From IMG/VR virus record IMGVR_UViG_3300042508_000428: DNA of 64,000 bases; one strand, written 5' to 3'. The position numbers and the translations under genes were made by a program. Source of the DNA: a virus. This document shows, piece by piece, positions 1 to 64,000 of the stretch. The notes under the pieces were generated by a model. That model worked only from the letters and a program-made list of their open reading frames with translations, was not told where the DNA came from and searched no databases. Numbering within the stretch: the first letter of the stretch is position 1; every line of letters starts with the position of its first letter.

Positions 1-1
1 T

Positions 2-253
2 TTCTCTAATCTGATATACGATTCAAAGGATAAAACTTATTTGTTGGGTTATTTTGAAAGAGGTTTGTCAATATCACACGATTTAACAAAAGGTGTTTTT
101 GCTAGAGGAAATGGATTTGAAGTATATCCGAAACTTTATTCTCTTAATTTTTCGTTGACAGTTTTACACAGTTTTTTACCAGGCTATGTTAAATCAGCAA
201 ACGGAAACGAACCCGTAACAAATCCCATTAATATATTACAGGCGGTTAGATAA
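2..253 (+). CDS. C-terminal part of a probable baseplate/tail-tube-initiator-like structural protein (5' truncated by the window)
   Basis: Frame is open from position 2. The YPKLYSLNFSLTVLH segment resembles contractile-tail tube/baseplate proteins, and the gene lies directly before a LysM-type baseplate gene. Confidence 0.45.
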   Translation, partial: FSNLIYDSKDKTYLLGYFERGLSISHDLTKGVFARGNGFEVYPKLYSLNFSLTVLHSFLPGYVKSANGNEPVTNPINILQAVR

Positions 254-597
254 TGGCAATATCTAGATATAGAAAAACAGATAAAACAAAAAATATCGAT
301 GAAGACTATAAGAAAGTTTTTTCTAGTAGATTTGGTCCAACTGGTCTTGTTCAATATACGACAACCACAATAAAACAACCAACTGATGAAGAATTATTAA
401 ACGTTACTTATGCAACAGAAACATGGGCGTTAGGTAAAAGATTATACAAGCTTTCATTTAAATATTATGGTGACTCACAATATTGGTGGTTAATAGCATT
501 GTTTAATAAATTAGGAACAGAAGCAGATTTAAAAGTTGGTGATACTGTCAATATACCTTTACCACTTGATATCGTATTAAATTTATATGGATTTTAA
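253..597 (+). CDS. LysM-like baseplate wedge protein (T4 gp53 / P2 gpX-like)
   Basis: RLYKLSFKYYGDSQYWWLIALFN...LKVGDTVNIP is the LysM-like pattern of phage baseplate proteins. Confidence 0.75.
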   Translation: MAISRYRKTDKTKNIDEDYKKVFSSRFGPTGLVQYTTTTIKQPTDEELLNVTYATETWALGKRLYKLSFKYYGDSQYWWLIALFNKLGTEADLKVGDTVNIPLPLDIVLNLYGF

Positions 598-599
598 AT

Positions 600-3176
600 A
601 TGAGCAATTCCCTTAACATATATTTTCCAGTAGGTAATTTAAATCATCAAGGTTGGTTAACGGACTTTATTACTCCTTTTATTCCAAGAACTCCGAAGAG
701 ATCTATAGAAGCAAATTTGTTTTATGATAAAAAGTTTTCAGAGAAAACCTATAAATTGCTAGAACAAAAATTTAACAATATAGCAGAGTTTAATAATTTT
801 TTATCTAGAAGAAATTACGTAGATGAAGAAAAAATAATATCTATAAATGCAAATCATCTTGATAAAATAGATTTAGATCAAACTTTATCAGACTCTACAT
901 TAACTCAAGCAGAACATGAAAAATATTTAAGATTTATGTCCTCTGCTAAACCATATGAATTAGCGTTTATACAAAGTTACATGAGATTGTCTTACGGATT
1001 TAAGAGAAATGCAAAAGAAGAAAATTATACATTTATAGATTTTCCTTTTACTCAAATATTTGATAAAGATTTTATTTTAGGAGAAAATAAATCTGGCTTT
1101 CCAAGAACAGAAGGAAGTGGTATCAAATCTATAAACGTATCAAACGAATTTAATGTAGTTACTCATGTAAACTCAAAAGTTACTATTAATTTCTTTTTTG
1201 GTAATATGAAAATATTAACCAGAGAAATGAAAGAAAATGGTTCTGTTGCAGAAAACGAAGAAGTGAATAAGCAAACTTTTCCTTTTGGTTTTAATTTTAT
1301 GAAACTTTTTACAAGTTTTGATATTTCCAGAGAAATTGTTAAACTTGAATACGGTAAAAAAGTTTCAGACGGATTTAATGATTATGTAAAAGATAAAGAT
1401 TTAAAAGATATTATAGAAAAGAAAGAAAAAAAAGTTCTTTATTTAAACAAAATTAATCATAATTTTAACTTTAACAGCGATGGAAGAATAGGTCTTTCTG
1501 TAACTTATCTTGATATAGGTAGAGCAAGATTGCTTAAACCAAATACAGTTTATATACCTTGTGATTCTTCAAAAGTAACGAGTACTGAAAATTATAAAAC
1601 ACTTTTAGAGAATTATCATAATCAAAAAAGACTAGCAAATGAAAAAAATTTAGAAATACTAGCAAAAGAATATGAACTGAAAGATAGTGGTAAAAATCAA
1701 CAATTAAAAGAACTTAGAGAAAGGAATAAAGAAACTCTTTCTGAAATTAATGTAAAACTAGAAAATTTAAGAATAGAACTTAGAAACAATTTTACAACAA
1801 TATTTTTAGATAAAATAAAAGAACAAGGACAATTATTTTCTATTAAATTTAAGTCCAAGAAAGATAAGAATCTAACAACCGTTACTTGTAATTTGAGTTT
1901 AGTTAAACCAACTGACGGGAGTCTGTTAGAACTACGAGAATATGAAAGCGTATATAATTTAGATGATTTTAAAGATTTTCCAAAAAAACAAGAATTATTT
2001 AATAAAATAACCAATACTCCTGGAAATTCTAATACAGGTGATGGAAATAAAATATTTGGACAATTTCAATTTTTTCCTCTTAGATCTTTGATAGCAGCTG
2101 CTTATTCTTTTTTATGTGAAGAAGAAAAAAGAGATGTCCCTTATATACTTTTAGGAAATTCATATACAACCATAAATAATAAAACTGCTTCAATAAACAT
2201 TGGAGATCTTTTAGTAGAAGCGGAGACTTTTAAAAAATGGTATTATGAAAATTGTTTAAGTAAAGACAAAAGAGAGTATTCATTTGGAGCATTCGTTAGT
2301 GATATAGTAAATGATCTAATTCCAAGAATTTTACATAGAAACAAATTAATAAATACCAATTCAGCATCTACAGTTCTTTTTAAGAATTTCTTCTTAACAA
2401 ACGACATACAACAAAGTTTAAAAGATGATTTATATTTTAAAGATTCAGATGAAACATTAAGAACATTTTGTTCTAAAATAACACCACAAGTATCAGAAAA
2501 CAATCCTAATGCTTTAATTTATATCACTCAAATAAACAGTTTTAGTTCTAACTTGCAGGCTCCAACAATAAACAATAATTCATCACAATTTTTTTATGAT
2601 GAAATAAAAGATAATAAAAAAGGTATTTTACATATAAAATTTGGAGCAGATGGTGGATTAATAAAAAATGCAGATTTTTCTGCTACAGATAATTCAAAAA
2701 TAGCTAGCGCGTATTATTATGAATCATTAGCAAATAGTGTTTCAAAAGTATTAATATATTATTATCGAATGAGCATAAATATGATTGGTAATAACACTTT
2801 TTCATATAACTCTTATGTCTGCGTACCACTTAAAGCTCTTGGTCTCGAAACCACAGAAACAGATCCGGGAATCGCAGGTTACTATAGAGTTCTCTCTACA
2901 ACTGATCAAATTAGTCAAGATTTAACATATGATACAACTGCAGAGTGTGTTTGGACATATTCACCAGAAATAAATAAAGTTAAAAATCAAGTTACTCCAA
3001 ATCCAAGTGATAATGGTAAAATCACAGGTCAACTAGATGTAAATGTGAATAGTCCGATAGAATATATTAACAAGTTAATGAGTGATACAACAGATTCCGC
3101 GACAAGCAATGGAGTTCCAACTAATGGTCAGTTAGCGAAAAAAGATGATAAAACTTCTAAAAAATCAGGAGAATAA
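600..3176 (+). CDS. Large structural protein, possibly baseplate hub
   Basis: 858 aa with AT-rich codons, directly after the LysM baseplate gene. The call rests on synteny only. Confidence 0.4.
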   Translation: MSNSLNIYFPVGNLNHQGWLTDFITPFIPRTPKRSIEANLFYDKKFSEKTYKLLEQKFNNIAEFNNFLSRRNYVDEEKIISINANHLDKIDLDQTLSDSTLTQAEHEKYLRFMSSAKPYELAFIQSYMRLSYGFKRNAKEENYTFIDFPFTQIFDKDFILGENKSGFPRTEGSGIKSINVSNEFNVVTHVNSKVTINFFFGNMKILTREMKENGSVAENEEVNKQTFPFGFNFMKLFTSFDISREIVKLEYGKKVSDGFNDYVKDKDLKDIIEKKEKKVLYLNKINHNFNFNSDGRIGLSVTYLDIGRARLLKPNTVYIPCDSSKVTSTENYKTLLENYHNQKRLANEKNLEILAKEYELKDSGKNQQLKELRERNKETLSEINVKLENLRIELRNNFTTIFLDKIKEQGQLFSIKFKSKKDKNLTTVTCNLSLVKPTDGSLLELREYESVYNLDDFKDFPKKQELFNKITNTPGNSNTGDGNKIFGQFQFFPLRSLIAAAYSFLCEEEKRDVPYILLGNSYTTINNKTASINIGDLLVEAETFKKWYYENCLSKDKREYSFGAFVSDIVNDLIPRILHRNKLINTNSASTVLFKNFFLTNDIQQSLKDDLYFKDSDETLRTFCSKITPQVSENNPNALIYITQINSFSSNLQAPTINNNSSQFFYDEIKDNKKGILHIKFGADGGLIKNADFSATDNSKIASAYYYESLANSVSKVLIYYYRMSINMIGNNTFSYNSYVCVPLKALGLETTETDPGIAGYYRVLSTTDQISQDLTYDTTAECVWTYSPEINKVKNQVTPNPSDNGKITGQLDVNVNSPIEYINKLMSDTTDSATSNGVPTNGQLAKKDDKTSKKSGE

Positions 3177-3179
3177 AAG

Positions 3180-4508
3180 TTGGGTCAGTTAAAAGATAAA
3201 TTTAATGCAAGAAAAGATTATGATGTTTATGGTCCATCTTGGTTAGGATTTTCAAAAGATGGAGGTGAGCGTCCTAAATTTTCTTATTCAGATCCAGATT
3301 TGCCATCCTTATACGCAGAATACTTTATAGACTCTTGGAACGTAATTCCTCTTTATGGCAAAGTAGATACTCTTGGCATACCCATTATGCCAAAAATGGG
3401 TTTGGTTACTTTTTGTTCTTATACGAAAGACCCAAATAGAGTTTTTTTAGTTCAACCAGCAATAAATTTTTATAATTCTTTTAGAGAACAATATGAGGAT
3501 TATTATGCTCTCGGAGCAATAAATAAAAATTCAAAATTCTTTAAAAAGACAATACCACCAGTAAAAGGACATATTGATGGAGATGTTGAATATTATAATA
3601 AAGTAAAACAGTTATATAATCAATTTTTTAATTACGAGGTTGTAAGTCAAAATTCAAAATTATCAAAACTGTGGTCAACAAACGCATCTAACAAAATTAA
3701 AAATTTTGACGATTTTATTAATGAATTAGAAAACTATATTTCTTTTAATAATTTATATTTTACAAGAGCAGGATATGTTGAATCAACTGATTATTCTTTG
3801 CTACATTCTGGTTTAGCAGTTGAAATATATAATGGAGATTCTTCAAATGATCCATTAAGAGAAGAATTTGTTAATGATGTAAACTTCCCATCTTTTATTG
3901 AACTATGTGCAAGAAATAATCTTAAGTTAGACAGAGAAAAACCCTGGAGAGTTTACGTTGACGTTAGAACCACTCCAAATAGAAATAATTTTAATAATAA
4001 ATTTAATATATCTAACTTTCAAAGTAGCATAACACAGTATTTGCCACACTATAAAAATATTCAAGACTTCTTTGACTTCTATTATGCAAGAGCAATACCA
4101 TACGATGAAGTTTCTTTTGTTTATTTTCAAGAATTTATAAACCTAATCAATTCTTTTTATAAATCTTTTATAGAAAGTTTCCCAACTTTTAAATTTTATT
4201 CTATAAATGAGTGTGGAAAAGCAACAGTAAAAGAGATTCAAAGAGGTTTAATGCCTACTTTAAGTGTAGATAAATACCTAGAACTATACTTAAGAATGAG
4301 AAATATAGAGTTGAAATATTCTGTTAATAAAGAAAAACTACAGGAACTTACAAAGCAATCTATTGAATTATACAAAAGTTTAGAAAAAGAACAGGGTTTA
4401 CAAAATTCAGTTATTTTTGCTGTTAAATATTATACAGACAACATTGGAACCCTTGCTTATCGCAACCCTTCGCTCTACGAACTTGACGAGAAAGAAAAGA
4501 TGCCCTAA
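3180..4508 (+). CDS. Hypothetical protein, probably structural
   Basis: 442-aa ORF contiguous with the baseplate block and with the same codon style. The start is TTG. Confidence 0.5.
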   Translation: MGQLKDKFNARKDYDVYGPSWLGFSKDGGERPKFSYSDPDLPSLYAEYFIDSWNVIPLYGKVDTLGIPIMPKMGLVTFCSYTKDPNRVFLVQPAINFYNSFREQYEDYYALGAINKNSKFFKKTIPPVKGHIDGDVEYYNKVKQLYNQFFNYEVVSQNSKLSKLWSTNASNKIKNFDDFINELENYISFNNLYFTRAGYVESTDYSLLHSGLAVEIYNGDSSNDPLREEFVNDVNFPSFIELCARNNLKLDREKPWRVYVDVRTTPNRNNFNNKFNISNFQSSITQYLPHYKNIQDFFDFYYARAIPYDEVSFVYFQEFINLINSFYKSFIESFPTFKFYSINECGKATVKEIQRGLMPTLSVDKYLELYLRMRNIELKYSVNKEKLQELTKQSIELYKSLEKEQGLQNSVIFAVKYYTDNIGTLAYRNPSLYELDEKEKMP

Positions 4509-4517
4509 GATGGTGCC

Positions 4518-5696
4518 ATGCTTTTTGAACTAGTTGACTCAAAACAGAATTGTAATAGTTGCTTCGTTGATGGAAATATCAGCGACTATGCTTCTTTAGA
4601 AAATCCAACGCATACTTGGGATTATTCACCAACATTTGAGAACAGACAAATGGAACTTGCCTGCCTTTATGCTGGCACAAAGAATATTGAAGATGCTTGC
4701 TCTCACGAACTTAGAGAAAGATACTTGTCTCTTAGATCTCGTTTGAAAGCATTTATGAAGTCTTTTATTACAGCACAAGTAAATTTAAAAGAAAATTGCT
4801 TCTTTGATCTTGTTCCAATTACTTTTGTTCATGAACTTTTTTCTGTCCGCTCTTTGATTATGAAAGAGATATTTGAAACAAAGAAAAGACCAGATAATTA
4901 TGACTTTCTCTACAATCTTAACAAGATGATTTATGAAATCTCTGAAAAGGAGATAAAGATTGAGATGAAAAATTTGCCTGTCATTGGAGAGATCCGCAAT
5001 GCAAGCAAAATGAAGAAGAAAGTTAAATACAACATGTTTGGAACAATTACCGGTCGTCTTTCGACAGAACAGGATAGTTTTCCAATTCTAACAATGAACA
5101 AGAATCTTCGTTGCATTGTTGAGCCGAACAATGATTTCTTGCTGGAACTTGATTTTAATGCTTTTGAACCAAGAATTCTTCTTGCCCTCAACGGAAAAAA
5201 ACAACCAAATACGGATCTACACGAATGGAACAAGGACAATATCTTAATTGGAACCAGCAGAGACGGAGCAAAGAAGAAGTTCCTAGCATGGATGTATGAT
5301 GAGAGAGGTACTACTACACTACCCCCTCTACAAGAGAAGAAGATCAAATTTTTCTATGATAAAAATCTTGTAAAGAGTAAATACTATGATGGTTGCTTGG
5401 TTAAAAACCATTACGGCAGAGAAATAAAAGCAGACAAAGAACACGCCTTAAATTACATCATACAGAGCACCGCTTCTGACTGCTTCTTGCGGAGAATGGT
5501 TGAGGTAAATAATCTCTTAAAAGGTAAGAAATCCTTTGTTAAATTCTTGATTCACGACTCAGTTGTGATTGATATGTCTGTAGAAGAAAAGAATCTTGTA
5601 AAAGATATATGTAATGTGTTCTCGAACACAGACTTTGGTAAATTTATGATTACAAAAAAGATTGGTAAAAATTATGGAGATATGAAAAAACTATGA
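4518..5696 (+). CDS. polA: Short family-A DNA polymerase (polymerase domain only)
   Basis: TITGRLS, motif A LDFNAFE, motif B RDGAKKKFLAWMY, ALNYIIQSTASD and motif C IHDS. No exonuclease domains are recognisable. Confidence 0.85.
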   Translation: MLFELVDSKQNCNSCFVDGNISDYASLENPTHTWDYSPTFENRQMELACLYAGTKNIEDACSHELRERYLSLRSRLKAFMKSFITAQVNLKENCFFDLVPITFVHELFSVRSLIMKEIFETKKRPDNYDFLYNLNKMIYEISEKEIKIEMKNLPVIGEIRNASKMKKKVKYNMFGTITGRLSTEQDSFPILTMNKNLRCIVEPNNDFLLELDFNAFEPRILLALNGKKQPNTDLHEWNKDNILIGTSRDGAKKKFLAWMYDERGTTTLPPLQEKKIKFFYDKNLVKSKYYDGCLVKNHYGREIKADKEHALNYIIQSTASDCFLRRMVEVNNLLKGKKSFVKFLIHDSVVIDMSVEEKNLVKDICNVFSNTDFGKFMITKKIGKNYGDMKKL

Positions 5697-6517
5697 ATGT
5701 TCTTGGACTTGGTAAAGGCGGTTGTTCTATCGCTGATTTGTTCTCTCAGTATCCAGAGTACAAGGTTTTCAAAGCAGATGCTGGAATAAAAGGTAAAAAT
5801 TGTCTTACAATTCCACAATGTTCTTCGATCGAACAATATGAAGAGAAACTACCAGAGTTTAAACAACTCTCAAAGTTAAAAGGAGAGACTCTATTTGTTA
5901 TTTGTGGTGGCGGAAATGTATCAGGAGCAACCCTAAAACTACTAGAGCAGGTAAAACATACAGAAATAACAATTCTTTATATTCGTCCAGATCCGAACCT
6001 TATCTCGGCAGAAATAGCAATGAAAGATAAAGTTACTTTTGGCATTCTACAGGAATTTACCAGGAGTAGCTTATTTAAGAAAATGATTCTGATCTCAAAT
6101 TCTCAGGTTGAAAATCTACTTGGTGGATTATCGGTAATGGAATATTATGATAGTCTAAACAAGGTAATTGTTTCGACTCTCCACATGACAAATTACCTCT
6201 TGACAGCAAATAATGTCTTTGGTAAGATGTCAGCGGAAAGAGACTTGGACAGAATTTCTACTATTGGCATCGTAAACAACGAAGACGGAACAGAGAGTTA
6301 TTTATATAACCTTGATTCACCAAGGCAAAAAATATTTCTCTATGCTATTAAAGAGAGTGACTTGACAACAAACAAAGAGTTGATTAAGATGATTCAACAG
6401 CAGACGAAAAGTTCGTACTCTGGTACAGAATTGGATATTTCATACAAAATCACAACGACAAACTATGAATCCAATTTTGTTTACATTATTTCAAATACCA
6501 ACATTATACAACAATAA
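5693..6517 (+). CDS. Tubulin/FtsZ-family protein (PhuZ/TubZ-like, divergent)
   Basis: N-terminal VLGLGKGGCSIAD loop and a GGGNVSG variant of the GGGTGSG signature. ATGA overlap with polA. Confidence 0.8.
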   Translation: MNVLGLGKGGCSIADLFSQYPEYKVFKADAGIKGKNCLTIPQCSSIEQYEEKLPEFKQLSKLKGETLFVICGGGNVSGATLKLLEQVKHTEITILYIRPDPNLISAEIAMKDKVTFGILQEFTRSSLFKKMILISNSQVENLLGGLSVMEYYDSLNKVIVSTLHMTNYLLTANNVFGKMSAERDLDRISTIGIVNNEDGTESYLYNLDSPRQKIFLYAIKESDLTTNKELIKMIQQQTKSSYSGTELDISYKITTTNYESNFVYIISNTNIIQQ

Positions 6518-6528
6518 AGGAAAAAACA

Positions 6529-7278
6529 ATGGCTATTGACATTAAAAAAATGCGTGAAAAACTAAATAACCTCAATAACAAAAGTGGCGCAAAAGGTAAG
6601 ACCACACAATACTGGAAACCAGTTGATGGTGCGGATTCAACCATCCGTATTCTTCCAACTGATGACGGTGATCCTCTAAAGGAGTTCTATTTCCATTATC
6701 TTCGCACCGAGAAGAAGTTTCAGAGTGTTCTATGTCCAAAGAAGAACTTTGGTGAGAACTGTCCAATGTGTGATCTCGTTTCCAAACTCTACAAAGAGGG
6801 CGACGAGGAAAGTCGTAAGCTCGCCAAGGATATGACTGCCAAGCAGAGATTTTTCTCTCCAATCATCGTTCGCGGTGAAGTTGAGAAGGGTGCCCAAATC
6901 TGGGGATACTCCAAGACCATCTACGAAGAACTACTCAAGTTGATGCTCAACCCTGAGTATGGCGATATTACTGACACTGACGAAGGTTTGGACTTGGTTG
7001 TGTCTGTGTCTAAAAAGTCAGGTAAACTCTATCCCGAGACCAGTTTGACACCAAAACGTAAATCTTCTCCTCTTGCTGACAAGAAAGAGACAATTACCGA
7101 ACTAGTTAATCATGGAACTGATTTCGACTCGTTGTTCGAGCGAAAAACAGCAAGTCAAGTTGCCGAGATCCTTGATGAATTCCTTAATGGACCGAGCGAT
7201 GAAGGAGGTGATCCCACCAATGCTACGGACGATGGCGGTCAAGATTTAGATTCCGCCCTTAAAGATCTTAATGTTTAG
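6529..7278 (+). CDS. Single-stranded DNA-binding protein (gp32-like)
   Basis: WKP...IRILP, FYFHY, CPK-x5-CPMC zinc motif and acidic C-terminal tail. Lies next to recA. Confidence 0.75.
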   Translation: MAIDIKKMREKLNNLNNKSGAKGKTTQYWKPVDGADSTIRILPTDDGDPLKEFYFHYLRTEKKFQSVLCPKKNFGENCPMCDLVSKLYKEGDEESRKLAKDMTAKQRFFSPIIVRGEVEKGAQIWGYSKTIYEELLKLMLNPEYGDITDTDEGLDLVVSVSKKSGKLYPETSLTPKRKSSPLADKKETITELVNHGTDFDSLFERKTASQVAEILDEFLNGPSDEGGDPTNATDDGGQDLDSALKDLNV

Positions 7279-7281
7279 CAC

Positions 7282-7325
7282 TTGACTAATTGGGGTTGGT
7301 AGGGTAAAATCTACCAACCCTTTTT
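7282..7325 (+). promoter_or_regulatory. Sigma70-type promoter inside a terminator-like hairpin, upstream of recA
   Basis: TTGACT 7282, N17, TAAAAT 7305. Stem gggttggtag (7293-7302)/ctaccaaccc (7311-7320) followed by a T-tract. Confidence 0.7.
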
Positions 7326-7338
7326 ATTTGGAGACAAA

Positions 7339-8493
7339 ATGGCAAACGTAAAAAAGAAAGATAAAGAAACAAAAGGCAGAGTGTCTATTCAACAAATGAG
7401 AGATATTCTCAACAAAAAGGCTGGCGCGGTGGTCGCATACAGTCTAGAAGAGTCTAATCCAACTGATGTAGATGAATGGATTCCGACAGGTTCTCGATGG
7501 TTAGATTCTATTATCTGTAAAGGTAAGATCTCTGGTATTCCAATGGGCAAGATTGTTGAACTTGCTGGTTTGGAAGCAGCAGGTAAATCTTATATGGCAG
7601 CACAAATCGCAGCACATGCACAACAAAAGGGTATTGACGTAGTCTATTTCGATTCAGAGTCTGCAATCGCTTCAGACTTCATGGAGAAGGTTGGTTGTGA
7701 TCTATCCACTCTACTTTATGTTCAGGCAAGATCAGTTGAGTTTGTGTTAGAAACAATTGAAGAACTTCTCGCAAACAACCAAAATAAGATGTTGTTTATT
7801 TGGGACTCGATTGCATTTACACCAACAGAGACAGACGTAGAGGGAGACTTCGATCCACAATCATCAATGGCAGTCAAACCGAGAATTTTATCAAAAGCAT
7901 TCTCGAAACTGATTCAACCTTTGGCAAATAGCGGCAGCACCCTGCTCTGCCTCAACCAGTTGAAAACAAACATCACCAGAAGCCCGCAAGAGGCCCTTCT
8001 AAACCCGTATTTTACTCCAGGCGGTAAAGCCTTGGCTTATGCTTATTCTCTTCGCATTTGGCTCACAGCGAGAAAAGGAAAGGCAAGTTTCATTCTTAAT
8101 GATGCTGGGTTCAGAATTGGTAATGAGGTCAAAGCAAAGATTGAGAAGTCCAGATTTGGTACACAAGGTCGAGAATGTACATTCAAAATTCTTTGGGGTG
8201 GTGACGACATTGCGATTCAAGATGAAGAATCTTGGTTTGAGGCAATTAAAAACTCTGACAAACTAAAACAATCTGGTGCTTGGTATACTTTGGTATTTGA
8301 AGACGGAAAAGAAGTTAAGTTCCAATCAAAAGATTGGATTGACAAGTTAAAAGACAAAGAGTTTAGAGAACAAGTATTAAGATTGATGGATAAAGAAGTA
8401 ATCCAGAAGTTCGATTCAAGAGAAGGAAATGCTAAGAACTTCTACAATATCGACGGAGAGGATGAAGAAGAAGTAGAACTTGATGAAGAATAA
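7339..8493 (+). CDS. recA: RecA/UvsX recombinase
   Basis: IPTGSRWLD, Walker A GLEAAGKS, YFDSE, WDSI, CLNQLK, TPGGKALAY. Confidence 0.95.
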   Translation: MANVKKKDKETKGRVSIQQMRDILNKKAGAVVAYSLEESNPTDVDEWIPTGSRWLDSIICKGKISGIPMGKIVELAGLEAAGKSYMAAQIAAHAQQKGIDVVYFDSESAIASDFMEKVGCDLSTLLYVQARSVEFVLETIEELLANNQNKMLFIWDSIAFTPTETDVEGDFDPQSSMAVKPRILSKAFSKLIQPLANSGSTLLCLNQLKTNITRSPQEALLNPYFTPGGKALAYAYSLRIWLTARKGKASFILNDAGFRIGNEVKAKIEKSRFGTQGRECTFKILWGGDDIAIQDEESWFEAIKNSDKLKQSGAWYTLVFEDGKEVKFQSKDWIDKLKDKEFREQVLRLMDKEVIQKFDSREGNAKNFYNIDGEDEEEVELDEE

Positions 8494-8499
8494 TCTTGC

Positions 8500-8549
8500 T
8501 TGACAAGAAGCCCAAGGTTGGACTATAATGGTTCCACCTTGGGTTTTTT
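8500..8549 (+). promoter_or_regulatory. Sigma70-type promoter inside a terminator-like hairpin
   Basis: TTGACA 8500, N18, TATAAT 8524 in the loop of cccaaggttgg/ccaccttggg, followed by T6. Confidence 0.7.
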
Positions 8550-8562
8550 ATTAGGAGTTGAC

Positions 8563-8838
8563 ATGTCCGATATACACCGAAAACAACTTGAAAATCTTGG
8601 AAGCATAAAAGTTACAAAGATTAAAGAAAAGAAAGATGGATCAGCAAAGATCACTTTCAGTGTTAGTGAAGACTTCATAAGGTCTTACAATGAACTTTAT
8701 CATCTGGCAGAATGGGATCAGAAACACTTTGAGCAAACAATGATCTCTGCTGTTGGAGAAGCAATGGTAAAAGAAAGCAGAAAGAACGAACAAGACCCTG
8801 ATTTTCTGTGGTCTCTTCCAAAGGATAATAATGAGTAA
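8563..8838 (+). CDS. Hypothetical protein
   Basis: AGGAG before ATG 8563; start corrected from the ORF track. Confidence 0.6.
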   Translation: MSDIHRKQLENLGSIKVTKIKEKKDGSAKITFSVSEDFIRSYNELYHLAEWDQKHFEQTMISAVGEAMVKESRKNEQDPDFLWSLPKDNNE

Positions 8839-9802
8839 TATATTAATAATTGATGGATTAAATCTATTTTTCCGAGCATATATGATGGATCCCTCACTTG
8901 GTCCAAATGGTCAACCAACGGGAGGAATTAAAGGTACATTTAAAATGATGCAGAAACTTATTCGGGAAAACAATCCTGACAAGATTTATTTCTGCTGGGA
9001 TGGCCCTAAGTCAGCAATTCGTAGGCGAGCAGTAAACAGCAACTATAAGGAAGGGCGAAAACCTATTCGTCTAAATAGAAATTTTGGTGATCTCACCGAA
9101 GAAGATGAGAAGCAAAATCGTTATTGGCAATACGGTAGAGTAGTAGAATATTTGAACCAAATGCCGATCGCTCAGATCTATCTTGATTTTGTAGAAGCAG
9201 ACGATGCTATTTCGGTTCTCTGCCGTGAATTGTCGGCAGATAAAAAGACAATCGTGTCTAACGACAAAGACTTCTTGCAACTCTTAGATCCAAATACCTT
9301 TCTATATCGTCCATGTAAAGAAGAAATTTACGATGTAGAAAAAGTAGTAGGCGAATATGATATTCATCCAACAAATTTTGCTTTAGCAAGAGCAGTTGTT
9401 GGAGATGCCTCGGATAATTTACCGGGAGCAAAAGGTGTTGGTCTAAAAACAATGGCAAAGAAGTTTCCACAACTTAAAGAAGAAAAGTCTGTGATGTTGA
9501 CGGAAATCTTCGACATGTGTAAGAATGACCCAAAGCCAATGAAGATTCACGAATCAATTCTGGAATCAGAGAAACTTATTAAAGACAACTATGATATGAT
9601 GCAACTTTATGCTCCCTCTCTTTCTATTGATGTGAGAGAGAAAATTCGTGGCATCATTGATGAGTATCCTGTTGGGTTTAATAAAACCAATCTTCGCATG
9701 ATGATGATGCAAGATGGAACTGGTAATTTCTCTTGGACAGAATTGTTTTCAAATCTAAATATGATTTCAATAACATCGAAGGTAAAGAATGAGCAACAAT
9801 AA
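8831..9802 (+). CDS. 5'-3' exonuclease / flap endonuclease (T4 RNase H-like, PIN fold)
   Basis: IIDGLNLFFR, CWDG, YKEGR, VEADDAI, IVSNDKDFLQL, VGDASDNLPGAKGVG. Confidence 0.92.
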   Translation: MSNILIIDGLNLFFRAYMMDPSLGPNGQPTGGIKGTFKMMQKLIRENNPDKIYFCWDGPKSAIRRRAVNSNYKEGRKPIRLNRNFGDLTEEDEKQNRYWQYGRVVEYLNQMPIAQIYLDFVEADDAISVLCRELSADKKTIVSNDKDFLQLLDPNTFLYRPCKEEIYDVEKVVGEYDIHPTNFALARAVVGDASDNLPGAKGVGLKTMAKKFPQLKEEKSVMLTEIFDMCKNDPKPMKIHESILESEKLIKDNYDMMQLYAPSLSIDVREKIRGIIDEYPVGFNKTNLRMMMMQDGTGNFSWTELFSNLNMISITSKVKNEQQ

Positions 9803-11153
9803 TCAATTAGACTTCTCAAAGTTTGGTAAATCTTTCCAAGAGAAACTCGCACAATTGATGTTTTCAGATCGGCAATTTGCTGATCAACTCAGAGAGGTTC
9901 TTGACCTGAACTTCTTTGAGTTAAAGTATTTGCAGTTGTTCTGTAAGAAGTTATTTGATTACAGAGACAAGTATGATATGTATCCGTCAGCCAACATTAT
10001 GTCCACAATCTTGCGGACAGAACTGGAAGACGACAATGATGCTCTAAATAAGCAAGTAAGAGATTACTTTGCTCGTATCACGGCATCACCAGAAATTGAT
10101 GATGAAGATTATATCAAGGACACTTCACTTGATTTCTGCCGTCGTCAAAAAATTAAGGAAGCCCTTGTTAAGTCTGCTGGACTTATGAATAAGTCGAACA
10201 CTCTTGATGAGATTGGTGTCATTGTAACCTCCGCTCTTAAACTTGGTACGGACAACAACTATGGGTATGATTACAAACTTGATTTTGAAAAAAGATTCAT
10301 GCTCAAAGAGCGCAATCCAGTTTCTACTGGATGGGAAAGAGTGGACAAGATTACTCAAGGTGGGCTTGGAAGAGGAGAGTTGGGTGTTGTTATTGCTCCA
10401 ACTGGCGCTGGTAAGTCTATGGCCTTGGTTCATCTTGGAGCTATGGCAGTTAAAGCTGGCTTACAAGTCGTTCATTACACTCTTGAACTCTCCGATACAG
10501 TTGTGGCAAGTCGATATGATTCTTGCTTAACTGGAGTACCACTTAAAGATCTAATGGATCAAAAAGAATATATTCTTGAAGAAGTTAAGAATGTCAAAGG
10601 TAAACTAATCATTAAAGAATATCCAACAAAGTCAGCAAGCACTTCTGTAATTAAGAATCATCTAAAGCGTGTTGTATCGGCAGGACAAAAGGTTGATATG
10701 ATTATTGTTGACTATGGCGATCTTCTCAATCCGACTGTGCGCTACAAAGAAAAAAGAACAGAACTGGAAACTATCTACGAAGAATTACGAGCAATCGCAA
10801 TGGAATTTATCTGCCCAGTGTGGACTGCTTCACAAACAAATCGTTCTGGTTTAAATGCAGAAGTTGTTACAATGGAATCAATCTCGGAGGCATTTAACAA
10901 GTGTTTCGTAGCCGACTTTATCTTCTCTGTATCAAGAACAGTAGATGATAAGAAAACTAACTCTGGTCGTATCTTTATTGCAAAGAACCGTAATGGCCCA
11001 GACGGAATTGTAATGCCACTTTATATGGATACTGCGATTGTTAAGATGGAAGTGCTCGAAGATCAAAAGGAGGAAGATGTAATCCAAACAAAAATCAAAA
11101 AACCAAGAAACAAGAAACAGGAAATTTTTGAGAAGTTCAGGACTCCAAAATGA
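9789..11153 (+). CDS. DnaB-like replicative helicase (gp41-like)
   Basis: GELGVVIAPTGAGKS, HYTLE, IIVDYGDLL, WTASQTNRSG, IAKNRNG. Confidence 0.92.
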   Translation: MSNNNQLDFSKFGKSFQEKLAQLMFSDRQFADQLREVLDLNFFELKYLQLFCKKLFDYRDKYDMYPSANIMSTILRTELEDDNDALNKQVRDYFARITASPEIDDEDYIKDTSLDFCRRQKIKEALVKSAGLMNKSNTLDEIGVIVTSALKLGTDNNYGYDYKLDFEKRFMLKERNPVSTGWERVDKITQGGLGRGELGVVIAPTGAGKSMALVHLGAMAVKAGLQVVHYTLELSDTVVASRYDSCLTGVPLKDLMDQKEYILEEVKNVKGKLIIKEYPTKSASTSVIKNHLKRVVSAGQKVDMIIVDYGDLLNPTVRYKEKRTELETIYEELRAIAMEFICPVWTASQTNRSGLNAEVVTMESISEAFNKCFVADFIFSVSRTVDDKKTNSGRIFIAKNRNGPDGIVMPLYMDTAIVKMEVLEDQKEEDVIQTKIKKPRNKKQEIFEKFRTPK

Positions 11154-11157
11154 TTTG

Positions 11158-11168
11158 ATACTATTTAC
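11158..11168 (+). promoter_or_regulatory. Putative phage late promoter motif ACTATTTA. CTATTTA core starts at 11161, 13833, 15553, 19893, 28334, 30875, 38803 and 53781.
   Basis: The same 8-mer recurs 28-39 nt upstream of the start codon of eight genes, most with virion-protein features. Confidence 0.65.
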
Positions 11169-11189
11169 TAGTACATTGAGGAGAAATCT

Positions 11190-11918
11190 ATGGAAGCTAA
11201 GTTTTTAAGAAAAATTATTTTAGAAGAACTAAAAAAAGTTTTAAAAGAAGTTGATTACCCAGATATTCCAGGATCAGAACCGGGACAAACAAAGAGTCCT
11301 TATCAAAAAGGTGCGACATCTAGAACGTCGAGACCAGCGATTAGTCGAAACGCAGTAGAAATTATGAAAATTCAAAGAGCTTTAAGAAAAATAATGGGAG
11401 AAGAATATAGAAGTTCTTGGCCCCAGGTTAATGGTAAACTAGATAAGCGTACAAGCAGACTTATAAAAATACTTTATCCAAGATTAAACCTTGATAAAAT
11501 TACAAATTTCAGAGCTTTATCTGCGGTTTTCGAACAGAGAGTTCAAAGAGGTGGTACATCAATAGCTGGAGAAACTTTTGATCAAATTCTTGATAAAGCA
11601 GTTGCTGCAGCGGAGCAACGAAGAGCAAGTGCTTCTGCTGGAATGGGTAAAGATACAGAAATTACCGCCGATTCACCAATGCCCACTAATGATTCAGGTC
11701 TACCAAAATCTCCTGATGATGTTTATGTACCGTTCACCGATAAAGAAACAATGGATAAAATGATTGGACCAAAAAAAGGATTTACCAGAGACCCTGATGC
11801 ATTAAAAGATACTGGTCCTAAAAAAGGAGAAGAAGAAGATATTAAAGTTAACTTACAAGATCCAATGAAACAAGAAGCATTAGTTAGAGCAATCAGCAAA
11901 CTTCTCAAAAAACTCTAA
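11190..11918 (+). CDS. Hypothetical, probable virion-associated protein with possible peptidoglycan-binding-like segment
   Basis: N-terminal LRKIILEELKKVLKE leader, IQRAL...VNGKLDKRT segment, ACTATTTA upstream. Confidence 0.55.
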   Translation: MEAKFLRKIILEELKKVLKEVDYPDIPGSEPGQTKSPYQKGATSRTSRPAISRNAVEIMKIQRALRKIMGEEYRSSWPQVNGKLDKRTSRLIKILYPRLNLDKITNFRALSAVFEQRVQRGGTSIAGETFDQILDKAVAAAEQRRASASAGMGKDTEITADSPMPTNDSGLPKSPDDVYVPFTDKETMDKMIGPKKGFTRDPDALKDTGPKKGEEEDIKVNLQDPMKQEALVRAISKLLKKL

Positions 11919-11919
11919 C

Positions 11920-11948
11920 TTGACAATCAATTACAATTAAATTATACT
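11920..11948 (+). promoter_or_regulatory. Sigma70-type promoter of the RNR gene
   Basis: TTGACA 11920, N17, TATACT 11943. Confidence 0.75.
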
Positions 11949-11975
11949 AACTGACACTACACAACAGAGGTCTTA

Positions 11976-13832
11976 ATGGATGTTTCACAAAAAATTTTAA
12001 GCGATATCACTCATCACATGAAGTATGCTCGCTTTATGAAAGATGAGTTTAGAAGAGAGCAATACGAAGATACAGTTAAAAGAAATATGGAGATGCATAT
12101 TAAGAAGCATCCACAACTAGAGCAAGAAATTAGACAAGCATACGAATTTGTATTTGATCGCAAAGTTCTTCCCTCAATGAGATCAATGCAATTTGGCGGA
12201 AGACCAATTGAAGTTAATCCAACAAGAATTTTCAATTGTGCTTTCGTTGCGATTGATGATGTAAGAGCATTTAATGAAGTCATGTTCCTTCTTCTTGGTG
12301 GAACTGGTGTTGGATATTCAGTTCAAAAACACCATGTTGAGAAACTACCAGAACTTCATAAACCAAATCCAAAGAGAACTCGTCGTTTTTTGATTGGCGA
12401 TAGCATTGAAGGTTGGGCAGATTCAATCAAGGCTTTAATGAGATCATATTTCGAAGGAGGATCAAAGGTCGTATTTGACTTCAGTGATATTCGTCCAAAA
12501 GGAGCAAGACTAGTTACTGCTGGCGGTAAAGCACCTGGTCCTCAACCACTTAGAGAATGCCTACTTAAAGTAGAAGGTATTTTGGAGAGTAAACAAGATG
12601 GAGATAAACTTGAACCAATTGAAGTACACGATATTGTCTGCCACATCGCAGATGCAGTATTGGCAGGAGGAATCCGTCGTTCTGCTCTTATCTGTTTATT
12701 TAGCGCAGATGATGACGAAATGATTTCATCCAAGTCTGGTCACTGGTGGGAAACTGCTCCACAAAGAGGTAGAGCAAATAACTCAGCAGTTATTCTAAGA
12801 CACAGAGTAACCAAAGATTACTTTATGGATCTATGGGCAAGAATTAAAGCATCTGGAGCGGGTGAACCAGGAATATTCTTTACAAACGATAAAGAATGGG
12901 GAACTAATCCATGCGCCGAGATCGCTCTTCGTAGTAATCAGTTCTGTAATCTATGCGAGGTAAATGTTAGCGATCTTGAATCCCAAGAAGATTACGAGGC
13001 AAGAGTCAAAGCTGCCGCATTTATTGGAACACTTCAGGCAACTTATACTGATTTTCACTATCTGCGCGATGTTTGGCGTCGTACAACAGAAAAAGAAGCT
13101 CTACTTGGCATTGGCATGACTGGTATTGCATCTAATAAAGTTCAAAAGCTTGACATGAAAAAGGCTGCAAAGGTTGCCGTAGAAGAAAACAAGCGTGTTG
13201 CTGGCATACTAGGTATTAATCCCGCTGCTCGCGTAACTACAGTAAAGCCTAGTGGTACTACTTCTTTGATCTTGGGTACTAGTAGTGGTGTCCATGCTTG
13301 GCACAACGACTATTACATTCGTCGTATCCGTGTCGGTAAGAATGAAGCTATCTACTCCTACCTACTACAAAATCATCCAGAGTTGGTAGAAGATGAATAC
13401 TTCCGCCCACATGATACAGCAGTAATTTCTGTTCCACAAAAGGCTCCAGAAGGTGCTACTATGCGAACGGAAACCGCCCTAGAAATGCTTGAAAGAGTTA
13501 AGGACATTCATAGTCGCTGGGTAAAACCAGGACACATTAAAGGTCAAAATACTCACAATGTTTCTGCAACAGTTTCAGTTCGTCAAGAAGAGTGGCAAGA
13601 AGTTGGAGATTGGATGTGGGAGAATAGAGATTCTTATACAGGTCTAAGCGTCCTTCCTTACGATGGTGGTACTTATAAGCAAGCTCCGTTTGAGGATTGT
13701 GATAAAGAAACTTTTGATAGATTGTTTGAATCACTCAAAAACGTTGATCTATCGCAGATTTTTGAGACAGATGACGAAACAAACTTACAAGCAGAATTAG
13801 CTTGTGCTGGTGGCGCTTGCGAAATTAAATAA
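11976..13832 (+). CDS. nrdJ: Class II (adenosylcobalamin-dependent) ribonucleotide reductase
   Basis: FNCAF, GTNPCAEI, FCNLCEVN, TTVKPSGTTS and C-terminal ACAGGACEI. No small subunit is adjacent. Confidence 0.88.
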   Translation: MDVSQKILSDITHHMKYARFMKDEFRREQYEDTVKRNMEMHIKKHPQLEQEIRQAYEFVFDRKVLPSMRSMQFGGRPIEVNPTRIFNCAFVAIDDVRAFNEVMFLLLGGTGVGYSVQKHHVEKLPELHKPNPKRTRRFLIGDSIEGWADSIKALMRSYFEGGSKVVFDFSDIRPKGARLVTAGGKAPGPQPLRECLLKVEGILESKQDGDKLEPIEVHDIVCHIADAVLAGGIRRSALICLFSADDDEMISSKSGHWWETAPQRGRANNSAVILRHRVTKDYFMDLWARIKASGAGEPGIFFTNDKEWGTNPCAEIALRSNQFCNLCEVNVSDLESQEDYEARVKAAAFIGTLQATYTDFHYLRDVWRRTTEKEALLGIGMTGIASNKVQKLDMKKAAKVAVEENKRVAGILGINPAARVTTVKPSGTTSLILGTSSGVHAWHNDYYIRRIRVGKNEAIYSYLLQNHPELVEDEYFRPHDTAVISVPQKAPEGATMRTETALEMLERVKDIHSRWVKPGHIKGQNTHNVSATVSVRQEEWQEVGDWMWENRDSYTGLSVLPYDGGTYKQAPFEDCDKETFDRLFESLKNVDLSQIFETDDETNLQAELACAGGACEIK

Positions 13833-13862
13833 CTATTTACTACAAGTAAGTGGAGAAATGCG

Positions 13863-14063
13863 ATGGAAATGAGAGACCTTTTTATGCTTGGTTCCTTTAT
13901 TCTAACAATATTGGGAACTTCCTGGAAACTTCATACGGAAATATCTACAATCAAAATAACACTAGAAAGGTTGGCAACAAGATTTGAAGATGTTGCTAAG
14001 TTAGAAAAAAGAATTGACCGCCTTGAAAAGAAAGTATTTCATTTAGACAACGAAGACAATTAA
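13863..14063 (+). CDS. Small membrane-anchored coiled-coil protein
   Basis: N-terminal hydrophobic helix, coiled-coil tail, ACTATTTA upstream. Confidence 0.55.
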   Translation: MEMRDLFMLGSFILTILGTSWKLHTEISTIKITLERLATRFEDVAKLEKRIDRLEKKVFHLDNEDN

Positions 14064-14067
14064 CCAC

Positions 14068-14123
14068 TTGACAGCAATACCTCCCCGAGCTACAATGACT
14101 CTACATTGTGGCTCTTTTCATTT
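14068..14123 (+). promoter_or_regulatory. Sigma70-type promoter overlapping a terminator-like hairpin
   Basis: TTGACA 14068, N17, TACAAT 14091. Stem gagctacaatg/cattgtggctc followed by a T-rich tract. Confidence 0.7.
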
Positions 14124-14132
14124 GGAGGAAGT

Positions 14133-14375
14133 ATGAGTGAGAAAACAAAAGAAGAAAGAATTGTTGATTATGTTATGTCTGTCGCCGCGTTAGACGATGC
14201 TATGAAACCTTATAAAGAGCAGAAGGCAGAATTACGCAAGTCTTATCTAGAAAACAAGTGGTTGACCAAAGATGAAATCAAGACTGCTCTTAAAGCATAT
14301 CGTCTTCGCAAAGACAAAACTGATATTGATGAATTAAATCAAATGTTTGACATGATGCCAGACGAGGAGGATTAA
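14133..14375 (+). CDS. Small helical protein, possibly DsbA/GapR-like dsDNA-binding
   Basis: GGAGG before ATG 14133. Pattern YKEQKAELRKSY...IKTALKAYRLRK. Confidence 0.45.
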   Translation: MSEKTKEERIVDYVMSVAALDDAMKPYKEQKAELRKSYLENKWLTKDEIKTALKAYRLRKDKTDIDELNQMFDMMPDEED

Positions 14376-14638
14376 TGGAGTTCACGCCAGCAGAAGGATA
14401 CATTTATATTAAAGAATCACAAGAGGAAGAAGAGGTAAACGGCAACTTTGCTTGGGGAAGACCAAGCGGAGATTTGACTGCTGTAAAAGTTCTCGCAAGC
14501 GATCCAAAGACAAGGACATATATAAATGGTGATACTGTAATCGTTATTACAACAATGATTCAAGAGTTTGAATACAAGAAGAACAAATTTAAAATCTGTC
14601 CATCAACGGCAGTAATCGGCAAAATCCACGAGGAATAA
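14375..14638 (+). CDS. GroES-like co-chaperonin
   Basis: 87 aa. The FTPAEGYIYIK...VKVLA...GDTVIV pattern matches GroES topology, and GroEL is present in the window. Confidence 0.55.
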   Translation: MEFTPAEGYIYIKESQEEEEVNGNFAWGRPSGDLTAVKVLASDPKTRTYINGDTVIVITTMIQEFEYKKNKFKICPSTAVIGKIHEE

Positions 14639-15150
14639 TGAATATCTTTGCAATTGAAGGTGATGAAAAAACCGGACACATTGATTGGTATATGTCCGGT
14701 AGAACACAGGATAATCTGCGAACAGTTAAAATGCTTCTTGAAAGCACACAACTACTTTCTTCTGCCATGCACCTAAATGGTATGGAAGGATGCTACAAAC
14801 TTAATCATGCCAAGCATCCTTCCACACTATGGACAGCAGAGAGTTCGGACAACTGGGTGAATCTCTACATTCATGCTATGGCGCTCAATCAAGAATACGA
14901 GGAGCGATTTGGTAAAGAACATAAATGCAAACCTCGTCTGCTGGAGATGCAGAGTAAGGTAGACCTAAAGAAGTTCCCAACTTCTTCGCCAACTCCTCTT
15001 AAACTTGCTATGCCGGAAGAATTTAAATCACTCAATCCAGTTAAATCTTATCGAGATTTTTATTCTACCAAAGATAAAATGAGGTATCCAAAAGATAAAA
15101 TTCCAGATTGGTTTACGGCAAGACGAAAAATTCCCTTTGTAATTGTATGA
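14638..15150 (+). CDS. Pyrimidine-dimer DNA glycosylase / endonuclease V-like protein
   Basis: MNIF, KMLLESTQLLS, YKLNHAKHPSTLW, EYEERFGKEH, LAMPEEFK...VKSYRDFY. Confidence 0.8.
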   Translation: MNIFAIEGDEKTGHIDWYMSGRTQDNLRTVKMLLESTQLLSSAMHLNGMEGCYKLNHAKHPSTLWTAESSDNWVNLYIHAMALNQEYEERFGKEHKCKPRLLEMQSKVDLKKFPTSSPTPLKLAMPEEFKSLNPVKSYRDFYSTKDKMRYPKDKIPDWFTARRKIPFVIV

Positions 15151-15208
15151 TTAATCTACTTTTTGATAAAATACAAACTATATATTTTAGTCAGAAAGGA
15201 GACAAAAA

Positions 15209-15484
15209 ATGACAGACAATCAACTCAAAAAAATAATTTTAAATGAAATAAAAAATTTGTTAAATGAGCAAAGCGAATCGGATGTAAATGCTAATCTACA
15301 AACCCTTGTACAAGGTGCTAAATATCTAAGAGATAGACTTAAATCAGATCCGAGAGCAAGTGGTGTATTGTCTGCAATCGACAGTCTTATTAGGAAAGCA
15401 TATCCACAATATGAACAAATGTTAAATAAACAATCTGCAGGACAAGCTGGGTATAATCCAGAAACTGGTAAAAAAATTCCTTAA
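15209..15484 (+). CDS. Hypothetical, probable virion-internal protein
   Basis: LKKIILNEIKNLLNE leader, shared with 11190. Confidence 0.55.
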   Translation: MTDNQLKKIILNEIKNLLNEQSESDVNANLQTLVQGAKYLRDRLKSDPRASGVLSAIDSLIRKAYPQYEQMLNKQSAGQAGYNPETGKKIP

Positions 15485-15504
15485 TATATACTTTTGATAA
15501 TACT

Positions 15505-15546
15505 AAAACCCTATACACAAAATGTGTATAGGGTTTTTGTTTTTTT
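15505..15546 (+). terminator. Rho-independent terminator
   Basis: 15-bp perfect stem aaaaccctatacaca/tgtgtatagggtttt followed by a T-run. Confidence 0.75.
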
Positions 15547-15591
15547 ATAAAACTATTTAGTTTGGTGGCTTTTTGCTTTGGAGGATCCTAA

Positions 15592-15942
15592 ATGAAACTA
15601 CCTATTGTTATTGAAGATTCTTGGGTCCCTGGTTTTCTATCCAAATTTGCCAATGCAAATTTTATTGCTAACTCTTTCGCAATCTTTATTTTCTTTCGTG
15701 GAAAGATAATTGAAAAAACTTGGCGACATGAAATGATTCATTACAGACAACAAAAAGAGTTATTCTTTGTTGGTCAATGGATTTTGTATGCTTATTATTA
15801 TCTCGTTTGTCTTTACAAGCACAAAGATAGATATAAAGCTTATAGAGAGAACCCATTTGAAAAAGAGGCTTATGCCAATGACACTGATCCAACCTATTTA
15901 ATTAAGAGAAAAAAGTACGCTTGGAAAAATTACAGAGGATAA
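15592..15942 (+). CDS. Small HExxH putative metallopeptidase
   Basis: HEMIHYRQQ and NPFEKEAY motifs. Confidence 0.55.
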   Translation: MKLPIVIEDSWVPGFLSKFANANFIANSFAIFIFFRGKIIEKTWRHEMIHYRQQKELFFVGQWILYAYYYLVCLYKHKDRYKAYRENPFEKEAYANDTDPTYLIKRKKYAWKNYRG

Positions 15943-15945
15943 ATA

Positions 15946-18717
15946 ATGGATAACCAACAAGTCCCAAAAGCGGACAGCAAATTCCAGAAAATAGCAAGAA
16001 AAAATCATAGAAAATGGAAGATTCGCTTACTATCAAAAGGCGGTCAAAAAGCCGATAGTGGTGGTGGACCATATAGTAAAAAACCAGATTATAATAGAGC
16101 AAAGTCTGCCCCTCCTGGATTTGGTGGTTCATTAGAAGAAGCAGAACAACTTGATGAAGTTATCAGAAAGAAAGATGGAAAGTATTGTTTGTTTTCTAAA
16201 AAAACAAACAGAAATTTAGGTTGTTATCCAACAAGGGCAGGAGCAATGAAAAGAGAGAAACAGGTTCAATATTTTAAACATCTCAAAGAAAATCAACATA
16301 ATGAAATTATTAACGAAGAATTATATCAAACTCTTTTAGAAGAAGGATTCTTAGATATGGTTGTTGATGCCATAGGATCAGGATCTACTTGGGTAAAAGA
16401 CAAATTGTTTTCTCTTCTTGGAGTTAGCGATGAAAAAGAAAAGAAAGGAATTTTAGGTTTTCTTACTTCTAAACTAGATACGAAGGAAGAAGTTGAGACT
16501 GCAGAAAAAAATGAAAAGCAAATAGAACAAGAATTAAAAGATTATATACAAAAAGAAAAAAATAAAAACAAAGGCAAAAAAGCATTAATATATGGTCATA
16601 GTCAAGCCGGAGGAGTTGGTCTTGGTCTTAAGTCTGCACTCAAATCCGTTGGTTATGATGTAAATCTTGTTATTAAAAATAGTGCAAATGACAGTCGATT
16701 ATTGAGAGAGATAGGTGACGCTGGAGATCCAAAACAATATGATAAAGTATATTTGTTTGTGGGTGGAAATTCTCCATATATTCCAAAAGTAGATTTGATT
16801 TCTTCTATGATTAATTTGTTTGGTCCAGAAAAAACGTCAATTGTGCTTCCTCCTACGAATATAGACAAATATAAAGTTGCCGACATAGGATCTAGAAACA
16901 AAGCAAACAAAGAAGGAATCCTCCAGAGATTCGGAGGAGTAGTAAAAGTTTATATTCCGTATGGTCACTCAAATGATTTTTCGGACGGAATACACATGAA
17001 TCATAATGCTCTTGGAACAAAAAGATTCATACAGGATATTTTTGCTGAAAAACCAAGCATACCGCCAGAAAAGCAAGGTATTAAAACCACAAGCGCAGTT
17101 GTAAAAAATTCTTTAAGCAGAAGGCAAAGAGAGATGGCAGGTTTAATTGAAAAGAGATTTATTGAAGCAGGATTGTCAAAAAATTTAGCACTAGCTGCTA
17201 TTGTAAATTCTTATTATGAGTCTAGTTTAAACCCAAGTGTAACTGGGGATCGCGCCGAGAAAGTTGATGGGCGTTGTGCTAGACAAGTTGAAGAAAAAGA
17301 AGGTCCAAAATCTCCATGTGGAGGAGGATTGTTTGGCATTCATTCTTGCGGAGGTATGGGAGGCTGTAGAGCTACTGGAAATGGTATGTCAATAGAAGAT
17401 ATAAAAGACCCAGAAAAAAGTATTTCAACAATGATAAATTATATAAAAAGAAAAGGATTTGATAAGAAAAACTTAGAAAATTCTGTTGAAGATATAACTT
17501 ATAATTTTTGTTACAGTTTAGAAGTTCCTAAAAATAGATTGATTAAATGCAGAAACAGAGCCAATTCTGTTTCACAAGTTCTTGAAATGTCTAATTTAAC
17601 TGAATCTAAAAAAATTACAATCAAGTTTGGTCAACAATTAACAGAGGGCAAGACAAAAGGTAAAGAAGATCGTTGTACTCGTATAGCAAAGAGCAAATAT
17701 GATGCTTGGCCTTCTGCTTATGCTTCTGGTGCTGTTGTTAAATGTCGTCAAGGCAAGATCTGGAAGAACATAAAAGAAGAGGAAGAATTAGACGAGACAA
17801 AGAAAAAAGCAAAACACGTCGCGAAGAAAGCGTTAGCATTGTGGCTTGCTGGTTCAACTGCGACAACCCCTCCGCCAGATGCAACAAAACCAGTAAAAAA
17901 AGCTTCTACATCTAAAGATGAAATAAAAGAAGAGTGGTCTGATTCTGAGAGAAAGAAGAGAAAAGCAAACTGTTCCAATCCAAAAGGCTTCACAATGAAG
18001 CAGTTCTGCAAGAATCAAAGAACAAAATCGAAAGAAGGTCAAAAGAAAAATGAAGAAATTCAGCTAAATGAAAAATGCTGGGAAGGTTATACTCAAAAAG
18101 GCATGAAAACAATGTTTGGAAAAAAATATCCAAACTGTGTAAAGAAAACAAACGAAGCAAAAGATCCAAAAGTTGGAACAGGTAAAAAACCAGAAGGTTC
18201 TGATCGTCGCTTATACACTGACGAAAATCCAAAAGATACTGTAAGTGTAAAATTTTCTACAGCAGAAGATATAAGAGATACTTTATCAAAAGAGTCTTTT
18301 AAATCAAAACCACATGCTCGTCAATCACAAATTATTAATCTTATTCACCAAAGAGTTCGTGCTGCTTACGAGAACGCTAAAGATCCAGAGGTTAAGTCCA
18401 GATTGAAAATTGCTCTTGATTATGCTGAAAAAAGAAAAGAGGCATCCAAGAAAAAGACAGAAGCAATGAAAGAGCTTGATGAGCGTAAACTTGGCAAACC
18501 TTCCAGCGAAACCAATTTAGGCGATTGGTTTAAAAGAAAAGGTGCCCCCGGAAAAGGCGGTGGCTGGGTAGATTGTAACACTTGTCGTGATGGAAAATGT
18601 AAGCCATGTGGCAGACAAGAAGGTGAAAAAAGAAGCAAATACCCTCGTTGCCGTCCAACACCTTCACAGTGCAAGGGCTATAAGAGAAGAGGCGATAATC
18701 TTCAAAAAGAGGAATGA
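15946..18717 (+). CDS. Modular virion polyprotein with SGNH-hydrolase-like and lysozyme-like domains plus small Cys/Lys-rich modules
   Basis: GHSQ...GGNS...DGIH (SGNH-like), AIVNSYYESSLNP...GLFGIH (phage tail lysozyme-like), repeated L/I-x-E junctions. Confidence 0.6.
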   Translation: MDNQQVPKADSKFQKIARKNHRKWKIRLLSKGGQKADSGGGPYSKKPDYNRAKSAPPGFGGSLEEAEQLDEVIRKKDGKYCLFSKKTNRNLGCYPTRAGAMKREKQVQYFKHLKENQHNEIINEELYQTLLEEGFLDMVVDAIGSGSTWVKDKLFSLLGVSDEKEKKGILGFLTSKLDTKEEVETAEKNEKQIEQELKDYIQKEKNKNKGKKALIYGHSQAGGVGLGLKSALKSVGYDVNLVIKNSANDSRLLREIGDAGDPKQYDKVYLFVGGNSPYIPKVDLISSMINLFGPEKTSIVLPPTNIDKYKVADIGSRNKANKEGILQRFGGVVKVYIPYGHSNDFSDGIHMNHNALGTKRFIQDIFAEKPSIPPEKQGIKTTSAVVKNSLSRRQREMAGLIEKRFIEAGLSKNLALAAIVNSYYESSLNPSVTGDRAEKVDGRCARQVEEKEGPKSPCGGGLFGIHSCGGMGGCRATGNGMSIEDIKDPEKSISTMINYIKRKGFDKKNLENSVEDITYNFCYSLEVPKNRLIKCRNRANSVSQVLEMSNLTESKKITIKFGQQLTEGKTKGKEDRCTRIAKSKYDAWPSAYASGAVVKCRQGKIWKNIKEEEELDETKKKAKHVAKKALALWLAGSTATTPPPDATKPVKKASTSKDEIKEEWSDSERKKRKANCSNPKGFTMKQFCKNQRTKSKEGQKKNEEIQLNEKCWEGYTQKGMKTMFGKKYPNCVKKTNEAKDPKVGTGKKPEGSDRRLYTDENPKDTVSVKFSTAEDIRDTLSKESFKSKPHARQSQIINLIHQRVRAAYENAKDPEVKSRLKIALDYAEKRKEASKKKTEAMKELDERKLGKPSSETNLGDWFKRKGAPGKGGGWVDCNTCRDGKCKPCGRQEGEKRSKYPRCRPTPSQCKGYKRRGDNLQKEE

Positions 18718-19250
18718 TGATAAAAATAATACTTGAATCAAAAAAGAAATATGTCCAAGTTCCTCTACCTGTAAAAAAGACAGATCTTGAGCCTGTTATG
18801 TCTTCTGACACAATTGATTACCACTATGGTTCGCTTTACAAAGGTTATGTCGATAAAGCTAACAAAGGTGTAGGTGGTGAGTTTCAAAAAGCAGGAGCTT
18901 TTCTTCACAACATTTGGTTCTCTCAGTTCAAGAAACCATCAAATCAAAAACCAGACGGTTTATTTCTTGAGCTTGTAAATAGAAAATATGGTTCTTATGC
19001 TTCTTTTCAAAAAGAACTCAAAGAAGTCGCAATGAAAATTCAAGGTTCTGGTTGGGTTTACACGGATAAGAACGGCAATATAAAGACCATTGCAAACCAC
19101 GAAATAAAACCAGACATTATCTTATTAATTGATTGGTGGGAACACGCTTGGGCATTAGATTATCAGGCAGATAAAGAAGAGTATTTAGACAACATTTACA
19201 AAGTTATTGATTGGAATGTTATAAATGCTCGTTTAGCGACGGAGAAATAA
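18714..19250 (+). CDS. sod: Fe/Mn superoxide dismutase
   Basis: LEPVMS-x-TIDYHY, FLHNIWF, GSGW, DWWEHAW. All four metal ligands are present. Confidence 0.92.
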   Translation: MMIKIILESKKKYVQVPLPVKKTDLEPVMSSDTIDYHYGSLYKGYVDKANKGVGGEFQKAGAFLHNIWFSQFKKPSNQKPDGLFLELVNRKYGSYASFQKELKEVAMKIQGSGWVYTDKNGNIKTIANHEIKPDIILLIDWWEHAWALDYQADKEEYLDNIYKVIDWNVINARLATEK

Positions 19251-19888
19251 TGTCTTCTTCAAACATAAATTTACCTCAAACAAAAGTTTGGATTCGTGGC
19301 GATGCGTGGGGAAACTCAAAGGAAGAGTTTGATGAAGCTTGGCTTGTTTCGGTTAGAGCATTGAGAGGTGGACCTTTATGCTTCCAAGTGTTTGTTCCAA
19401 GATACTCTGCTTGCTATGATAAAATACCTATTCAGTGTTTATACTGGAAACTACCAGAACTTGGAGTTAGACATTATAGAATGAGTGAACTACAAATGTG
19501 GGAATCTATTTCTGGTGAAATAGAGTTTTGGAGAAAAGAGCTTTTAAAAGAATGTGAAGTTGCAATCAGAATAGAAAATAAAACATTCACCAAGGGACAT
19601 TACTGGTTTACCATAGATTTTATTCCAGAAAAAAGAGGATCAGGCTATTATGATGTTGGTTGTTCCTCTGTGTTGGAAGAACATAAAGAAGGAAATGTAA
19701 TAAGATTACACAATGGTCAAATAGCTGTTTATCCAAATAATAGAATTAAATGGCTAGAAGCGAGCTTGTCCACAGAAGATTCTTTATATTCAATCCCGCC
19801 TTGGAGCGTCGCAGAAGACATCAAGTGGTTAGAAGAATGGAAACAGATAGATAATAATTTATATGGTGATGAGGATTGGTATTATTAA
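19250..19888 (+). CDS. Hypothetical phage protein
   Basis: GGAG before ATG 19250, which overlaps the sod stop codon. Confidence 0.6.
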   Translation: MSSSNINLPQTKVWIRGDAWGNSKEEFDEAWLVSVRALRGGPLCFQVFVPRYSACYDKIPIQCLYWKLPELGVRHYRMSELQMWESISGEIEFWRKELLKECEVAIRIENKTFTKGHYWFTIDFIPEKRGSGYYDVGCSSVLEEHKEGNVIRLHNGQIAVYPNNRIKWLEASLSTEDSLYSIPPWSVAEDIKWLEEWKQIDNNLYGDEDWYY

Positions 19889-19921
19889 TAAACTATTTAG
19901 TATAATTGTAGGAGAGTAACA

Positions 19922-20815
19922 ATGAGAGTTGAGAAATGGGATATTTTGATGCACCGCCTTCTAACAGAAAAGAAGGAAAAAGAAGAAAAAGCAAGCAAAT
20001 CGAAAGGTTCAAAGCCAGATTTTCTTGATTTAGATAAAGACGGTGATACTTCTGAACCAATGAAGAAGGCATCAAAAGAGTCGGGTGGTAAAAAAGAAAC
20101 AAAATCCAAGAAAGGAAAAGGCAAGATCCCTCCTCAACTAAAAATGCACATCAAGAAAAAGAAAAACAAACTTGATGAAGCAATTGAGAGACTAGAAAAA
20201 ATTCTTTTTGAACAACACGATCTTCAAGAATATGGAGAAGATAAACACCCTGATATTGAAGACGACGATGATGATTTTGATGCTGATGATCTGCCATCCT
20301 ATGGTGAAGAAGACTTTGGTGATTATGGCGAAGAAAGTATGAGAAAATTTGCTCAAAAATCAAAAAATTTTGCAGATAAATACACCGAAGAAGATGACTA
20401 TGAAGAAGAGGAAGAAGAAGATTACGAAGACGAAGATGATTTTGAAGATGATGATGATATGGAGGACGAAGAAGTTGAAGATGATGATGATATGGATTTA
20501 GATGATGAAAATGATATGGAAGAATATCTAACCGAAGCAGAGGTTAAGAAAAAACAACCACGACTTGGTAAAGTAACTCGTAATCCATCCGGCTCAAAAA
20601 AAAAGTTTCACGTCTACGTTAAATGTGGCGGAAGAGTAAAGAAGATCTCATTCGGTGATCCAGGATTATCAATTAAAAGAGATTCTGCTGCCCGTAGAAA
20701 GAACTTTAGAGCAAGACATAAGTGTGATCAACCAGCAGGAAAAGATCGTTGTACAGCGAGATATTGGTCTTGCTATCAATGGAGAGCAGGAAAGAAGGTT
20801 GAAGGCGAGGAGTAA
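19922..20815 (+). CDS. Probable virion-internal protein with EF-hand-like motif, D/E tract and basic Cys-containing C-terminal module
   Basis: DLDKDGDTSE, about 70-aa acidic tract, a YLTE junction and then KISFGDP...RARHKC...RYWSC. Confidence 0.6.
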   Translation: MRVEKWDILMHRLLTEKKEKEEKASKSKGSKPDFLDLDKDGDTSEPMKKASKESGGKKETKSKKGKGKIPPQLKMHIKKKKNKLDEAIERLEKILFEQHDLQEYGEDKHPDIEDDDDDFDADDLPSYGEEDFGDYGEESMRKFAQKSKNFADKYTEEDDYEEEEEEDYEDEDDFEDDDDMEDEEVEDDDDMDLDDENDMEEYLTEAEVKKKQPRLGKVTRNPSGSKKKFHVYVKCGGRVKKISFGDPGLSIKRDSAARRKNFRARHKCDQPAGKDRCTARYWSCYQWRAGKKVEGEE

Positions 20816-21669
20816 TGAAACAACTTCTTGAAAATTGGAATAGATTTATCTTAAAAGAAGCTTCGTACCGCCAAGTTATGGAAAGATTTGGTAGTTCAAA
20901 GTTTCTTAAATCTTCCGAATTTAATCAAGTTGACCCAGAAGAGGCAAAGCAAAAGATATTAGAAACTGTACCAGAGAACTTTGATGTTCAAGAAAAAGCA
21001 AATTATCTGGATTGGAGAATCTCAACCTTTATCAAGACTGGTAAATATGAAGGTCCATCTGCTGAAATCGTCAAAAGATATTATGAGATTAAGTCTGACG
21101 AAGGCAAGAAGAAACTCCTTAACAAAATTAACATCTCAGATATAAACTCTGTTGAAGAATTTGAAGAGATCGTCTATAATGCTGAAGGATCTCTTGGAGA
21201 AAAAGAGAAGAGTAGAAAAGAAGAAAGTACATCTGGTGAAGGTCAAAATCTTGTTTATGAAGATGATAATTGGAAAGTATATCTTCCAGAAACCAAAGGA
21301 GCATCTGTTGCCCTATGTCGTGGACCAAACCCAGACGGAATCAAGGGTAAATCAACCAGAGCAAAATGGTGTACTGGTGTGTTGACAAGAAAGTATTATG
21401 AGGTTTATCATAAACCAGATAATCCTCTGATTATTTTTATTTCTAAATCTGATCCCGCTGAGAAATATCAACTTAGTTATTTTGGAATTTCAAGCGAATC
21501 TCCGTTCTGGAATCCAAATGATCCTGAAAAACCAGAATTTAAAAACAACAGAGACAAAGACATTACAGGAACGGATGTATTTTCGGAACTAAATAATATA
21601 GTAGCAAGTCTTGAAGATAAACTTCCAGAGAGAGTTGTTAATAAAGCAAAAAAATTTGCAGGAATGTAA
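20815..21669 (+). CDS. Hypothetical, probable virion-associated protein
   Basis: MKQLLENWNRFILKE leader and WKVYLP...KWC segment. Confidence 0.55.
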   Translation: MKQLLENWNRFILKEASYRQVMERFGSSKFLKSSEFNQVDPEEAKQKILETVPENFDVQEKANYLDWRISTFIKTGKYEGPSAEIVKRYYEIKSDEGKKKLLNKINISDINSVEEFEEIVYNAEGSLGEKEKSRKEESTSGEGQNLVYEDDNWKVYLPETKGASVALCRGPNPDGIKGKSTRAKWCTGVLTRKYYEVYHKPDNPLIIFISKSDPAEKYQLSYFGISSESPFWNPNDPEKPEFKNNRDKDITGTDVFSELNNIVASLEDKLPERVVNKAKKFAGM

Positions 21670-21671
21670 AA

Positions 21672-22016
21672 ATGAACTTTAAAGATATAAACGACAAATG
21701 GAAATCCTTCTTGACTGAAAATGCTTTCAAAGAAGATAAACTTGTCAAAAAAGATAAGAAAGAAAAAGTTAAAGATAAAAAAGGCAAAAAGAAAGAATTA
21801 ATTGTTTCCGAAGAAGATGATGTAAATGAATGGGAAGAATTTGAAGAAGCCGTAATTAATGAACCATCTGGCGCTGGTGTAAATAAAGCAATAAACTCCG
21901 TAGAAGAAAATGAACCACTAGAAGAAATGTCTGCCATGTCCGGCGGAGCAGTTCAGGGTTTTGCTGGTAATGCTTTTGGAACTCCTGTTAGAAGAAGAAA
22001 AAAGAGAAGACATTGA
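21672..22016 (+). CDS. Hypothetical, probable virion-internal protein
   Basis: KWKSFLTE leader, LEEMSAMSGGAVQG and basic C-terminus. Confidence 0.55.
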   Translation: MNFKDINDKWKSFLTENAFKEDKLVKKDKKEKVKDKKGKKKELIVSEEDDVNEWEEFEEAVINEPSGAGVNKAINSVEENEPLEEMSAMSGGAVQGFAGNAFGTPVRRRKKRRH

Positions 22017-22041
22017 CAACAACAATAACTTGTCGTATCAT
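22013..22041 (+). promoter_or_regulatory. Sigma70-type promoter of thyX
   Basis: TTGACA 22013, N17, TATCAT 22036. Confidence 0.7.
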
Positions 22042-22064
22042 AGACCCAAACTTAGAGAGGTCTT

Positions 22065-22760
22065 ATGAAAGTTAGTTTAGTTTCCTATACAAAACCAGCA
22101 GGTATATTAGAAGATACAGATATAACCACCCCTACTGATCTGGTGGCATATTGTGCTCGCGTATCAAACCCAACAAATCAAATGAACTCCGCAACTTCCG
22201 AGAAGTTGATTAAGTATCTAATCAAGAATAAACACTGGTCTCCGTTGGAAATGGTTGATGCTACAATAGAGATTGAAACAACAAGAGATATTGCTCGTCA
22301 GATTCTTCGCCACCGATCATTCTCTTTCCAAGAGTTCTCACAGAGATACTCCGATGTATCTCATTTGGGAGATAGCAAAGAATTTGATTCCTTCTTTGAT
22401 TATTCAGAGTTAAGACTTCAAGATACAAAGAACAGACAGAATAGTGTTGAGACAGACGATCAAGCATTAAAGAATACTTGGATTATGTATCAGAAAGAAG
22501 TTATGAGAGTATCTCAAGAGGCTTATGTTTGGGCAATTAAACATGGAGTAGCAAAAGAAGTTGCTCGTAAAGTTCTACCAGAAGGTTTAACCAAATCTCG
22601 TATGTATATGAAGGGTTCATTAAGATCCTGGATTCACTACCTAGAGGTTCGTGGGGAAGGTTCAGGAACACAAAAAGAGCATATGTTGGTAGCAAACGAA
22701 ATAGCGAAGATTATTGCAGAAATATTCCCGGTATCAGAGGAATTAAAAAATGAAATATAA
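22065..22760 (+). CDS. thyX: Flavin-dependent thymidylate synthase
   Basis: AYCARVS, HWSPLE, RQILRHRSFSFQEFSQRY, SWIHYLEVR. Confidence 0.95.
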   Translation: MKVSLVSYTKPAGILEDTDITTPTDLVAYCARVSNPTNQMNSATSEKLIKYLIKNKHWSPLEMVDATIEIETTRDIARQILRHRSFSFQEFSQRYSDVSHLGDSKEFDSFFDYSELRLQDTKNRQNSVETDDQALKNTWIMYQKEVMRVSQEAYVWAIKHGVAKEVARKVLPEGLTKSRMYMKGSLRSWIHYLEVRGEGSGTQKEHMLVANEIAKIIAEIFPVSEELKNEI

Positions 22761-22944
22761 AAAGATCTATGAAGGTAATGTAATTCTAACAACCACAAGT
22801 CTAACAGAACTTTTAAAAAATGTTCCGTCCGATGTTAAAATGGAAGAATTAAAAATCATTCCAGTATTTAATGTATTAGGAAGCGGAGGAACAGAGTTGG
22901 TTGGTTTTCGACTCGTAGCATACAGACAAGATGGAGAGTCTTAA
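22750..22944 (+). CDS. Hypothetical protein
   Basis: Coupled to thyX by overlap. Confidence 0.5.
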   Translation: MKYKKIYEGNVILTTTSLTELLKNVPSDVKMEELKIIPVFNVLGSGGTELVGFRLVAYRQDGES

Positions 22945-23800
22945 GAATCATATTTATCAGTTTGACGAGGTGGTGGTTGGTTTAACAACCACTTCTCTTT
23001 TGTATTCTTACATCTTTAATCTTCCTATTGTCTATAAACATAAAACCACCCCAAGATTCTTTGAGTTTATCGACAACTCTGTTAATCTTACCAAAACTGG
23101 TTTGCTGAAAGAGAACAAACAACTTAACTTTCCAAAAGGAAAACTTGTTAAGTCCTACTCGAAGAAGAGAGTTATGGATCATTTATATATGATTCAGTCT
23201 CTATGCGGAAACATACCGATCAAAGATGTAGCAGATTTAAGAGTCGATGAAGAAGAAAAGATCTTAAAGATTACCACAAAGAATCAACGACTATTCCGTT
23301 ACAAATTTAATAAACTAAGAGTGTTCGATACAAGAGGGTTGGAGTTCTTACAACCAATCGGGGAATCAATAGAGAAGCATTATGTATTAGACGAGTTCAA
23401 GATTAAAATGAAGAACGATAAGTTTTATCATGTAATCCAAAGAGGCGGGGACTTTCCGAGAAACATTTATATTTCTTCCGATAAGAAACGATTAATGTCT
23501 CACTCTTTATTAACTCCCGGAGAAATGGCTTTACCAGACTTCTCTTCTTTCTTTATTCAGAAATCAACAGAGAGAGAATTAGAGAATCATGGAATCAAAG
23601 CAAAGTTGGAATGGGTTAAGAGACACTACGAGGATAAAGATAAAGACACCTACGAAGAGAAAGATTGGTTGATCATAGACCAGAGGGACGAAGAAGAAGT
23701 ATGGAAGGATCGCAAAATAAATACATATCACACATGGTTGGGATCGTTCCGATCCAGAATGGTCCAACGAATGATGGACTCCCTTGGCCAAAATGTTTAA
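22931..23800 (+). CDS. Hypothetical protein with degenerate Rossmann/FAD-binding-like N-terminus
   Basis: FDEVVVGLTTTSLLYSY resembles the beta1-alphaA start of FAD oxidoreductases but lacks GxGxxG. Confidence 0.4.
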   Translation: MESLKNHIYQFDEVVVGLTTTSLLYSYIFNLPIVYKHKTTPRFFEFIDNSVNLTKTGLLKENKQLNFPKGKLVKSYSKKRVMDHLYMIQSLCGNIPIKDVADLRVDEEEKILKITTKNQRLFRYKFNKLRVFDTRGLEFLQPIGESIEKHYVLDEFKIKMKNDKFYHVIQRGGDFPRNIYISSDKKRLMSHSLLTPGEMALPDFSSFFIQKSTERELENHGIKAKLEWVKRHYEDKDKDTYEEKDWLIIDQRDEEEVWKDRKINTYHTWLGSFRSRMVQRMMDSLGQNV

Positions 23801-24621
23801 CACCATTATACAACAACTATACTGCCCTTCATCGTAGTGTTCTTGAGTGCGCAATGGCGGGTTGTTCTTCTATCTGGGTAATAACTGAAAAAAGATATAT
23901 ACCACTTATGAAAGCAGTTGTTGGTTGTTATGTTGAAGATCCAATTCTTGCTCAATTACCTGTAGAGTTCAAAGATAATTTCTCAATGAGGATTCCAATA
24001 TGGTATACTTCGTTACCAGTCAGAGATTTAAAGCGAAGAGAATGTTATGGAAGAACAATCTTAGCGGGAGCAGAGTATGCAACAAGAGTGGCAAATGGTT
24101 TAAGTGAAAACCTAAAACCAGGAAAGTTTTATGTTTCTTTCCCCGAGTCTGTCTATTCTCCCTGGGTTCTACAAAAAGATAGAAAGAAGATTAAGAGTTC
24201 AGATAAAAATTTCTTTATCACCCATGAAGGTAAATCAATAAAAGATGGATTGCCTCTTGGATTCACAATGTTTAAAGAAGATTTTGACAGATACAAACTC
24301 GATTTTAAATCGAGAGATCAAGGATCGTGGATGGGAGAGACACTCAAAGATCTTAGACGAAGACCAATAGAAGAGAGGAATTTGGCCTCTAAACTCACCC
24401 TTGACGAAATATTCAGGTCTGCTACACTAGAGGGGTCAGTCCTTAGAGAACTCATAGTTTATTCCAATATCTCAACTTGGGATGGATATGTTAAGTATCT
24501 TACAAAAGGACACTTCTACAAAATGCCAAAGAAAGTCAAGTATTTCAGGTATAATAAAATGAAAAACCTAGAAGAAAGACCAATACAAACAGGGGATTAT
24601 GAACACGATGACCAGAACTAA
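23665..24621 (+). CDS. Nucleotidyltransferase-like protein (sugar-phosphate NTP-transferase fold, divergent); true start uncertain
   Basis: VGIVPI...PWPKCLTPL...LECAMAGCSSIWVIT follows the NTP_transferase N-terminal pattern. Confidence 0.5.
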   Translation: MVDHRPEGRRRSMEGSQNKYISHMVGIVPIQNGPTNDGLPWPKCLTPLYNNYTALHRSVLECAMAGCSSIWVITEKRYIPLMKAVVGCYVEDPILAQLPVEFKDNFSMRIPIWYTSLPVRDLKRRECYGRTILAGAEYATRVANGLSENLKPGKFYVSFPESVYSPWVLQKDRKKIKSSDKNFFITHEGKSIKDGLPLGFTMFKEDFDRYKLDFKSRDQGSWMGETLKDLRRRPIEERNLASKLTLDEIFRSATLEGSVLRELIVYSNISTWDGYVKYLTKGHFYKMPKKVKYFRYNKMKNLEERPIQTGDYEHDDQN

Positions 24622-24901
24622 AGATGAAATGTATGCAATAGCGAAAGAAACTTATAGTCATTTATCGTCAGGAGATCTACAAGAACTAGACCTACCTGAT
24701 GTATTTGATTTGCTCTCCACTCGCCAGAAAGAGTTGTTTATGAACTTCTTCTCTTTGGCGGAGCAGAGTTTCAGAGAAGAACTAGATCCGAAACTAGAGT
24801 CTGAATTTATCAACGAAGTAGAAAGAGAATTAGGATTTACCGGCGGAGAAACGGTAGAAGATATTATTCACCGTATGAATGTAAAGATTTGTAAGTTTTA
24901 A
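24599..24901 (+). CDS. Hypothetical protein
   Basis: In operon between the NTP-transferase-like gene and dnaE. Confidence 0.55.
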   Translation: MNTMTRTKDEMYAIAKETYSHLSSGDLQELDLPDVFDLLSTRQKELFMNFFSLAEQSFREELDPKLESEFINEVERELGFTGGETVEDIIHRMNVKICKF

Positions 24902-24909
24902 GGAGTTTT

Positions 24910-27900
24910 ATGGGAATCAAGTTTGTAAATTTACACGGCCATAGTTGTTTCAGTGTGTTCGATGGACTTGGTTTCCCGAATGAACACATTGATTTTGCTT
25001 ATGGTAATGGAGCAGATGCTCTTGCGTTGACCGATCACGGCAACATGAATGGTTTGTCTTATCAAGTTCTTCACACGAAGAAGATGAAGGCAGAAGGAAA
25101 GAACTTTAAACCAATCTTTGGTGTCGAGTCATACTTCATTCCATCCATTCCAGAATGGAAAGAGGCATACGATAAATACAAAGAAGAAAAGAAGTCAAAG
25201 AAAAACGACGATGAAGAATCCGGAATTGTCGTAGAAGATGAAGAAGAATCAAAGAAGGATGAAAAGAGTTTCATTAACTTTCGTGCTCACTTGGTTCTTC
25301 TTGCTCAAAACCAGAAAGGTCTATCAAATATTTTTCAGTTGGTTTCCAAGTCTTACAATCCAGGAAACTTTTATCGGTTTCCTCGTCTAGATTATGAAAT
25401 GCTTAAGCAACACAGCGAGGGTGTTATTGCCCTGACTGCTTGCATGGGCGGTCCTTTGTCTAAATGCTTCTGGCAACACAAAGACGAAGGCGAAGAAAAG
25501 GTTCTGGAAGAAATGACCAAAGTTGTCAAGAACTTCAAGGCAATTCTTGGTGATCGTTTCTATTGTGAACTACAGTGGAATGCTTATCATGAGCAACATG
25601 AGATTAACAAATTGGTAATCAAGGTTGCCAAAGAAAACGGTGTTAAACTTGTTTCCACTTGCGACTCTCACTATCCTCGTCCTGATCTGTGGAAAGAGCG
25701 AGAAATCTACAAGATGCTTGGATGGTTGGGTTCAAAGAATATGTCTTTGGATTCTCTTCCATCAAAGCGTGAAGAACTGATGTCTGAACTCTATCCTAAG
25801 AATGGACAGCAGATGTGGGACGCTTATAAAAAGTATTCCACTCAGACATTTAACGAGTATGATGACGATCTTGTTCGCGAGTCGTTCGAGAATACTTGGA
25901 AGATTGCTCACGAACAGATTGAGGAGTTTCTACCGGATACAACGGTTCGTCTACCTTCTTTCGTTGTTCCAGAGGGTAAGACAGACGTTCAGGCTTTGAT
26001 TGAATTATGTTCCTCCTCTATGAGAAAGAAAGGCTTGGACAAAAACCGCGAATACATCGAAAGACTTAAAGAAGAACTCACTGTTATTAAAGACCGTGGT
26101 TTCTGTAAGTATTTCTTGACGATGAAAGCGATCGCTGATAAAGCCGTTGAGAATCAACTTGTTGGTGCTGGTCGTGGTTCGGCGGCGGGTTCTCTTGTAT
26201 CTTATCTTCTGAATATTACTCAGATTGACCCAATCAAGTATGGTCTTCTGTTTAGTCGCTTCCTGCAAAAGAATGCCAAGGATTACCCAGATATTGACTA
26301 TGACACAAGCGATCCAATGACGCTGAAACAAATGTTGATTGAAGAGTGGGGTCAAGATTCGGTTGTTCCAATCTCAAATTGGAATACTCTACAACTTCGT
26401 TCTCTAATTAAAGATGTTGGCAAGCTTTATGGTATTCCATTCACGGAGGTAAATGATACAACTTCTGTCATGGTTAAGGAAGCAACTGCTCCTGCCAAAG
26501 AAAGACATGGTATTACTGCTGGTGTTTACACTCCAACATTTGAAGAGTGTTTGGAGTTCTCAACAACCTTACAGAAATTTCTTGCCAAATATCCAGAGGT
26601 CGGCAAGCATATTAAAGCATTACAAGGTCAAGTAAGATCCGCATCAAGACATGCGGGTGGAGTTATTGTATCGGAGAACATTTCACACTTCATGCCACTA
26701 ATTAATAGTGGTGGAGTAACTCAAACACCTTGGAGCGAGGGACAGAATGTTAGACACTTGGAACCTCTTGGGTTTATTAAGTTTGATATTCTTGGCCTCG
26801 CAACTCTTCGTATTATTGAGAATACGATCCGTAGAGTCCTCATTAAACAAGGTAATGCAAACCCCACCTTCAAAGACATCAAAACCTTCTACGAACAGAA
26901 TCTCCACCCGTCAACAATAAACTTTGACGATCAAAAGGTCTATGAACATGTATTCCATGAAGGACGATGGGCGGCGATCTTTCAGTTCGCTGAGAAGGGC
27001 GCTCAAGAGTTTTGTAAACGTGCAAAGCCTCGTAGTATTATTGATCTTTCTGCTATTACTTCTATTTATCGCCCAGGTCCATTGTCGGCAAAAGTGGACG
27101 AAAATTATGTCACGGCTAAGGAAGATCCGAGTTCAATCAAATATCTACATCCAATCGTTAAGGAAATCACAGAAGAAACCGCAGGGTTCCTAATATTCCA
27201 AGAACAAATTGCTTTGATTGCTCACAAGTTGGGCAAAGATCTAACTTTGGATGAAGGTAACTTACTGCGTAAAGTCCTAACCAAGAAAGGCACAGGTAAA
27301 GGACACGAGGTTAAAGATGAGATTCACACAAAGTTTATTGAAGGCTGTCTCGAAAAAGGTATTCAACAAGAAGATGCTCAAAACCTTTGGCAGACATTTG
27401 AGTTCTTTTCCGGTTACGGTTTTAATAAGTCTCACGCCGTTTGCTATAGCATTCTTTCTTATCAGTGTGCATGGCTTCTTACTTATTATTCAAATGAGTG
27501 GATTGCTTCATACCTAGACGACGAAAAGGATGATGGTAAATCAAAAGCAATCTCAATCGTTAAGTCGCTTGGATATGAAGTTGAACCACCAAATGTAAAT
27601 AACTCTGGCGATCAATGGGAATGCTCAAGCAATGGCAAAACTTTCTATCAACCTTTGAGTTCAATCAAAGGTCTTGGTGAGAAAGCGATTGAACAGGTAA
27701 TTAATAATCGCCCATTTAAAACAATTGATGACTTACTTTTTAACGATAAAATTGCTTACACCAAACTCAACAAAAAAGGTTTGGATGCTCTTGCTAGATG
27801 TGGAGCGCTAGATGATCTAATGGATAATCGCTTCACTGGTCGTAAACATTTCTGGATGTCTTTCTGCGATGAACGACCAAAAACAAAGAAGAAGTTTGAT

Positions 27901-28314
27901 GCTTATATTGAGCAGTTCAAAGGAGAGGGTGACTTCTCAAGAAATGAAGTGATCAACAATTGTGTTGAACTTCTCGGATTCTTTCCAGTGACGATGGTTA
28001 TGAGTCCTCAGTTATACAAAAGATTAGAGGACAGCAATGTTCCATCTATCTCAAAGTATGATTCAGAACTACAAGTATGCTGGTTTGTTCCAATCTCGTT
28101 TGAAACAAAAAGATCTAAGAATGATAAAAACTATTATGTTGTAGATGTTGTTGATGACACCGGAAAGACAACTGAGGTTAAGTGCTGGTCTGTTGATACA
28201 GAGAAAGATGTGATTTATCTCAATCGTCCTTATGTTGCAAAACTTAATTACGATGAAAACTTTGGTGGATTTTCTTGCATAGGAATTTCTAAGAGTTGGA
28301 AGATGGTTGGATAG
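24910..28314 (+). CDS. dnaE: DNA polymerase III alpha subunit (family C)
   Basis: PHP motifs NLHGHS and LTDHGN, GRGSAAGSLV, PDIDYD, KFDILGL, YGFNKSHA, HhH IKGLGEK. Confidence 0.97.
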   Translation: MGIKFVNLHGHSCFSVFDGLGFPNEHIDFAYGNGADALALTDHGNMNGLSYQVLHTKKMKAEGKNFKPIFGVESYFIPSIPEWKEAYDKYKEEKKSKKNDDEESGIVVEDEEESKKDEKSFINFRAHLVLLAQNQKGLSNIFQLVSKSYNPGNFYRFPRLDYEMLKQHSEGVIALTACMGGPLSKCFWQHKDEGEEKVLEEMTKVVKNFKAILGDRFYCELQWNAYHEQHEINKLVIKVAKENGVKLVSTCDSHYPRPDLWKEREIYKMLGWLGSKNMSLDSLPSKREELMSELYPKNGQQMWDAYKKYSTQTFNEYDDDLVRESFENTWKIAHEQIEEFLPDTTVRLPSFVVPEGKTDVQALIELCSSSMRKKGLDKNREYIERLKEELTVIKDRGFCKYFLTMKAIADKAVENQLVGAGRGSAAGSLVSYLLNITQIDPIKYGLLFSRFLQKNAKDYPDIDYDTSDPMTLKQMLIEEWGQDSVVPISNWNTLQLRSLIKDVGKLYGIPFTEVNDTTSVMVKEATAPAKERHGITAGVYTPTFEECLEFSTTLQKFLAKYPEVGKHIKALQGQVRSASRHAGGVIVSENISHFMPLINSGGVTQTPWSEGQNVRHLEPLGFIKFDILGLATLRIIENTIRRVLIKQGNANPTFKDIKTFYEQNLHPSTINFDDQKVYEHVFHEGRWAAIFQFAEKGAQEFCKRAKPRSIIDLSAITSIYRPGPLSAKVDENYVTAKEDPSSIKYLHPIVKEITEETAGFLIFQEQIALIAHKLGKDLTLDEGNLLRKVLTKKGTGKGHEVKDEIHTKFIEGCLEKGIQQEDAQNLWQTFEFFSGYGFNKSHAVCYSILSYQCAWLLTYYSNEWIASYLDDEKDDGKSKAISIVKSLGYEVEPPNVNNSGDQWECSSNGKTFYQPLSSIKGLGEKAIEQVINNRPFKTIDDLLFNDKIAYTKLNKKGLDALARCGALDDLMDNRFTGRKHFWMSFCDERPKTKKKFDAYIEQFKGEGDFSRNEVINNCVELLGFFPVTMVMSPQLYKRLEDSNVPSISKYDSELQVCWFVPISFETKRSKNDKNYYVVDVVDDTGKTTEVKCWSVDTEKDVIYLNRPYVAKLNYDENFGGFSCIGISKSWKMVG

Positions 28315-28370
28315 TATTTAAGAAATCTACATACTATTTATTAGTGAATCTTTTCGAGGAGAACTAATAC

Positions 28371-29186
28371 ATGGCAAGTGGACACAGAAAAAGAAAAGCA
28401 GCCGCATTAAGACTTGATGTTTTAAATCCAGCAGGATTAACAAATGTATCCGAAGCAGATCGTGGAAACACAACTAATCAAAATAATCTCATTAACATAG
28501 CAACTTACTCAAGGGATGGAGTTACCCCTACTTTTACAGCTGGTTCTACTACATTATTAAATAATGTTGTAGCAAATGCAGATGGTGCTTGGACAAAAGC
28601 AGGATTAACTGGCGAATCAACAAATACTGGGGTTTTCCTCGGAACATCGTTGAGTGGAGCGGTTGGTATAACAGCTACAACTAAACATTATTATTTTCCA
28701 GCTGTTGGAGGATTACAAACAAACTTATCTGGCGCAAACGGTGTATCGGCTCCAGTTATTGTTTATTCTAATGATGGTCCGCAAGCAGGTTATGTTCCTT
28801 ATTATTTAGGTGGTAGTACTGCAACTAGTTCAATTAAATTCGGTTCTCAAATCACCGGCGCTGGTTCTGCAACTCACGTTATTGTTTATGTTGGCGGAGA
28901 GTTAGAAGCGTCTGATAGAATTAGAATTATGAAGGCGTCTGATGGTTCGTTGTACGGAACAGTGCCATATATGATAGGTACAAACATTACAACTGGCTCA
29001 ACTAGTCCAACGATTGTATCTGGTTCAGAATTAAGCGGTTATTCATATAGAAAAGCCTTTTTCCTTACAAAAGCCTCAATAAATACCGCACAAGGATTTA
29101 TACTAGAATTCTCGTCCTCTGCCAGAACATCAACTACACCAGTTGCTGGCGTATTTGTGGCAATCTCTTCTGGCACTTATGCGTAA
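28371..29186 (+). CDS. Hypothetical G/T/S-rich structural protein
   Basis: Beta-rich low-complexity composition, ACTATTTA upstream. Confidence 0.55.
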   Translation: MASGHRKRKAAALRLDVLNPAGLTNVSEADRGNTTNQNNLINIATYSRDGVTPTFTAGSTTLLNNVVANADGAWTKAGLTGESTNTGVFLGTSLSGAVGITATTKHYYFPAVGGLQTNLSGANGVSAPVIVYSNDGPQAGYVPYYLGGSTATSSIKFGSQITGAGSATHVIVYVGGELEASDRIRIMKASDGSLYGTVPYMIGTNITTGSTSPTIVSGSELSGYSYRKAFFLTKASINTAQGFILEFSSSARTSTTPVAGVFVAISSGTYA

Positions 29187-29190
29187 TTAG

Positions 29191-29246
29191 TTGACAAATT
29201 AGTTCTCTTATGATAACCTCCATAGACAACTATGGAGGTTATTCAT
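29191..29246 (+). promoter_or_regulatory. Sigma70-type promoter plus hairpin sequestering the dut Shine-Dalgarno
   Basis: TTGACA 29191, N17, TAACCT 29214. 13-bp stem ataacctccatag/ctatggaggttat contains GGAGG. Confidence 0.65.
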
Positions 29247-29248
29247 TT

Positions 29249-29707
29249 ATGGACAAGATTTATGTTAAGAAACTAAAACCAGAAGCAATCTTACCAACAA
29301 GAGCAAACCCTTCTGATGCTGGAGCAGATGTTTATTTTTGCAGTCACGAACCGCTGACGATCGCTCCTGGAGAGTCTGTATTGCTTGGGACTGGTCTACA
29401 AGTCGCAACACCAATTGGTTATGTATGTGAAGTTAAAAACAGGTCTGGTATGGCATACAAGAAAAGTTTGGTTGTTGGTTCGTGCGTAATTGACTCTGGA
29501 TATTCTGGAGAAGTTAAAATCAATCTTCACAATATCGGAAGAGAAGTAAGAACAATTGATCCTTTTGAGAAAATTGCCCAACTTATTTTTTATCAAGTCA
29601 ATCTACCAACATTTGAATGTTTACCAAGCGAAGTAGATCTTTATCTTCATACCCCAACTGTATCCAGTAGAGGTGAATGTGGGTTTGGATCAACAGGAAA
29701 TAAATAA
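29249..29707 (+). CDS. dut: Trimeric dUTPase
   Basis: AGADV, RSGMA, VIDSGYSG, IAQL, RGECGFGSTG. Confidence 0.95.
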   Translation: MDKIYVKKLKPEAILPTRANPSDAGADVYFCSHEPLTIAPGESVLLGTGLQVATPIGYVCEVKNRSGMAYKKSLVVGSCVIDSGYSGEVKINLHNIGREVRTIDPFEKIAQLIFYQVNLPTFECLPSEVDLYLHTPTVSSRGECGFGSTGNK

Positions 29708-29976
29708 TGAGCAACGCAACAAGGAAAATACAAAGACAAAAAGCAGTTGAAGCAAAGAAAGAGGTGGAAAAAGAACTTACCAGCAAGATTGGTATGTTTG
29801 GAAGACTGCCTGATGAATGTTCTGCCTGCCAAAAACCTTTTGATAAAAAGTCAAAAGAGATGGCGCAGACTTGGGTGGTGGTAGTTCGCAGTGAACAGAA
29901 ACTAGTTAGGTTGTTCTGTCCTGAATGTATAGACAAAGTAAAGGAGTTTTTACCAGATGAAAACGAAGAAACTTGA
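29707..29976 (+). CDS. Hypothetical protein with CxxC pairs
   Basis: CSAC and CPEC motifs. Confidence 0.55.
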   Translation: MSNATRKIQRQKAVEAKKEVEKELTSKIGMFGRLPDECSACQKPFDKKSKEMAQTWVVVVRSEQKLVRLFCPECIDKVKEFLPDENEET

Positions 29977-30286
29977 TCTGCTTAGATTTAAAAGCAAAGT
30001 TGATAAAAACATTCCATTTATTGTAAAGTTCAAGAGCGATGGTTGTCCAATCTGTGTTGATCTTGAACCAGATTTCCAAGCAGTTGCTCAATCATTCCCA
30101 CAGTTAGGCTTCTACGACGTAGATATAAACGAAGAGGAAGACCTAGCAGATCTTTTTATTGAAGACGGAGTTCCGACACTTTATTACATTAAAGGAAAAC
30201 ACTTCAAAGAATTACCATATCCTCAAAATGGATTTGACAAAGATTCTCTAACCTCAGTTATCAAAGATATTTTAAATGGAAAATAA
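29957..30286 (+). CDS. Thioredoxin-like protein
   Basis: GCPIC, FYDVDI, GVPTLY. Confidence 0.8.
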   Translation: MKTKKLDLLRFKSKVDKNIPFIVKFKSDGCPICVDLEPDFQAVAQSFPQLGFYDVDINEEEDLADLFIEDGVPTLYYIKGKHFKELPYPQNGFDKDSLTSVIKDILNGK

Positions 30287-30614
30287 AAAACTATCAGAAA
30301 ATTACCAGAAAAGAATTGTTGTTAATCTCTCTGAATATGAATACGGAGAGTTTATGGCAAATCTTAAATATGAAAACGTTAATCATCCCGCTAAATTAGT
30401 TCGCTTCTTCATAGAACTTTATTTAGCGGGAGACAAAGACGTTAGAAGTATTGTAGAAAGTTATAAACAAAAAAATAAAATTGCTGGTAGAGCAAAAAAA
30501 GATTATATTATTAAACAAGAGACGCTTGCCAAGAATACCGAAAAGTTATATAATCTAAGTGAAGATGACATAGATGATATTTATGATCTGCTTGACGAAG
30601 ACTTTCCAGACTGA
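30276..30614 (+). CDS. Hypothetical protein, possibly ribbon-helix-helix-like
   Basis: RIVVNLSEYEYGEF...LVRFFIELYL. Confidence 0.45.
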   Translation: MENKKLSENYQKRIVVNLSEYEYGEFMANLKYENVNHPAKLVRFFIELYLAGDKDVRSIVESYKQKNKIAGRAKKDYIIKQETLAKNTEKLYNLSEDDIDDIYDLLDEDFPD

Positions 30615-30620
30615 GGTATA

Positions 30621-30863
30621 ATGAATTGCGACGAAATCTGTGAGAAAACAAATACTCCCTGTGATATATCTGATTGTAGAAACTATATAGATTATAAAGA
30701 TGATCTAAATTGTGTATTGGTTTGTACAAGAAAAAACGGACCTTTAACTCTTGAAGAAGTTTCTAAACGACTCGGAGTATCTTATGTTCGCATAAAGCAG
30801 ATTGAAGAAAAGGCAATGTCAAAGATAAAATCAAATGTGCGAAATTGTGATGAGGTCATTTAG
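30621..30863 (+). CDS. Stand-alone sigma70 region-4 HTH protein with Cys-rich N-terminus
   Basis: LTLEEVSKRLGVSYVRIKQIEEKAMSKI and six N-terminal Cys. Confidence 0.75.
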   Translation: MNCDEICEKTNTPCDISDCRNYIDYKDDLNCVLVCTRKNGPLTLEEVSKRLGVSYVRIKQIEEKAMSKIKSNVRNCDEVI

Positions 30864-30907
30864 TTTTTTCGATACTATTTATTATGATTTCTTAAGGAGA
30901 AACTATA

Positions 30908-31846
30908 ATGGCGAAACGTAAAGATTTACTTTTAACAGAATCAACAACAATGAGAATGATGGGACTTGCTGGTATTGGTTCCCTAGCAAATCCGTTTTTG
31001 AGAGAAGGCGCGAATGTAGATACAGCAGAGGATCCAAATAGTGTTGACTTTGATATGGACGACATGGGTGACATGGATGACATGGGCGATGTTGACATGA
31101 TGGAAGAAGGTGAAGAGCTAGATGAAATGTATGGCGAAGAAGACTCAATGATGGAAGAATCATACGAAGAAGAGATGGAAGAAAATCTCTATGAAGGCGA
31201 AGAAGACCTAGAAGAAGCAAAGAAAAAACCACATGGCGATGGTGATGATAGTGATGATTATGAAGAAGACGAAGATCTAGAAGAAGCAAAGAAAAAAGAA
31301 AAATGCCCACACTGCCATAAAATCCACGAAGGAGATTGTGGGGCGATGAAGGAAAGTATTCGTAGAAGCATGAGTAGATTAAAGAGACTTCTAGAACAAG
31401 CAGAAACCGATGCGCCACCACCACCAGCAGCAGAACCACCACCAGCAATGGAAGGTGGAGATCAAATGGAAGCAAAGATTAAAGAGTTCGTAAAGAAACT
31501 TGGTGAATTAGTACAAGAAACACTAGGCGTGGAAGTTAAGGTTGAGGAAGAAGGTGAAGAAGAAATGGAGCCAGCAGAAGGCGGAGAGGGCGAAGAACCA
31601 GCAGGCGCATCACCTCCACCACCAGCCGCTCTACAAGAGGCAATTGACCGCCTAGTTAATAAAGTTGCTCTCAGAGTTAAGGCTCGTTTAATGGAAGCAA
31701 AGAAAGATCCAAAAGCTGCAGCAAAAGCTAAGAAAATGATGAAAGAAAAGCAAATGGCTGCAAAGAAAAAAGAGAAAGAAGAAGCTGCCAAGAAAAAAGA
31801 AATGATGATGAAGAAAAAGAAAGCAGCAATGGCTAAGAAGAAATAA
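30908..31846 (+). CDS. Probable prohead core/scaffold-like protein with acidic N-half and Lys/Ala/Met-rich C-tail
   Basis: ACTATTTA upstream, repeated EDLEEAKKK, poly-Pro linkers. Confidence 0.5.
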   Translation: MAKRKDLLLTESTTMRMMGLAGIGSLANPFLREGANVDTAEDPNSVDFDMDDMGDMDDMGDVDMMEEGEELDEMYGEEDSMMEESYEEEMEENLYEGEEDLEEAKKKPHGDGDDSDDYEEDEDLEEAKKKEKCPHCHKIHEGDCGAMKESIRRSMSRLKRLLEQAETDAPPPPAAEPPPAMEGGDQMEAKIKEFVKKLGELVQETLGVEVKVEEEGEEEMEPAEGGEGEEPAGASPPPPAALQEAIDRLVNKVALRVKARLMEAKKDPKAAAKAKKMMKEKQMAAKKKEKEEAAKKKEMMMKKKKAAMAKKK

Positions 31847-31875
31847 GCAGGTAAGCAATCTCCAAGAAATCAAGT

Positions 31876-31910
31876 GAAGCCCAGCCTAAAAACTGGGCTT
31901 CATCTTTATT
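31876..31910 (+). terminator. Probable Rho-independent terminator
   Basis: Stem gaagcccag/ctgggcttc followed by atcttt. Confidence 0.55.
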
Positions 31911-31939
31911 AAGAACCTAATTACTCCAGAGGTAAAACA

Positions 31940-33241
31940 ATGAATCTTGAGAAGTTAATTGAAAAACATTTCGCTCCAAAAAAAGGAAACGAATTGTTAA
32001 TTGAAATGATTGAATCAAAATTGAATGAGCAAGCATTTGGTCCAATTTATTCAAAATCAAGAATAAATCTATTATCAGGAGATCCAGATACAGAAGCATA
32101 TAGAGAATTGCAATCATTATTCTCCGGATTGTTTAAAGGTCAAGGTGAGTTATTATCTGATCGTTTATCAACCGTTAATAGTTTCTTAACCGCTGACAAA
32201 GCACAGGTAAAGAGTTTTCCAATTAATGTTGCGTTTTCATCGATATTGTTAATTCAAGAACTTAAAGAAGCGCTTGAAAAACTAGAGGCAAGTTCTGCCG
32301 GTTTCCAAATGGAAACAATTATTGCACAAATCATTCAAGGTTCAAAATTAGCAAATAACTCAATTGTTGACGTTATTAAAGTTCAAAAGTCTTCCGGCGG
32401 AGAAGAATTTGTGAGAGATTATTCAATAAAAACTTTATCAGCAACCAGTTTAAAAATCAAAGGTAGTTTTTTAAATCTCTGTAAGAAATTTGCTAATCTT
32501 GATAGAAACGAAGAATATGAGTATTTAATTATCACAAAAGATGTTAAAAATGGTATTTATAGATTTTATGAATGGGTCTTACCATATGAAAACTTTTTTA
32601 CGCAAATAACTTATCCAAAAGGTTTTCTTGAGGCTGGTGGAAACAATGGTAATTTTATTTTTAAAGATGGCGTAGATTTAAATGCAATTAACAAATTAAT
32701 ACAGAAAGAAGGACTAAGTCTAAAGATTTCTTCGAATCAAAATGTTTATTATTTACACTTCCCGGTTTTAACAGAAAGAGAATCTGATGCTATTTTGAGC
32801 AGAATACAATCAGGATATGAGAACAACACTTACAGAAATGCCGGAGAGGCAATGGTCGATAGGTTTAGGAATCTACAATTTATAGAAGACAACAAAGACT
32901 TATTTACAAATGCTGATTCTTTTTCACTAGAAACTCAATTTAGTATATCAAAAGGTGTTATCGATGCAAACATAAAAGGATCCGAAGCTTTAATAGGAGA
33001 ATTTAATTTATCAGACGAAAGATTGCAACAAATTTCAAATGAGTATCAAAAAACTCTTGTTGGTAAAATGAATCAAATTCTTAAGGACAACCAAGAAGTG
33101 CTATCAAGCATGAACTCATATTTTTCAACAATGAATAAAGAAAGCGCAGAAAATACATTTCAAGCGATGACAAAGGTTAGAAAAGGATTTAGACAATTCA
33201 CAACCAAAGCAACACCTGGAGTATCTGACTCGGAAGGATAA
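31940..33241 (+). CDS. Hypothetical protein, probably virion-associated
   Basis: 433-aa ORF with AT-rich codons and a CTAATTA variant motif upstream. Confidence 0.55.
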   Translation: MNLEKLIEKHFAPKKGNELLIEMIESKLNEQAFGPIYSKSRINLLSGDPDTEAYRELQSLFSGLFKGQGELLSDRLSTVNSFLTADKAQVKSFPINVAFSSILLIQELKEALEKLEASSAGFQMETIIAQIIQGSKLANNSIVDVIKVQKSSGGEEFVRDYSIKTLSATSLKIKGSFLNLCKKFANLDRNEEYEYLIITKDVKNGIYRFYEWVLPYENFFTQITYPKGFLEAGGNNGNFIFKDGVDLNAINKLIQKEGLSLKISSNQNVYYLHFPVLTERESDAILSRIQSGYENNTYRNAGEAMVDRFRNLQFIEDNKDLFTNADSFSLETQFSISKGVIDANIKGSEALIGEFNLSDERLQQISNEYQKTLVGKMNQILKDNQEVLSSMNSYFSTMNKESAENTFQAMTKVRKGFRQFTTKATPGVSDSEG

Positions 33242-33244
33242 ATA

Positions 33245-33775
33245 ATGAAAAAAAAGATCTTGACAAAACCATTTGGTCATGTTAGCATAGGTTCGAAGCA
33301 TTATGTTGTGGAAGTTGCTATGGATGATCAATCTCGTCACAAAGGACTTTCCAAGAGACATAATCTTGACGAAGGACTCGGCATGTTATTTGATATGCCA
33401 AAGGAAGATGTTCATTCTTTCCAAATGAAAGAAACATACATACCGCTTGATATGGTATTTATTGGAAAATACGGACAGATTGTTGATTACATACCAAATG
33501 TTCAACCACTCACCGCTGGACCATATTCCCCAAAAGAGAAGTGTAAGTTTGTTTTGGAAGTTAGAGGGAACGATTTAAAGGACGAAATAAAAGAAAAAGC
33601 TCTTGCAAAAATGAGATTCTTTGATACAATGGAGAAGGCTCAAGCATACAGAGATAAAAGAATGCTTCAAGAGCAGTTAATACATTACTTAAATGAGGCG
33701 ATTAATGGCGAAGGCATACGAAGGAAACAAGATTCTTCAAGAAAAAGTTCTAAACGGAGTGGAAAAACTCTCTAA
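33245..33775 (+). CDS. DUF192-family protein
   Basis: VEVA...KGLSKR...GMLF...FQMKETYIPLDMVFI...VLEV. Confidence 0.8.
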   Translation: MKKKILTKPFGHVSIGSKHYVVEVAMDDQSRHKGLSKRHNLDEGLGMLFDMPKEDVHSFQMKETYIPLDMVFIGKYGQIVDYIPNVQPLTAGPYSPKEKCKFVLEVRGNDLKDEIKEKALAKMRFFDTMEKAQAYRDKRMLQEQLIHYLNEAINGEGIRRKQDSSRKSSKRSGKTL

Positions 33776-35273
33776 CATTGTAAGTTCTACCCTTGGACCT
33801 GGTGGTAGAAATGTAATCCTACAACAAAAAGATAAAAGACCAATCATTACAAAGGACGGAGTAACCGTTGCTCGTTTTGTTGATTTTGAAGATCCATTTG
33901 AAAATGTTGGAGCACAGATTCTCAAGCAAGTCTCGGCTCTTACTGCTCACGAAGCAGGTGACGGAACAACTACTAGTACCCTCCTAGCACATAGAATGCT
34001 TAAAGAATCTCAAAGATTTATTTCTGCTGGAGTTTCTCCAACTGAAATGAGAAGAGGAATGGAAAGAGCATCAAAGGATGTTATTGAGTTTGTTCAGTCA
34101 AAAGCAAAAACTATTCAGTCAATCGAAGATATTGAGAACATTGCGACAGTTTCGGCCAATAACGATCCAGTTATTGGTAAGTTGATTGCCAAGGCAGTTG
34201 ATCTGGCGGGAAAGAACGGAGCAATAACAATTGAAGATTCAAGATCTTACGAGACAGAACTTGATCTGACAGAAGGGTTTATCTTTGAATCCGGTTATCT
34301 ATCTCCTCAATTCATTACTGACGAGATGAGGAAGGTTGCAAAGCATAATGATTGTCTTGTCTTTATTACAGACTGGAAACTGGAACATGTTGAACCAATC
34401 CTCCCAGTGTTAGAGTTGGCATCAAGAGAAAAGAAACCATTAGTAATTGTTGCTGATGATATTGAAGGTCAATTGCTTGCTGCACTTATTGTTAATGCTG
34501 TTCGTAATTCAATGAAAGTTGTTGCTGTAAAAGCCCCTTACTATGGAGAAGAGAGAAGAAATGTTCTGGCTGATCTTGCTGTTGCTACTGGTGGTAAGTT
34601 CTTTACTCGCGAGTCTGGTTTGGATTTCAGTTCCTTTACTCTCGCGGATTTTGGACGTTGTAAAGGAGTCGAGATTGGAAAGTCTCAGACAGCAATCATC
34701 GGCGGAAAAGGATCCGCTGAAGCAATTGATAATCGTTCAGAAGAACTAAAACAACTAATCAAAGAAACAAATGATCTTGAGGAATGTAAGAGAATTCAAG
34801 ATCGTGTTACTAGACTAGCAAGTGGAGTCGTTTCAATTAGAGTCGGTGGTTCAAGCGAAGTAGAGGTGATTGAGAAGAAACATCGCATTGAAGACGCCTT
34901 AGAGGCGGTTAGATCCGCCCAACTAGCGGGAACCCACCCAGGGGGAGGTGTAACGCTTCTACGAGCTTCTAGAACCCTTAAGGCCCCAAAGTTACCACAA
35001 GATCAAGTTGACGGATATAACATTGTTATTAGATCCTTATCTGCTCCGTTTGAAAAGATCTGCGAGAATCTTGACCTTGTTCCACAAACTTTGGCAGAAC
35101 GAGTCACCAAGTCAAAGGATGGATATGGACTTGACGTAAAGACCCTGAGGGTGGTAGACTTGTATGAGGCAGGCGTGATAGATCCTGTTCGTGTGACAAC
35201 TTCTGCGGTCAAGAATTCTGTATCAGTTGTTTCTACTTTGATTACAACAAACAACGCAATCGTGGAGGTTTAA
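33705..35273 (+). CDS. groEL: GroEL-like chaperonin
   Basis: TLGPGGRNV, ITKDGVTVA, AGDGTTTS, ISAG, VKAPYYG, GGGV. No GGM tail. Confidence 0.95.
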   Translation: MAKAYEGNKILQEKVLNGVEKLSNIVSSTLGPGGRNVILQQKDKRPIITKDGVTVARFVDFEDPFENVGAQILKQVSALTAHEAGDGTTTSTLLAHRMLKESQRFISAGVSPTEMRRGMERASKDVIEFVQSKAKTIQSIEDIENIATVSANNDPVIGKLIAKAVDLAGKNGAITIEDSRSYETELDLTEGFIFESGYLSPQFITDEMRKVAKHNDCLVFITDWKLEHVEPILPVLELASREKKPLVIVADDIEGQLLAALIVNAVRNSMKVVAVKAPYYGEERRNVLADLAVATGGKFFTRESGLDFSSFTLADFGRCKGVEIGKSQTAIIGGKGSAEAIDNRSEELKQLIKETNDLEECKRIQDRVTRLASGVVSIRVGGSSEVEVIEKKHRIEDALEAVRSAQLAGTHPGGGVTLLRASRTLKAPKLPQDQVDGYNIVIRSLSAPFEKICENLDLVPQTLAERVTKSKDGYGLDVKTLRVVDLYEAGVIDPVRVTTSAVKNSVSVVSTLITTNNAIVEV

Positions 35274-35274
35274 A

Positions 35275-35682
35275 ATGTTGGCATATTATACGAGCTTGGT
35301 AAAGAAAGAGGATTTAGTAAGAAGATTATCAAATGATGGCAAAGAACTATCCAGTATGTCTAATGATCTTGTTTGCCTTGTAAAGGAATTTGTAAATTCT
35401 TGTGATACTAGAGATTTAGAAAATGCTCAAAAATTAATTTTAGAAGCAGAAGAATTATCAAAAGTAGTATCTACGATGACTTCAAATTTAAAATCTAACT
35501 ACGAATCTTACTTGTTTTCTTTGTTGCCACAAAGGACAGTGGAAGAGGAAAAAGAAACAGAAGAAAAGCAAGAAAATGTTTCAAGTCAAACACCCGATAC
35601 AAAACAACTTACAACTCTATTAGAAGCTATGAAATCTCTTAAAGAAATGAAGGACTCTCTTGGTGAAAACAAAAAAGTATAA
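35275..35682 (+). CDS. Hypothetical protein
   Basis: Contiguous + strand ORF. Confidence 0.55.
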   Translation: MLAYYTSLVKKEDLVRRLSNDGKELSSMSNDLVCLVKEFVNSCDTRDLENAQKLILEAEELSKVVSTMTSNLKSNYESYLFSLLPQRTVEEEKETEEKQENVSSQTPDTKQLTTLLEAMKSLKEMKDSLGENKKV

Positions 35683-35989
35683 ATTAGATAAAGATATATT
35701 ACAAGAAGTTTATGCTGTACTTAAAAATTGTTCAATAAAAGCAAAGTTTGTCAAGGCTCATATTGTTATGGAGTCTCCATTCGAATCATATTATTATGAT
35801 CTATTGAGTCTTTACTATAATTCTATCTTTAACTACATGCATGAGATAGAAAAACTAATTCTTCAAGAGGGAAAATACTATTTAATTTCTCAAGAGTTGA
35901 TGGATAAACTGAATAACTATAAAAAGATTATCACAAGCATCGAGGAGGAGATAAATAGTTCTCCAAAGTATAGTTTAAGGATTCATTAA
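35660..35989 (+). CDS. Hypothetical protein
   Basis: Contiguous + strand ORF. Confidence 0.5.
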   Translation: MVKTKKYKLDKDILQEVYAVLKNCSIKAKFVKAHIVMESPFESYYYDLLSLYYNSIFNYMHEIEKLILQEGKYYLISQELMDKLNNYKKIITSIEEEINSSPKYSLRIH

Positions 35990-36339
35990 TGAACTATAAC
36001 TTAATTCTATTTGGTCTATTGCTTGGTACAATAGGCCATTCGATCTCTTGGTTTGCTATGAACTCCCAGTTTTTGTGGGAGTTCTGGAGCACAAGACCAT
36101 TCTTAACAGCAGTTTTATTTGGTATACCGTCTAATGTTGTGTTTTGGTTTGCTTCAAAGTCCATTCGAGAAGGAATGGCGGACCCTTGGCAGGTTAGATG
36201 GTTATTGTTTGCCATGAGTTTCCCGCCAATGTTTGTTTTAACAACCACGATGTTTGGAGATTCATTTCTTAATATAAAGAATCTCCTAACTCTATTTTTT
36301 GCTATCTGTATTATATTAACTCAATTCTATCACAGGTGA
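35989..36339 (+). CDS. Four-helix membrane protein
   Basis: Four hydrophobic segments in 116 aa. Confidence 0.65.
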   Translation: MNYNLILFGLLLGTIGHSISWFAMNSQFLWEFWSTRPFLTAVLFGIPSNVVFWFASKSIREGMADPWQVRWLLFAMSFPPMFVLTTTMFGDSFLNIKNLLTLFFAICIILTQFYHR

Positions 36340-36342
36340 AAA

Positions 36343-37083
36343 ATGTTTAGATTTTTATTTGCTCTTAGTCTTTTGATTCCAAATTTTGGATATGCTTATG
36401 AATGTAATGAGGAAATAGATAGGTTAGCAAGAGAATATGAAATTAAAATAATTTGCAAAGAACAATCTATTGCAGATTATAATACGGAAATTACATTTAA
36501 AGAAGCAAATGATGAGATGATAAATAAATCAAGTAATCCAGTTAAATTATTTCTTTTAAGATATGACAAATCCTTTATCAAAGAAAAAATAAAGTCTTTA
36601 AATTTATTTAATAAAATAACTTTTCGAGGTTCTCGGGCAGGCGGTCTTCATCATGCAGGACACGTATGGTTAACAATTGGAAATTATCCTGAAGAAAAAA
36701 TACCAATTATATATCAAGAGATTCTTCATCATGAATTTTCCAGCGTTATATATAAACAACCAAGTCTTTTTGATAAAACATTAATTTGGAAAAAAATTAG
36801 TCCAGGTTACGAGTATTCACTACAATTTTTAAAAAAATGTTTAGATAATATAAACTTTGGTAATGCAAGTAATGATGAAATATTATATAAAGGTTATCTT
36901 TTAAACTATTCAACGACCGATGATGAAAATGATTTTAATGTTTATGCGGAACACTTATTCATGCATCCAGATTTACTTAAAATATATTATCAAAAATACC
37001 CATTGGTTGCAAAAAAAGCAAGATTATTTAAACAAATGTATCGAGACGCAGGGTTTAAAGGAAAATTTCCAGACGAGACTTGA
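36343..37083 (+). CDS. Secreted putative zinc metallopeptidase
   Basis: Signal-peptide-like N-terminus, LHHEFS, YSTTDDENDF. Confidence 0.5.
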   Translation: MFRFLFALSLLIPNFGYAYECNEEIDRLAREYEIKIICKEQSIADYNTEITFKEANDEMINKSSNPVKLFLLRYDKSFIKEKIKSLNLFNKITFRGSRAGGLHHAGHVWLTIGNYPEEKIPIIYQEILHHEFSSVIYKQPSLFDKTLIWKKISPGYEYSLQFLKKCLDNINFGNASNDEILYKGYLLNYSTTDDENDFNVYAEHLFMHPDLLKIYYQKYPLVAKKARLFKQMYRDAGFKGKFPDET

Positions 37084-37108
37084 CAGAGTACTACCACCAT
37101 CCTACTAT
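37080..37108 (+). promoter_or_regulatory. Sigma70-type promoter of hsp20
   Basis: TTGACA 37080, N17, TACTAT 37103. Confidence 0.7.
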
Positions 37109-37153
37109 ACCACCACTACCCCCTAGAGGGATATAACAAATGGAGGAAAAAGA

Positions 37154-37507
37154 ATGTATTACACTTACGATATTGTAGATAAAGCACTTGATCAACTCTT
37201 TGATCAGAGTCTGCCAGTCCAAAACAAGATTGCATTTGTTGATCAAAAGGACCACTACTCCCTTACTACACCCCTGCCGGGTGCTAAGAGAGAGGATGTG
37301 AAAGTTATTGTAACTGGAAATCAACTAGAAATTTCCTACAACCCAAGTCAGAAGAACATTTATGCTCCGTCATTTTCTAAGTATTGGAAACTAAATGAAG
37401 TTGATTTTGATTCCATTACAGCAGATCTAAAAGACGGATTGCTAACTGTTGTTGTTCCAAAGCAAAAATCTCAAAAGCAGGGAACTAGAACTATCGCAGT
37501 GAATTAA
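37154..37507 (+). CDS. Hsp20 / alpha-crystallin small heat-shock protein
   Basis: PLPGAKREDVKV and ITADLKDGLLTVVVPK. Confidence 0.88.
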   Translation: MYYTYDIVDKALDQLFDQSLPVQNKIAFVDQKDHYSLTTPLPGAKREDVKVIVTGNQLEISYNPSQKNIYAPSFSKYWKLNEVDFDSITADLKDGLLTVVVPKQKSQKQGTRTIAVN

Positions 37508-37567
37508 CAAAAACAACACTATACTTATAGTAGAGGAGGGAAGGGAAGTTAACAACTTCCCTTCTGT

Positions 37568-37936
37568 ATGAAAATGAAAGGTTCAATTTGGGCGTATGTA
37601 AGAGATAAAGACAGTGTAGAGTATAGATTCCAGATTGACGGAATTAAAAGAGGAGTTTATACTAAGGTAATTGATCCAGTCTTTAAAGATTGGAAAGAAG
37701 TTGGTTCTGGTGTAAACTACAAAAAAGCTACAGAGACTTTAATCTTTTCAAGATATTTTTCATCTGAGGATGAAGTAATCAAATGGGTGAAATCAACTAT
37801 TGAGTTCCCAACCGTGTTCAATAGTTGCAGAGCAAGATGCACAGTTAAAGTCCTCGTAGCTGATAAAAACGAGGTCAAGAATGAAAAATCAACAACCAAA
37901 AGTAGGGCAGTTCGTAAGAGTAAAACTAGTTCGTAG
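37568..37936 (+). CDS. Hypothetical protein
   Basis: Upstream purine-rich RBS region includes an 11-bp hairpin gaagggaagtt/aacttcccttc. Confidence 0.55.
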   Translation: MKMKGSIWAYVRDKDSVEYRFQIDGIKRGVYTKVIDPVFKDWKEVGSGVNYKKATETLIFSRYFSSEDEVIKWVKSTIEFPTVFNSCRARCTVKVLVADKNEVKNEKSTTKSRAVRKSKTSS

Positions 37937-38090
37937 TATTCGCCCTCTTGAATTCAGGACTTTTACTTGTGAAGGTTTGGTCACTTCAATCCTGTTTGAC
38001 GAGAACTTTGAGGTGTCGTACATTGAAGATGAGAAGCCGATCTCTCACTGGTTTCATGTGAACGACATTTCTGAATTAGAGGTATTATGA
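37881..38090 (+). CDS. Hypothetical small protein
   Basis: Coupled ORF. Confidence 0.45.
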   Translation: MKNQQPKVGQFVRVKLVRSIRPLEFRTFTCEGLVTSILFDENFEVSYIEDEKPISHWFHVNDISELEVL

Positions 38091-38308
38091 TTAAGTGTGA
38101 AAATTGTATATATTTCAAAAGCGTAGTTCCTAATTCTGCACAATGGGCTGGTAATTGCATTCGATATGCTCCAAGAGCAGGTGATATACAAAGTGGTGGA
38201 TTTTGGCCATTTGTTTACTTTGACCAATCCTGTGGAGAATTTGTTTCTAAAGTTAATTCAAACGATTACATTTCCAATTATGAGTATGAAGATGAATGTT
38301 CAGAGTAA
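38087..38308 (+). CDS. Small Cys-rich hypothetical protein
   Basis: CENC...C...WP...CGEF. Confidence 0.55.
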   Translation: MIKCENCIYFKSVVPNSAQWAGNCIRYAPRAGDIQSGGFWPFVYFDQSCGEFVSKVNSNDYISNYEYEDECSE

Positions 38309-38810
38309 GTATGCAGAGTGGTCAGTTGATTTAATCAAAGAAGATGTACAAAGAAACACCCTCCCGTATGCGTGTTTAATGTCGCATGTCGAGGGTGATT
38401 TCAATATGTCCACGGCGGTAAGAAATGCTAATGCATTTGGTTGCAAAGAACTATTTTACTTTGGACAAAAGCGATGGGACAAGAGGGGGTCGGTGGGTAC
38501 ACACCACTACTCCCTCGTATCTCATTTGAAGGATATTGATGCGATTAAAGCATTAAAGTCCAAGTATAAATTTGTTGCGATTGAATGCAACATCGAAAGA
38601 AATTGTGTTTCTCTCTTTGATTATAAAATTGAACCGAATACCATGTTTATCTTTGGCGAAGAGTCAAAGGGATTGAGCGACGAGATACTCGATCTCTGCG
38701 AAGATTATGTTTATATCCCAATGATTGGTTCAGTTAGAAGTCTCAATGTTGGTACAGCAAGCGGAATTTTGATGGCAGAAGCGATGAAATCGATTTCGCA
38801 TACTATTTAG
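38292..38810 (+). CDS. SpoU/TrmH-family (SPOUT) RNA methyltransferase; start approximate
   Basis: NMSTAVRNANAFG, FIFGEESKGLS, IPMIGSVRSLNVGTA. Confidence 0.9.
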   Translation: MNVQSKYAEWSVDLIKEDVQRNTLPYACLMSHVEGDFNMSTAVRNANAFGCKELFYFGQKRWDKRGSVGTHHYSLVSHLKDIDAIKALKSKYKFVAIECNIERNCVSLFDYKIEPNTMFIFGEESKGLSDEILDLCEDYVYIPMIGSVRSLNVGTASGILMAEAMKSISHTI

Positions 38811-38830
38811 TAATAGCAAGGAGATCGATA

Positions 38831-39904
38831 ATGTATCAAAAGTTATTTGAGAATTGGAGAAACTACAAAAAAGTAATTAAAGAAGACGTAATGCGTTATT
38901 CTGAATATGGTTCCTCGTTTCAAGAAATGAGAGAACTTATCAAAGATGCATCAGATAAGACATGGATATTCTTTGATACAGAAACAACAGGTCTTTCTGC
39001 TGAAAAGGACTTCCACCAAGTTACTCAAATAGCAGCAATCGCTGTCGATGTTAAAAACTTTGATGAAGAACCAGAGATTCTAGAGAAATTTAATGTTAAG
39101 ATCCAGTTGGGAGATAGAACCCGTGGTTTTATGGATTGGGATCGTAGTAAGAAAGCAGAGAAACGAGCCGCCGCCCGTGCTGCTGGGGTAGAGGTAGCCC
39201 CCGGCATTAAGCGTATAAGACAAGAACCAGAGAAGTTCAAAGGCATTTCTGATATTTTCTCTATGACACAATATGGTGTATCAAGAGATCCAGAAAAGGC
39301 AAGAAGAAAAGCGTTCTTACAGGCAAGAGAAATGCCTGGAAAAGAAGATATCTCAATGGAAGATGTACCAGAGTCCGCTACATTTATGAGACTTGTTCCA
39401 GCACTAGAGCAATTCAACGAATTTCTAGATAGATATCCAGATAGAATTCTAGTTGCTCAAAATGCTCCATTCGATAATGGATTCTTAAATAACATGTATC
39501 AAAGAATTGGAGAAGTTCCGCCTGATGACATTGTTGTTGACACAGTTATGATTTTCAGAAAGTTCTTAACCCCTGCACTAAAAATGTTTAAGGCGACCAG
39601 AGAAGCAGGAGAAGAACTAAGTCCAGAAGATTCAAAGATTCTCGATGCTCTAACCTCAGATAAGGGTAAACTAACTGTATCCTTAGGAAAGATTATTAAG
39701 GCATTTGACGTAGAAAACAAGGGCTGGCATGATGCTCTTGCCGATGTGACAATGCTTTTGGATGTTCTAAAAGCAGTTATTAACTTCTTGGATGTTCGCA
39801 CTGACCTATCTTCATTAGAACCAGAGCCAGAACCAAAACCAAGAGAGAAGAAAGTTAGTAGTCAATTAAACTTACCAGAACCAAAACCATCTGATATTGG
39901 TTAG
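38831..39904 (+). CDS. DEDDh 3'-5' exonuclease (DnaQ-like) with virion-type leader
   Basis: FFDTETTGL, AQNAPFD, WHDALAD. N-terminal LFENWRNY...IKE and ACTATTTA upstream. Confidence 0.85.
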   Translation: MYQKLFENWRNYKKVIKEDVMRYSEYGSSFQEMRELIKDASDKTWIFFDTETTGLSAEKDFHQVTQIAAIAVDVKNFDEEPEILEKFNVKIQLGDRTRGFMDWDRSKKAEKRAAARAAGVEVAPGIKRIRQEPEKFKGISDIFSMTQYGVSRDPEKARRKAFLQAREMPGKEDISMEDVPESATFMRLVPALEQFNEFLDRYPDRILVAQNAPFDNGFLNNMYQRIGEVPPDDIVVDTVMIFRKFLTPALKMFKATREAGEELSPEDSKILDALTSDKGKLTVSLGKIIKAFDVENKGWHDALADVTMLLDVLKAVINFLDVRTDLSSLEPEPEPKPREKKVSSQLNLPEPKPSDIG

Positions 39905-39917
39905 TTTTTAATACGAC

Positions 39918-39974
39918 TTGACAGAAATCTTCCACTCCTGTAGACTGTAGGGACATTGACAGCGGGAGTGGAAG
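39918..39974 (+). promoter_or_regulatory. Sigma70-type promoter with SD-sequestering hairpin
   Basis: TTGACA 39918, N17, TAGACT 39941. cttccactcc (39929-38) pairs with ggagtggaag (39965-74) just before ATG. Confidence 0.7.
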
Positions 39975-40292
39975 ATGAATAATTTTCGTGAGTTTTTTGA
40001 GACAAGAAAACTAGAATTTCACAGAAAAGTTAAGAAAGAAATGCTAGACCAACTAAACGAGTTGAGTGGAAACCTCACCCGATTTGGTTGGCAGTATGAA
40101 GACGGTTATTTTTATTGTAACGCCAAAGAGAAAGATATTCTTTTTATCTTAAAGAGCGACTTCGAACCATACTTATTTGACTCACTTGCAGTTTTACCAG
40201 CGGTGGGGCATCCTATGGAGTATGAAGTGGGTGATGTTCAGCAAGTTGTTGAATCACTACAAGACTTAATTGATCAGGAAGTAGAGGGATAG
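39975..40292 (+). CDS. Hypothetical protein
   Basis: SD and promoter upstream. Confidence 0.6.
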   Translation: MNNFREFFETRKLEFHRKVKKEMLDQLNELSGNLTRFGWQYEDGYFYCNAKEKDILFILKSDFEPYLFDSLAVLPAVGHPMEYEVGDVQQVVESLQDLIDQEVEG

Positions 40293-40293
40293 T

Positions 40294-41052
40294 ATGAGCA
40301 AGCGTCAAGTTCGTTGTAGTTATTGTTGGCAGTCTGGTCACAATCGCACTTCTTGTCCTAAGGTAAAGGCAGAGGCTGCGAATGGTGATTCTTATGCGAA
40401 GAGATTGCTTGAAAGTTCAAGTGTCAAGCAGTGTTCTTATTGCCGTGGAACCGATCACAACAAGGCAGGTTGTGATAAGTTGTTTAGTGATCAAAGAAAC
40501 GAAGGTCTGGTCAAGTGGGCACATTTGAATGCCATGATCAATGTGATCAAAACCAAGAAGATTGCGAACGGAGCATTTATCTATGGTCCAATCATTCATC
40601 GTTGGAATGATGTTCCATACAACACTTACGATGGTGAACCAAGAAACTATGATTTGGGTAACTATTGTGTAAAGCATATTGCTTACAATGATAGCACTCC
40701 TTATTCTCCATGCTACGGATTTGAAACACTTGTTGAACCAAGTGGTGATGCTAGATATTTCCGTACCAGTTTGCCGTTGCCCGGTATTCACAACGAGGTC
40801 CAAAACCTTTCTTCCACAATGAAGGAGGCAGTTGATACTTGGAATGCTCACCAAGATCGTGTTTCCGGTCTTGCTGATTCAAGAATTAACCGCGTTTACG
40901 AAGAAAACTATAATGTGCTTGTCGAAGCATCCGACGAGGAAGTCAATAAGGCGGTTGAGTCTCTGCTCATGGAAAAGCCGGTAATCGTTGATTTCACTGA
41001 ACGAAAGCCGTATCAGTCGGAAATGAGAAAGAGAAAGAAAGAAGCACAATAA
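40294..41052 (+). CDS. Double CCHC zinc-knuckle protein
   Basis: Two C-x2-C-x4-H-x4-C motifs. Confidence 0.7.
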   Translation: MSKRQVRCSYCWQSGHNRTSCPKVKAEAANGDSYAKRLLESSSVKQCSYCRGTDHNKAGCDKLFSDQRNEGLVKWAHLNAMINVIKTKKIANGAFIYGPIIHRWNDVPYNTYDGEPRNYDLGNYCVKHIAYNDSTPYSPCYGFETLVEPSGDARYFRTSLPLPGIHNEVQNLSSTMKEAVDTWNAHQDRVSGLADSRINRVYEENYNVLVEASDEEVNKAVESLLMEKPVIVDFTERKPYQSEMRKRKKEAQ

Positions 41053-41065
41053 ACACGGAGGACGA

Positions 41066-41779
41066 ATGAGATCAGTTACAGGGCAAAATAAATATGGTGG
41101 TTGTGGTTGGTGCTATAGCAGATCACATAAGGCTCAAGATTGTCCAAATCTTAAACATTCGGTCGGTCAAAATAGTGTCGCTGCCATCAAATACGACAAA
41201 AGATTGAGTGGTTCTACTGGTCGCCTATGTGGGTACTGTGGTGATGAGAATCATACTTCCGGTATTTGTCCAAAAAGATTTGAGGATTCTCGTAGAACCG
41301 TTGTCTCTGAGAGACAAATTGCAGAGAAAGCATTTGAATGGTTGAAGGAAATTGGGTTTGGACCAGGAGCAATGCTTTCTGGTATGGGCAGAACTTCATC
41401 TTGGAGTTCAAGAGAGAAGGGAGATAGAATTGTTGTAATTGAAGAATTTAATAAGATTACTGGAGAAAGGTTTGTGTCTGAGTTGCTCTACGGCAAAGAA
41501 AGAAACTGGTTTCCAGTTTGTGCTGTAGACACAACCAATGAAACAATCCGAAACATTTATCTTCCGTTCCATCCAGTCTTTTCTCCGAAACCAACTTCCA
41601 TGAAGGTTCAGATTATTCATCGTTCAAACGATGAAGACATTGAAAAGATTAAGAACTTTCTTCCTTCATTATCAAGTCCGCTAAATGATTATACAGACTC
41701 AGATGATTTCTTTTCATCGGGATACAGATTTGAGACTGGCAAGAGCAAAAATCCCAAGATCATTAAGATCCACAATTGA
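41066..41779 (+). CDS. Double CCHC zinc-knuckle protein with the same architecture as 40294
   Basis: Two C-x2-C-x4-H-x4-C motifs. Confidence 0.7.
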   Translation: MRSVTGQNKYGGCGWCYSRSHKAQDCPNLKHSVGQNSVAAIKYDKRLSGSTGRLCGYCGDENHTSGICPKRFEDSRRTVVSERQIAEKAFEWLKEIGFGPGAMLSGMGRTSSWSSREKGDRIVVIEEFNKITGERFVSELLYGKERNWFPVCAVDTTNETIRNIYLPFHPVFSPKPTSMKVQIIHRSNDEDIEKIKNFLPSLSSPLNDYTDSDDFFSSGYRFETGKSKNPKIIKIHN

Positions 41780-41899
41780 CAGCAAACTCTGGGCAGGCTA
41801 TGCTTAGAGAGTAGAAAGGACAGAGAGCAGTTCGATATGGTTTCGTTCTGCCTCTGGTTCTTAACCGTGCTTGACAGGATCGTTAAGGTGCGGTATGAT
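41776..41899 (+). promoter_or_regulatory. Two tandem sigma70-type promoters
   Basis: TTGACA 41776/TATGCT 41799 and TTGACA 41871/TATGAT 41894, both N17. Confidence 0.75.
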
Positions 41900-41963
41900 G
41901 TGGGTGTCTTGAACGGTTCAAGGCACTTTTTACTTGGTTCCTATTTACTTTGAGGTTTCTACA

Positions 41964-43031
41964 ATGGCTACTATTTCGTTCGGTACTTTCAATGCAATCG
42001 TTGACAGCGTGATTGACGCTGGTTTCCCCGTCCTTATCCGTGGTCGTCACGGTATTGGTAAGTCGCAACTTGTCTATCAGTTCGCTGGTCGTCGCACTCT
42101 GGACGTTATCGAGCGTCGTGCTTCGCAGATGACCGAAGGCGATCTGATCGGTCTGCCTACTCTTGAGCAACGCGTTAATGCGACTGTGACCAAGTGGGCT
42201 GCGTCGGATTGGTTTCAAGATGCCTGTGAGCGTCCTGTGGTTCTGTTCTTCGACGAGGTTGACCGTGGTGCGACCGAGGTTCGTCAGGGTCTGTTCGAGT
42301 TGATGGACTCCCGCAAGTTGGCGGGTAAGCACATTCACCCCGGTACTTTGATGTTCGCCGCAGTCAACGGTGGTATCCACGGTTCCAACTATCAGGTTTC
42401 GGACATGGATCCCGCTGAGTTGGATCGTTACACCACTTTCGATGTCGAGCCGACCGTTGAGGATTGGCTGACGTGGGCTAAGGATAACGTCGCTGGCGAA
42501 GTGTGGGACTTTATCAACAACAACCGTGGTCACTTGGAGCACACCGATACCTTTGAGCCGAACAAGAAGTATCCTTCTCGTCGTTCTTGGGCGCGTGCTT
42601 CGACTGCAATCAGCAAGAGCAAGTTGATTGAGAAGGGTGCAACTCCTGAACTTCAGGCAATCGTTCAGGGTTTCGTTGGTTTCGAGGCTTCGACTGCCTT
42701 CACCGACTTCGTTCGTAACTATGACCGTCAGGTTAAGGTTGAGGACGTTCTGAACGGCAAGGCTCTCAAGATGACCAAGAAGTTCTCGCTGAACGAACAC
42801 CTCGCTCTGATCGAGAAGTTGGGTGCAAGCAAGGTATTTGATTCGCAACTCGATGCCGATCAGGCAAAGCATGTCGCGGAGTACTATGTCAATCTGCCTT
42901 CCGAGGCGGCAACCAAGATCGCAGGTGTGTTCGGTAAGTTGAACAACCCGCTGATCATGAAGCAGACCACCAGCAAGGGTCTTGCTTCGCTGTATGCGGT
43001 TCAGATCCTGACTGGTAAGAAGGTCGGTTAG
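41964..43031 (+). CDS. MoxR-like AAA+ ATPase
   Basis: GRHGIGKS, LFFDEVDR, AAVN, MDPAELDR, PSRRSW. Confidence 0.88.
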   Translation: MATISFGTFNAIVDSVIDAGFPVLIRGRHGIGKSQLVYQFAGRRTLDVIERRASQMTEGDLIGLPTLEQRVNATVTKWAASDWFQDACERPVVLFFDEVDRGATEVRQGLFELMDSRKLAGKHIHPGTLMFAAVNGGIHGSNYQVSDMDPAELDRYTTFDVEPTVEDWLTWAKDNVAGEVWDFINNNRGHLEHTDTFEPNKKYPSRRSWARASTAISKSKLIEKGATPELQAIVQGFVGFEASTAFTDFVRNYDRQVKVEDVLNGKALKMTKKFSLNEHLALIEKLGASKVFDSQLDADQAKHVAEYYVNLPSEAATKIAGVFGKLNNPLIMKQTTSKGLASLYAVQILTGKKVG

Positions 43032-43056
43032 AATCAATTAACAACTTAGTATGCCA

Positions 43057-43087
43057 CCTTGACAGGAAACTGTCAGGGTGGTATGCT
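43057..43087 (+). promoter_or_regulatory. Sigma70-type promoter with the -35 inside a GAAA-loop hairpin
   Basis: TTGACA 43059, N17, TATGCT 43082. Hairpin ccttgacag-gaaa-ctgtcaggg. Confidence 0.7.
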
Positions 43088-43124
43088 TCTATCATGTTCA
43101 ACCCTCCACCTCACAGGTGATGTT

Positions 43125-44354
43125 ATGTCTTACGATCTCAATATTGATATTGCTCGTCTGCTCAAGGATGAGCCTTTCTTTGCTGCTCTTTCTCGTCGCA
43201 TCGAGAAGATTTCCACCAATTCTATTCCTACTGCTGCTGTTGGTCTTAACCGTGAAGCTATGCAGTATGAGTTCCTTTACAATCCAGAGTTCTTTGAGAA
43301 GCTTACCGAAGGTCAGCGTCGTGGTGTAATCGTCCACGAGTTCTATCACTTGGTTTTCCGCCATGTTGCTAATCGTCGTCCTGCTCAGGTTATTCGTGAA
43401 CCAGAGCGATTCTTCAAGTTCTGGAACATCGCTACTGACTTGTCGATCAACTGCTTGATTGGAGCAGAGAACCTGCCCGAGAATTGCTGTATTCCCGGCG
43501 GTAAGTCCTTTGAGAATTTCCCCTCGATGGAGTCTGCTGAGTTCTATTTCCGCAAGATTCTTGAGAAGGTGGAAATGGATCCGAATGGTGGCGGTGGCGA
43601 TGGTGTTGACGGTTCTGGTCAGTTTGACGATCACGGCAATTGGGCAGAAGGTTCCGGTGACGGAATGGAAGCCGAGACCGCCAACGAGCGAGTCAAGGAA
43701 TACCTGAAGGAAGCAGCCGAAAAGGCTGATGCTAAGGGTTGGGGTTCCATGACCAGCAAGACCCGCGAGGAAATCAAGAAGTTCCTTGAGTCGTATGTTG
43801 ACTGGCGTAAGGTTCTGCGTATGTTTATTGGTCGCGCCCAGCGTGCGGACAAGTCCAATACTCGTCGCAAGATTGATAAGCGTACTCACAGTTATGCTCA
43901 GGGTATTGATGTTGTCTCAATCAATCCAGGTCGTAAGATCAACAAGATTGCCAATATCGCTGTGTCGATTGATCAGTCTGGTTCTGTTGACGATGATTTG
44001 CTTGGTGCGTTCTATGCCGAGTTGAATAGTCTTTCCAAGTTGGCAACTTTCACTGTGATTCCGTTTGACGATCAGGTTTTCGAGCAGAAGGTCTATGTCT
44101 GGAAGAAGGGCGATAAGCGTCAGCGTGAGCGAGTTCTTCACGGTGGTACGAACTTCAGTGCTCCGACCAAGTATGTGAATGAGCGTAACTTTGACGGACA
44201 CATCATTCTAACCGATATGTGTGCAGAGAAGCCTGTTGCCTCCAAGAAGCAGAGAATGTGGATGACCTCCGCTCGTCACGCAAAGCGTCCTTACTTCGAT
44301 CCTCGTCCGAATGAGATGATGATTGTTATTGAAGAGCGACAGAAGCAAAAGTAG
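43125..44354 (+). CDS. Metallopeptidase-like plus VWA domain protein (DUF2201-type MoxR partner)
   Basis: VHEFYHLVFRH, NIATDLSIN, SIDQSGSVD, GGTNF, IILTD. Confidence 0.85.
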   Translation: MSYDLNIDIARLLKDEPFFAALSRRIEKISTNSIPTAAVGLNREAMQYEFLYNPEFFEKLTEGQRRGVIVHEFYHLVFRHVANRRPAQVIREPERFFKFWNIATDLSINCLIGAENLPENCCIPGGKSFENFPSMESAEFYFRKILEKVEMDPNGGGGDGVDGSGQFDDHGNWAEGSGDGMEAETANERVKEYLKEAAEKADAKGWGSMTSKTREEIKKFLESYVDWRKVLRMFIGRAQRADKSNTRRKIDKRTHSYAQGIDVVSINPGRKINKIANIAVSIDQSGSVDDDLLGAFYAELNSLSKLATFTVIPFDDQVFEQKVYVWKKGDKRQRERVLHGGTNFSAPTKYVNERNFDGHIILTDMCAEKPVASKKQRMWMTSARHAKRPYFDPRPNEMMIVIEERQKQK

Positions 44355-44366
44355 TTTCCCTCCCGC

Positions 44367-44395
44367 TTGACACTCAACCTCACGTTGGCTATGCT
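44367..44395 (+). promoter_or_regulatory. Sigma70-type promoter
   Basis: TTGACA 44367, N17, TATGCT 44390. Confidence 0.7.
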
Positions 44396-44433
44396 ATGTG
44401 TGTTGGCTGGGTGTCAGCCTTTCTGGTGTTCCA

Positions 44434-45066
44434 ATGCTGTATGAACTGAATACGATTGATAAGCTTGAGAAAATTTTGGTTTCCCCTCGTCTGCGTGAAT
44501 CGAGCAAGTCCTTTGTGGAATCTCTGCTCGCACAAGCAAAGAATCGTGATCTGTCCGAAAAGCAGATTACGTATGTTGATAAGTTTTGGGAGGAGTGTTA
44601 TCCTCCGCAGGAAGTGGTGGATGCGGAGGAGTCTTGGAAAAACTCATTTACTCCCGAAATGAAAGAGAACTTGAAGATTACTGGTATGTATTACGAGTAT
44701 CACTATCCAAATTCTCGTATCGCAAAGTTTTACAAAGATCCTAACTGGATTCCCAGCAAGGATATTTATGAGAAGTCTTGCGAATCTCAATGGGCAAAAA
44801 CTACTATCAAGAATTACAAGACACCATTTCGTTTTTCAGTTGGAGATCTCGTTGTTCTGCGAGATACACAGAAGAATCGTTCTGGTTTTGCTAAGGAATA
44901 CAGGGAAAATCCCATTCTGATTCTTGAGCAGATGAAGCCAGTTTCAACCAACTTTGTAAATTACTACAAGGTTATTTGTACCGCTCTGATGGAAGATCAA
45001 AGGATTGTTGAAGTCAAAGAAGCGGATCTTAATGTTATTAAGAACAAGAAGGGTCAAAATGGCTAA
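44434..45066 (+). CDS. Hypothetical protein
   Basis: Follows the promoter; start corrected to ATG 44434. Confidence 0.6.
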   Translation: MLYELNTIDKLEKILVSPRLRESSKSFVESLLAQAKNRDLSEKQITYVDKFWEECYPPQEVVDAEESWKNSFTPEMKENLKITGMYYEYHYPNSRIAKFYKDPNWIPSKDIYEKSCESQWAKTTIKNYKTPFRFSVGDLVVLRDTQKNRSGFAKEYRENPILILEQMKPVSTNFVNYYKVICTALMEDQRIVEVKEADLNVIKNKKGQNG

Positions 45067-45256
45067 GAAGCGATATGTAAAAGCAGAACAAGGCAGATAT
45101 AATGTTTCCCTTTCAAGGGCAGAGGCAAGTTATGAAGCAAGCAGAACCGGAGAGTCATGTATGTATTGCGGAGAATACTATCCCAATGTCCGAAAGTCTC
45201 TTTCCGGAAGGTCTTTCACTTGCGACCCTTGTCTCACACGGGCATTCTGTCGTTAA
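45059..45256 (+). CDS. Small zinc-ribbon-like hypothetical protein
   Basis: CMYC and CDPC. Confidence 0.5.
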   Translation: MAKKRYVKAEQGRYNVSLSRAEASYEASRTGESCMYCGEYYPNVRKSLSGRSFTCDPCLTRAFCR

Positions 45257-45509
45257 TAAGGTGAAGACTAGACTTATCAAACCAAAGTTTAATGTTGGTG
45301 ATATTGTTTATCTTTCCGCTTTTGTGACTGATATTAACTGGAAGATGGCAACTTATATTGGGAGACCCTTTGTAATTGTTCAGCTTCCAGTTGACACACA
45401 AAAGTTCAAGACCTATACTCTAAGACTGCTGGATGACCCCTCCAATGAGGAATGTTGGTATGATCTAGCATTTCACGAAGACTTTCTTGTTAGAAGAGCA
45501 GAGGATTAA
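45102..45509 (+). CDS. Hypothetical protein; true start likely further downstream
   Basis: C-terminal PKFNVGDIV segment. Confidence 0.4.
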   Translation: MFPFQGQRQVMKQAEPESHVCIAENTIPMSESLFPEGLSLATLVSHGHSVVNKVKTRLIKPKFNVGDIVYLSAFVTDINWKMATYIGRPFVIVQLPVDTQKFKTYTLRLLDDPSNEECWYDLAFHEDFLVRRAED

Positions 45510-45510
45510 A

Positions 45511-46266
45511 ATGCCTAATTGGTGTAATAACAAAGCAACATTCATTCCTGTAACTGATGAAGCAAAGGAACTGCTAAAGCAGTTTAAGGAGTATCTGGAT
45601 TCAGCACCAGAAGAACCAAAGTTCTTTGGTTGGTTTTATCCTATGCCAGAAGATCAAGCAGAAAACTGGTATAGATGGAACATTGATAATTGGGGAACCA
45701 AGTGGGATGTAAGTCTTAGCAAAGACAATGTCCATCCAGAAGAAGGTGTTATTGACTTCTACGAGGAGACTGCTTGGTCACCTCCGGTTGGGTTCTATAA
45801 CTTTATGACCGAAAAAGGATTCTCCGTAGAGGCTTCTTATTATGAACCAGGAGCAGGTTTCGTTGGAACTTATTCCGATGGAGTTGATGATTGTGAAGAT
45901 ATTCCAAATGGCGATAAGGCATTCAATCTTCTAAGAAATCTAACTTATGATTCGGTCGATGTGTATTTGGAAAATGATCTTGATTTTTCTAGTCTGAAGA
46001 ATGGTGATGTTATTGGAACAAACCGAGAAGGTAATAGCATTATTTATCTCAGTCATGAGTTTGTTCCTTGGAGTGAACTTAGAAAGAACAATCTAGGGAT
46101 CTTTAACTCCGATGCCCGAGATTGGGATAGTGAACTTGATGAAGTTTGTAATACCGATGAGGATTTCTATTTGCTAGAGATTATCGAGGATAATAGCAAG
46201 TGCGGATCTACGAGCGCAATTGTATATTCAAACCGTTTGAATACGATTAGTTATTATCCGGATTGA
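45511..46266 (+). CDS. DUF1281/Api92-like ferredoxin-fold protein
   Basis: MPNWCNN, WNIDNWGTKWD, ETAWSPP, YYEPG. Confidence 0.75.
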   Translation: MPNWCNNKATFIPVTDEAKELLKQFKEYLDSAPEEPKFFGWFYPMPEDQAENWYRWNIDNWGTKWDVSLSKDNVHPEEGVIDFYEETAWSPPVGFYNFMTEKGFSVEASYYEPGAGFVGTYSDGVDDCEDIPNGDKAFNLLRNLTYDSVDVYLENDLDFSSLKNGDVIGTNREGNSIIYLSHEFVPWSELRKNNLGIFNSDARDWDSELDEVCNTDEDFYLLEIIEDNSKCGSTSAIVYSNRLNTISYYPD

Positions 46267-46291
46267 CAGGAAATCTCAGGGGTGGTAGACT
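46263..46291 (+). promoter_or_regulatory. Sigma70-type promoter
   Basis: TTGACA 46263, N17, TAGACT 46286 with extended -10 TG. Confidence 0.75.
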
Positions 46292-46320
46292 TGTTCTATC
46301 AATGACCCAACGAGGACACA

Positions 46321-46587
46321 ATGAAGAAGCAAGCAGAACCACAATTTCAAATGGGCGATGTTGTTAGAGTTGTCATGCCAACAATGGCAGTTAATCTAAA
46401 AGAGCCAGCGGAAGGCGAAAAGAAGCTTCAAATTGATGAGGTTCTGCTTGTTGGCGACGAAGGTATGGTTGTTGTTAATGTTGAATATGTTAAGAGATCA
46501 AATGAGTATTTGTACCAGGTGTTGACAGAGAACTCGCTAGAGACTAAGATGTTCAGCATCCCAGAGGATCAACTCACTCTATTTTAG
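46321..46587 (+). CDS. Hypothetical protein
   Basis: GAGG SD upstream. Confidence 0.6.
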   Translation: MKKQAEPQFQMGDVVRVVMPTMAVNLKEPAEGEKKLQIDEVLLVGDEGMVVVNVEYVKRSNEYLYQVLTENSLETKMFSIPEDQLTLF

Positions 46588-46595
46588 GAGACACA

Positions 46596-46799
46596 ATGAA
46601 GCGGTTTGTCGTAAATGTTATTGAACAGAAGATCACTCCATTTGTCGTTGAGGCAAATGATGAGTGGGAAGCAATGGTTAAGGCAAAAGACGGGGAAGGT
46701 TATGTTAGTGAAACCGGTTCCATTGATTTGCCAATTGATCCCATGTCGTGGGAAGTAACTGAATTTGATCACACTGAACTCTTTGCTGATTGGTTTTAA
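46596..46799 (+). CDS. Hypothetical protein
   Basis: AGGAG SD upstream. Confidence 0.6.
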   Translation: MKRFVVNVIEQKITPFVVEANDEWEAMVKAKDGEGYVSETGSIDLPIDPMSWEVTEFDHTELFADWF

Positions 46800-46800
46800 T

Positions 46801-47019
46801 ATGAATACTGCTATTTGTCGTTTTTGTGGTGATGATTATTCGATCAAGCGATTTGAGCTTGGTTATATCTCTTGTCTTGATTGCGGTGGCAGACAGGCAG
46901 AAGCAGAGAAAGCATTCAAGGCAAGATGTACCGCTCCCGCATATAACAAGGGAGCATACACTTATGTCGCCAGCACTGAACAAGTAAAAGGTATTTTTAA
47001 GTGCGGTGATTATAAATAG
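46801..47019 (+). CDS. Small zinc-finger-like hypothetical protein
   Basis: CRFC...CLDC. Confidence 0.55.
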   Translation: MNTAICRFCGDDYSIKRFELGYISCLDCGGRQAEAEKAFKARCTAPAYNKGAYTYVASTEQVKGIFKCGDYK

Positions 47020-47021
47020 GC

Positions 47022-47059
47022 TTGACACGCAAGCTCACTTCGCCTACAATGGTGGAGTG
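47022..47059 (+). promoter_or_regulatory. Sigma70-type promoter of tRNA-Ser, with the -10 forming a hairpin loop
   Basis: TTGACA 47022, N17, TACAAT 47045. Hairpin cacttcgcc-TACAAT-ggtggagtg. Confidence 0.7.
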
Positions 47060-47063
47060 TCGA

Positions 47064-47154
47064 GGGGAGATGGTCGAGTGGTTTATGGCAATCGCTTGGA
47101 AAGCGATCGAACGTGAATAGCGTTCCGGGGGTTCGAATCCCCCTCTTCCCGCCA
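47064..47154 (+). tRNA. tRNA-Ser(GGA)
   Basis: Acceptor GGGGAGA/TCTTCCC, anticodon loop TTGGAAA, long variable arm, TTCGAAT T-loop, CCA encoded. Confidence 0.95.
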
Positions 47155-47178
47155 ACTACTTTGTTATTGAGGATTATT

Positions 47179-47469
47179 ATGGAACCGAGAGACATTGTAT
47201 ACAAAATTCTTGTTGAAGAGGAAACTGGTAATAAGACTTATTTCCTCAACGACGAACCATGGACTTTCGTTGATCCCGCCCATGTTAAGATCGGAGATAT
47301 TATTTATTTCGATCCAAATGGTTTGAATCGTTGGGGGATTGTCTCAAGCATTCGTGAAGCAGACTTTATTTATTATGATGTAGTTTTTCCAAATACCTTC
47401 CGCAAGGAAGAGATTGCTATGTTCCAAGTCTACAAAGTGGGGGATTCAGATGATGGTTCTAATTCTTAA
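47179..47469 (+). CDS. Hypothetical protein
   Basis: GAGG before ATG 47179. Confidence 0.55.
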   Translation: MEPRDIVYKILVEEETGNKTYFLNDEPWTFVDPAHVKIGDIIYFDPNGLNRWGIVSSIREADFIYYDVVFPNTFRKEEIAMFQVYKVGDSDDGSNS

Positions 47470-47704
47470 GAAACTTAATCCAAGGCAGATCGTTGTTCGG
47501 CAAGATGATAAGTTCTATCTTGTTTCTGAATCCAGCGAGCATATTCAACCAGTCGAGACTATGATCTTTGAATGCGATGAAGCAGGAAGAGTTGAAAATT
47601 GGAATGAAGTTGGTGGAGCAGTTGGTTATTCTTTGGAATCACTTATGCCAATGATAATGGAACACGGCGTCCACTACAAAGATTGGGACGATTTCCCGTG
47701 GTAA
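47450..47704 (+). CDS. Hypothetical protein
   Basis: Coupled ORF. Confidence 0.55.
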   Translation: MMVLILKKLNPRQIVVRQDDKFYLVSESSEHIQPVETMIFECDEAGRVENWNEVGGAVGYSLESLMPMIMEHGVHYKDWDDFPW

Positions 47705-47706
47705 AA

Positions 47707-47862
47707 ATGCGAATCGTTATTTTGTGGAGCGACGATAAAGAAGATGCCGATGTTGTCGTAAGCCTTTCAAATACGAAAGTAAGTGGAAGTGCTTTGCTTC
47801 CAAAGAAATTGGTTGGTAGTTGGATTGTTCACCTAATCAAAAAGTATCGGAGGATCAAATGA
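47707..47862 (+). CDS. 51-aa hypothetical protein (not in ORF track)
   Basis: Fills the gap; ATGA coupling to the next gene. Confidence 0.45.
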   Translation: MRIVILWSDDKEDADVVVSLSNTKVSGSALLPKKLVGSWIVHLIKKYRRIK

Positions 47863-48320
47863 AGAAGATGAAAAACATGGTTTTTCGAATGAATCTGATT
47901 CGTAAGATCAAGAGACTTACCATTTACAATCCACTTTTTATGTTCCTCAAAAACATTTGGCTCTTCCGTAAAGAGTTGTGGAACTTCCGAACTTTTGATT
48001 ACAAGTATAACATGGATCTTTTCTGCCGTTCTCTGGAGCATACCAGAGACTTTATGGCAAGTTCCGATGCTGTTTGTGAATCTTCAAACCAAACGGCAGA
48101 AGAGATTGATGATTTCCTGAATGCGATTGATAATTTCAACAACCATGTTGGAGTTGGAATTGATGAACTTGGTTATGATTTCTCTCCGCTGTGGTCTGAA
48201 TCCGAAGAGGGCAGAATAAAAGATAAAATCCTGCTTGACAGAGTTCAGCAGATCGAGGAAGATAGTTGGGAGAGAGCGATGGATCTGTTGAAGAATCGCA
48301 TGAGACACTGGTGGGATTAA
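47859..48320 (+). CDS. Hypothetical phage protein
   Basis: GGAGG SD; ends in the common phage C-terminus MRHWWD. Confidence 0.6.
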   Translation: MKKMKNMVFRMNLIRKIKRLTIYNPLFMFLKNIWLFRKELWNFRTFDYKYNMDLFCRSLEHTRDFMASSDAVCESSNQTAEEIDDFLNAIDNFNNHVGVGIDELGYDFSPLWSESEEGRIKDKILLDRVQQIEEDSWERAMDLLKNRMRHWWD

Positions 48321-48358
48321 CTTAAAATATGATCCTACTTATGGTAGGATCGTTGTAT

Positions 48359-48430
48359 GCGGGTATAACTCAGGGGTAGAGTGTCAGCCTTCCAAGCTGT
48401 TCGTCATGGGTTCGAATCCCATTACCCGCT
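48359..48430 (+). tRNA. tRNA-Gly(TCC)
   Basis: GCGGGTA/TACCCGC acceptor, loop CTTCCAA, CCA not encoded. Confidence 0.92.
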
Positions 48431-48440
48431 CTGAGACAAT

Positions 48441-48517
48441 CGGTGTTTAGCGCAGTCTGGTAGCGCATCTGCTTTGGGAGCAGAGGGTCGTGGGTTCAAA
48501 TCCCCCAACACCGACCA
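48441..48517 (+). tRNA. tRNA-Pro(TGG)
   Basis: CGGTGTT/AACACCG, loop TTTGGGA, CCA encoded, one T-stem mismatch. Confidence 0.92.
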
Positions 48518-48525
48518 ATCATTAC

Positions 48526-48599
48526 GGGCGGTTAGTTAAACGGGATAACATCGGCTTTGCAAGCCGAGATCGAGGGTTCGATTCCCTCACTGTCCACCA
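48526..48599 (+). tRNA. tRNA-Ala(TGC)
   Basis: G3:U70 identity pair, loop TTTGCAA, CCA encoded. Confidence 0.92.
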
Positions 48600-48623
48600 A
48601 CAATAAACAACCAAGAGTTCGTT

Positions 48624-48980
48624 ATGATTTTAGATATTAGTGAAATCTATGTCATTCTACAGGGATTTGATCCAATCATAGATCCCGTGAGCAATACACA
48701 AGACCTCTATTTTGATTATGATGAAGCAATCTTTGAATGCGAAAGAAAAAACTTTCTTGAGAAAGAAAAATCAGGCGATAGTATTTCCAAAAGTTATTTG
48801 TATTATGTTCGCTCTTTAAAAGAAGCAATCGAATCTACGATTGAGAAAGCAAAAGAGGATGAACAAGAAGATTGTTACAATAGAGGTTGGAAAGACGGAA
48901 GAGATAGCGGATACGAAGAAGGATATGATGCCGGATACGATGAAGGAATCGAACAAGGACGAAGTGAAGGAGAAAGATGA
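48624..48980 (+). CDS. Hypothetical protein with C-terminal GxxxG repeats
   Basis: RGWKDGRDSGYEEGYDAGYDEGIEQG. Confidence 0.55.
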   Translation: MILDISEIYVILQGFDPIIDPVSNTQDLYFDYDEAIFECERKNFLEKEKSGDSISKSYLYYVRSLKEAIESTIEKAKEDEQEDCYNRGWKDGRDSGYEEGYDAGYDEGIEQGRSEGER

Positions 48981-49360
48981 GCATTTTAATTGAAAACATC
49001 AAGTTTATTTCGCCATACACTCGGGATGTATTAAAGTCTCATTATCCAGAGTTCTGTAAGGCAGATCTATTTGAAGAGTTGGAAAAGATTTGTAGAGAAG
49101 CGGTTATGTCGAGATACAATCGTGTTAATTTTGCTCAACAAGAGGCAAAGGAAAGAATGCCTTCTGCTGAAAATGTAATCTTCCGCATTGAGCATTATTA
49201 CGAATACTCCTTGATCAAGGGTTCCAAGATGCGATTTACCAAGAAGGAACTTGATCAGGCGATGGAAACCCTGAATCCAGAAGAACAAGAAAAGGTTCTT
49301 AAGTGGATGAATGATAATGGCGGGTTTGACAAGTATATTCATGTAGGGTACAATGCCTAA
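48977..49360 (+). CDS. Hypothetical protein
   Basis: ATGA-coupled to the previous ORF. Confidence 0.55.
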   Translation: MSILIENIKFISPYTRDVLKSHYPEFCKADLFEELEKICREAVMSRYNRVNFAQQEAKERMPSAENVIFRIEHYYEYSLIKGSKMRFTKKELDQAMETLNPEEQEKVLKWMNDNGGFDKYIHVGYNA

Positions 49361-49703
49361 GCTGATGGACACAGAGCAGTTGGAGAAGATTAGAAAAGAG
49401 TTTGAAGATGCCCGTATTGCTTACGACAATGCCTCAGAAACTCTTTGGAACTCTTTACCCTACGACGATCAGTTGAAAGTGTTTCACGCGGTTGTAAAGC
49501 GAATTTGTAAGGCTGAAATCGAAGAACGAGGCTCATACCGATATGCTTTATACGATGTGTTCGGTTTCGAATCAGATGCTTATGTAATTGGAATGGACTG
49601 CGGTTATTTGGATCTTCATAATGCTCTTTATGACGCAGGGGTTTACGCCAAACTGAAAAAGGAAGGAAAGCTTCCAGAGGATAAGAAAGATGTTGGACTT
49701 TAA
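49353..49703 (+). CDS. Hypothetical protein
   Basis: Coupled ORF. Confidence 0.55.
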   Translation: MPKLMDTEQLEKIRKEFEDARIAYDNASETLWNSLPYDDQLKVFHAVVKRICKAEIEERGSYRYALYDVFGFESDAYVIGMDCGYLDLHNALYDAGVYAKLKKEGKLPEDKKDVGL

Positions 49704-49974
49704 GGTAAGAGAACTGGTTTCAAGACTCGAAGCAGAAACTGATGGTATTCTTGTAACTTGTGTTGAAAATCGTAAGTGGGATCGTAAAGCAAAAAAGTAT
49801 AATCAGGAAACTGATTGGCGAGTAACCGCTGAGTTTATTGATGATTCGAATTATTCCAGCATTGATCTTTGTGTTGCCTCAGAAGAAGAAGCAAGAGCGG
49901 TTGCTTCAAATGCTGTTGCTTTCCTAAAAACAATGCGACCAGTTCTATTAATTGAGAAAGAAGATAAAGAATAG
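49690..49974 (+). CDS. Hypothetical protein
   Basis: Coupled ORF. Confidence 0.55.
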   Translation: MLDFKVRELVSRLEAETDGILVTCVENRKWDRKAKKYNQETDWRVTAEFIDDSNYSSIDLCVASEEEARAVASNAVAFLKTMRPVLLIEKEDKE

Positions 49975-49977
49975 TGT

Positions 49978-50012
49978 TTGACAAGCGAACGGAGACACGC
50001 TATACTGTCTCC
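49978..50012 (+). promoter_or_regulatory. Sigma70-type promoter of tRNA-Ile
   Basis: TTGACA 49978, N17, TATACT 50001. Hairpin ggagaca/tgtctcc spans the -10. Confidence 0.7.
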
Positions 50013-50018
50013 AACAAC

Positions 50019-50096
50019 GCGCCTGTGGCACGACTGGTTAATGGCATTCGTCTTATAAGCGATGGTATGTTGGTTCAAATCCAACCGGGCGCACCA
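50019..50096 (+). tRNA. tRNA-Ile(TAT)
   Basis: GCGCCTG/CGGGCGC acceptor, loop CTTATAA, T-arm GTTGG-TTCAAAT-CCAAC, CCA encoded. The anticodon stem is imperfect. Confidence 0.8.
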
Positions 50097-50296
50097 GATC
50101 TATAATAAGTAATTCTTCTAGTGTAAGAAAGGATAAAATAATTAACCAGGTCGTGTAGTACTTAAATAACCCTGTCAAAGGGGACAGATGCTACAACCTT
50201 TAGGGGGAAGTGGTCCCGAAGCAAAAAGAACAGGCACATTAGTTCCGTAGAATACGAAATATGGTCAATTCGTGTGCTGAACTCTTATTATAGATC
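50097..50296 (+). ncRNA. Candidate 200-nt structured RNA between tRNA-Ile and tRNA-Ser
   Basis: 13-bp terminal inverted repeat, several internal stems and no ORF. Confidence 0.5.
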
Positions 50297-50301
50297 AATC
50301 T

Positions 50302-50392
50302 GGAAACATACCCAAGAGGCTGAAGGGGGCGGTTTGCTAAACCGCTAGGGGGCGAAAGTCCCGCACAGGTTCAAATCCTGTTGTTTCCGCCA
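50302..50392 (+). tRNA. tRNA-Ser(GCT)
   Basis: GGAAACA/TGTTTCC, loop TTGCTAA, long variable arm, CCA encoded. Confidence 0.93.
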
Positions 50393-50403
50393 AGGAGAAG
50401 GAA

Positions 50404-51237
50404 ATGAGAAAAATATTTACATCTTTAATATTATCGCTGGGCTTGGTTGCTTCGAGAGCAGATGCTCTTTCAATCGAAGATAAGATTTATAAGCCGACAG
50501 CGGAAGATGTAAAGAAGGCAGACAAGAGTTTTGCTCTGCCGATTTGGACAAAGGTTGCAATCATCAAAGGTAATGACGAATTAGATCCCCGTCACGCGAA
50601 TAAAGTGAGAGCAACCTTTCTCGCTCATCATGAGAACAAAGATGCCAAAAAGCATTATGTTGTCATTTGGAATCATGGAATGAATGGTTTCAGAAACTTC
50701 TCCTCCAATACTTATCCATTCCTAAAATGGTTATATGAAAACAAAAAGAGTTTCACTTGGATTGCTCCAGAACTTCCTTGGAGCAAGAATGTAAACGGAA
50801 TTGATGGAAGAACATCTTGGAGCAAAAAAGATAGTTTCAAGATATTTGTTAAATCAGCGATGGATGCAACTCCACTTATGACAACTGGTATTCAGCCGAA
50901 TAAAGAACTTGTCTTTGTCGTTGCTGGACATTCTCGTGGAGGCAAGTCAATTCGTGATGCTGCTAAACATGGTGGACTCTGTGATATTTTACCAAACTGG
51001 GTTCTCTGGTCTGATTCTAGTTATAGCAAATGGTTAGATACAGCTTGGGATGCTTGCTTGGGGAATAGCCCTGTTCGTATGGAAGTATTCTACATGAGGG
51101 GAACTGAAACTCAGGCATCAGCAAAAAGAATGCAAGCAAAAGGAAATCCACTTGTTGAATTTTACCCCTTGACTTCCCCTTGGTATCATGGTAAGATTGG
51201 ATCATCAGTGATAATGATGTCAGAGGCTTTTAGATGA
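50404..51237 (+). CDS. Secreted alpha/beta-hydrolase-like protein
   Basis: Signal-peptide-like N-terminus, WNHG and nucleophile elbow GHSRGG. Confidence 0.65.
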   Translation: MRKIFTSLILSLGLVASRADALSIEDKIYKPTAEDVKKADKSFALPIWTKVAIIKGNDELDPRHANKVRATFLAHHENKDAKKHYVVIWNHGMNGFRNFSSNTYPFLKWLYENKKSFTWIAPELPWSKNVNGIDGRTSWSKKDSFKIFVKSAMDATPLMTTGIQPNKELVFVVAGHSRGGKSIRDAAKHGGLCDILPNWVLWSDSSYSKWLDTAWDACLGNSPVRMEVFYMRGTETQASAKRMQAKGNPLVEFYPLTSPWYHGKIGSSVIMMSEAFR

Positions 51238-51449
51238 AGAATCCATTTACACAACATCCACAATCAGTAGGCGAAACATATATTGAACACTTGCTGATTG
51301 CTTGGAAAGGAACTTACAGGCTTGGTGTTTCAGCAATAATCTTCTTCTTTCACGCAGTCTTTCCATTCCTTCCAATCCCAAAACCTTTCGACTTGACTTC
51401 TACATCGGATTGGCTAAACTCTATTAGGAACAACAGGGAGAAGAAATGA
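51234..51449 (+). CDS. DUF6356-like small protein
   Basis: FTQHPQSVGETYIEH...FFHAVFPFL. Confidence 0.65.
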   Translation: MKNPFTQHPQSVGETYIEHLLIAWKGTYRLGVSAIIFFFHAVFPFLPIPKPFDLTSTSDWLNSIRNNREKK

Positions 51450-51589
51450 TTACCTTTTTTTATGGTTTCGGTTTTGCCTTTCTTCTTTTCGCGATCCTAG
51501 CGGGTCTTACAAAAGACAAAGAGGCTTTGGCAGATCGTAAACCAATTTATCTTTCTAACAAAAAGAAGAATGTAAACAGGAGAGTATAG
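51446..51589 (+). CDS. 47-aa membrane peptide (not in ORF track)
   Basis: ATGA-coupled, with an N-terminal hydrophobic helix. Confidence 0.45.
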   Translation: MITFFYGFGFAFLLFAILAGLTKDKEALADRKPIYLSNKKKNVNRRV

Positions 51590-51590
51590 A

Positions 51591-52547
51591 ATGAATTTAA
51601 AGATGATTGATCTATTTGCTGGAACTGGAGCCTTTTCTTTGGCATTTGAGTCAACAAAAAAAGTTGACGTTGTTTTTGCAAATGACATGGAAAAAACTTC
51701 AAAGCAAATTTATGATCTTAACTTTAATCACAAACTAACTCTTGCAGATATTGATAAGTTTGATGTTAATCTAATCCCTTCTCATGACATTCTGACAGGT
51801 GGCTTTCCGTGCCAACCTTTCAGTATCGCTGGCAAACAACAAGGATTTTCTGATAAAAGATCAAACGTTTTCTGGAAAATCCTTGAGATTATCGACAAGC
51901 ACTCTCCATCTTGTATTGTTCTAGAGAACGTTAAAAATCTAACTTCTCATGATGGTGGTAATACTTTCTCCGTTATCAAATCAAATCTTGTAAACAGAGG
52001 TTATCATCTTCATTACAAAGTGTTGAATACCTCAGAAATTACACAAGTTCCACAGAATAGAGAGAGAATTTACATTGTTGGGTTTAAGCAAAAAGAAATG
52101 GCTGACAAGTTCAATCTTGATTTTCCATCTCAAACAAACCTGAAAATTGGTTCTCTATTGGAAACAAGCGTTCTAGGTAAGTATTATTATGGAAACAATG
52201 TTAAAATCTATGGGAAACTAGTCTCAGATGTTGTTAAAAAAGATGTGATCTATCAATACCGTAGATATTATGTCAGAGAAAACAAGAGTAATGTATGTCC
52301 AACATTAACTTATAACATGGGTAGTGGCGGACATAATGTTCCAATCTTGCTTGATTCAAACGGGATTAGAAAACTCACTCCAAAAGAGTGTTTTAATTTC
52401 CAAGGCTTTCCACAAACATATATTGTTCCATCAAATATTTCTGACAGTGGACTTTACAAACTAGCTGGAAATGCTGTATCATACCCAGTAGTAGAACTAA
52501 TCGCAAACAGAATCGTTGGTCTTTATGAAGAAACAAATGACGCATAG
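51591..52547 (+). CDS. DNA (cytosine-5) methyltransferase
   Basis: DLFAGTG, GGFPCQPFS, LENVKNL, PQNRERIYIVG, KLAGNAV. Confidence 0.95.
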   Translation: MNLKMIDLFAGTGAFSLAFESTKKVDVVFANDMEKTSKQIYDLNFNHKLTLADIDKFDVNLIPSHDILTGGFPCQPFSIAGKQQGFSDKRSNVFWKILEIIDKHSPSCIVLENVKNLTSHDGGNTFSVIKSNLVNRGYHLHYKVLNTSEITQVPQNRERIYIVGFKQKEMADKFNLDFPSQTNLKIGSLLETSVLGKYYYGNNVKIYGKLVSDVVKKDVIYQYRRYYVRENKSNVCPTLTYNMGSGGHNVPILLDSNGIRKLTPKECFNFQGFPQTYIVPSNISDSGLYKLAGNAVSYPVVELIANRIVGLYEETNDA

Positions 52548-52555
52548 AGGATAAA

Positions 52556-52918
52556 ATGGCAACTAGATCTTATATCGGAAAAGTTAATCAAGATCAAACT
52601 ATCAGCGCTATTTATTGTCATTGGGATGGTTATCCTTCTCACAATGGAAAAATCCTTCTTCAGAATTATGAAACAGATGATAAAGTTGATTCGTTGCTTT
52701 CGAAAGGAGATCTCTCTGTTTTAGGAGAAACAATAGATACTTGCTCATTCTATCAAGATGGATCTATCGGAGAATACAGCAATATTGATTTGTTTTTTGA
52801 TAGAGGCAAGAATTGTTGGATAGAATATTATTACCTATACGACAATGGATATTGGAAATGTTTTGATTATGATTGTGAACCAATCTCTATCGTAGAGGCA
52901 ATTAAAGAGGCAGGTTGA
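52556..52918 (+). CDS. Conserved phage hypothetical protein
   Basis: MATRSYIG...IYCHWDGYP pattern. Confidence 0.65.
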   Translation: MATRSYIGKVNQDQTISAIYCHWDGYPSHNGKILLQNYETDDKVDSLLSKGDLSVLGETIDTCSFYQDGSIGEYSNIDLFFDRGKNCWIEYYYLYDNGYWKCFDYDCEPISIVEAIKEAG

Positions 52919-52946
52919 CAGGAACCTCCAGCTAGTGTAGACTAGC
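52915..52946 (+). promoter_or_regulatory. Sigma70-type promoter of tRNA-Leu
   Basis: TTGACA 52915, N17, TAGACT 52938. Confidence 0.7.
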
Positions 52947-52951
52947 ATCAT

Positions 52952-53035
52952 GCTCTTGTGGCGGAACAGGTAGACGCAGCAGACTTAAAATCTGCCAACT
53001 ATTTAGTTATGTGAGTTCGAGTCTCACCGGGAGCA
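52952..53035 (+). tRNA. tRNA-Leu(TAA)
   Basis: GCTCTTG/CGGGAGC, loop CTTAAAA, long variable arm, CCA not encoded. Confidence 0.92.
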
Positions 53036-53052
53036 CTAAAAAGAGGTGAGTT

Positions 53053-53253
53053 ATGAAAGCAGTAGAATTCGTTTTTGACGGCAAAGACTACTACATTCTA
53101 TCTCACCGAGAACTCGGAATGAGCATTTTCGAAGGTAATGCTAGATTTCTTTGGTTTAAACAAGCAATGAATATCAAAGAAGTTCGTATGGTTTCAAAAA
53201 GTTTGTTTGAGATCTTAAAAAATAAACACGGATCTCGTATAGTAAAAGAATGA
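53053..53253 (+). CDS. Hypothetical protein
   Basis: GAGGTG SD. Confidence 0.55.
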   Translation: MKAVEFVFDGKDYYILSHRELGMSIFEGNARFLWFKQAMNIKEVRMVSKSLFEILKNKHGSRIVKE

Positions 53254-53380
53254 AAGTAATTAAACTAAAAATTGATTATTTTCCAGAACCAAGAGATTGG
53301 ATAAGAAAAACTTGGATATATTCTAATGGTAATAAGAGAAAAACTTGTAAGGTAAAATTTAGAGAAGTAGATTTAGATAT

Positions 53381-53456
53381 GCCGTCGTAGCTCAGTTGGT
53401 AGAGCATCTGATTTGTAATCAGGCGGTCAGGGGTTCGACTCCCTTCGACGGCACCA
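53381..53456 (+). tRNA. tRNA-Thr(TGT)
   Basis: GCCGTCG/CGACGGC, loop TTTGTAA, CCA encoded. Confidence 0.95.
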
Positions 53457-53621
53457 ATCCAGAAGTAGCCGAAAGATTGGTTAAAATCACTTTGAATGAT
53501 TGGATTGAATAGGATCCTGACCGTTAGGTAGGTTAAAGAAGGCTCAACCAGTGAGATTAGTTTTTAACAACATCAATATATGGTCCCTGTAACAAAATAA
53601 CTCTTAACCGCAATCCTGGAT
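53457..53621 (+). ncRNA. Candidate structured RNA, element A
   Basis: Closing stem atccag/ctggat, AAGTAG inside the 5' arm, gattggttaa pairing with ttaaccgcaatc, no ORF. Confidence 0.45.
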
Positions 53622-53625
53622 AACC

Positions 53626-53767
53626 AACAAACACTGGAAGTAGAAAGCTTGCATTAGTTTAAAGTGGTAAATTCCCGGATTGCCGGGCGATGTAGGTTCA
53701 AATCCTACATGTTAAAAAGATTCAGGGTATCATGGAACTTGATAATTCCGAAATCCCAGTGTTTGTT
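53626..53767 (+). ncRNA. Candidate structured RNA, element B, containing a tRNA-like domain without an anticodon loop
   Basis: 12-bp closing stem aacaaacactgg/ccagtgtttgtt. Inside: D-arm-like stem, CCCGG-ATTG-CCGGG and canonical T-arm GTAGG-TTCAAAT-CCTAC. No CCA. Confidence 0.6.
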
Positions 53768-53811
53768 CCCTTCTGTTATACTATTTATTATATAATGGGA
53801 GGGATCTATGA

Positions 53812-54285
53812 ATGTTAAACCTATTAGCACAAGTTGACTTAGCAAATCATGTTTCTAGCGCCGTATCAAACGGCGAAATCGACATAAACCAATTGGCGCA
53901 CCTAAGTGGAGGCAATCCTATGATGATTGTTGCACTAGGTGCTATTGCCGTTTTGGGCGGTAAAAAAGTTTGGGATTGGCTCAAACAACGACAAGAACAA
54001 CAACACGAACAAAAGATGGCTGAAATTGAAGCATCAAAGGTTTCTGTTGGAACGGGACACGAACAATGTGTCGCCAAACAACAAGAACTAGAATCACAAG
54101 TTTCAGGGTTAAAAGGAAAAATCTCTGATATTGAATCAAAAGCAACAACGGCAGAAAAGAAAGCAGAAGAAATCAAAGTCTCCAATCAAGAAACACTTGA
54201 ATCAATTGAAGATGCCGTAAAGAAAGTAAAGAAGAAAGTTAAAAAACTTGAGGAGCAGGTAGAATCAACCAAGAAGGGGAAATAA
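53812..54285 (+). CDS. Membrane-anchored coiled-coil protein
   Basis: TM segment MMIVALGAIAVLGG, long coiled coil, ACTATTTA upstream. Confidence 0.6.
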   Translation: MLNLLAQVDLANHVSSAVSNGEIDINQLAHLSGGNPMMIVALGAIAVLGGKKVWDWLKQRQEQQHEQKMAEIEASKVSVGTGHEQCVAKQQELESQVSGLKGKISDIESKATTAEKKAEEIKVSNQETLESIEDAVKKVKKKVKKLEEQVESTKKGK

Positions 54286-54288
54286 GAA

Positions 54289-55053
54289 TTGGATGAAACT
54301 CTCTTGCCAAAAGAAGCAACCTCTGCTACACTTACCAAAGATAAACAAGGAACCGCTTGTGTTGTCAAATCTGGTGAGAAAGTTGAGATATTATCATCGG
54401 GCAAATACAGAATGCCTGATGGTTCAATCATAAGCGACATATCGGATTGCGATTTACAAAGTGGATCTCAGTTGGTTTATAGAGAAGAAGAACCAAAGGA
54501 GGAAAAATTGATCGCTATTAAAAGAGAGAAACCAAAACCAAAGATTCATAAAACTGAAACTGCTGTCGTATTACCCACCGACACCACACCACCCATACAC
54601 GACCCCACCATACCTACAATACCTGTGGTGGAATCTACCCTTATTCCTCCAACAACAGGTAGAGATATAAACCCAGTTAACTCTGGTGTAATTGATCCAA
54701 TCGTTGCTGGAGCAATCGCAACCGCTGCTATTGCCTCTGTTGTTTCTTCCGTAGCATCTTCATCGACAAAAGCAAGAAGAGCAAAGAAAATGGAAAATTC
54801 ACAAAGATCGCAAGACTCACAGAAGCGGGAGCAGAAGGAAAAGGAAGAGCAGACCAAATGCAATTCCAAATCTGATGGTGTTAAGTCCTCAATCGCTATG
54901 ACAGAAGAGATTGTAAATACCAGTCCAGCAAATAGAATTGAGATCAAGGAAGATAGAGAGTTTAATAAGAGAGTTAAAGTTCTTAATGCTGAGATTATGA
55001 AACTTAATAAAGATATTAGATCAATAGAAGAAAGTCTTTCAAAGAAGAAATGA
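54289..55053 (+). CDS. Hypothetical protein with central hydrophobic helix
   Basis: Pro/Thr linker, IVAGAIATAAIASVVSSVA, C-terminal coiled coil. Confidence 0.55.
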   Translation: MDETLLPKEATSATLTKDKQGTACVVKSGEKVEILSSGKYRMPDGSIISDISDCDLQSGSQLVYREEEPKEEKLIAIKREKPKPKIHKTETAVVLPTDTTPPIHDPTIPTIPVVESTLIPPTTGRDINPVNSGVIDPIVAGAIATAAIASVVSSVASSSTKARRAKKMENSQRSQDSQKREQKEKEEQTKCNSKSDGVKSSIAMTEEIVNTSPANRIEIKEDREFNKRVKVLNAEIMKLNKDIRSIEESLSKKK

Positions 55054-55082
55054 AAACAAACTAAAGAAGATTATTCGCCCAC

Positions 55083-55135
55083 TTGACACAAAAACCCTCC
55101 TCTGCTATAGTTAGGTATATAGAGAGGAGGGTTTT
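55083..55135 (+). promoter_or_regulatory. Sigma70-type promoter with SD-sequestering hairpin
   Basis: TTGACA 55083, N17, TATAGT 55106. aaaaccctcctct (55091-103) pairs with agaggagggtttt (55123-135). Confidence 0.72.
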
Positions 55136-55138
55136 GCT

Positions 55139-55342
55139 ATGCTTGTCGTATGTAAAAAGTGTAAAGTCGAACACGATTCGAGAGACATTAACTCCAACGG
55201 ATTTTGTGTTTGGTGTGAACAGAGAGAATCTGTTGAGATGGTTAGGTTTCAGCAGGATCAAAAGTATTTCTATAACTACTTTCATAAACAATTTGACTGG
55301 AAATCTCTGCCTTGCTATGCTAAGGGTATGAGAACGAGGTAG
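55139..55342 (+). CDS. Small zinc-finger-like hypothetical protein
   Basis: CKKC...CVWC. Confidence 0.55.
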   Translation: MLVVCKKCKVEHDSRDINSNGFCVWCEQRESVEMVRFQQDQKYFYNYFHKQFDWKSLPCYAKGMRTR

Positions 55343-55344
55343 AT

Positions 55345-55599
55345 ATGAGCAAATATTACTGGTCTACAAAGTCATCGGTAAAGCACAATCTTGGCACCAA
55401 CATTTCTAATTTGGAATCGTTGTTCTGCCAAGAATCTGAAAGAATGTTGTCAACTGATTTGATTGAGGTGGAAGGTCCGAATATGATTTCGTGTCCTCCA
55501 CATTTTATCAAGCTCATTCATGCCCTTAAGTTGTTAAGGGAAGTTGAGAATTCAATTGACAATGGCGAGTTCTTTTCTCTGGAAGAGAAGTCTGATTAA
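55345..55599 (+). CDS. Hypothetical protein
   Basis: GAGG SD. Confidence 0.55.
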   Translation: MSKYYWSTKSSVKHNLGTNISNLESLFCQESERMLSTDLIEVEGPNMISCPPHFIKLIHALKLLREVENSIDNGEFFSLEEKSD

Positions 55600-55608
55600 A
55601 CAATTAAC

Positions 55609-55967
55609 GGGTCTGAAATGGTATCGATCGGGTAGAGTTTTATGATTATGCAGGACGATGGGGAGCGAGGCATCGTAAAAACGCTTAAATGTTTAATTGC
55701 CAACGACAACGTTGCTTTTGATTACGCCGTAGCGGCTTAAATCACGGAGTCTCCAAACACTCTGTAAAATAAGTTTGGATAGGTTGGAATCTTATCGAAA
55801 ACAAGATTCATCGGCTTTTCTAACTGGTTTTGCCCTGAATAAATCAGTATGAAGTCCCTGTAACCCAGGTGTTTTGTCAAGGGTAGGTTGGGTGCTTGAC
55901 TATTCCTGTGAATGAGTAATCATAAAAACTATGTGAGACGCGGGTTCGACTCCCGCCAGATCCACCA
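55609..55967 (+). ncRNA. ssrA: tmRNA, tag reading frame (A)ANDNVAFDYAVAA* at 55699-55740
   Basis: Acceptor GGGTCTG/CAGATCC with G3:U70, 3' T-arm GCGGG-TTCGACT-CCCGC and ACCA end, 359 nt, ANDN...AA tag. Confidence 0.95.
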
Positions 55968-55980
55968 AGCGGAGAATAAA

Positions 55981-56382
55981 ATGCCTTATATCAGATTGAC
56001 AACTTATACTGCGAAAGAGTTGAGAGAAAAGTTGTTGGAAGTTGTTCATGAGATTAGTCTTGCGAATGAAGATGAAATCTATTCTGGTTCTCTTGACTTC
56101 TCATCGACAGATGAAGTTAGAGGCAGTATCGCTTATGATATGGAGATGCATTATGATTTCTCTGTTAGTGAAAAAGAACTACGAGAGAACTTGGAATTTG
56201 TTCCTCCCCATGTGATTCATACATACAATACTTATCCAGAAGATTGTGCTAGAGATAATGATCGTTATTGGGAAATTGTAAATGATATGAAACAGGATAT
56301 ATTTTCTGATGATATTTCACCTTTCTTCCCAAAGAAGGATGAACCAAGCGAGGAAAAAGATGAACCAAAGGAAGGCGATTAG
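55981..56382 (+). CDS. Hypothetical protein
   Basis: GGAG before ATG 55981. The ORF-track N-terminal extension lies inside the tmRNA. Confidence 0.55.
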   Translation: MPYIRLTTYTAKELREKLLEVVHEISLANEDEIYSGSLDFSSTDEVRGSIAYDMEMHYDFSVSEKELRENLEFVPPHVIHTYNTYPEDCARDNDRYWEIVNDMKQDIFSDDISPFFPKKDEPSEEKDEPKEGD

Positions 56383-56632
56383 AATTGTTAATTCCAAGAA
56401 CTTTATTTGGATGGAAGGTATGCTCGCCTACATTCCTGTTGAGGATGAATGGCATCCCATTCGTCTAACTCCTCCACTTGTGGATAATTGGAATTCTAAA
56501 CAAATTAAAAACTGCTTGCCAGATATTGACGACCCTGCTACTATTGGGTGTCTGCTTGTGCTGGCAGGAGAAGAAATTGATCTTGATAAGATCGAAGAAA
56601 TGTTGGAACCAGAATCGGATATGATTGCTTAA
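56360..56632 (+). CDS. Hypothetical protein
   Basis: PDIDDPATIGCLL motif. Confidence 0.5.
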   Translation: MNQRKAIRIVNSKNFIWMEGMLAYIPVEDEWHPIRLTPPLVDNWNSKQIKNCLPDIDDPATIGCLLVLAGEEIDLDKIEEMLEPESDMIA

Positions 56633-56775
56633 CAATGAAAGTTTATCATCTTAAAGTTGAAATAGACAATACATATATTCCCTCTCGTTCTTCTTGTAAG
56701 TATATGCTTTATTACAACTGGCTGACTGACGGGAAAATCTGGAAAACTAAAGCAGTCGCAGTTATTGGATGAAAA

Positions 56776-57183
56776 ATGGCAAACAGAATAGAACTTACCA
56801 GAAGAAACGAGCGACTCTTTGGATTCGCAAAGAGAATGGCGGAACTTTCCAGTTACGGGAAGTTTCGTCATGGTGCTGTTTTGGTTCACCATGGTGTTGT
56901 CCTTAATGCTTCCCACAACAAGGATAAGCCTTGTTCGTTTGGAAGCAGATTCCGTTGTAGATCAAAGGGTCAGGCAACTCTCCATGCTGAACTTGGGGCA
57001 ATCCTCAATATGCCCCGTGAGTCAACCGAAGGTTCTGATATTTATGTGGTGAGAGTGAATTACGAGAATCAATACAGAAACTCCAAGCCCTGTCCAATGT
57101 GTCAAGAGGCAATGAGATTCTGTGGAGTCAAGAGAGTATTTTACTCAACTGAATACGGGCACTTTGAAGTGATGAAGCTATGA
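56776..57183 (+). CDS. CMP/dCMP-type (cytidine deaminase superfamily) zinc deaminase
   Basis: HGAVLV, HAELGAI, SKPCPMC. Confidence 0.85.
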   Translation: MANRIELTRRNERLFGFAKRMAELSSYGKFRHGAVLVHHGVVLNASHNKDKPCSFGSRFRCRSKGQATLHAELGAILNMPRESTEGSDIYVVRVNYENQYRNSKPCPMCQEAMRFCGVKRVFYSTEYGHFEVMKL

Positions 57184-57443
57184 GAACAATTGAATTGCAA
57201 GTTGAAATTTTTTATTATAACAAAATCAGAAACCTTCGTTATGAATGGTTTGGCTTAAAGAATCAGGCAAAAAGGGTTAGGGTTTGGGTAGAGTTGGATG
57301 AAGAAATCTTATAAGAATAAAATTGAGTTATATATTCGATATGGTTCAGATAATTCAATATCTAAGGTGTGGAATATCACAAAAGCAGAAGGTTTATTTC
57401 CATACAAAAAGAATGAATGCTTCTATCTAGAATAGGAAACACC

Positions 57444-60400
57444 ATGAAAACCATTCCCTGCTCTTACAAAGATTGCGACCAAAGACGAGTTCACTTTTCT
57501 ATTCCAGATGAAACCCGCTCTCACCGAATGGTTGAGGTCAAAGATGATCATGAAGGCGATGCTTATTGCTCCTTGACTTGTGCTATTGTGGATGGTAAGA
57601 TGAGTGTCAAGAACGAACAACCGAAACATTCTCCAACTTGTGGTTGGCATAAAGATTGGCATGATTGTAGTTGTGGAGCGTTTGACAAGAAACCTTCCAA
57701 GTGGTACGATTGTGCCAAGTGTGATGCTGGTTATGAAGATCAGCAATGCACATGTAAGGAATCAAAATGAGTGGCGGACACTTTAACGGAAACGGATACA
57801 TCTATTATCAAGTATATCAGTTTGCTGATGAACTCGATAATGAAATCGAACGGAATAACACTAAGGATGAATGGGGTTATGCTCCTGAACTTAGTGAAGA
57901 AACCCTAAACTACCTTCGACAGAAAGTTGTTGAACTCCGCAAGATCGCAGAAGAAATGAGACACATTGATTATCTCTATTCTGGCGATCATAGTGAAGAG
58001 TCCTTTATGGAAAGGATGAATGAATCAAATGCCTGATATGAACCCAGAAAATAACCGCGATACATTTCAAGGTCGTGGAGTTCAAATTCAACAATACAAA
58101 GACGCTCTTGAAAAGACCAAAAAGAATATGATGGAAATGGAAAGAGATTTGTATTTGAAGATTAATGTTCTTGAAGAACAAAACGAAGAGATGAAAGAAC
58201 TTCTCAAAATCATTTATGAAACTGATTGTTTGCGTGATTGGGCTTTTGAGGATGATGATGGAAATTCTATTGCCGATAAGGTTCGCAAGATTGTGAAGGA
58301 CTAAGAATGAAGTTTATTTTTTTGGACAGGGATGGTAACGAAACCTACAAAGGGTGGAAATATCCATCACAATCAACGCCTATGGAGTTTCCTTCTTTGG
58401 AAAAATTTGTCGAGTGGTCGGTAGAGGTTGAACTTCCAAGACACACATTCATTCCACCTAACGGATATGCTGGCGGATATCAAAATAAAACTCCTTACTG
58501 GATGGTTTATTGCGAGAGTGGTTATGACTGATGAAAAAGGAATCAGATCCAAACACTTAAAGGAGTGTTCTTGGTATCAAGATGACACAACTTGCGATTG
58601 CGATCTTTTTAGTCCATTAGGGATCTACGCTCCTTACATCCCTTTACAAATCAGCAAAATTGAAATCACCAACGACAAGGAATCAAAATGAGCAAAAAAT
58701 TCGTATGCAAAAGCGACACGATTTTTGATGAATTCATTATCATTGAAGCCCTCAAACAAAGTATTCTTTTTGAAAAACCTGCCCATGAAATTCTGAACAT
58801 TACCAAAAATGACCTGAAACGATTCATTCTAGAAATGGATGGAATTGTAGAGCAGGAGCAAGAGGAATCAAAATGAGTGCTTATTCTTACAATGCTGGTT
58901 ATCACAGAGGTCTGAACACTGAATACCACAACGTTCCCGTTGAAATACTATACAAGCAATGGGCTGATGGAGTAGACATTCTTTTAATTCCTGTATCTTT
59001 TGACCCTGTTGCTTTTGAGGAAGGTTATGCAGACGGCGTGCGTGATTATCTAAAAAATAGAAACTGCGTTGAAGATTAGACAAGAAGTAAAAATGAAACC
59101 CTACGAATTAATTGACGGAAAACTGATCATCAGAGATCCTGAAATCATCCAGAAGTTGGATCACCTTTCGGAAGAAGAACTGAAGCAAGTTGCCGAGATC
59201 ATGAGAAAAGATCTTGATGAGATGAAGAACAATCCGGAGAAATCAAATGCCTAACTGGTCTGATGATGAGGGAAGAAGTTATTTTGGTAAAGTAGAGTGC
59301 AAACGATGCTTACAAGACTTTGATTACGATAAGAAAACAGGAGAAGTACCAATTCATAAATGTATTGGTGGAGAACTCTGGACTTCTGCGTATGTAAATG
59401 GTGTGTGGCATTATCCAGTCAAAGTGAGGTCAAAATGAACATTGATCAATTCCTACAACAAAACCAATTGACACTTATCAAATCATTTCCTGTTCTTTGG
59501 AGAGCTTGGGCTTGTGATTCTGAATGGTACTTGACGCAGAACTCAAACGGTGATAAGATTCTTGTTGCAAGCGATCATGGCGTACCTCGCGTTGGTAGTC
59601 CAGAAGAGCTTGAAGAACGAATTGAATATTATAAAGAGATCACAAAAGAATCAGAAGAGATTCTAAAAGAGTTAGAGACAAAATGAAATTCCCAATCCGT
59701 CGTGAGAAAGCAGGAGTCATTGGCGATAAACCTATGTGGGTTTGTTGCTATTCGTGCTATTTACACGCAGACGAGTCTCTGCTAAGATTGCTGTGGCAAG
59801 TGATCACGGAATACAAGAGCGATAATTATTTGGTGGGTTAAGAATGTTAGGGCCACAAATTTGCGTAAAATGTAGAGCGGAATATAATTGTGAAAAGATT
59901 AGCGAAGATGTGGTGCGTTGGTTTTGTCCCAAGTGCGGAGAAACAGATAGCCAAGATTATGCTTTGACAATTCCAGAAGAACTTTATGAAGAGATTTATG
60001 GAACCAAGTGGATTCTATAATAAGGAGAAACATGGCTGATATATCAAAATGCCGTGGAACTGATTGCCCAATGAAAGATAAGTGTTGGCGATATTTGGCC
60101 CCATCCAGCAAATGGCAAGCATACTTTCATGCTGAAAGTGGATTAAATCAAGACAAGAACGAATGTAAAAACTTTATCGAAGCAAAAGAAAATCAAGTGG
60201 TCCAAATTAAGGGAAATTTATTCAAATGATTAATGTCTTCTTATTAAGAATTGATCGGGAAGGAAGTAAGCTGTGGTTTAGAAACAGTCTCTTACATAGA
60301 GATTACGGTAAGCCTGCTATTATTTATTCAGATGGTAGAAAGTGGTGGTGTAAAGATGGGGGCGTTATTGGATACGAATACAAAGGCAAGGACTAAGATC

Positions 60401-60667
60401 ATTGTGCTCAAAGTTAGGTTAGAAAAACCAGTTGAATTGTTTCGTTTATCCACTGGTGAATCATTTGTTGAAAATGGAAGAGTTTATTACATTGATTACA
60501 GAGATCAATTTGCACGAAAAGTCTTTACCAAAGATTATGAAAGCGATCATTTTTCTCCATCATACACTATGTTTGAATTTCAAGAAGTAGTTCCAGTAAA
60601 ATCTTGGATATATCTTGATGATGCATATCGTGATTGGAAGAGAATAAGAAGAGATAAACAGACTTGA
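57444..60667 (+). other. Array of about 15 small coupled hypothetical ORFs (45-110 aa), several Cys-rich
   Basis: ORFs start near 57444, 57767, 58020, 58307, 58524, 58688, 58873, 59093, 59247, 59435, 59683, 59844, 60032, 60226 and 60356, mostly with overlapping stop/start. 60226-60396 has an LHR-x-x-x-x-PA repeat-type motif. Confidence 0.55.
57757..58877 (+). repeat. 15-bp gene-junction repeat AGGAATCAAAATGAG, three copies
   Basis: Exact copies at 57757-71, 58678-92 and 58863-77. Confidence 0.8.
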
Positions 60668-60692
60668 CAGAGTAGAAGAGAGGTGCCATACT
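60664..60692 (+). promoter_or_regulatory. Sigma70-type promoter of the HNH gene
   Basis: TTGACA 60664, N17, CATACT 60687. Confidence 0.6.
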
Positions 60693-60726
60693 ACCTACCT
60701 ACTTGTGAGTGAGATACGGGGATGTT

Positions 60727-61245
60727 ATGGACACACTGGTTTTAAGCACAGCATATCAGCCTATGCGCTATGTTGACTGGAAAGAGGCATTTTGCCTTTG
60801 GTTCTCTGGTCGAGTTGAAGTCATTGAGTTCCACAAAGACAAGGTGGTAAACACCATCAGTGAAACCTTTAATGTTCCTTCAATTGTCCGCTTTGTAAAG
60901 GGTGTGATTAGAAGAAGCAAACAATCGAAGTCAGCAAAATTCAATAGAGCAAATGTATTGCTCCGCGACAATAGTGAATGTCAGTATTGCCGTGTTAAAT
61001 TGGAACGAAAGAACTTTACATTTGATCATGTCCTGCCTGTTTCTCAAGGCGGAAAGACAAATTGGAAGAATATTGTTGCTTGTTGTGTTCCTTGTAATCA
61101 AAAGAAAAAAGATAGAACACCTTATCAATCAGGAATGAAACTTATTCGAGAACCTTATGTTCCGGATAGTTTTGAAATACTAAACAAGTCCAGAGCCAAT
61201 ATAACTTGGCCGGAAGAATGGAAGGATTACATAGGTGATTTATGA
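60727..61245 (+). CDS. HNH endonuclease
   Basis: RDNSECQYC, TFDHVLPVSQGG, WKNIVACCVPCNQKK. Confidence 0.92.
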   Translation: MDTLVLSTAYQPMRYVDWKEAFCLWFSGRVEVIEFHKDKVVNTISETFNVPSIVRFVKGVIRRSKQSKSAKFNRANVLLRDNSECQYCRVKLERKNFTFDHVLPVSQGGKTNWKNIVACCVPCNQKKKDRTPYQSGMKLIREPYVPDSFEILNKSRANITWPEEWKDYIGDL

Positions 61246-61433
61246 CGATGGTTCACAGAGAAGGATTCATTTCAGCAGATATTAGTGAAATGTGGGCAGG
61301 TTATTATGCTCACTTGGTTACGGAATGGAAGGATGGAAAAAGTGAAGAGCGATCCATCCCTTGTCGAACGAAAGAAGAAGCAGAAGAGATTGTTGAAAAA
61401 TTTCTAACAGGAGAATACAATGCCGAGGGTTAA
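61242..61433 (+). CDS. Hypothetical protein
   Basis: ATGA-coupled. Confidence 0.5.
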   Translation: MTMVHREGFISADISEMWAGYYAHLVTEWKDGKSEERSIPCRTKEEAEEIVEKFLTGEYNAEG

Positions 61434-61749
61434 AGCAGTTAAACAAAAGAAACTTACAGTTGCCGAACTCAAACGGCGAATGACAGAGGGAGCAGTATTG
61501 ACCATGGTTGATTTCCATGGAACTCCAGTTAAAAAGCGAAGAGTTGTTGCTGGCATCTCAACCACTTTTGTTAAATTTAGTGGGGATGAAATTAAAGAAG
61601 GTCAATATTCATATTTGAATTGGCCGAAATCAACCGAGTTGACAGGAAATGACGAAGGGTTTACAATCTCTCTCAAGTATGGAGCAGTCCGATATGTCTG
61701 GGGAGAACCAAAGACCGAAGACAACGAAAACCCTGAGAATCAGGAATAG
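61420..61749 (+). CDS. Hypothetical protein
   Basis: Coupled ORF. Confidence 0.55.
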   Translation: MPRVKAVKQKKLTVAELKRRMTEGAVLTMVDFHGTPVKKRRVVAGISTTFVKFSGDEIKEGQYSYLNWPKSTELTGNDEGFTISLKYGAVRYVWGEPKTEDNENPENQE

Positions 61750-61932
61750 CGAACCAAAAGATCGCAAAGATATTCTCATTATAGAGAAAGTTTGGTATTG
61801 GAAAGAACTCACTCATAGAGATCCAGAAACTGGTCCTGCTTACTCTTATTGTTCATTTTATAAAGAAACTCTTGATGTTTGTACAGAGTTTCACACATAC
61901 TACGAATTAGGATTTCAAGTAAGGGAACCAAA

Positions 61933-62376
61933 ATGAGAGAAGAACTCGAAAACAAATTGTATGAAAAGTATCCCAAACTCTTTGCCCAAAGGAACCTTCC
62001 TGATACGATTAGTCTTATGTCGTATGGGATTGGTGTTGGTGATGGTTGGTATAACATTATGAATGTCCTTTGCTGGACGATTCAAAATCATGTTGATTAC
62101 CAGCAGAGAAAGAATCCAGAATACAAACAGGTTGAGTTCTTCCAGATCAAGGAAAAGTTTGGTGGTCTGCGAGTTTATACCAGCGGTGCCGATGAAGTAG
62201 TTAATAACCTAATCGTTTTTGCCGAGAACATGGCAATTGTTACTTGCGAACAATGCGGAAACCCTGGGAAGATTAGATACACCAGTTGGAATACTTGTCG
62301 GTGTGATGAATGTCAGAAGAAGTATTGCGATCAAAGAGGAATCAAAGATGAAGAAGAAGATGAACAAGATGACTGA
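61933..62376 (+). CDS. Conserved phage hypothetical protein
   Basis: VGDGWYNI, QIKEKFGGLRVY, CEQCGNPG. Confidence 0.7.
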   Translation: MREELENKLYEKYPKLFAQRNLPDTISLMSYGIGVGDGWYNIMNVLCWTIQNHVDYQQRKNPEYKQVEFFQIKEKFGGLRVYTSGADEVVNNLIVFAENMAIVTCEQCGNPGKIRYTSWNTCRCDECQKKYCDQRGIKDEEEDEQDD

Positions 62377-62560
62377 TACTGATTCAGTTTTCGCAGAAAA
62401 GGTAGTGAAACGAAAGAAACCAAAGAAGCAGATTGTTTCTAAGGAATCGAAGTCCAGCGGAGACAAAGAAGATGATCTAATCGAAATCTATGATGTTGAC
62501 GATTTGGATGTTGATCTTGGTTATTATCGTGATGTTGCTTCGTCCATGCGAGATTGGTAA
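62369..62560 (+). CDS. Hypothetical protein
   Basis: Coupled ORF; start approximate. Confidence 0.45.
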   Translation: MTDTDSVFAEKVVKRKKPKKQIVSKESKSSGDKEDDLIEIYDVDDLDVDLGYYRDVASSMRDW

Positions 62561-62649
62561 AAGGTAGTAGACATATAGTGGGATAGTACTACTCCACCCC
62601 ACTACTACACCCCTATACCCCTGCCCGCATATACGAGAGAGAGGGCGAT

Positions 62650-62988
62650 ATGTCAAATTATTCCGTGGCAAACAATATTCATGGTATAAAAGAAAAAATC
62701 GAAAACGGAATAACTATCTTGTATGATGAATACGAATATGAGGTTGGAGACATTGTTTTAACCGCTCCACATGTTTGGTACATGTATAAAATTTTATCTG
62801 GTTATAAAACAGCAAGTAATGAAGTATTATTTGTAGTCTCGTCTAAGGAAAAACCTATTGAATCATCATCACATATGATTCGGGATCACAGATACTCTTA
62901 TAAAATAGTTGCTCTGGAGAATCCAAGAATTGTTCTTGATTATTTAAGATATGAAGAGTTAATACCTTTAAAACTTAATAAAGATTAG
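62650..62988 (+). CDS. Hypothetical protein
   Basis: GAGGG SD; last ORF before the AT-rich boundary. Confidence 0.5.
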   Translation: MSNYSVANNIHGIKEKIENGITILYDEYEYEVGDIVLTAPHVWYMYKILSGYKTASNEVLFVVSSKEKPIESSSHMIRDHRYSYKIVALENPRIVLDYLRYEELIPLKLNKD

Positions 62989-63004
62989 AACTTAATAAAG
63001 ATTA
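62972..63004 (+). repeat. 16-bp tandem direct repeat AACTTAATAAAGATTA in an AT-rich tract
   Basis: Copies at 62972-87 and 62989-63004. Confidence 0.8.
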
Positions 63005-63161
63005 ATAGTTCTATTTATTTGATTGTTGAATACTTTATTACTTAATAATCATTCTCGATAAAGTAGGCATTTAACTTCCTCAGCATATTCCGCTGAAAGC
63101 ATATGTGACACTGAAAAAAAAGATCTTTATGCCTCACTTTGTATATGAGGGACTGAAAGCC

Positions 63162-63820
63162 AAACGGCAGACTGAGAGGTCTTGACGCCAGCAAACAGAT
63201 CGGGTAAGATACCTAAGTCAAAGCGAGAGACCTGCGCGGTTTCTCGAAACGGCAAACGGCAAACCGGGGAACGCGAGACTGCGAGGTCTTGACAACCGTT
63301 CCAAGTTGTGGTAAGCTACTAAGGTCAACGCGGGAAACGGGCTTCGCGCTCTGAAACCGCAAACGCTCCTTGAAAACCGAGTAGATTCGCAAACGTGATA
63401 CTGCGAGGGCTTGACAACCGAATCTGGTTGTGGTAGACTACTAAACGCGGAATGGTTCCGCAAGGAGGCGAAATGTCGATTACGAATGACGCACTGAAGG
63501 GTATTGTTCTTGGTCTGACGATTGCCAAATTGGTTATTCTGCTGAACGGCTAACTGAACCGAAACGTGAGACCGCGAGGTATTGACAGCGGTTCCGAGTT
63601 GTGGTAAGATCCTGACTGTGACGGCGACCTGAGCGGTTGCCGAGATTAAGAAACGCGGTACTGAGAAACGCGATACTGCGAGGGCTTGACAACGGTTCGA
63701 AGTTGTGGTAAACTCCTGAATGTGAGCGAGCCTGAGCGGTTCGCGAAACGACGGAGAGAAGCAGAAATCGGAAACGTGATACTGCAAGCTCTTGACAAGC
63801 GAATCTACTTGGTGTACAAT
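63162..63820 (+). promoter_or_regulatory. Tandem array of six sigma70-type promoter units with a conserved upstream motif
   Basis: -35 at 63182, 63289, 63411, 63582, 63686 and 63792, each followed after N17 by TAAGAT, TAAGCT, TAGACT, TAAGAT, TAAACT, TACAAT. Confidence 0.85.
63473..63553 (+). CDS. 26-aa hydrophobic peptide MSITNDALKGIVLGLTIAKLVILLNG
   Basis: AAGGAGG SD just upstream of ATG, directly downstream of the third array promoter. Confidence 0.6.
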   Translation: MSITNDALKGIVLGLTIAKLVILLNG

Positions 63821-63863
63821 CCCTAAGTCGGCGGTGAGCTTCGCGTTCACCCACTCCGCATCG

Positions 63864-63882
63864 GATCTTTGATAACTGAATA
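63864..63882 (+). promoter_or_regulatory. rrn-boxA-like antitermination element
   Basis: GATCTTTGATAACTGAATA preceded by hairpin ggtgagc/gttcacc, downstream of the last array promoter. Confidence 0.5.
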
Positions 63883-64000
63883 ACGATTGCGAGCACAGAG
63901 TTGCTCTGCAAAGATGATGGACTGCCGTGGTCTGCGAAGTCACGAGACCTTCCACATCGCAATCAAGACGACACGCAATAAGTGCGTGACGTAGAGTGAG

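Follow-up and report, generated by a model that had tools for sequence, protein, structure and literature searches.

Bacterial rRNA operons pair tandem promoters with a leader in which a boxB hairpin, boxA and boxC assemble a Nus-factor antitermination complex, with an AT-rich UP element at P1. Phage T7 seizes the host polymerase at the onset of infection from its A1, A2 and A3 promoters. These are three E. coli promoters, at spacings of 128 and 124 nt, that precede the first early gene, and T7 is not known to have a boxA, a repeated 5′ hairpin or a shared GC-rich upstream box. In E. coli, rrn P1 and P2 lie approximately 120 bp apart (PMC4696680), and tandem promoters give very high expression elsewhere in phages (PMC10134795). 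Among published boxA sequences are UGCUCUUUAACA for E. coli, AUGAUCUUUGAAA for B. subtilis (PMC13753749) and GYTCTTTAANA for the gamma-proteobacteria (PMC5725501); the consensus sequences used were taken from these two papers and PMC2724277.

We analysed a 64-kb stretch of viral DNA (hereafter the window), close to the end of which a first-pass annotation had described six promoter units (63162–63820) with −35 spacings of 107, 122, 171, 104 and 106 nt. All six were found, with −35 elements starting at 63182, 63289, 63411, 63582, 63686 and 63792:

63164–63210, plus strand: unit 1; degenerate upstream box at 63164–63179 and promoter TTGACG-N17-TAAGAT at 63182–63210
63271–63317, plus strand: unit 2; upstream box at 63271–63286 and TTGACA-N17-TAAGCT, with an extended −10 (TGn), at 63289–63317
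63393–63439, plus strand: unit 3; upstream box at 63393–63408 and TTGACA-N17-TAGACT, with TGn, at 63411–63439
63564–63610, plus strand: unit 4; upstream box at 63564–63579 and TTGACA-N17-TAAGAT, with TGn, at 63582–63610
63668–63714, plus strand: unit 5; upstream box at 63668–63683 and TTGACA-N17-TAAACT, with TGn, at 63686–63714
63774–63820, plus strand: unit 6; upstream box with two mismatches at 63774–63789 and TTGACA-N17-TACAAT at 63792–63820

The −35 hexamer is TTGACA in five of the six units and TTGACG in unit 1, and every unit has a −10 of the form TAnnnT behind a spacer of 17 nt, as had been reported. The TTGTGG noted earlier as common to four units is part of GTTGTGG in units 2–5, an extended −10 (TGn), while the unit 6 promoter matches the consensus at 11 of 12 positions. 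Perfect TTGACA-N17-TAnnnT occurs 28 times in the window, always on the plus strand, against an expectation of 1.2. Across 52 distinct units from four clades, the −35, the 17-nt spacer length and −10 positions 1, 2 and 6 are near-invariant and −10 positions 3–5 vary, the pattern expected for working σ70 promoters. This confirms the six units as predicted tandem promoters of σ70 type, in an array far beyond chance. Relatives in which the flanking gene is 41–75% identical carry three to seven such promoters in the same place, in every case where enough upstream sequence is available; first units orthologous to unit 1 are present in L008, L009, L010 and L015. The tandem array is maintained by selection in related phages.

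Upstream of each −35 lies a shared GC-rich 16–20-mer with the conserved core GAKACTGCGRGG. When up to three mismatches were allowed, ACGYGAKACYGCGAGG occurred six times in the window and the next 10 kb downstream (0.55 expected), all at the six units, which bears out the earlier statement that no other promoter carries this motif. Core promoter aside, the box is the best-conserved stretch of the unit within this array: its mean pairwise identity is 0.79, compared with 0.27 farther upstream and 0.40 downstream. Unit 1 is indeed the most divergent, with three mismatches to the box, and unit 5 has a second, partial copy at approximately 63653–63667. Of the earlier description of the 20 nt upstream of the −35, GC-richness and conservation were borne out, while the proposed CGY-N6-GCG pseudo-palindrome is not kept across units and relatives. 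These 20 nt have a G+C content of 56% and, in this clade, no AT-rich tract at −40 to −60, so the motif is unlike an AT-rich UP element, as had been claimed. The box sequence is clade-specific, differing as a block between clades; the versions in clades B and D are more AT-rich (e.g. CTGAATAAAATCAG) and could be UP-like. Within this clade, the GC-rich 20-mer preceding every −35 is under constraint; its most likely readers would be the alpha subunits of RNA polymerase or some other factor. An RNA hairpin was rejected as an explanation of the box, as predicted pairings vary from unit to unit and the CGY/GCG pairing is not kept. Fis and CRP sites appear unlikely, as spacing and half-sites misfit when compared by eye with the consensus sequences. 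The array had no match among GenBank phages in nucleotide searches, nor in IMG/VR when the exact motif was scanned for.

Further elements lie between and beyond the promoters, together with one annotated frame on the opposite strand:

63224–63246, plus strand: unit 1 transcript, 5′ hairpin with a 9-bp stem and the pentaloop UGCGC
63330–63360, plus strand: unit 2 transcript, 5′ hairpin with a two-tier stem and the pentaloop UUCGC
63365–63377, plus strand: weaker boxA-like copy GCTCCTTGAAAAC, 46–48 nt past the unit 2 −10
63462–63553, plus strand: ribosome-binding site AAGGAGG (63462–63468) and hydrophobic 26-aa peptide ORF (63473–63553)
63622–63642, plus strand: unit 4 transcript, 5′ hairpin with an 8-bp stem and the pentaloop UGAGC
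63726–63744, plus strand: unit 5 transcript, 5′ hairpin with a 7-bp stem and the pentaloop UGAGC
63833–63851, plus strand: unit 6 transcript, 5′ hairpin with a 7-bp stem and the pentaloop UUCGC
63864–63876, plus strand: boxA-like site GATCTTTGATAAC, then TGAATAACG, 44 nt past the last −10
63885–63964, plus strand: structured leader domain with closing helix GATTGC/GCAATC and internal hairpins
63218–63955, minus strand: open frame of 245 aa, annotated as a gene (241 aa) in some assemblies; a composition artefact

The opposite-strand frame was rejected as a gene on several grounds: the plus strand is 57–62% purine and all three opposite frames are stop-poor, four relatives have the frame interrupted, indels of units are not multiples of three, and it has no family match. 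On the plus strand, the DNA between promoters had been called non-coding except for one peptide, and the 26-aa ORF is indeed the only credible ORF. The 171-nt interval between units 3 and 4 is longer because this ORF, with its ribosome-binding site, sits there. Its copy in L010 has four nucleotide changes and no amino-acid changes, and the peptide-bearing unit is missing from L008 and L009. This ORF is under purifying selection and takes the place of the standard hairpin in one unit. Units 4 and 5 share CCTGA-TGTGA...CCTGAGCGGTT, as described previously.

A pentaloop hairpin with a 7–9 bp stem opens nearly every predicted transcript, in all clades, and is the most deeply conserved element apart from the promoters. 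Among 39 distinct units, 80% of cells were paired against 57% in shuffles, with 83 double-change cells against 26; slid controls gave 25–43% paired. The covariation is of RNA type, G–U pairs included. The loop is conserved as YNNGC, closed by C–G or U–G and followed by GG(U)U, and the outer stem often pairs with the extreme 5′ end of the transcript. The hairpins have no U-tract, and the spacer between hairpin and next box varies in both length and sequence.

The unit 6 hairpin occupies the position of boxB in an rrn leader, 5′ of a boxA-like site that reads GATCTTTGATAAC(TGAA). In B. subtilis rrn, too, a small 5′ hairpin immediately precedes boxA (PMC13753749). The window site is close to the B. 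subtilis consensus and differs at two positions from the gamma-proteobacterial one, which may not be that of the host; taken as a sequence, it matches the boxA used in rRNA operons. Nine loci from three of the four clades have a boxA-like site 43–44 nt past the last −10; in L021, which is truncated, the site is at +36. In each case it comes directly after the 5′ hairpin. At the clade D locus L012, only a degenerate copy, beyond the three-mismatch limit, is found at that place. The weaker copy behind unit 2 is retained in the orthologous units of L008, L009, L010 and L015. With up to two mismatches there are two boxA sites in the window, both inside the array and on the plus strand, against a chance expectation of 1.45; with up to three, 23 were observed and 23 expected. 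As these counts are at chance level, the case for boxA rests on position, strand, conservation and bacterial rRNA context. For the last of these, we examined the 17-mer class GVTCTTTGAYAACTGAA. Judged by internal 16S and 23S markers, it precedes 16S, or sits in the spacer leading to 23S, at 23 of the 83 testable bacterial loci among the matches listed, including a Mesorhizobium rrn leader; the other 60 testable matches listed have no nearby rRNA marker, and approximately 400 chance matches are expected in the genome collection. When the 5′ end of 16S alone served as marker, the figure was four of the 120 matches listed. No masked runs of N were present at these bacterial loci. Beyond boxA, the leader domain shows compensatory changes at 14 of 22 predicted pairs across the four clades. 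Rfam searches of the array and leader gave no match, detecting only tRNAs and tmRNA.

A tRNA-Arg(UCU) gene follows approximately 190 nt after the last −10, just beyond the end of the window, and six more tRNA genes are found within 4 kb. The order after the array is boxA-like site, leader, tRNA-Arg, winged-helix gene and six tRNAs, within a GC-rich island of approximately 6.5 kb, and the tRNA arrangement is the same in relatives. We found no strong plus-strand promoter for 3.8 kb downstream, and no plus-strand terminator before L001 15446. The tRNAs thus supply the long untranslated stable-RNA cargo that characterizes an rrn-type leader. Elsewhere, single tRNAs stand behind single promoters (e.g. 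47022, 49978 and 52915), so tRNA expression as such needs no stack. The first protein gene downstream encodes a 271-aa protein with a predicted N-terminal winged helix (pLDDT >90 at residues 1–110). All top fold matches of the model are MarR/PadR/ArsR regulators (E approx. 0.01), which points weakly to a winged-helix fold; searches of Pfam, PHROGs and PDB sequences returned nothing significant. Its putative recognition helix (residues 53–69) is almost identical between clades with unrelated boxes. A weak pointer to an alphaproteobacterial host comes from the tmRNA tag and the type of boxA, and the nearest DnaE from a cultured phage is less than 30% identical.

Compared with a bacterial rRNA operon, the locus shares tandem strong σ70 promoters (approximately 105–120 nt apart here, as against rrn P1–P2), a structured leader followed by stable RNA genes, and a boxA class identical to one beside bacterial 16S and 23S genes. 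It differs in having six or seven promoters rather than two, a GC-rich upstream element instead of an AT-rich UP element and Fis sites, and a cargo of tRNAs and small phage proteins, in a phage genome, rather than rRNA. No boxC was recognisable in the aligned leaders, where a conserved CTGCAA tract and a three-way junction are found instead. The hairpin and boxA stand in rrn order within approximately 50 nt of the last predicted start (PMC13753749). Like T7 A1–A3, the array places host-polymerase promoters in tandem, in the same direction, ahead of one unit; the T7 promoters, however, are three in number and stand at the leading genome end before an anti-restriction gene, whereas these sit within a contig at least 164 kb long, with tRNAs next. 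As at lambda nut, the transcript of a phage has both a boxA-type element and a pentaloop hairpin near its promoter, with a phage protein gene next. Here, however, the hairpin comes first, as in rrn, whereas boxA precedes boxB in lambda (PMC2724277); the loop reads YNNGC rather than being of the lambda GAAAA type, and the gene downstream encodes a winged-helix protein of 271 aa rather than a small arginine-rich peptide. The locus thus lacks the boxA–boxB order that defines an N/nut system, and its adjacent protein does not resemble the arginine-rich N that binds the loop there.

Closer parallels were seen in other IMG/VR phage contigs, where stacks of three to five consensus promoters, 94–124 nt apart, often share the 20 nt upstream. 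A boxA-like site lies within 150 nt of the last promoter in 10 of the 115 other viral tandem arrays listed, against none in the reverse-complement control, and tRNAs are found within 700 nt in 14 of 116 listed. None of the 116 listed exceeds five units, and their shared tracts are AT-rich (mean G+C 0.36, compared with 0.56 here); upstream-tract identity here is the highest among the listed arrays, perfect repeats aside. Tandem stacks of three to five promoters are common in viral contigs, some with boxA, and the present locus is a larger, GC-boxed variant.

Taken together, the locus is probably a stack of promoters that drives the tRNA island, with the design of an rRNA operon and a leader for Nus-type antitermination. 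In this model, host σ70 RNA polymerase would use the six tandem promoters, all firing rightward into one transcription unit. At spacings of at least 104 nt the promoters could be occupied simultaneously, multiplying the frequency of initiation if their outputs are additive, and every transcript from the predicted starts would cross the final boxA. There, host NusB/S10 and other Nus factors would be recruited, making the polymerase resistant to Rho and allowing readthrough via the structured leader into tRNA-Arg, the winged-helix gene and the six tRNAs. The rRNA-operon-like model leaves the GC-rich upstream box unaccounted for; rrn P1 has an AT-rich UP element instead.

The box is central to a reading that overlaps with this one, in which the array is an early battery of very strong promoters that captures RNA polymerase under a shared regulator, with the box as an operator through which a phage or host protein would turn all six promoters on or off at once. 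The near-consensus promoters, four with an extended −10, and the T7 precedent of three E. coli promoters before the first early gene are consistent with this reading. It would also fit the conservation of the box relative to the rest of the unit, its partial duplication in several units, its block-wise change between clades, as for a co-evolving protein–site pair, and the predicted winged-helix domain of the first downstream protein. Unit 1 has the box too, with no array promoter before it, which argues for a role at the DNA level. However, the array is internal to the 164-kb contig and flanked by same-strand genes, and this reading makes no use of the boxA, leader and tRNAs. The near-constant recognition helix in the face of unrelated boxes makes the winged-helix protein a poor candidate for reading them, and no further candidate regulator was found. 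Other phage arrays also share the upstream 20 nt, as AT-rich UP-like tracts, so some conservation is ordinary. We regard this reading as possible, if rather unlikely. Since the hairpin and the putative recognition helix are both conserved in all four clades, the winged-helix protein might instead recognise the pentaloop hairpin, forming with host boxA and Nus factors a phage system for elongation, antitermination or RNA protection, a counterpart of lambda N with boxB in which the protein has another fold; the GC box, which differs by clade, would then be a separate operator switching the stack. We think this doubtful.

The first-pass annotation had offered a promoter battery or sponge at the start of the injected or early region, or an array of promoter-plus-small-RNA cassettes; the tandem σ70-type array is kept in relatives, whereas the cassettes were not supported. 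If each unit were a gene for a discrete, abundant hairpin RNA, such as a decoy or regulatory RNA, this would account for the deep conservation, covarying stems and constant YNNGC loop of the hairpin, and for the pairing of its outer stem with the transcript 5′ end. However, no terminator-like sites were found at 63100–64000, so that no intrinsic terminators or U-tracts separate the units, and all read into one leader with a boxA-like site and then tRNA-Arg. The variable hairpin-to-box spacers, the lack of an Rfam match and the unit with a peptide ORF under purifying selection in place of the standard hairpin also count against it, and we judge such an array improbable. Direct 20-mer repeats in a non-coding stretch, beside a sharp change in base composition and a gene with a predicted DNA-binding fold, might suggest a DNA-level element (a replication origin with iterons or primed by transcription, or a partition or packaging site) to which the promoters are incidental. 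Here, though, the spacing is irregular (91–192 nt) and out of helical phase, GC skew shows no switch here, no replication-initiator or partition gene was found adjacent, and it is the hexamers, the spacer length and the RNA-type covariation that are conserved across clades, not the 20-mer; we hold this to be very improbable. The G+C step from 33% to 52% at approximately 63150 and the likeness to an rrn operon could also arise if the assembly were chimeric or if host chromosomal DNA, e.g. a host rrn promoter region, had been captured. Against this, seven contigs that differ in sample and source share the identical 1-kb junction with AT-rich phage DNA, gene order and the composition step are unchanged in diverged relatives, and the island contains phage-type small ORFs and tRNAs, with AT-rich phage genes beyond. 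The chimeric join with host DNA that would have refuted the first-pass annotation is ruled out, the chance of a chimera being negligible.

Large phages carry tRNA clusters, and a route to their fast, high expression is rarely described. The rRNA-operon-like reading suggests one, in which the host rRNA-operon design has been copied and multiplied, with six or seven consensus promoters and a Nus-recruiting boxA. Such stacks are predicted to be compact, very strong natural promoter modules. They are also liable to be mistaken for genes by gene callers, the spurious opposite-strand call here being an example. The occurrence of tandem promoters followed by boxA in unrelated uncultivated phages suggests that this may be a general, largely unannotated use of host antitermination, beyond that of lambdoid N and Q.

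A promoter-like unit is directly repeated six times at 63162-63820. The six tandem promoters, their -35 spacings and the uniform 17-nt spacers described in the first-pass annotation are all borne out by the window sequence. The array and associated features are as follows; L001 is a 164-kb contig that contains the array and extends past the window end (L001 coordinate = window coordinate minus 52649).

63182, 63289, 63411, 63582, 63686 and 63792, plus strand: starts of the -35 hexamers (spacings 107, 122, 171, 104 and 106 nt)
63473-63553, plus strand: ORF in the interval from unit 3 to unit 4, for a 26-aa hydrophobic peptide, MSITNDALKGIVLGLTIAKLVILLNG, served by an AAGGAGG ribosome-binding site
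63864-63876, plus strand: boxA-like sequence GATCTTTGATAAC, 3' of the last unit's hairpin
63885-63964, plus strand: structured leader domain: a closing helix (GATTGC/GCAATC), a pair of internal hairpins and a conserved CUGCAA tract
L001 11478-12293, just past the window end: conserved gene for a 271-aa protein
55609-55967: one-piece phage-encoded tmRNA, tag ANDNVAFDYAVAA

All six promoters have a 17-nt spacer and a -10 of the form TAnnnT, and units 2-5 carry GTTGTGG, which provides an extended -10 (TGn). Across the window there are 28 perfect matches to TTGACA-N17-TAnnnT, all on the plus strand, against 1.2 expected, and the phage appears to rely heavily on host-type promoters. At 7282-7330, 8500-8550 and 55083-55130, single promoters have their spacer and -10 within a hairpin with a T-run just after it, so that an intrinsic terminator apparently overlaps the promoter that comes next (for example AAGCCCAAGGTTGGACTATAATGGTTCCACCTTGGGTTTTTT at approx. 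8507). Where the genome is AT-rich, single tRNA genes with their own consensus promoter are found at 47022-47154, 49978-50096 and 52915-53036; these promoters end approximately 10-15 nt 5' of the mature tRNA end, in contrast to the stacked array, which heads an island.

The window comes from a large uncultivated phage, for which no close cultured relative was found. Every gene lies on the plus strand, with products including a DnaE-type polymerase, DnaB helicase, ribonucleotide reductase and a GroEL-type chaperonin, alongside eight tRNAs and the tmRNA, whose tag ending resembles those of Alphaproteobacteria, a weak hint to the host. The array coincides with a step in G+C content from approximately 33% to 52% at around 63150. 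A chimeric join, one of the outcomes that the first-pass annotation took as overturning its reading, is excluded: the protein encoded just 5' of the array is present on 20 contigs, and the seven that were compared, from different samples, are identical across the junction and array, so the AT-rich/GC-rich join is real.

On L001, a leader of approximately 190 nt separates the last promoter from tRNA-Arg(UCU). The 271-aa gene comes next, then a GC-rich island that extends to around L001 17000 and contains six further tRNAs as well as small ORFs; beyond it the genes, a lysozyme among them, are AT-rich again. No strong plus-strand promoter occurs for 3.8 kb downstream of the array, and no plus-strand terminator before L001 15446. 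Perfect (12/12) consensus promoters are present at L001 14950-14978 (plus strand, approx. 100 nt ahead of tRNA-Thr) and 16647-16675 (minus strand, facing leftward near the island's right end). The island also carries tRNA-like genes with abnormal anticodon loops, read by ARAGORN as 4-base 'aata' or 2-base 'tg', which are kept in relatives (L001 12507-12581, L010 2764-2838 and L012 3961-4036). A Bsp6I-like restriction endonuclease gene (L001 13961-14551) is carried by some of the otherwise near-identical contigs and missing from others (L001 versus L002, L004 and L008). A 245-aa opposite-strand ORF called by some pipelines was rejected as a composition artefact.

Homologues of the 271-aa protein occur at 41-90% identity, and we compared loci from twelve lineages. 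Wherever a locus includes enough upstream sequence, 3-7 tandem consensus promoters at intervals of 91-192 nt occupy the same position; the two loci that show none come from contigs that break off within the leader. Units have been gained and lost, since their number varies (six in the window array, seven in three close relatives) and the peptide-bearing unit is kept in L010 while the whole unit is absent from L008 and L009. In L010, where the flanking gene is 75% identical, the peptide ORF differs by four nucleotides and no amino acids. When 52 distinct units are compared, the -35 box and -10 positions 1, 2 and 6 hardly vary, nor does the spacer length of 17 nt, and -10 positions 3-5 are free; the profile is as expected for working sigma70 promoters.

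Upstream of each -35 lies a GC-rich box, ACGYGAKACYGCGAGG, with six occurrences at up to three mismatches against 0.55 expected. As first proposed, it is confined to the array promoters, with none elsewhere in the window or the next 10 kb; the suggested CGY-N6-GCG pseudo-palindrome did not hold up, as its pairing is not maintained. Within the window's clade, nothing else in the unit beyond the core promoter is as well conserved as the box, whose mean pairwise identity of 0.79 compares with 0.40 downstream of the -10 and 0.27 in the more distant upstream sequence. Even unit 1, which no array promoter precedes, has the box, and several units carry a partial duplicate. No consistent RNA fold uses it, and at 56% G+C an AT-rich UP element is ruled out. 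Conservation of the box does not extend across clades, with AAAGCTGAATAAAATCAGCTA-type dyads in clade B, GAATCGAATGATTC...TAGTTCG in clade C and AAGCCAATAAAAWCAGCT in clade D. The 271-aa protein is an unlikely reader of the box, because its putative recognition helix is nearly identical across clades whose boxes are unrelated. Its N-terminus is a confidently modelled winged helix, and all top fold matches are MarR/PadR/ArsR regulators, with weak E-values; a disordered linker, an invariant FGxGRPSK motif, a long helix and an acidic tail follow. The protein has no family matches. An invariant internal methionine (residue 138), with AAGGTG ahead, may be a second in-frame start.

A hairpin of 7-9 pairs, common to all clades, begins 5-8 nt 3' of the predicted start site, with a UGAGC, UGCGC, UUCGC, UAAGC or CAAGC pentaloop closed by C-G or U-G. 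In 39 distinct units, 80% of cells are paired versus 57% in shuffles (25-43% in slid controls), with 83 double-change cells versus 26. Five of 44 distinct units lacking the hairpin were omitted (the peptide unit, three clade C first units and one clade D last unit).

In nine loci, which represent three of the four clades, the boxA-like sequence is found 43-44 nt past the last -10; in L021, which is truncated, it is at +36. Variants in relatives are GCTCTTTGAAAAT, GGTCTTTGATAAC, GATCTTTGACAAT and GCTCTATGACAAC. In L012, from clade D, the sole copy is degenerate and falls beyond the three-mismatch limit. A weaker copy at 63365, after unit 2, is kept in the relatives' orthologous units. The motif count alone is not above chance in the window, and the case for a boxA is one of strand, position and conservation. 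Published boxA sequences are UGCUCUUUAACA in E. coli and AUGAUCUUUGAAA in B. subtilis, where a small 5' hairpin stands immediately ahead (PMC13753749; for the sequences also PMC2724277 and PMC5725501). When one genome per prokaryote species was scanned for GVTCTTTGAYAACTGAA, 23 of the 83 listed matches with enough flank lay 5' of 16S or in the spacer 5' of 23S, correctly oriented. A further 37 listed matches, outside these 83, sat less than 1.5 kb from a contig end, as is often the case for rRNA operons; unlinked matches are unsurprising, because approximately 400 are expected by chance. A Mesorhizobium rRNA operon leader has GATCTTTGACAACTGAATA approximately 200 nt ahead of 16S. Of the 22 pairs predicted in the leader domain at 63885-63964, 14 show compensatory changes among the four clades; Rfam gave no match to this domain.

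Phage T7 carries a run of three E. coli promoters at intervals of 128 and 124 nt. When viral contigs were scanned for three consensus promoters spaced by 94-124 nt, stacks were found in at least 116, against approximately 0.01 expected by our own estimate. Those listed comprise 68 of three units, 35 of four and 12 of five, and none larger; 14 have tRNAs within 700 nt. In 10 of 115 listed arrays, a boxA-like site falls no more than 150 nt from the last promoter (none in the reverse-complement control), including lineages with a GTTCTTTGAAAA-type boxA. From these listed arrays, stacks are a common phage device, and stack plus boxA recurs independently. Three unrelated contigs (L172, L213 and L220) have 3-4 tandem consensus promoters with shared AT-rich upstream tracts and a GTTCTTTGAAAA-type boxA after the last unit only; L172 consists of four perfect 101-nt repeats. 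Shared upstream tracts are common in the 47 other listed phage arrays of at least four units, but are AT-rich; the window array is an outlier in combining high identity with high G+C.

The best-supported reading is that the promoter stack and boxA leader drive one tRNA-rich transcription unit. An early polymerase-capturing battery with the upstream box as operator is partly compatible with this. The other proposal of the first-pass annotation, an array of promoter and small-RNA cassettes, is improbable, as no terminators separate the units. A replication origin or partition site is less probable still, given the irregular spacing, the promoter-type and RNA-type character of what is conserved, and the lack of a partner gene next to the array.

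What appears new is the joining of an rRNA operon-like arrangement to T7-like stacking, with more units than any other array among the matches listed, and a repeated covarying 5' hairpin, an rRNA-type boxA leader ahead of phage tRNAs and a GC-rich upstream box. From sequence, we infer promoter activity, additivity, Nus recruitment and timing. In the proposed transcription unit, six host-polymerase promoters, spaced to permit simultaneous occupancy, would feed a single unit, and each transcript would open with a stable hairpin, probably for 5'-end protection or in a boxB-like role. The final boxA, common to all transcripts, would load NusB-S10 and other Nus factors, shielding from Rho a tRNA-rich RNA that is long and for the most part untranslated.
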